From Eledone cirrhosa (lineage: Eukaryota), in NCBI GenBank assembly GCA_964016885.1, contig OZ024746.1, positions 63,922,001 to 63,986,000 on the forward strand: a stretch of DNA of 64,000 nucleotides, given 5' to 3'. The translations under genes were made by a program, and so were the position numbers. Within the stretch, counting starts at the first letter, position 1, and every line of letters starts with the position of its first letter. Below are positions 1-64,000 of this stretch, one piece after another. The notes beneath the pieces were generated by a model. It saw nothing but the letters and a program-made list of their open reading frames with translations. It did no database searches and had not been told where the DNA came from.

Positions 1-13050: not shown

Positions 13051-14756
13051 TCATCATCATCATCATCATCATCAACGTTTAACGTCCGTGTTCCACGCTT
13101 GCATGGGTTTGGACGGGGGTAGTCCCACTTGAGGCAAGAGTGATTGTCTTGCTCGCATAGGACTGTCTGGCAGGTTTTCTACAGTTGGATGCCCTTCCTA
13201 ACACCAACCACATTTACAGTGTGGGTCTGGGAGGTTTTTACCGTGTTGCCTACACGGCCACATTACAGCGTGGACTGTGTGTTTTTTTGTCGTGACACCT
13301 ACACGATCTCATTTGTTTCGGCCTCGATGGCGCGGCACCAACATAACTTTACATAGAACGGGGTGGTGTGGATCGGGTGGGGGTGGTGGTGGTGGTGGGA
13401 CGGGGTGTATTTTGTTAGAGATGCCTACTGGCTGGAGTAGGTTTTACTATATATTTAGGTAAGGCGGGTCTTCTCTGTTACTGAGTACCGCCAAAGGTCT
13501 CGGTCCAGTGACATTGTCTTGGAGAGGTGTAAGTGTGTGATGTCGGAGTTTATCAGCTCGTCCCAGGTTTTTCTAGGTCTGCCTATTCCGTGACTACCGT
13601 CTATCTTTATTGCCCTGCACTTTGTTATACAGCTATCGACTTTCATGCGCATCACGTGTCCATACCAACGTAGCCTTCTCTCGAGTAAACATCTGATCCC
13701 TCTTATCTCTAATTTTTTCCTTAGTTCGTTTATGCTTTGCCGTTCACGTATATTACTGTTACACATCCAGCGGAGCATGCAAGCTTCGTTCCTCTCTAGT
13801 CTGCGTATATCCTCTGCACACAATGCCCAGGTCTCACTGCCATGCAGCATTGCTGTTCGTATGCAGGCATCGTACAACCTGCCTTTCATTTTTAGTGAGA
13901 ACCCTTTAGCAGCTAATAGTGGTATAAGCTCTCTGAACTTTTTCCAACCAGTTCTGACTCTAGCTACAGTACTTTCAGAGCACCCTCCCCCACTGCTGAT
14001 TTTATCGCCCAGGTAACGGAAGCTGTCCACTATTTCTATAGAACCCTCTGCGCAATTGAAAGAGCTAGTAGTTTGTGGGCACTTGCTGCTACTTATTGCA
14101 CCAGAGCACCGGCCACATGTAAAATCTATGTTCTTAGTTAGCTTACCTGTGATCCCACTACATCTTTTATGCACCCATACTTTGCATTTAGGACATAAAA
14201 TGGAGTTTCTACCTACGCCTTTCCTACACACCGAGCACGACCATTTCCCAGAAGGGACCGCCGCCTTGTTTTCTTTCCTACAAACTAGTACTTTGGTCTT
14301 AGCCAGGTTAATTTTAAGGCCTTTTGACTCTAGGCCGTGCTTCCATGTTTGCAATTTCTTCTCTAGCTCGGCCATTGATTCCGCTATGAGTGTCAGGTCG
14401 TCTGCGTATAGGAGTTCCCATGGGCAGCCTGTCTTGAACTCCTCTGTTATAGCCTGAAGGGCAATAATAAATAGTAGTGGGCTGAGAACAGAGCCCTGAT
14501 GGACGCCAACTTTTACGCTAAACTCTTCACTATATTCGTTGTTAATTCTAACCTTGCTGACTGTTTCTTTATACATGGCTTGTATAGCCCTCACAAGCCA
14601 TTCGTCAACGCCTAGTTTTCTAAGAGCCCACCAGATAATGGAGCGGGGGACTCTGTCGAAGGCTTTCTCCAAGTCGACAAAAGCTAAGTAGAGGGGTTTA
14701 CCTTTAGCTAGGTACTTCTCCTGTAGTTGTCGTACTATGAAAAGAGCGTCTGTGGT
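13051..14756 (-). mobile_element. RTE-clade LINE copy A (5'-truncated; RT with PHD-like zinc-finger insert, 3'UTR, (GAT)n tail)
   Basis: ORF 13455-14672 contains EKAFDRVP, GVHQGSVLSP and LLYADDL, plus CxxC..CxxC..HxxC..CxxC. It is nearly identical to 32405-34078. Confidence 0.95.
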
Positions 14757-14864
14757 ATATATATATATATATATATATAGTTATCTAATAAACAACATAA
14801 GATAATTATTTCATTTACCAGTGGTTTCTTGAAGGCAGATATTTATTTCCTACGGAAATACTTC

Positions 14865-15815
<951 letters not shown>

Positions 15816-16002
15816 AATGTATATATATATATATATGTTTATATATATGTATATATATGTATATATATACACAGAGGTATCCACTGTAATGTGTGGGATC
15901 TATTCTGTATGAAGAACTCAATGTAATCCATATGTTGAAAATGTTTTAGGTTAAGATAAATCTCAGAAAACAATAAAACATTAAAAGGAAAACAGAGTCA
16001 TG

Positions 16003-16378
16003 ATATAAGTTAAAACAATGAAATAAAAAATCAAGTCATTAGTGATATACTTCACTGCTTTACGATCGTTTCTAGATGGTGATAATACATTGTATCTGTA
16101 CTCAGTTATTGATCTATGTAAGTTTACAAACTATCAGATAGAAAGAATATTTACTTACATGCATATCACCAGTTGTTTTCAAAACCAAAGGATTGTTTTT
16201 GAAAACAGCTGGTGATATGCATGTAAGTAAATATTCTTTCTATCTGATAGTTTGTTAACTTACATAGATCAATAACTGAGTACAGATACAATGTATTATC
16301 ACCATCTAGAAATGATCGTAAAGCAGTGAAGTATATCTCTAATGACTTGATTTTTTATTTCATTGTTTTAACTTATAT
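16003..16378. repeat. Long near-perfect inverted repeat (~180-bp arms, ~12-nt loop)
   Basis: 16003-16184 is the reverse complement of 16197-16378 with a few mismatches. Confidence 0.95.
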
Positions 16379-16524
16379 GTATATATATATATGTATAAAT
16401 ATATGTATATATATAAATATATACATATATATATATACATATATATATATACATATATATATATATACATATATATATATACATACATATATATACACAT
16501 ATATATATATATATACATATATAC

Positions 16525-16569
<45 letters not shown>

Positions 16570-16608
16570 CATATATATACACATATATATATATATATAC
16601 ATATATAC

Positions 16609-16653
<45 letters not shown>

Positions 16654-16671
16654 CATATATATATATACACA

Positions 16672-16772
<101 letters not shown>

Positions 16773-16999
16773 GATATATATTTCGTTTCTGAATTTGTTT
16801 AGCAAGATTCTTTATCTGAAATCGTGTGTTGAAACCGATATTGTTATACTTTGGGAGGGTCATGTTGCCAATAAGAAACACACGTACCATATATATATAC
16901 ATATATATATATATTGTTATATTTGGGGAGGGTCATATTTGCGTAATATTGCCAGAATTAATAACAGAACACACTCACTGTTTGGTTGGTTTTCGCTTC

Positions 17000-19497
17000 T
17001 CGCTGTCTTTTATATATATATATCTGCGATCTAACTTACTCGGTCCTCAATGTTGCCATTGACTGACCGGCGGTCAAAAATAATACAGATACAATATAGA
17101 CAAACACATATATATATAGTTTACATAAATCTTTCGTTGCACATCTGCAACATCGTCAGTGGTGTTATATTCATTGTTCCTCCTGTTGTGTTGTATGTCT
17201 ACGCCATTTTTTTTGTTCAGTCTGTCTATATATTTATTTATTTATTTGCTTGTTTGTTTATCTTATTTTATTTTGTCTTCTTTGCGCATGCGTTTGCGTG
17301 TGTGTATAGTGTTATGTGTGATGTGTGATGTGTGACTAGTGTGTATAGTGTTGTCTGCTGGGTGACTAGTGTGTGTTTATGTGCTTGTGTATGTATTTAT
17401 TTATCTTATTTTATTTAATTTAATTTACTTATTTATTTATACTTCTCTTAGGTCAGTGTTGTTTGTTTGGGTGTTGTTGTTGTTCCACTCATTCTTTCTG
17501 TTTAGCTTTGGTCTTCTAATTTCTATTTCACTGGCCTCTCTGATTTGCCTATCTGCTGGGTCATTCCTATGTTTAGATATTATTCTAATTTCTATGTTGT
17601 CTATGTTACCGTCATGGTGTTGTCTAGCATGTTCGTATAGTACTGACCCGTTTTTTCGTCCTTTTAGTTCCCCCCAGTGTTGGTCTATCCTTTCACCTAT
17701 GCTACGAGCTGTCTCACCTATGTATGTTGTTGTCGTGTTTCTGCAAGTACCCTCTGTACATCTTATGCTATAGACTACGTCTTCTAGTTTTACAGTTTAT
17801 CCGGGGGTTCACCTTACATATGATACATTTCCTATTGGTACAGTGGGTTTCTTAAAAGGGTAGGTTTTGCTGATCAGGGATTTTATGGTGGTTCCTGGCT
17901 TTTCTACCACCTTTATTTTTAAGTGGGTCTTTCTCAGGGCCTTTCTACACTGGTTAGCTAATTTCCCTCCAGGGGGTGGCGTCCACAAACATGACACTCT
18001 GATATCTCTGGTTGTCGTACCATGATGTGGCCTTCCCTATCTTATGTCTAGCCGCTATCTAAGTTATTCCATGATTTGCTCCTGTATAGTGGGCAAATTC
18101 CTTTCATGTCCAGTTCTATGAGGGTCTTATACTTTTCCATGGCTCCTTCGTATACTCTGACTCTGTCTCTTTGGTTGTAGCCAGAGAACTGCATGCGGTT
18201 GATGAAGTGTTTGATGTGTCCTTCCATTTCTGTTGGGTCGCACATGCTGGACACATTCTTCATCACTCGTACCAAATCTGCGATCAGAATATTAAACTTA
18301 GCACTACTGGACATTGCTGAGTTTTTGAGTATCAGGTATTTGGAGGCCATGGGTTTAGCATAGTGTGAGTGGAGAATTTGGGCTCTCTCGTCTATAGTGT
18401 TAATCCAGAGTTCTGTGTCTAATACAGGTAGTCTATTGTTAGGGTGTTTGGAAGGGAAGTCTATAGTTACAGTTATACTCTGGTGTATGGAATTAGCTAT
18501 CTGCTGGATGCTTTCCATCGTGCTACGTTCTAAATCAAACTTGTTAGTGCTCTCTAGTGGGGGTGTTCTTATAACTATATTGATATCGTCTACATAACGA
18601 GAGTACATGATGAGGTCTATGGAGCTTTCATTAAGGAGATCTTTAAGTCTCCTTTCCCACCATACCATGAAAAGGTTGGCAAACATCGCCAGCTATGCTG
18701 ACGCCGATGGCTGCTCCCTCATTTTGGGTGTAGATTTTCTCATTGAACTTAAATATGTGGCCCTTTAGGGTAGTTTTGATACTAGCCCCTATTGCATGTG
18801 CGACCATTTTTCTTACCTGATCAGTGTTTTGGGGGGTCCGTATAGCTTTGGTCCACCCAATCCACCTTCCTATGGGAGTCTTTTTAGCCATTGAGGTTAT
18901 GGTGGGGGGTCTACCTCTTATAGGTCTACTAGGGCAGAAACATCTAAGGTCATGGCTGTCTAGGTAGTCAGTGTCGTAGGTAAGTCTAAGTAGGAGGCCC
19001 AGTTCGTCTGTGTCGACGTCGCAGAACTCCACCTCACTCTCAATGATCATCTCTCCACACATCTTTTCACAGCAAAATCAATGTTAATGGATGGGTACAG
19101 TGACACCACATCCATGCTGCCTATTATGCAGTTGGATAGGCTCCTGTTTTGTTGCACTCACTGATTCTGCTGAGGAGGTCCTCTGTACTTTCACATACAT
19201 CTGGGGACATCTTGATTATGGGGCGTATAACCATGAGAGGAAGTAGGAGATCCTGTAGTTGCTAGCTATATTAGCTCCGCATACAGGTCTTGTTGGTGGT
19301 CCTATTGTCGGGTCGTCGACTGTCTTGTGGTCTTTGCGGAGCCCATACAAGGGTGGTATGCCATTGTTAGACGCCTGGAAGTTGTTGGCAGTGCGTCTGC
19401 TTGGCTTTAGGGATGTCAGTCCACATCATCATGTGAGCGGTTGAGGATTTTTTCTCTCCCATCGTGTGTTAGTTGTGCAACTTCGCTCGTGTTGGTG
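17000..19497 (-). mobile_element. Penelope-like retroelement, Neptune type (RT + Cys linker + C-terminal GIY-YIG endonuclease), 5'-truncated and frameshifted
   Basis: RT motifs LYGLRKDHK...GPPTRPVCG, IIGSMDVVSLYPSI, EGAAIGVSIAGDVANLFM, SRYVDDIN and LPVLDTELW. Linker CTNRKCIIC...C. Endonuclease VVYSIRC...YIGETARSIGERIDQH...RQIREA...LNRKNEW at ~17480-17785. Confidence 0.92.
17101..17170 (-). ncRNA. Hammerhead-like motif in the 3' terminal region of the Penelope-like element (stem I disrupted)
   Basis: Minus strand reads ACACCA-CTGACGA-T-GTTGCA(gatg)TGCAAC-GAAAG, with a perfect 6-bp stem II. The 3' strand of stem I appears interrupted by (TA)n. Confidence 0.55.
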
Positions 19498-21481
<1,984 letters not shown>

Positions 21482-23784
21482 TATTAGAAATCTTCAGGAT
21501 TACATTATCCAGTGCTTTTATCGAGAATGACACAGCTAGAGACTTATAGAATACTTAGCTGTGTACAGGAACTGGTTTGAAAGAGCTGTTGCCGGTCCGG
21601 CAGAAATGTCTATCTTCACATATATATCGCTATTTCAGAGCATTTAATCCAATTTCCTAATTTCTGCCGGACCGGCAACCGCTCTTTCAAACCAGTTCCT
21701 GTACACAGCTAAGTATTCTATAAGTCTCTAGCTGTGTCATTCTCGATAAAGCACTGGATATGTAATCCTGAAGATTTCTAATAAGAATGAAACGCGTAGG
21801 TTACTTCCCTTGCTTTTGTCGAGAATCTAATTGTAATACGTGACGTATTCTATTCTATAGCGATTAGGTCTTCAAAATGTTTATTATAAACATACAGAAT
21901 ATTTTCGAATATTCTATGTCTATCTTCACATATATATCGCTATTTCAGAGCATTTAATCCCAATTTCTAATTTCTGCCGGACCGGCAACCGCTCTTTCAA
22001 ACCAGTTCCTGTACACAGCTAAGTATTCTATAAGTCTCTAGCTATGTCATTCTCGATAAAAGCACTGGATATGTAATCCTGAAGATTTCTAATAAGAATG
22101 AAACGCGTAGGTTACTTCCCTTGCTTTTGTCGAGAATCTAATTGTAATACGTGACGTATTCTATTCTATAGCGATTAGGTCTTCAAAATGTTTATTATAA
22201 ACATACAGAATATTTTCGAATATTCTATGTCTATCTTCACATATATATCGCTATTTCAGAGCATTTAATCCAATTTCTAATTTCTGCCGGACCGGCAACC
22301 GCTCTTTCAAACCAGTTCCTGTACACAGCTAAGTATTCTATAAGTCTCTAGCTGTGTCATTCTCGATAAAAGCACTGGATATGTAATCCTGAAGATTTCT
22401 AATAAGAATGAAACGCGTAGGTTACTTCCCTTGCTTTTGTCGAGAATCTAATTGTAATACGTGACGTATTCTATTCTATAGCGATTAGGTCTTCAAAATG
22501 TTTATTATAAACATACAGAATATTTTCGAATATTCTATGTCTATCTTCACATATATATCGCTATTTCAGAGCATTTAATCCAATTTCTAATTTCTGCCGG
22601 ACCGGCAACCGCTCTTTCAAACCAGTTCCTGTACACAGCTAAGTATTCTATAAGTCTCTAGCTGTTGTCATTCTCGATAAAAGCACTGGATATGTAATCC
22701 TGAAGATTTCTAATAAGAATGAAACGCGTAGGTTACTTCCCTTGCTTTTGTCGGAGAATCTAATTGTAATACGTGACGTATTCTATTCTATAGCGATTAG
22801 GTCTTCAAAATGTTTATTATAAACATACAGAATATTTCGAATATTCATATGTCTATCTTCACATATATATCGCTATTTCAGAGCATTTAATCAATTTCTA
22901 ATTTCTGCCGGACCGGCAACCGCTCTTTCAAACCAGTTCCTGTACACAGCTAAGTATTCTATAAGTCTCTAGCTGTGTCATTCTCGATAAAAGCACTGGA
23001 TATGTAATCCTGAAGATTTCTAATAAGAATGAAACGCGTAGGTTACTTCCCTTGCTTTTGTCGAGAATCTAATTGTAATACGTGACGTATTCTATTCTAT
23101 AGCGATTAGGTCTTCAAAATGTTTATTATAAACATACAGAATATTTTCGAATATTCTATGTCTATCTTCACATATATATCGCTATTTCAGAGCATTTAAT
23201 CCAATTCTAATTTCTGCCGGACCGGCAACCGCTCTTTCAAACCAGTTCCTGTACACAGCTAAGTATTCTATAAGTCTCTAGCTGTGTCATTCTCGATAAA
23301 AGCACTGGATATGTAATCCTGAAGATTTCTAATAAGAATGAAACGCGTAGGTTACTTCCCTTGCTTTTGTCGAGAATCTAATTGTAATACGTGACGTATT
23401 CTATTCTATAGCGATTAGGTCTTCAAAATGTTTATTATAAACATACAGAATATTTTCGAATATTCTATGTCTATCTTCACATATATATCGCTATTTCAAA
23501 GCATTTAATCCAATTTCTAATTTCTGCCGGACCGGCAACCGCTCTTTCAAACCAGTTCCTGTACACAGCTAAGTATTCTATAAGTCTCTAGCTGTGTCAT
23601 TCTCGATAAAAGCACTGGATATGTAATCCTGAAGATTTCTAATAAGAATGAAACGCGTAGGTTACTTCCCTTGCTTTTGTCGAGAATCTAATTGTAATAC
23701 GTGACGTATTCTATTCTATAGCGATTAGGTCTTCAAATGTTTATTATAAACATACAGAATATTTTCGAATATTCTATGTCTATC
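21482..23784 (+). mobile_element. Retrozyme-like tandem array: 7 x ~310-bp units plus a 5' inverted partial unit
   Basis: Near-identical units run from 21607 to 23784. 21482-21607 is the reverse complement of 21660-21783. Each unit has a hammerhead motif, there is no ORF, and (TA)n flanks both sides. Confidence 0.88.
21762..21804 (+). ncRNA. Minimal type I hammerhead ribozyme, copy 1 of 7 (others start at 22073, 22383, 22694, 23004, 23313, 23623)
   Basis: GTAATC-CTGAAGA-T-TTCT(aata)AGAA-T-GAAA-CGCG-TA-GGTTAC. It has a 6-bp stem I, CUGANGA and GAAA boxes, palindromic stem III ACGCGT and a GUA cleavage triplet. Confidence 0.85.
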
Positions 23785-25317
<1,533 letters not shown>

Positions 25318-25321
<4 letters not shown>

Positions 25322-26352
25322 TTTCATTCATTTCATTTCATTTTACGTCACGCTTTTCCTCTGCTTGCAAGGGTGGGACGGGAATTGATTCTGGGTTGAT
25401 TTCTACAGCTGGATGCCCTTCCTAACACCAACCTCCGTTACAGTGAGTGCTGGGTGCTTTTTTGCCGTGGCACCTCCACGACCACTTTACAGTGGAATGA
25501 TAGGGACCCTGTCCTATCATCTCATTTCTACAGCTCAGTAAACTGGAGCAATGTGAAATAAAGTGTCTTGCTCAAGGAAACAACACATCACCCTGTCTGA
25601 GAATTCATGTGTTGTTTCCTTGAGCAAAGACACTTTATTTCACATTGCTCCAGTTTACTCAGCTGTAGAAATGCGATGTTAGGTACTGGGGTCCCTATCA
25701 TTCCACTGCAATTATATATATATATATATCCCACTATATATATATATATCCCACTATCTGGGAGTTTCCATCAGTAATGGTTGCATTTTTTAAGGGTATG
25801 TCAATATTTATTTATAAAACTGATCTATATTATATTTTGTCTGATGAAATGCACACCATAATTTAACTTGGTGTCCTTGAATATGTATAATGAAATAAAT
25901 ATGGTTTTATAAATATAGTTTCCATTTTTTTAATATCGTATGTTTACTCCAAATACTTGTTGAGTGCTTTATATCAGTTATAAAAATATTTGCTTGTTGT
26001 ATCCCAACAATTTAAATAGAACTATTTGCATATATATACATATATAATAATATATATACATATATATATATATTCATATATATACTATATATACATATAT
26101 ATACATATATATACATAATTATATATATATACCTAATTATATATATATACATAATTATATATATACATATATATAACAGTATATATATATATACATATAC
26201 ATACATATATAAATATACTTATACATATATACATATATATACATATATATTATACATATATACATATATATATATACATATACATACATATATACAATTA
26301 TATATACATATACATATACATATATGAGGCACATGTCTTAGTGGTTAGAGCA
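25318..26352. repeat. ~1-kb segment duplicated at 60896-61930 (SINE family 2 fold-back, AT-rich DNA, start of a SINE)
   Basis: Collinear and near-identical, differing mainly by 1-bp indels. It ends at the N gap. Confidence 0.9.
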
Positions 26353-26552
26353 NNNNNNNNNNNNNNNNNNNNNNNNNNNNNNNNNNNNNNNNNNNNNNNN
26401 NNNNNNNNNNNNNNNNNNNNNNNNNNNNNNNNNNNNNNNNNNNNNNNNNNNNNNNNNNNNNNNNNNNNNNNNNNNNNNNNNNNNNNNNNNNNNNNNNNNN
26501 NNNNNNNNNNNNNNNNNNNNNNNNNNNNNNNNNNNNNNNNNNNNNNNNNNNN
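26353..26552. other. Assembly gap (200 N)
   Basis: Run of N. Confidence 1.
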
Positions 26553-28533
26553 ACATGGCTTGTATAGCCCTCACAAGCCATTCGTCAACGCCTAGTTTCT
26601 AAGAGCCACCAGATAATGGAGCGGGGGACTCTGTCGAAGGCTTTCTCCAAGTCGACAAAAGCTAAGTAGAGGGGTTTACCTTTAGCTAGGTACTTCTCTT
26701 GTAGTTGTCGTACTATGAAAAGAGCGTCTGTGGTACTTTTGCCTGACACAAACCCGAACTGCATTTCATCTAGGTCAATTCTCTCTCTGATTAGTTGCGC
26801 TATTACTCTTTCCGTGACCTTCATGACCTGGTCGATTAATTTAATGCCTCTATAGTTACTCCTATCTAGGGGGTCTCCTTTACCCTTATAACAGTTAACG
26901 ATGATGCTGCTATGCCAGTCCTTCGGAACAACCCCGTTCTGTACGACTTGGTTAACTATGCGGGTGACCATGGTGTGTCCCACCGTGCCAGATGCCTCAG
27001 CATCTCAGCAACTATTTCCGAAGGCCCAGCCGCCTTACCAGTCTTCATATCCTTGATTGCCTTACTTATTATACTCCCCTCGACTAACACTGCTGGTCCC
27101 TCTATTGGGTCGATATGGGGGAGACTGCCTTTCTCCCAATATTCTCCTCATTTAGAAGCCTTTCATAGTGACACTTCCAAGCTACCTTCTTATCAGCGTC
27201 GGTGATGGCAAGTGTGCCATCGTCGTTTAGTACACACTTCTCCCCGACAATATCACGGTTTTCCTTGACGCATTGCCTAGCAATCCTGAACACCTCACGT
27301 TTTTGGTCATCGCGTTGTAGAACATGCTTGAACTTTCTTTCCTCAGCTTCCCTTCTTGCTAAGTACACTTGTCTCCTAGCTTCCCTCCTGGCCACTTGAT
27401 AGTCCTCTCTACTTCCCCCATCCCGCCATACTTTCCAAGCCTGCTTTTTGGCCTTAATTGACCCCTCCACCTTACTGTTCCACCACCATGTTACTCTCCT
27501 CCTGCCTACAGGCCTGCTCCAGCCACAGACCTCGTCTGTCGCCAACAGCAGGTTTGCTTTCAGAAATTCCCACTCTCCCTCTATATTGTCCGACTCTAAA
27601 TGTTCTTCCTTACTGTCGAAAGCATCAAGTAATATGCTTTGAAATTTATTCCTGGCTGTGGGGTCCTTTAGCTTCCATATTTTCCTCCTGAGGATAGTCC
27701 TCTTCTGTTGTCGAGTACGTCTCGTCCTGACTATGAGGTCGCTAATTATCAGTCTATGTTGGGAGGTGCATTCTTCATGGGGGAGGGATTTAGTGTTAAC
27801 AACAGACACTCTGTCACGTCTTCTGGTAAGGATATAATCTACCTGGCTTGTGTGTTCCCCGGATCTATAGGTGATCAGGTGATTGTCACGTTTTTTGAAG
27901 TTAGTGTTACAGATAGTTAGGTTATTTGCATCACAGAATTCCAGGATTCTGGAGCCTTCCTCATTTCTAGTACCAAACCCATAGCCTCCATGGATTTCGT
28001 CGTAGCCGTCACAATGTTGCCCAACGTGACCATTTAGGTCGCCTGCAATAATTATATAGTCACTGTCAGATATTTGGGAGGTAGTGAGCATCAGTGTCTC
28101 ATAGAATCTGTCTTTTATAGTGCCGGGCAGTCCGGATTGGGGTGCGTACGCAGATATTACTGTCACCGTAGTTCTATTGAGGACAAGTCGTATTTTAATT
28201 ATTCTGTCGTTCACTCTATTTACGTCTATTATCTTATCTGCCCACTTTTCTGCTACCATGATTCCTACTCCACCCAGCCCATCGTCGTTTCCCACCCAGA
28301 AAGCTTATAACAACGTTTTTTACCCTCAATGAACCTAGCAGACCCACCCCTCCACCTGGTCTCTTGAATACAACAAACATCGACCTCCTTACGTTCAAGC
28401 ATTTCTACAACCTCGTTAGCGCGACCCTTTAGGGTGCCTACATTTATGGTACCAACTCTGAAGTTTTGGATTGCGTTTGGGGGTTGGGGGCGGTGAGGGG
28501 CGGGGGGCGATGGGGTATGTTAGCCGTCATGAG
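26553..28533 (-). mobile_element. RTE-clade LINE copy B (AP-endonuclease and N-terminal RT), frameshifted, cut by the gap
   Basis: ORFs 27102-28295 ([28 protein letters not shown]) and 26585-26983 (NYRGIKL, QFGF, DLEKAFD). Same family as copies A and C. Confidence 0.95.
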
Positions 28534-30654
<2,121 letters not shown>

Positions 30655-31395
30655 GTCCTGACTATGAGGTCGCTAATTATCAGTCTATGTTGGGAGGTGC
30701 ATTCTTCATGGGGGAGGGATTTAGTGTTTACAACAGACACTCTGTCACGTCTTCTGGTAAGGATATAATCTACCTGGCTTGTGTGTTCCCCGGATCTATA
30801 GGTAATCAGGTGATTGTCACGTTTTTTGAAGTTAGTGTTACAGATAGTTAGGTTATTTGCATCACAGTATTCCAGAATTCTGGAGCCTTCCTCATTTCTA
30901 GTACCAAACCCATAGCCTCCATGGATTTCGTCATAGCCGTCACAATGTTGTCCAACGTGACCATTTAGGTCGCCTGCAATAATTATATAGTCACTGTCAG
31001 ATATTTGGGAGGTAGTTAGCAACAGTGTCTCATAGAATCTGTCTTTTATAGTGCCGGGCAGTCCGGATTGGGGTGCGTACGCAGATATTACTGTCACCGT
31101 AGTTCTATTGAGGACAAGTCTTATTTTAATTATTCTGTCGTTCACTCTATTTACGTCTATTATCTTATCTGCCCACTTTTCTGCTACCATGATTCCTACT
31201 CCACCCAGCCCATCGTCGTTTCCCACCCAGAAAAGCTTATAACATCGTTTTTTACCCTCAATGAATCTAGCAGACCCACCCCTCCACCTGGTCTCTTGAA
31301 TACAACAAACATCGACCTCCTTACGTTCAAGCATTTCTACAACCTCGTTAGCGCGACCCTTTAGGGTGCCTACATTTATGGTACCAACTCTGAAG
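30655..31395 (-). mobile_element. RTE copy C, inverted 5' segment (AP-endonuclease domain)
   Basis: [11 protein letters not shown]...SAYAPQ...GDLNGHVG...QVDYIL...[12 protein letters not shown]. It is the direct upstream continuation of the + strand segment that follows. Confidence 0.95.
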
Positions 31396-34079
31396 CGACC
31401 TCATAGTCAGGACGAGACGCACCCGACAGCAGAAGAGGACTATCCTCAGGAGGAAAATATGGAAACTAAAAGACCCCACAGCCAGAAATAAATTTCAAAG
31501 CATATTACTTGATGCTTTCGACAGTAAGGAAGAGCATCTAGAATCGGACAATATAGAGGGACAGTGGAAATTTCTGAAAGCTAACCTGCTGTTGGCGACA
31601 GACGAAGTCTGTGGCTGGAGCAGGCCTGTAGGCAGGAGGAGAGTAACATGGTGGTGGAACAGTAAGGTGGAGGGGTCAATTAAGGCCAAAAAGCAGGCTT
31701 GGAAAGTATGGCGGGATGGGGGAAGTAGAGTAGACTATCAAGTGGCCAGGAGGGAAGCTAGGAGAGAAGTGTACTTAGCAAGAAGGGAAGCTGAGGAAAG
31801 AAAGTTCAAGCATGTTCTACAACGCGATGACCAAAAACGTGAGGTGTTCAGGATTGCCAGGCAATGCGTCAAGGAAAACCGTGATATTGTCGGGGAGAAG
31901 TGTGTACTTAACGATGATGGCATACTTGCCATCACCGACACTGATAAGAAGGTAGCTTGGAAGTGTCACTATGAAAGGCTACTAAATGAGGAGAATAAAT
32001 GGGAGAAAGACAGTCTCCCCCATATCGACCCGATAGAGGGACCAGCAGTGTTAGTCGAGGGGAGTATAATAAGTAAGGCAATCAAGGATATGAAGACTGG
32101 TAAGGCGGCTGGGCCTTCGGAAATAGTTGCTGAGATGCTGAAGGCATCTGGCACGGTGGGACACACCATGGTCACCCGCATAGTTAACCAAGTCGTACAG
32201 AATGGGGTTGTTCCGAAGGACTGGCATAGCAGCATCATCGTTAACTGTTATAAGGGTAAAGGAGACGCCCTAGATAGGAGTAACTATAGAGGCATTAAAT
32301 TAATCGACCAGGTCATGAAGGTCACGGAAAAAGTAATAGCGCAACTAATCAGAGAGAGAATTGATCTAGATGAAATGCAGTTCGGGTTTGTGTCAGGCAA
32401 AAGCACCACAGACGCTCTTTTCATAGTACGACAACTACAGGAGAAGTACCTAGCTAAAGGTAAACCCCTCTACTTAGCTTTTGTCGACCTGGAGAAAGCC
32501 TTCGACAGAGTCCCCCGCTCCATTATCTGGTGGGCTCTTAGAAAACTAGGCGTTGACGAATGGCTTGTGAGGGCTATACAAGCCATGTATAAAGAAACAG
32601 TCAGCAAGGTTAGAATTAACAACGAATATAGTGAAGAGTTTAGCGTAAAAGTTGGCGTCCATCAGGGCTCTGTTCTCAGCCCCCTACTATTTATTATTGC
32701 CCTTCAGGCTATAACAGAGGAGTTCAAGACAGGCTGCCCATGGGAACTCCTATACGCAGACGACCTGACACTCATAGCGGAATCAATGGCCGAGCTAGAG
32801 AAGAAATTCCAAACATGGAAGCACGGCCTAGAGTCAAAAGGACTTAAAATTAACCTGGCTAAGACCAAAGTTCTAGTTTGTAGGAAAGAAAACAAGGCGG
32901 CGGTCCCTTCTGGGAAATGGTCGTGCTCGGTATGTAGGAAAGGCGTAGGTAGAAACTCCATCTTATGTCCTAAATGCAAAGTATGGGTGCATAAAAGATG
33001 TAGTGGGATCACAGGTAAGCTAACTAAGAACATAGACTTTACATGTGGCCGGTGTTCTGGTGCAATAAGTAGCAGCAAGTGCCCACAAAATACTAGCTCT
33101 TTCAATTGCGCAGAGGGTTTTATAGAAATAGTGGACAGCTTCCGTTACCTGGGCGATAAAATCAGCAGTGGGGGAGGGTGCTCTGAAAGTACTGTAGCTA
33201 GAGTCAGAACTGGTTGGAAAAAGTTCAGAGAGCTTATACCACTATTAGCTGCTAAAGGGTTCTCCCTAAAAATGAAAGGCAGGTTGTACGATGCCTGCAT
33301 ACGAACAGCAATGTTGCATGGTAGTGAGACCTGGGCATTGTGTGCAGAGGATATACGCAGACTAGAGAGGAACGAAGCTTGCATGCTCCGCTGGATGTGT
33401 AACAGTAATATACGTGAACGGCAAAGCATAAACGAACTAAGGAAAATATTAGAGATAAGAGGGATCAGATGTTGTTTACTCGAGAGAAGGCTGCGTTGGT
33501 ATGGACACGTGATGCGCATGAAAGTCGATAGCTGTATTACAAAGTGCAGGGCAATAAAGATAGACGGTAGCCACGGAATAGGCAGACCTAGAAAAACATG
33601 GGACGAGCTGATAAACTCCGACCTCACACACTTACACCTCTCCAAGACAATGTCACTGGACCGTGACCTTTGGCGGTACTCAGTAACAGAGAAGACCCGC
33701 CTTGCCAGTAGGCATCTCTAACAAAATACACCCCTCCCGCCGCCACCCCCACCCCATCCACACCACCCCGTTCTATGTAAAGTTATGTTGGTGCCGCGCC
33801 ATCCAGGCCGAAACAAATGAGATCGTGTAGGTGTCACGACAAAAAAACACACAGTCCACGCTGTAATGTGGCCGTGTAGGCAACACGGTAAAAACCTCCC
33901 AGACCCACACTGTAAATGTGGTTGGTGTTAGGAAGGGCATCCAACTGTAGAAAACCTGCCAGACAGTCCTATGCGAGCAAGACAAATCACTCTTGCCTCA
34001 AGTGGGACTACCCCCGTCCAAACCCATGCAAGCGTGGAACACGGACGTTAAACGTTGATGATGATGATGATGATGATGA
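31396..34079 (+). mobile_element. RTE copy C, non-inverted 3' segment (linker, RT with PHD-like finger, 3'UTR, (GAT)n tail)
   Basis: The 709-aa ORF 31592-33721 is uninterrupted and has the RT motifs including YADD. Confidence 0.97.
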
Positions 34080-34156
34080 TATATATATATGATATATATA
34101 TATATATATATATATATGATATATATATATATATATATATGATATATATATATATA

Positions 34157-34193
<37 letters not shown>

Positions 34194-34222
34194 AATTATC
34201 TTGGATAAAGATACAGTTGATT

Positions 34223-34415
34223 ATTGGATTGGCAGTATCGGTAGAGGGTCGGACGCCATGGTTTCCAGCATAGTTACGTCCCTTTACGATCTGAGTTCAA
34301 ATCCCGCCGAGGTTGACTTTGCCTTTCATCCTTACGGGGGTCGATAAAATAAAGTACCAGTAATGCACTGGGTAATTGCTGGCCTTGTGCCTAAAGTAGA
34401 AACAATTATTATTAT
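34223..34415 (+). mobile_element. SINE family 1 copy
   Basis: Head, core and tail are all present. Confidence 0.9.
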
Positions 34416-34554
34416 TGTTTTCTGTCAAGTAATGTAATCTCTTGTTTCCTTCCAACCCAACCATGTCTAATCCATGTATTCCTTTCACAGATTGTCCCTC
34501 ACATCTTTTTCTCCTTCATCTCAAAATTTCCATTTCTCTTTCGCCATGTTCCAA

Positions 34555-35798
34555 CTCCGTGCAGGTTAGTGTCCATCAGGGCTCTGTTTTTAACTCTCTT
34601 CGATTTATCATTCTGCTGGCAATAACGTAGGAGTTTAAGACTGGCTGCCCATGGGAACTTCTGTATGCTGATGACCCAACCCTTATAGCCAAATCTATAG
34701 CTGAACTAGTTGAAATTCCAAACATGGAAGCAAAGCCTAGAATCTAAAGGTCTTAAGGTCAACCTGGCAAAGACTAAAGTCCTAGTAAGTAGAAGGGATA
34801 ACAGGACCCAGATCTCCACTGGGAAATGGCCCTGCTCAGTGTGCAGAATAGGAGTAGGTAGAAATTTCATTCTATGTACCAAATGCAAGCAATGCGTACA
34901 CAAGAGATGTAGTGGAATCTTAGGCAGGCTAACAAAGAATGTAGGTTTTACTTGTGGCAGGTGCACAGGGGCAGTAAGTAGCAAGAACCCTTAGGATACA
35001 ACCACCTTCAAATGCTCAGAGGGCTTGGTTGAAGTGGTAGATAATTTCCGTTACCTGGGTGACCAAATCAGTAATGGGGGAGGGTGTTCTGAAAGCACAG
35101 TAACCAGAGTGAGATCGGATTGGAGAAAATTAAGGGAGCTAATACCGTTACTAACTACAAAAGGTTTTCCCCTCAAAATGAAAGGCAGACTGTATGATGT
35201 ATGTATACGAACAACAATGCAGCAGCAAGACCTGGGCACTGTGCTGAGGACCTGTGAAGATTGGAAAGAAATGAAGCTTCCATGCTTTGCTGGATGTGCA
35301 ATGGCAATATATGTGAATGGCAAAGTATAACTGTACTGCATCAGAAATTAGGCATATGAGGGATCAGTTATTGCTTGCAGGAGAGGAGATTGCGTTGGTA
35401 TGGACATGTGATGCATATGAAGGATGACAGCTGTATAATAAGGTACAGAGCGCTCAGTCAATGGTAGCTGTGGTGTGGGCAGGCCTAGGAAGACTTGGGA
35501 TGAGGTAATAAAAGCTGACCTTGCACAATTACACCTCTCAAAGGCAATGACACAGGACCGCGACCTCTGGTGCTATGCAGTTTTACAGAAGAAAACCAAC
35601 CCACACTGTAAAGAGGGCATGTAAATGACAGGGCAAAAAGCACCCAGCTCACACTGTCAATGTGATTGGTGTTAGGAAGGGCTTCCAGCCATAGAAAAAC
35701 CAGCCCAAGACACTCCTATATGAGTGAGACAGTCACCTGGGACAAACCTGTCTAACCCATGCTAGCGTGGAAGATAGATGTTAATCGATGATGATGAT
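34555..35798 (+). mobile_element. Older, diverged RTE copy D (RT C-terminal half plus 3'UTR)
   Basis: VHQGSV, CPWELLYADD, WPCSVCRIGVG...HKRCSG and FRYLGD, with stops and frameshifts. Confidence 0.9.
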
Positions 35799-36714
35799 AT
35801 ACACACACACACACATACATATCTATCTATCTATATATATATATGTTGAATTGCACTATTTTTATTGCGACTGTATCTCCTTTCCTATCACATGACTATT
35901 ATTTTGTTCTTTTATCTCGGTACCTTCCACACCACCTTGCAGTTCTTACCAGCCAACATTTTCATTATCTGCAAATCACTTTGTGTTCATTTTCGTCCCC
36001 AAGGGTCTAACTGACCCTTTTCCTCATATATTGTTCAGCATATATTCTACAATTACTTCTATGCATATTTGTCCATGCCATGTAATTTCATGTAACTTTA
36101 GTTTTGTAAAACACTCCAAGAACAGTGTTTGACTATCTTGTCAGATACTATGACCCTGGATGGATCAGCAGTACCGTCAGTAGGGGTCGAAACTGTATTT
36201 GTCCATTCAACAGCTGATGAGCATGGAGTTCTTTTTTACCTGTTGCCAATTTTACTTACTGGTTGTCTCTGTGCCTGCCTGTCTGTCTGTCAGTCTCTCT
36301 CTCTGTATATACATATACACATGCACTCATATATTCTCATCACCATTTAATGCCTATTTTCCATGCTTGCATGAGTTAGACATGTATGTCTCTCTATACA
36401 TGTGTCAATAAAAAAAACAAACTAGAAACAATTATTAGATGAGAGTGTGTATGTGTATTTACATGTCTTTCTATACAAATATGTATCAATATTAGATGAG
36501 TGTGTGTATATTTACTTGTCTCCCTATACACATATGTGCCAATATTATCAGACGTGTGCGTGTATAATTACTTGTCTCTATACACGTGTCAATATTGTTA
36601 GACGTGTGTATGTATGTGTATGTGTTTACTTGTCTCTGTATATACGTATGTGCCAATATTGTTATAAGTTGAGTTTGACTTTCACTAATCTTTTCCTTTA
36701 TTTTATTTTTCAAG

Positions 36715-36871
36715 GACATCTAAACTACTTATTGAATCAGTGTTGAAATTAAAAGAGGTTCATTTTGGTCGTAATGAAAGTGCTCAAAGTAACGTTTCCA
36801 GTTCATCAACAGATGCTGAGCAAACAGTACATCCTGATTCTGTAGCTGCTTCAAATGAGCTCTTAATAACA
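36715..36871 (+). CDS. PAIP1: Exon of a PAIP1-like gene (end of the MIF4G-like region)
   Basis: Polypyrimidine-CAAG acceptor and GTATGT donor. It encodes TSKLLIESVLKLKEVHFGRNESAQS...ELLIT, comparable from memory to PAIP1 MLLKLVELRSSNWGR. It splices in phase 0 to the next exon. Confidence 0.72.
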
Positions 36872-36904
36872 GTATGTATGTTTGTTGGTGTTATACAGAA
36901 TTCA

Positions 36905-37130
36905 CTGGGTGATTTTTGTTGTGGGACCTGGGCTACCTACCACTCTACAGGGCGGAGTGGGTGCTTTTGTCATAGGACCAGCACTACCACTTTTACTGGA
37001 TGGAGTGGGTACTATTTGTCATGGGACCAGGACTACCACTTTACAGGATAAACTGGGTGCCTTTTGTTGTAGCACCAGTACTATCATCTTACCAAGTGGA
37101 TTGGGTTGTTTTTGTTGTTGCACCAGTTAT
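36905..37130 (-). repeat. Degenerate ~50-bp minisatellite related to the RTE/SINE 3' sequence
   Basis: Repeated GGGTG(C)TTTTGT...ACCAGCACTACCACTTT units. Confidence 0.6.
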
Positions 37131-37597
37131 TTTGATAATTGAATTATATATTGTGTGTGTAAAATAATAAAGATGTCTTTATGTAAATAAATGTAAATAG
37201 TTTATTTCCAGAGTGGACAATAGCTCTGATAATCATTGATGTAATGATTTTATAATTCAGGAGTAGGCCTGTGGAACTGGGAAAGATCTGGGCTTAAATA
37301 TGACCTTTGAAGAGGTTGGTGTAACTAGGGCTCATCTTAGTAACCCATCACTATTCTGGTATTTGATAGAATTCACTGGAAGAGGAGAAATAGTTGAGGG
37401 TAAAGACAACCTTGCTGTTGGACATATTGAATTGTTTTATAGTCATTCAACCTGACCTGTGGCCAGATAAATTTTAACGAAAAAACATGTTATTAACTCT
37501 TTCAGTAACATATTTCTAATAAAAGACACTGCCTATGATTTCAAATAATTTTGAAAATAATCAAGAATTTGGAAGATTTAGTAATATAACTTCCTAT

Positions 37598-37935
37598 TCA
37601 AGCAGCCAAAATGGGGTTCCTCTGAAGGGTCTTTGGAGTGATGTTACCCAATAGAGTGCATAGCTCGAAGATTAGAGAGTCACTCCAGGTAGAGCCACCG
37701 CTACTTCTCTGAATTGAGAGATCACAGCTCCGATACTATGGGATGTAGTTAAGAATCACTGGACAGATGTTATGGGCAAAACCAACTGGCACGAGACACA
37801 AGAGTAGACCCCAAGCAAGATGGTTGGATAACATCTATGTGCTTGGCTGGACTCGCTTGGGGACCCAGCTGGAGATGGTTGCTTCTGACAGTACCCTCTG
37901 GAAGGAGTATTTGAGGACTCTTCCCCCACGACCCT
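37598..37935 (+). mobile_element. Rex3/Expander-like RTE 3' fragment, inserted in a MITE-like repeat
   Basis: QAAKMGFL*RVFGV...KIRESLQVEPPLLL*IERSQLR...WLDNI...LPPRP. The flanks 37493-37597 and 37970-38055 match 43990-44190 on the opposite strand. Confidence 0.75.
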
Positions 37936-38052
37936 TTCAGAAATAAATAGAAGAAAAAGAACCTTCTACTCATTTAGCTGGTATTTGGAGCGTAACTTAA
38001 AAGTTCTTAAGATAAAATTATAATTGAAGGTTTTTAGATGACTATAAACACT

Positions 38053-38180
38053 TTAACCCTTTAGCATTTACATTACTCTCTATATACTATATTATTTACT
38101 ATTGTATTTTCACAGTAAAGGCTTTATCTCACATTTTGAACCAAAGATGGTTTCAGGCAGTTTGGTATGAAAAGGGTTAA
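38053..38180. mobile_element. TTAA-flanked MITE-like element
   Basis: TTAA-CCCTTT...AAAGGG-TTAA. The left part matches 45402-45470. Confidence 0.55.
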
Positions 38181-38880
38181 TGGATAAGATATTGTTGGTG
38201 TGTATACAGTGTATAGAGATTTTACATCCATGGTGAATAGAGTCACTGAGGTTTCGGGGGGGGGGGGGGGGGGGGGAAGGAAAATTAGTTGAAAAGGTTA
38301 AGGACATGATTAGTATTCTTGATATGTGATTGAAGGGTGGTGATAAGGGGGAGCAGTGACATGAGTTTATGACAGTAGCTGGAAAGGAGTTAAGTGTGAT
38401 AACCACAGGCAAAGATAATTGGGTGATTGCAATGGTGAGCTTGTGCAGCTTAGGAAGCAAATAGATAGTACAGCAAGGTCAGTTCTATTTTATCAACCTG
38501 AAAGGATAAAAATCAAAGTACAAATGTGGTGCAGTAGATTGACAGAATTGTGTTGGATAAAATGACTTACAGTATTCCTTCTGGTTCTTTGCATTATATG
38601 TTCAAATCCTGCTTTGGTCTACTTGGGTGGTAGATTTAATCAGTCACCCAGTTGTACACTACCACCTGGTTATTAGGTACTTTTAGTGGAATTTTGAGAG
38701 TTGAGTACACCTTCCTCCCTCCATCAACCAGTCTTGGAGGTCATGGAAAGAATCATGGACCCTAAAAGATAAAAATAGGTACAAGGTATATTGATAGGTT
38801 AGTGACAGTAGAAGTGAGTGTAAGGGGAAGAGAATAATTTATTTGCTGTATTTTAGTTACACTTGAAGTTTTCTTTTCAG

Positions 38881-39017
38881 AATGAACCAATTTTTTTTAA
38901 CAAAAGAGGTGAACAAATCAGCAGGCAAGAGGCAGGTGTTGATGTTGAAGTTGATATCAGCCAAATTCTAGCTGAAGCTGAGTTAAAAGACATACAAGAC
39001 TTACAAGACTTACAAGA
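38881..39017 (+). CDS. PAIP1: Exon of a PAIP1-like gene
   Basis: TTTTCAG acceptor and GTAAGT donor. It encodes NEPIFFNKRGEQISRQEAG...LQDLQ, comparable to PAIP1 NEPTFY. It ends in phase 2. Confidence 0.75.
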
Positions 39018-39953
39018 GTAAGTTTCTCTTTTATATTATTTTATTGTATTTAATTTGTTTACAAATCCTACCAAGGTCAACTTTGCCTTTCATCCTTCTG
39101 GGGTTGACTAAATAAAGTACCAGTCAACTCCTGGGGTTGATGTAATCAACTTTCCCATCCCCACAAATTGTTGGTCTTGTGCCTAGATTAGAAATTCCTA
39201 TTTCATTCTACTTGTTTTAATCTTTTACTGGTTTCAGTCATTAGACTGACCATGTCTTGAAGGGATTTGATTCAATCATATCAACAAACCCCAGTACTTA
39301 TTTTAGTGATCTCTTTTGGTCGAGCTGCTAAGTTAATGGAACATAAACAAACACAGAAATGGGCTCCCCCGCTCTCGTGCATGCACTCGGATAAACACAC
39401 ATATGCACAATGAGCTTCTGTAGTTTCCATCCACCAAATTTCACTCACAAGAGCAATACCAACAGGATGCTATGGAAAAGTTCTCTAGTTTTCAACAATA
39501 GTGAGAACATGTTTTTCACTCAGTATTGAAATTCAATAGCAAATGTCACCATTATTAATTTAAATATAACTTATCTCAGGCATGGCTTTGTGGTTAAGAA
39601 GTTAGCTTCAGAACCATGTGCTTTTGTGTGTGTTATCATTTCATGACACCTTGAGCAAAAGTATCTTTTACTATAGCCCTAGGCTGACCACTGCTTTTGT
39701 GGGTAAATTTGATACACCCAGTACACTCTGGAGGGTGCGAGAACATGTGTAAGCGAGATGCAGCCCTCTCTTTATCTGAGAGGTCAGTACCCCCAACTAA
39801 GTATTGATGTGGTTTATGACAACCCATCCAACCCTTGCTAGCAGGAAAAAAGGATATTAAATGATGATGATTGTGTGTGTGTGTGTATCCCACTCACATT
39901 GTCTGTCCCATAAACAATGTCATGTAGCGTAGTGTTTCAATTTAATGTTTAGT

Positions 39954-39991
<38 letters not shown>

Positions 39992-40160
39992 AACTCTTGA
40001 TGTAGGGGTACCATATTGACATATTGCATTTCCAGAGCATTTTAAAATCTGGTGGAACCAATTTCCTCTCTAGGTCTGAATACAGAAACATAGTGAAACA
40101 GAGACATAGAGGAAAACAAGTACCAGTCTAAGTACTGGGGTTGATTCTATCAACCTTAAC

Positions 40161-40446
40161 CGGTTCAATTCTCAGACCGGGTGATGTGTTGTTTCCTTGA
40201 GCAAGGCACTTTATTTCACATTGCTCCAGTTTACTCAGCTGTAGAAATGAAATGATAGGGACTGGGGTCCATATCATTCCACTGCAAAGTGGTCGTGGAG
40301 GTGCCACGGCAAAAAAGCACCCAGCACTCACTGTAAATGAGGTTGGTGTTAGGAAGGGCATCCAGCTGTAGAAATCAAGCCAGAATCAGTTCCCGTCCCA
40401 CCCTTGCAAGCAGGAAAAAGCGGACGTAAAATGATGATGATGATGA
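40161..40446 (+). mobile_element. SINE family 2 (CORE-like domain, RTE-type tail), 5'-truncated
   Basis: GTGTTGTTTCCTTGAGCAAGGCACTTTA core and GGTGTTAGGAAGGGCATCC...CGGACGTAAAATGATGATG tail. Confidence 0.88.
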
Positions 40447-40648
40447 TTAACCATTTTAGCATTTGAATCAGCTATATTCGGCCAGCATTCTCTCACCTCT
40501 TTCTTTTCAAACTGGCTGTAACTGGTCACTCATACGTTGAAGTATTGTTTTCAAAATAAATAACATCTCATAGATTTGATATTATGTGAGAAAAAGCCTT
40601 TACCACAAAAATAAAAAAGTATATATAATGTAAATGCTAAAAGGTTAA
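40447..40648. mobile_element. TTAA-flanked MITE-like element
   Basis: TTAA-CCATTTTAGCATTT...AAATGCTAAAAGG-TTAA terminal inverted repeat. Confidence 0.6.
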
Positions 40649-41241
40649 ATGGATGAAAGGCAAAGTTGACCTTAGAGAGCCAGAACGAATACTGCAAAGC
40701 ATTCTATCTGATGTTCTAATGACTCTGCCAATTCACCACTCTTTAGTGGTATATACATTACTTAAAAAATATGGTGTAGGTTGTTGTGAGGAAGGACACC
40801 TGATAAAACATTGATAAAAGTCTCATCCTAACACATGCATGTATGGAAAAAGTAGACATAAAAACTATGATGGTGATGATCAATAGATGATCAATTAAAT
40901 GTGCCAACTATAGTGAAGGTAGTTGATGTACTTGAGTGGATTCTTAGATTATTCTTCTCTAATTTTATTCAATATTCAAATCTTTTCACTTTTAACCTTT
41001 TAACTGTCCCATGGTTCTATGATATAAAACTGTTTTAAAGTGTTTATTTATCTAAAAACCTATCAATTAAATGTAAAAACATCTGTTCCAAACATGAGCT
41101 TAATAATGAGAAAGTTATATTACTAAATCCTTTCAAATTCTTTATTTTCTAAATTATTTGAAAAGCATAGGTAGTGTTTTTCATAAGAAATATCATGATG
41201 AAAAGGTTAACTCTCATTTCAACATTTTCTACTCTTTTCAG

Positions 41242-41314
41242 ACTTCAGGAAAGTCCAATGGATGATGAAATGATGAACTACTATGAGAAATATTTAGAAT
41301 CTTGTGAAAAATAA
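41242..41314 (+). CDS. PAIP1: Terminal coding exon of a PAIP1-like gene
   Basis: TTTTCAG acceptor with compatible phase. It encodes ELQESPMDDEMMNYYEKYLESCEK*, comparable to PAIP1 MDPEIEEAYEKFCLESE. An AT-rich 3'UTR follows, with AATAAA near 42328 and 42358. Confidence 0.75.
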
Positions 41315-42663
41315 TATTTCTTCAAGTGTTTTTTCTTTTTTTTTTTTCTATTTCAAGATACTGTTCTTGTTCCTGACTTTGGTTACTTCTTGAAAGCTAT
41401 TTTTCAAATATAATATTTTACACACAAACAAAACCAATTATGTATTCCTATGGCTCTTTAAGCAATAGGTTATTTGATGCTAACCTTACATCAGTCATAC
41501 TTAAATTATATTCTCACTCTCGAATGACCCCCCAGAAAAAACAAAACAAAACAAAAAAAAACCAAAAAAAAAAAAACCCTAAAAAACAAAACAACACAAA
41601 AATCAAAACCAACAAACAAACAAAACAAAAATACAATGAAATGCTATTATATGACAATTTTTGATTTTTTAATACAACTTTCTATTTAAATTTTGTCGAT
41701 TAACTATTGTGTTTGTGAAAAAAAAAAAAAATCCTCTTTAAAAAGCCAGTGTCATGCAGTTATTTTTGATATCATGTAGTGAACGATTGAACAGCTACAG
41801 TATAATTTGTCATGTTAGTGAGTCCTAAAGTTAGTCTATTTATAACTTTGTAGATTTATTTCCCAATGCTCCACAGGGAGTAAAAGGAACTAAGGAAGAA
41901 GAAGAAAGAGACTGTGGAAATAATTGACAGAAAAACACATGATTCCTTTCCAGAATTGTATTTCAAACAATTCAAACTCGTTCCTCTGTGATATTTATTT
42001 CTAGGTTCTTGTGAGAAGATGATCTCCTCCGCATCTGTATTCTTTCATTTTCTTTCCAATCTGGAATGATAATATTCTATAGAAAGTAAGACTTTCACTT
42101 TTATAGCATTATTCATCTGAAGAATTTTTAGAAAACTTTCTGTACACTCAATGTATTTCTTTCTTATATAACATAACTTGTATAGTGAAATAGGTTTGTA
42201 ACTTAAGAAATAGGAACTTGAGGAAAGCATTTCTCAAACTAATGCAGATCTTTTCTATTTTGTTTTTTCATTTTGGAATCATTCATCTCAAAAGTGTGGC
42301 CATGGTTGTTTATTTGATGTCCAATGGAATAAATCTTTTTTTTTTTTTATTTTCCAAAATAAAATTATATTTTAGACATTTGGCTGTTAAGTTTTTCAAA
42401 TTCTTAATAATGCCTAATTTTTCAATTACAATTTACTAACCAGCCAAAGTTGTTGTCTTCCACAAAACAAAAAAAGAAAGCTAGTCTAACTGTAGTAGGT
42501 TTTGTTAGCAAACGCAATATCATCGCAAGTATTCGTAATAAAACATTTTCCCACCTGTCTCATTCACATAACATCTTTTACTTCTGTGTAGTCACTGTTA
42601 TATTTTTGAGAATTTTCTTTGCAAGATTTTTTTTAACCATTTCATTATCATACTTTCTAATGT

Positions 42664-43010
42664 GAAGGTGCATGGCTTAGTGGTTAGAGCGTCGGGCTTA
42701 CAATCCTGAGGTTGTGAGTTCGGTTTTCAGACCGGGCATTGCGTTGTGTTCTTGAGCAAGACACTTTATTTCACATTGCTCCAGTTCACTCAGCTGTAGA
42801 AATGAGTTGCGACGTCACTAGTTCCAAGCTGTATCAGTCATTGCATTTCCCTTGGACAACATCAGTGGCGTGGAGAGGAGACACTGGTATGTGTGGGCGA
42901 CTGCGGGTCTTCCACAAACAACCTTGCCTGGACTCGTGCTTCGGAAGGGAACTTTCTAGGTACAAATTCCCTGGTTACTTGTGACCGAAGGGGGTCTTTA
43001 TCCTTTTACT
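42664..43010 (+). mobile_element. tRNA-derived SINE with the family 2 head/CORE but a different 3' half
   Basis: TGGCTTAGTGG A-box, GAGTTCG B-box and CTTGAGCAAGACACTTTA core. It diverges from family 2 after GTAGAAATGAG. Confidence 0.85.
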
Positions 43011-43415
43011 TTCTAATGAAAGGCACTGTTTATTATATTCAAATAATTGATGAAAATATTCAAAAATTGTGGATAATTTATTAATATAAACTTTCTCCTT
43101 ATTAAGCTGCAGTAGGGTGATGGGTTGGCAGAATCGGTAGAGCATCAGACAAAATGCTTTGTGGCATTTAGTTCTGAGTTAAAATTCCACCAAGGTTAAC
43201 TTTGCCTTTCATCCTTTCGTGGTTGAGAAAATATAGTAACCAGTCATACACTAGGGTTGATGTAATTGGTAGTTTAACTCTTTTGGTAGCAAAATATCTG
43301 AAGCTGTCCCTAGTTCTATGATACTAAGGTGTTTTGAAAATAAACTATTGGAGTGTTGGGTAGATTTGAAATTCTTAGAAAACCTAGCTGTAACCACAGT
43401 TGATTGCTATAAATA

Positions 43416-43880
43416 ATCATCACCGTTTAACGTCCATTTTTCTACACTGGCACGGGTTAGATGAGTTGTCCTGTTGTGAGAAATGCTAGGTCAGGTGACC
43501 ATATTTTGCTCACAGACCTGATTCTGGCTTAGTTTCTACAGCTAGATGCCCACATTTACAGTGTGGGCTAGGTGCTTTTTGTCATGACTCCTACATGACC
43601 ACATTTACAGTGTGGGCTGAGTGCTTTTTATTGTGACGCCTACACTGCCACTTTACAGTGTGTGCTGGGTGCATTGACCACTTTACAGTGTATACTGGGT
43701 GCTTTTTGTCGTGACACCTACATGACCACTTTACAGTGTGTGCTGGGCACTTTTTGTTGACACCTACACGACCACTTTACAGTGAATACTGGGTTATTTT
43801 TACACAACCACTTTACAGTGTGTACTGGGTACTTTTTGTTGTGACACATACACAACCACTTTACAGTGTGGGCTGGGTTA
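43416..43880 (-). repeat. RTE/SINE 3' tail with tandem amplification of a ~47-bp unit
   Basis: About 8 copies of CCACTTTACAGTGTG.GCTGGGTG(C)TTTTT...ACCTACAC, which also occurs in the RTE 3'UTR. Confidence 0.75.
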
Positions 43881-59810: not shown

Positions 59811-59871
59811 GGTTATTTTTATGTAGGTTATGGTTTTTGTTTTTGCTTTTATTTTTAATTTTATTTTCATT

Positions 59872-61290
<1,419 letters not shown>

Positions 61291-61616
61291 TATATATATA
61301 TATATATCCCACTATATATATATATATCCCACTATCTGGGAGTTTCCATCAGTAATGGTTGCATTTTTTAAGGGTATGTCAATATTTATTTATAAAACTG
61401 ATCTATATTATATTTTGTCTGATGAAAGTACACCATAATTTAACTTGGTGTCCTTGAAATATGTATAATGAAATAAATATGGTTTTATAAATATAGTTTC
61501 CATTTGTTAATATCGTATGTTTACTCCAAATACTTGTTGAGTGCTTTATATCAGTTATAAAAATATTTGCTTGTTGTATCCCAACAATTTAAATAGAACT
61601 TTTGCATATATATACA

Positions 61617-61649
<33 letters not shown>

Positions 61650-61901
61650 TCATATATATATATATACATATATATACATATATATACATAATTATATATA
61701 TATACCTAATTATATATATATACATAATTATATATATACATATATATATACATATATATATATATACATATACATACATATATAAATATACTTATACATA
61801 TATACATATATATACATATATATATACATATATACATATATATATATACATATACATACATATATACATATATACATATACATATACATATATACATATA
61901 T

Positions 61902-62270
61902 GGAGGCACATGTCTTAGTGGTTAGAGCAATGGGCTTGCAATCGAAAGGTTGTGAGTTCAATTCTCGGACTGGGTGTTGTGTTGTTTCCTTGAGCAAGGC
62001 ACTTTATTTCACATTGCTCCTGTTTACTCAGCTGTAGAAATGAGATGATAGGACTGGGGTCCCTATCATTCCACTGCAAAGTGGTCGTGGAGGTGTCACG
62101 GCAAAAAAAGCACCCAGCCCACACTGTAAGGGGGATGTGTAGCACCCAGCACTCAGTGTAAATGAGGTTGGTGTTAGGAAGGGCATCCAGCTGTAGAAAT
62201 CAAGCCAGAATCAGTTCCCGTCCCACCCTTGCAAGCAGGGAAAAGCAGACGTAAAATGATGATGATGATC
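61902..62270 (+). mobile_element. Full-length SINE family 2 (tRNA head, CORE-like domain, RTE-shared tail)
   Basis: TGTCTTAGTGGTTAGAGC A-box, GAGTTCAATTC B-box, core and (ATG)n tail. Confidence 0.9.
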
Positions 62271-62514
62271 ATCATCATATATATATATATATAGGGTCAA
62301 GGGGATCTTTTAATGTTGTCAAAGATGTAAGAACAACTCTCGAGCTAATGTCATGATAAAATGCACCCATTACACTCTACACAGTAATTAGTATTAGGAT
62401 GAGCCTCCAGCCATAAAAACCATGCCAAAAACAAAATATATGAGCAGGATGTGATTCTCAAATATGTCTAGAAGGACACTAGCTTTGAATAAGCATGGCA
62501 AGTGGACATAAAAT

Positions 62515-63086
62515 TATAATGGTGATACTGATGTTGGTGATGATGATGATGTTGATGATGTTAATGAATCCGATGATAATGATGATGGTGATGATGGTGA
62601 TGTTGATGATTATGAATGTGATGATGATCATGATGATGATGAAATTGCTGACGACGACAATGATGATGATGTTGATGTTAACAAATCGAATGATGGTGAT
62701 GATGGTGATGACGGTGATGATGATGACAATGATGATTGTGATGATGATGATATTGCTGATATTGCTGCTGATGATGATGATGATGATATTGCTGACAATC
62801 ATGATGATGTTGATGACAAAATGATAATCCTGATGATGATGATGATGATGATGATGTTGATGTTAACAAATCCAATGATGGTGATGACGGTGATGATGAT
62901 GACAATGATGATCGTGATGATGATGATGATGATGATGATGATATTGCTGATGATGATGATGATGATGATGATGATATTGCTGACAATGATGATGATGTTG
63001 ATGACAAAATGATAATCATGATGACGATGATGATGACAACGGCACTAATAAAGATGAATGATGATGACAATGACAAAAATGATGAT
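62515..63086 (+). repeat. Compound (GAT)n repeat with an internal ~185-bp duplication
   Basis: GTTGATGTTAACAAATC and GTTGATGACAAAATGATAATC each occur twice. Confidence 0.9.
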
Positions 63087-63170
63087 TATTAATGCATAAA
63101 GTACCAGTAATGCACTGGGTAATTGCTGGCCTTGTGCCTAAAGTAGAAACAATTATTAATGCATAAAGTA
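63085..63170 (+). mobile_element. SINE family 1 3' stub with a 19-bp flanking direct repeat
   Basis: ATTATTAATGCATAAAGTA at 63085-63103 and 63152-63170. Confidence 0.85.
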
Positions 63171-64000
63171 TTTGCAGACCTTGATATCATAACAAAGAGA
63201 AAAACTAAAATTGGTTGTCAAAGATTTAACAAGGTTTAATATTCATGAATGTGAGTTGAAAGATATAATATATTACAGGAAGACTCAAGAAACCGTCTTC
63301 TAGAATCTAGAAGATCTTAAGTAGTTTTAGTCTACATGTGCTGAATCCATATCCATAGGTTTTAATGTTAAGTAAATCACATTAAAATATCTAGAATTAA
63401 TAATGTGTACCTTTCTGATGATATTAAAAAGAGCACATGGCATATTTTAGTGTTGGAGACTAAATATAATACCTCTTTCAGAGAAAGTTGATTTAAAAGA
63501 ATATAAATTATTAATATTTTTGTTTTGTTAGTGTGGAGGTAACAGCTGTTTTTTTCATTATGAGCATGTGTGTGTGTTTTTCTTTTTCTTTATTTTTGTC
63601 AATGTCAGAGAGTTAATACAATATTTATGAAATGTCAACAGATTCTTTTCATTTTTGTATCGAAGTCTAGTGTGATTAAATGAGTATTAAGTCTCTTTAG
63701 AAAATGTAGGAATCCCAGTTGATTGCTATAAATAATAGAATAGAAAATTGGGTACAATATCTCTGTGGACAGAAAACATGGCCAATGGCTGATAGAAAGA
63801 ATTAAACTTCTTATCCCTCAAATTCTGGCCGAGTTCTCTAACTACTGAGCTAAGCAACCTCTGACAAAAGATTTCATCTGAATTAGAAAGCTATACAAAG
63901 AGCTTGGATGTAAACAAACTTCTATATAAAGTGTTAAAGTGCTAGGCAATATGAAATGCTTTTTAGAAAATGTAGGAGTCCCAAATGCAGAAAAAACTGT

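Follow-up and report, generated by a model that had tools for sequence, protein, structure and literature searches.

How did seven near-identical copies of a noncoding unit of about 310 bp, each with a hammerhead ribozyme motif, come to be arranged in tandem in the genome of Eledone cirrhosa? The array lies in the window, i.e., the entire 64,000-nucleotide stretch analyzed here (assembly GCA_964016885.1, contig OZ024746.1, positions 63,922,001 to 63,986,000 of the forward strand), and the original prediction, made from the letters of the window, was that it belongs to a young, non-autonomous retrozyme family mobilized by the reverse transcriptase (RT) of a Penelope-like element (PLE). Based on the window, 87 parsed loci and genome-wide searches, we are highly confident that the element is a retrozyme moved by a PLE. 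We also consider it likely that the array is one non-LTR retrozyme insertion, two-armed and located in (TA)n, that was generated by a PLE RT/endonuclease copying a predicted 310-nt RNA circle.

Based on BLAST, the array consists of seven head-to-tail units of 309-312 bp starting at 21606, 21916, 22227, 22537, 22849, 23158, and 23467, followed by a stub from 23776. TRF returned a period of 310, 7.1 copies, and 98% matches. The GC content of the array is 0.35, and the array has no ORF of at least 120 aa; an ORF scan of the window detected no RT plus GIY-YIG endonuclease ORF in the unit or the array. The extent of the array had been correctly recognized, but neither the partial unit in inverted orientation at 21482-21607 nor the surrounding (TA)n had been noticed. 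The entire insertion is embedded in (TA)n, with long (TA)n runs on both sides, and is organized as follows:

19498-21481, no strand: (TA)n microsatellite, left of the target (TRF period 2, sequence)
21482-21607, reverse strand: inverted, 5'-truncated second arm, unit positions 54-178 (BLAST, 98%)
21606-23784, forward strand: main arm, with seven retrozyme units of 310 bp and a stub that ends at site A (TRF, BLAST)
23475-23514, forward strand: site A (unit positions about 8-22), site B (about 41-55), and the "tail" between them, given for unit 7 (outer arm ends at 87 loci)
23737-23784, forward strand: pair of predicted hairpins plus the beginning of a third, immediately 5' of site A, in the last copy (fold)
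23786-25318, no strand: (TA)n microsatellite, right of the target (TRF period 2)

The inverted arm and the main arm are joined with a 2-nt overlap. The short arm stops at position 178, inside stem-loop II of the hammerhead, and not at site B; because it ends off site B, we suggest that this arm was probably trimmed later or aberrantly primed. The predicted monomers range from 309 to 311 nt, and this spread is probably assembly noise, given that 9 indel events occur in the 7 units of the window versus 41 in the 389 units from other loci. The predicted hairpins 5' of site A occur in every unit, and the first of them has a compensatory change in a related family in an alignment inspected by eye; from the predicted fold, these hairpins are a candidate signal for recognition and initiation by the RT. 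Elsewhere in the window, at 13045-14780, 26585-28304, 30654-34079, 48449-51800, and 56567-59800, lie several LINE copies with long open frames, which visual inspection of their motifs classifies as RTE-like and CR1-like and most of which have microsatellite flanks.

All seven units contain the hammerhead motif GTAATC-CTGAAGA-TTTCTAATAAGAAT-GAAA-CGCGTA^GGTTAC, and all seven cut positions given in the original prediction were reproduced:

21762-21804, forward strand: type I hammerhead of unit 1, predicted cut after 21798 (BLAST, Rfam, alignment)
22073-22115, forward strand: type I hammerhead of unit 2, predicted cut after 22109
22383-22425, forward strand: type I hammerhead of unit 3, predicted cut after 22419
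22694-22736, forward strand: type I hammerhead of unit 4, predicted cut after 22730
23004-23046, forward strand: type I hammerhead of unit 5, predicted cut after 23040
23313-23355, forward strand: type I hammerhead of unit 6, predicted cut after 23349
23623-23665, forward strand: type I hammerhead of unit 7, predicted cut after 23659

In this motif, helix I has 6/6 pairs, helix II has four positions consisting of three pairs on a U.U, helix III has 2 bp with a palindromic loop (ACGCGU), and the core is CUGAAGA...GAAA...UA. Judged by its sequence and the definitions in PMC4209133, the motif is of the canonical metazoan type I form. Thus, the motif was rightly called type I with a palindromic helix III but not rightly called minimal: the minimal hammerhead of PLEs has a helix II of 7-8 bp, a helix I of 4-5 bp, and an unpaired base 5' of helix II (PMC4209133), whereas in the window motif the helix lengths differ and no unpaired base precedes helix II. 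The U.U pair, which had been flagged as atypical, is present; however, because axolotl HHR_Amex2 also has U.U at the base of helix II (PMC7229834) and some haplotypes of the family have A-U in its place, it is no objection to a hammerhead. In the hammerhead model search that had been proposed together with the original prediction, the best Rfam match of the window unit was indeed a hammerhead family, Hammerhead_HH9 (hammerhead clan CL00010), but with 16 bits (E 0.35) for the window unit and 23 bits (E 0.0018) for a younger haplotype, both scores are below the gathering score of 52. The closed monomer is predicted to fold at -69 kcal/mol (z -4.6 versus 100 shuffles); in this structure, stems I and II are formed, and a long stem extends helix I. 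The z score for the fold of the linear monomer is -3.4.

Counting exact pattern matches in the 3.0-Gb genome, we found 1,085 matches to the CUGAAGA-type hammerhead pattern, 14,231 to the younger CUGAUGA-type pattern, and 21,444 to an end-region pattern that includes relatives, while the reversed control returned 0 in each case. The two hammerhead types together amount to more than 15,000 units. The 1,085 matches versus none in the control argue that the hammerhead motif is not due to chance. Genome BLAST of the unit, also proposed at the outset, recovered a family dispersed over many loci without LTR structure, in which arrays are 95-100% identical to the window unit and (TA)n flanks most outer ends. 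Related families have units of about 316 bp that are about 67-70% alike over the whole unit and keep the hammerhead at the same place, with a longer helix III and with U3-A8 instead of C3-G8, a covariation that is already known (PMC4209133).

Several other repeats came to light in these searches. Retrozyme-like relatives of ~316 bp, whose hammerhead has U3-A8 and a helix III of 3-4 bp, are present at L095:700-1200, at L104:2236-2560, and at L180, where they form a near-identical tandem array. A further hammerhead repeat, whose helix II is closed by U.U, is found in tandem at ~1-kb spacing in L035:5739-9711 and at ~420-bp spacing in L107 and L219. Small two-armed elements at L037:1980-2170, L108:7330-7530, and L133 have a hammerhead helix II that is nearly that of the family, while the remaining sequence is different. 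In addition, three sequencing runs of unclear kind, labelled as other organisms, each contain one 340-nt contig matching window positions 22227-22846. These contigs correspond to the unit plus 30 nt, either as a closed cycle or as a collapsed tandem, and cannot separate a circle from a tandem; their differences match haplotypes of the youngest subfamily, and RNA, contamination, or a related species are all possible sources. We therefore give these runs no weight in the conclusions.

The anatomy of the insertions was analyzed at 87 loci, which are a nonrandom sample comprising 35 best BLAST hits, 43 loci listed first on the largest contig, eight loci selected because they carry one particular variant, and the window; an arm was counted if it was at least 28 nt long. 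Two diverging arms were present at 65 loci and one arm at 22, with arm lengths from 0.1 to 13 units. The outer ends of the arms cluster at sites A and B and then run into (TA)n. Site B is located about 30 nt beyond site A, and the tail is about 26-35 nt long. In all 57 two-arm loci with both ends at the fixed sites, one end is an A end and the other a B end. Eight of the 65 two-arm loci have an end at neither site; among them is the window, which has an inverted arm and an A end and lacks a B end. At L041, the second arm is 13 nt, i.e., under the length cut-off, and the ends are B/B.

The inner ends of the arms are spread evenly (7/152 at positions 190-200, p = 0.30). They are uncorrelated between the two arms of a locus (Rayleigh p = 0.93), and they do not track the outer end of the other arm (13/114 at positions 9-58, p = 0.94); the arms are mostly joined with an overlap of 1-5 nt. 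Because the inner ends are uncorrelated and independent of the opposite outer end, we rejected L1-type twin priming as well as the breakage and inversion of a single concatemer in its L1-like form. Linear cleaved monomers were rejected as the main template because 5' ends do not accumulate at the cut.

In EN+ PLEs, an adjacent inverted copy, a 30-40-nt tail that is often at one end only, and a bias toward (TA)n have been described (Craig et al. 2021, PMC8557442), and a PLE protein extends both strands in vitro, with two adjacent internal start sites defining the tail (Frangieh et al. 2024, PMC11167929). The two-arm, A/B-ended, (TA)n-targeted insertion is this PLE tail footprint. The dispersed arrays with 95-100% identity, the (TA)n target, the inverted arm, and the one-sided tail all support that, as originally predicted, the array represents a retrozyme that is young and non-autonomous and is mobilized by a Penelope-like RT. 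As separate observations, the flanks on either side of the insertions at L060 and L042 are short mutual inverted repeats, for which an inverted target duplication is possible, and hybrid arms with PLE pieces (L046, L047, L048, L056, L059, and L096) may have arisen by insertion into, or next to, older copies. In known metazoan retrozymes, a target-site duplication, when there is one, exceeds 4 bp; within (TA)n, such a duplication would be masked.

By protein search, we identified four PLE-like families in the genome (the L129, L196, L208, and L214 types). Long open frames (784, 1,217, and 785 aa) recur in many identical copies in three of them, while the fourth is older. Pfam detected RT and GIY-YIG in two of the four full ORFs tested, and the other two are called PLE-like based on visual inspection of their motifs; two fragments of the PLE in the window had no Pfam match. 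In one intact PLE family, the one-A-one-B type of rule holds in 9/9 two-arm loci with both ends readable, and in a second family, the same two-end rule holds in 2/2 readable two-arm loci. BLAST and an end-region profile gave matches only in already known members or in relatives. The PLE copy in the window (16800-19497, reverse strand) is a frameshifted copy of the very active 1,217-aa-ORF family, which is intact at L196-L201; its terminal repeat contains a minimal hammerhead near 17160-17120, and its two fixed ends are separated by about 45 nt. This broken copy is about 2 kb from the array, and we suggest that the proximity probably reflects the common use of (TA)n targets and not kinship. A second very active PLE, at L129:2064-5713, has overlapping frames of 455 aa and then 784 aa, the latter with RT and GIY-YIG, in many identical copies, and the arrangement of these frames suggests a programmed frameshift or a splice; a scan of its terminal repeat detected no canonical hammerhead. 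A third very active PLE-like family, at L208:2803-5157, has a 785-aa ORF without a Pfam match and often occurs as inverted pairs.

Two explanations that dispense with a retrozyme have to be weighed against these data. If the unit were the pLTR of an autonomous PLE, the arrays would be truncated stumps that were multiplied locally. Xenopus retrozymes are related to pLTRs (bioRxiv 10.64898/2026.07.22.740005), and PLE fragments adjoin a few single arms (L046, L047, L056, and L059), as this explanation would have it; however, the adjoining pieces come from different families, are broken or noncoding, and are mostly in the opposite orientation. Moreover, the unit closes on itself at 310 bp in both arms, and ORF scans over part of the loci detected no recurring ORF upstream of the unit. 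The original prediction of a standalone retrozyme would not have stood had the unit been the terminal repeat of an already catalogued autonomous element, and none of the four PLE families compared, among possibly further ones in the genome, shares terminal sequence with the unit. Altogether, we regard a pLTR origin as very improbable. An ordinary satellite spread by DNA duplication, in which the hammerhead-like motif would be due to chance or a relic, has in its favor the Rfam scores under the gathering threshold and the DNA-level expansion seen in long arrays. Against it, the short arrays of the family are dispersed and located in (TA)n, their 3' ends fall at two fixed sites while their 5' ends are random, and their variation preserves structure; because the arm-end pattern already contradicts a satellite, we give this explanation almost no weight.

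For a retrozyme moved by a PLE, one question is which RNA served as the template. Among 273 units spanning the cut, no indel is listed at positions 188-197; the arms thus cross the cut site seamlessly, which argues for a template sealed at this point, be it a circle or an uncut multimer. Both arms of an insertion usually have one haplotype: position 213 is uniform in 60/61 loci and position 42 in 61/61. Several of the youngest arrays are 8-16 units long and carry at most one private change. At L115, all 18 units in both arms have G95C. Among 31 genome-wide hits, this variant is array-wide nowhere beyond L115, and the 14 matches outside this locus comprise ten single units and one alternating array. 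Because G95C is fixed in both arms of L115 and elsewhere present in single or alternate units, we suggest that the array passed through a one-unit bottleneck. Genome-wide privacy was established only for G95C, and the haplotype of L171 was rejected as private because it is that of a 773-unit subfamily.

Array-wide variants in the hammerhead were never harmful, i.e., hitting the core or breaking a pair (0/8), versus 21/30 of the non-fixed variants (Fisher p = 0.0005); this test omitted G195C, which carries a 1-nt insertion and is harmful in a gapped alignment, and the count is 1/9 if it is included. When restricted to the catalytic core, the test was not significant (0/9 versus 5/23, p = 0.29). 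Because the variants that have spread spare the ribozyme, cleavage seems to matter for spreading. Based on the sealed cut site, the one-haplotype arrays with the G95C bottleneck, and the ribozyme-sparing variants, we favor, with moderate confidence, a monomer circle as the main template.

Alternatively, the same element and the same PLE enzyme could have relied mainly on an uncut, linear multi-unit transcript, with the haplotypes deriving from homogeneous sources and DNA expansion, and with circles being rare or a by-product. The seamless read-through of the cut site is equally predicted by such a template. In the anole PLE, the hammerhead is dispensable in vitro and unprocessed RNA is the main template (PMC11167929), and 8/9 Xenopus retrozyme dimers were uncleaved in vitro (bioRxiv 10.64898/2026.07.22.740005). 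In addition, three mixed arrays are a misfit to one monomer circle: L034 has G213 only in the two innermost units, L039 has G184A in 4/8 units in both arms, and L051 has A271C in 2/3 units. Similarly, the periodic variants in L033, L056, L188, and L191 point to DNA-level expansion or multimeric templates, and array length alone proves nothing. However, a linear multimer leaves unexplained why the propagated variants spare the ribozyme and why diverged relatives keep the hammerhead with U3-A8, and it would need a one-unit bottleneck to generate the G95C pattern. We therefore consider it unlikely, while taking it seriously, that linear multimers were the main template. As side observations, the variants at L188:3578-6641 alternate every second unit over eight units, as in a dimer circle or a DNA duplication, and at L039, a change of the catalytic-core G12 to A is common to four units across both arms.

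With a monomer circle as the template, a new array may arise as follows. Existing arrays would be transcribed, and neighboring hammerheads would cut, probably as dimers via the ACGCGU palindrome, and release 310-nt monomers, which a host ligase would close into circles. The proposal of the cutting and closure steps draws on the sequence, the selection on the motif, and known retrozymes. A PLE protein, probably a dimer, would then nick both (TA)n strands, and one cDNA would start at each of the two sites on a single RNA; we observed the one-A-one-B pattern itself, and the dimer is our proposal. Each cDNA would extend over 0.1 to 13 units around the template, and both cDNAs would be joined, mostly at 1-5 nt of microhomology; here, the arm lengths and the junctions are observed, and the rolling circle is our interpretation. 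Subsequently, some arrays may grow or shrink as DNA, as suggested by the periodic variants. Taken to its full extent, this scenario would mean that the insertions record rolling-circle reverse transcription by one PLE dimer on one ribozyme-made 310-nt circle, in which the subunits always use opposite start sites and both cDNAs are copied from the same molecule. The haplotypes of the circles would be under ribozyme selection, as in a viroid replicating via the genome, and kinship with the pLTR of a helper would not be needed. We regard this full reading as evenly poised between right and wrong.

The conversion of a retrozyme circle into tandem cDNA by a PLE RT, and thereby into a new array, is a stated hypothesis in PMC7229834 and bioRxiv 10.64898/2026.07.22.740005. 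This family, being very young and very abundant, provides countable footprints of the circle-to-array step, and it also bears on how PLEs make tandem and inverted insertions. It is, moreover, a small test system, with a 310-nt template, two mapped start sites, and candidate enzymes from at least three PLE families in which many ORFs are open. The type of element is already known, while for the family itself, as for any cephalopod retrozyme, we found no description in the literature, in which the supplements of the retrozyme papers may list relatives or insertion structures; in the main text of the Octopus vulgaris repeat paper (PMC13282606), the terms hammerhead, ribozyme, and retrozyme have 0 occurrences.

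Compared with known systems, the ribozyme resembles the minimal hammerheads of PLEs (Cervera and de la Pena 2014, PMC4209133) in its type I topology and its weak palindromic helix III, which suggests cleavage as a dimer (PMC4209133); unlike them, it has canonical helix lengths, while the neighboring PLE in the window has the minimal form. The insertions resemble those of EN+ PLEs in having 5'-truncated tandem copies, an inverted copy, a tail at one end, a preference for (TA)n, and two RT start sites near a stem-loop. In contrast to EN+ PLEs, the unit encodes neither RT nor endonuclease, the arms are concatemers of a 310-nt unit, and the tail is at one end in 57/57 loci. The metazoan non-LTR retrozymes described by Cervera and de la Pena 2020 (PMC7229834) and by Li, Clavereau and Pollet 2026 (bioRxiv 10.64898/2026.07.22.740005) have been shown to be expressed and to form circles, whereas the element described here is known from sequence. 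In the accessible text of these two papers, the link to PLEs consists of co-occurrence and similarity to pLTRs, whereas here it consists of an explicit insertion footprint, with no pLTR homology found; the two-armed insertions, fixed ends, and haplotype-uniform arrays found here have no counterpart in that text. Like those retrozymes, the family consists of noncoding, GC-poor tandem units within the range of 150-450 bp, each with a type I hammerhead with a short palindromic helix III, in a genome that also contains PLEs. Thus, at the sequence level, the element has every feature of non-LTR retrozymes that could be assessed.
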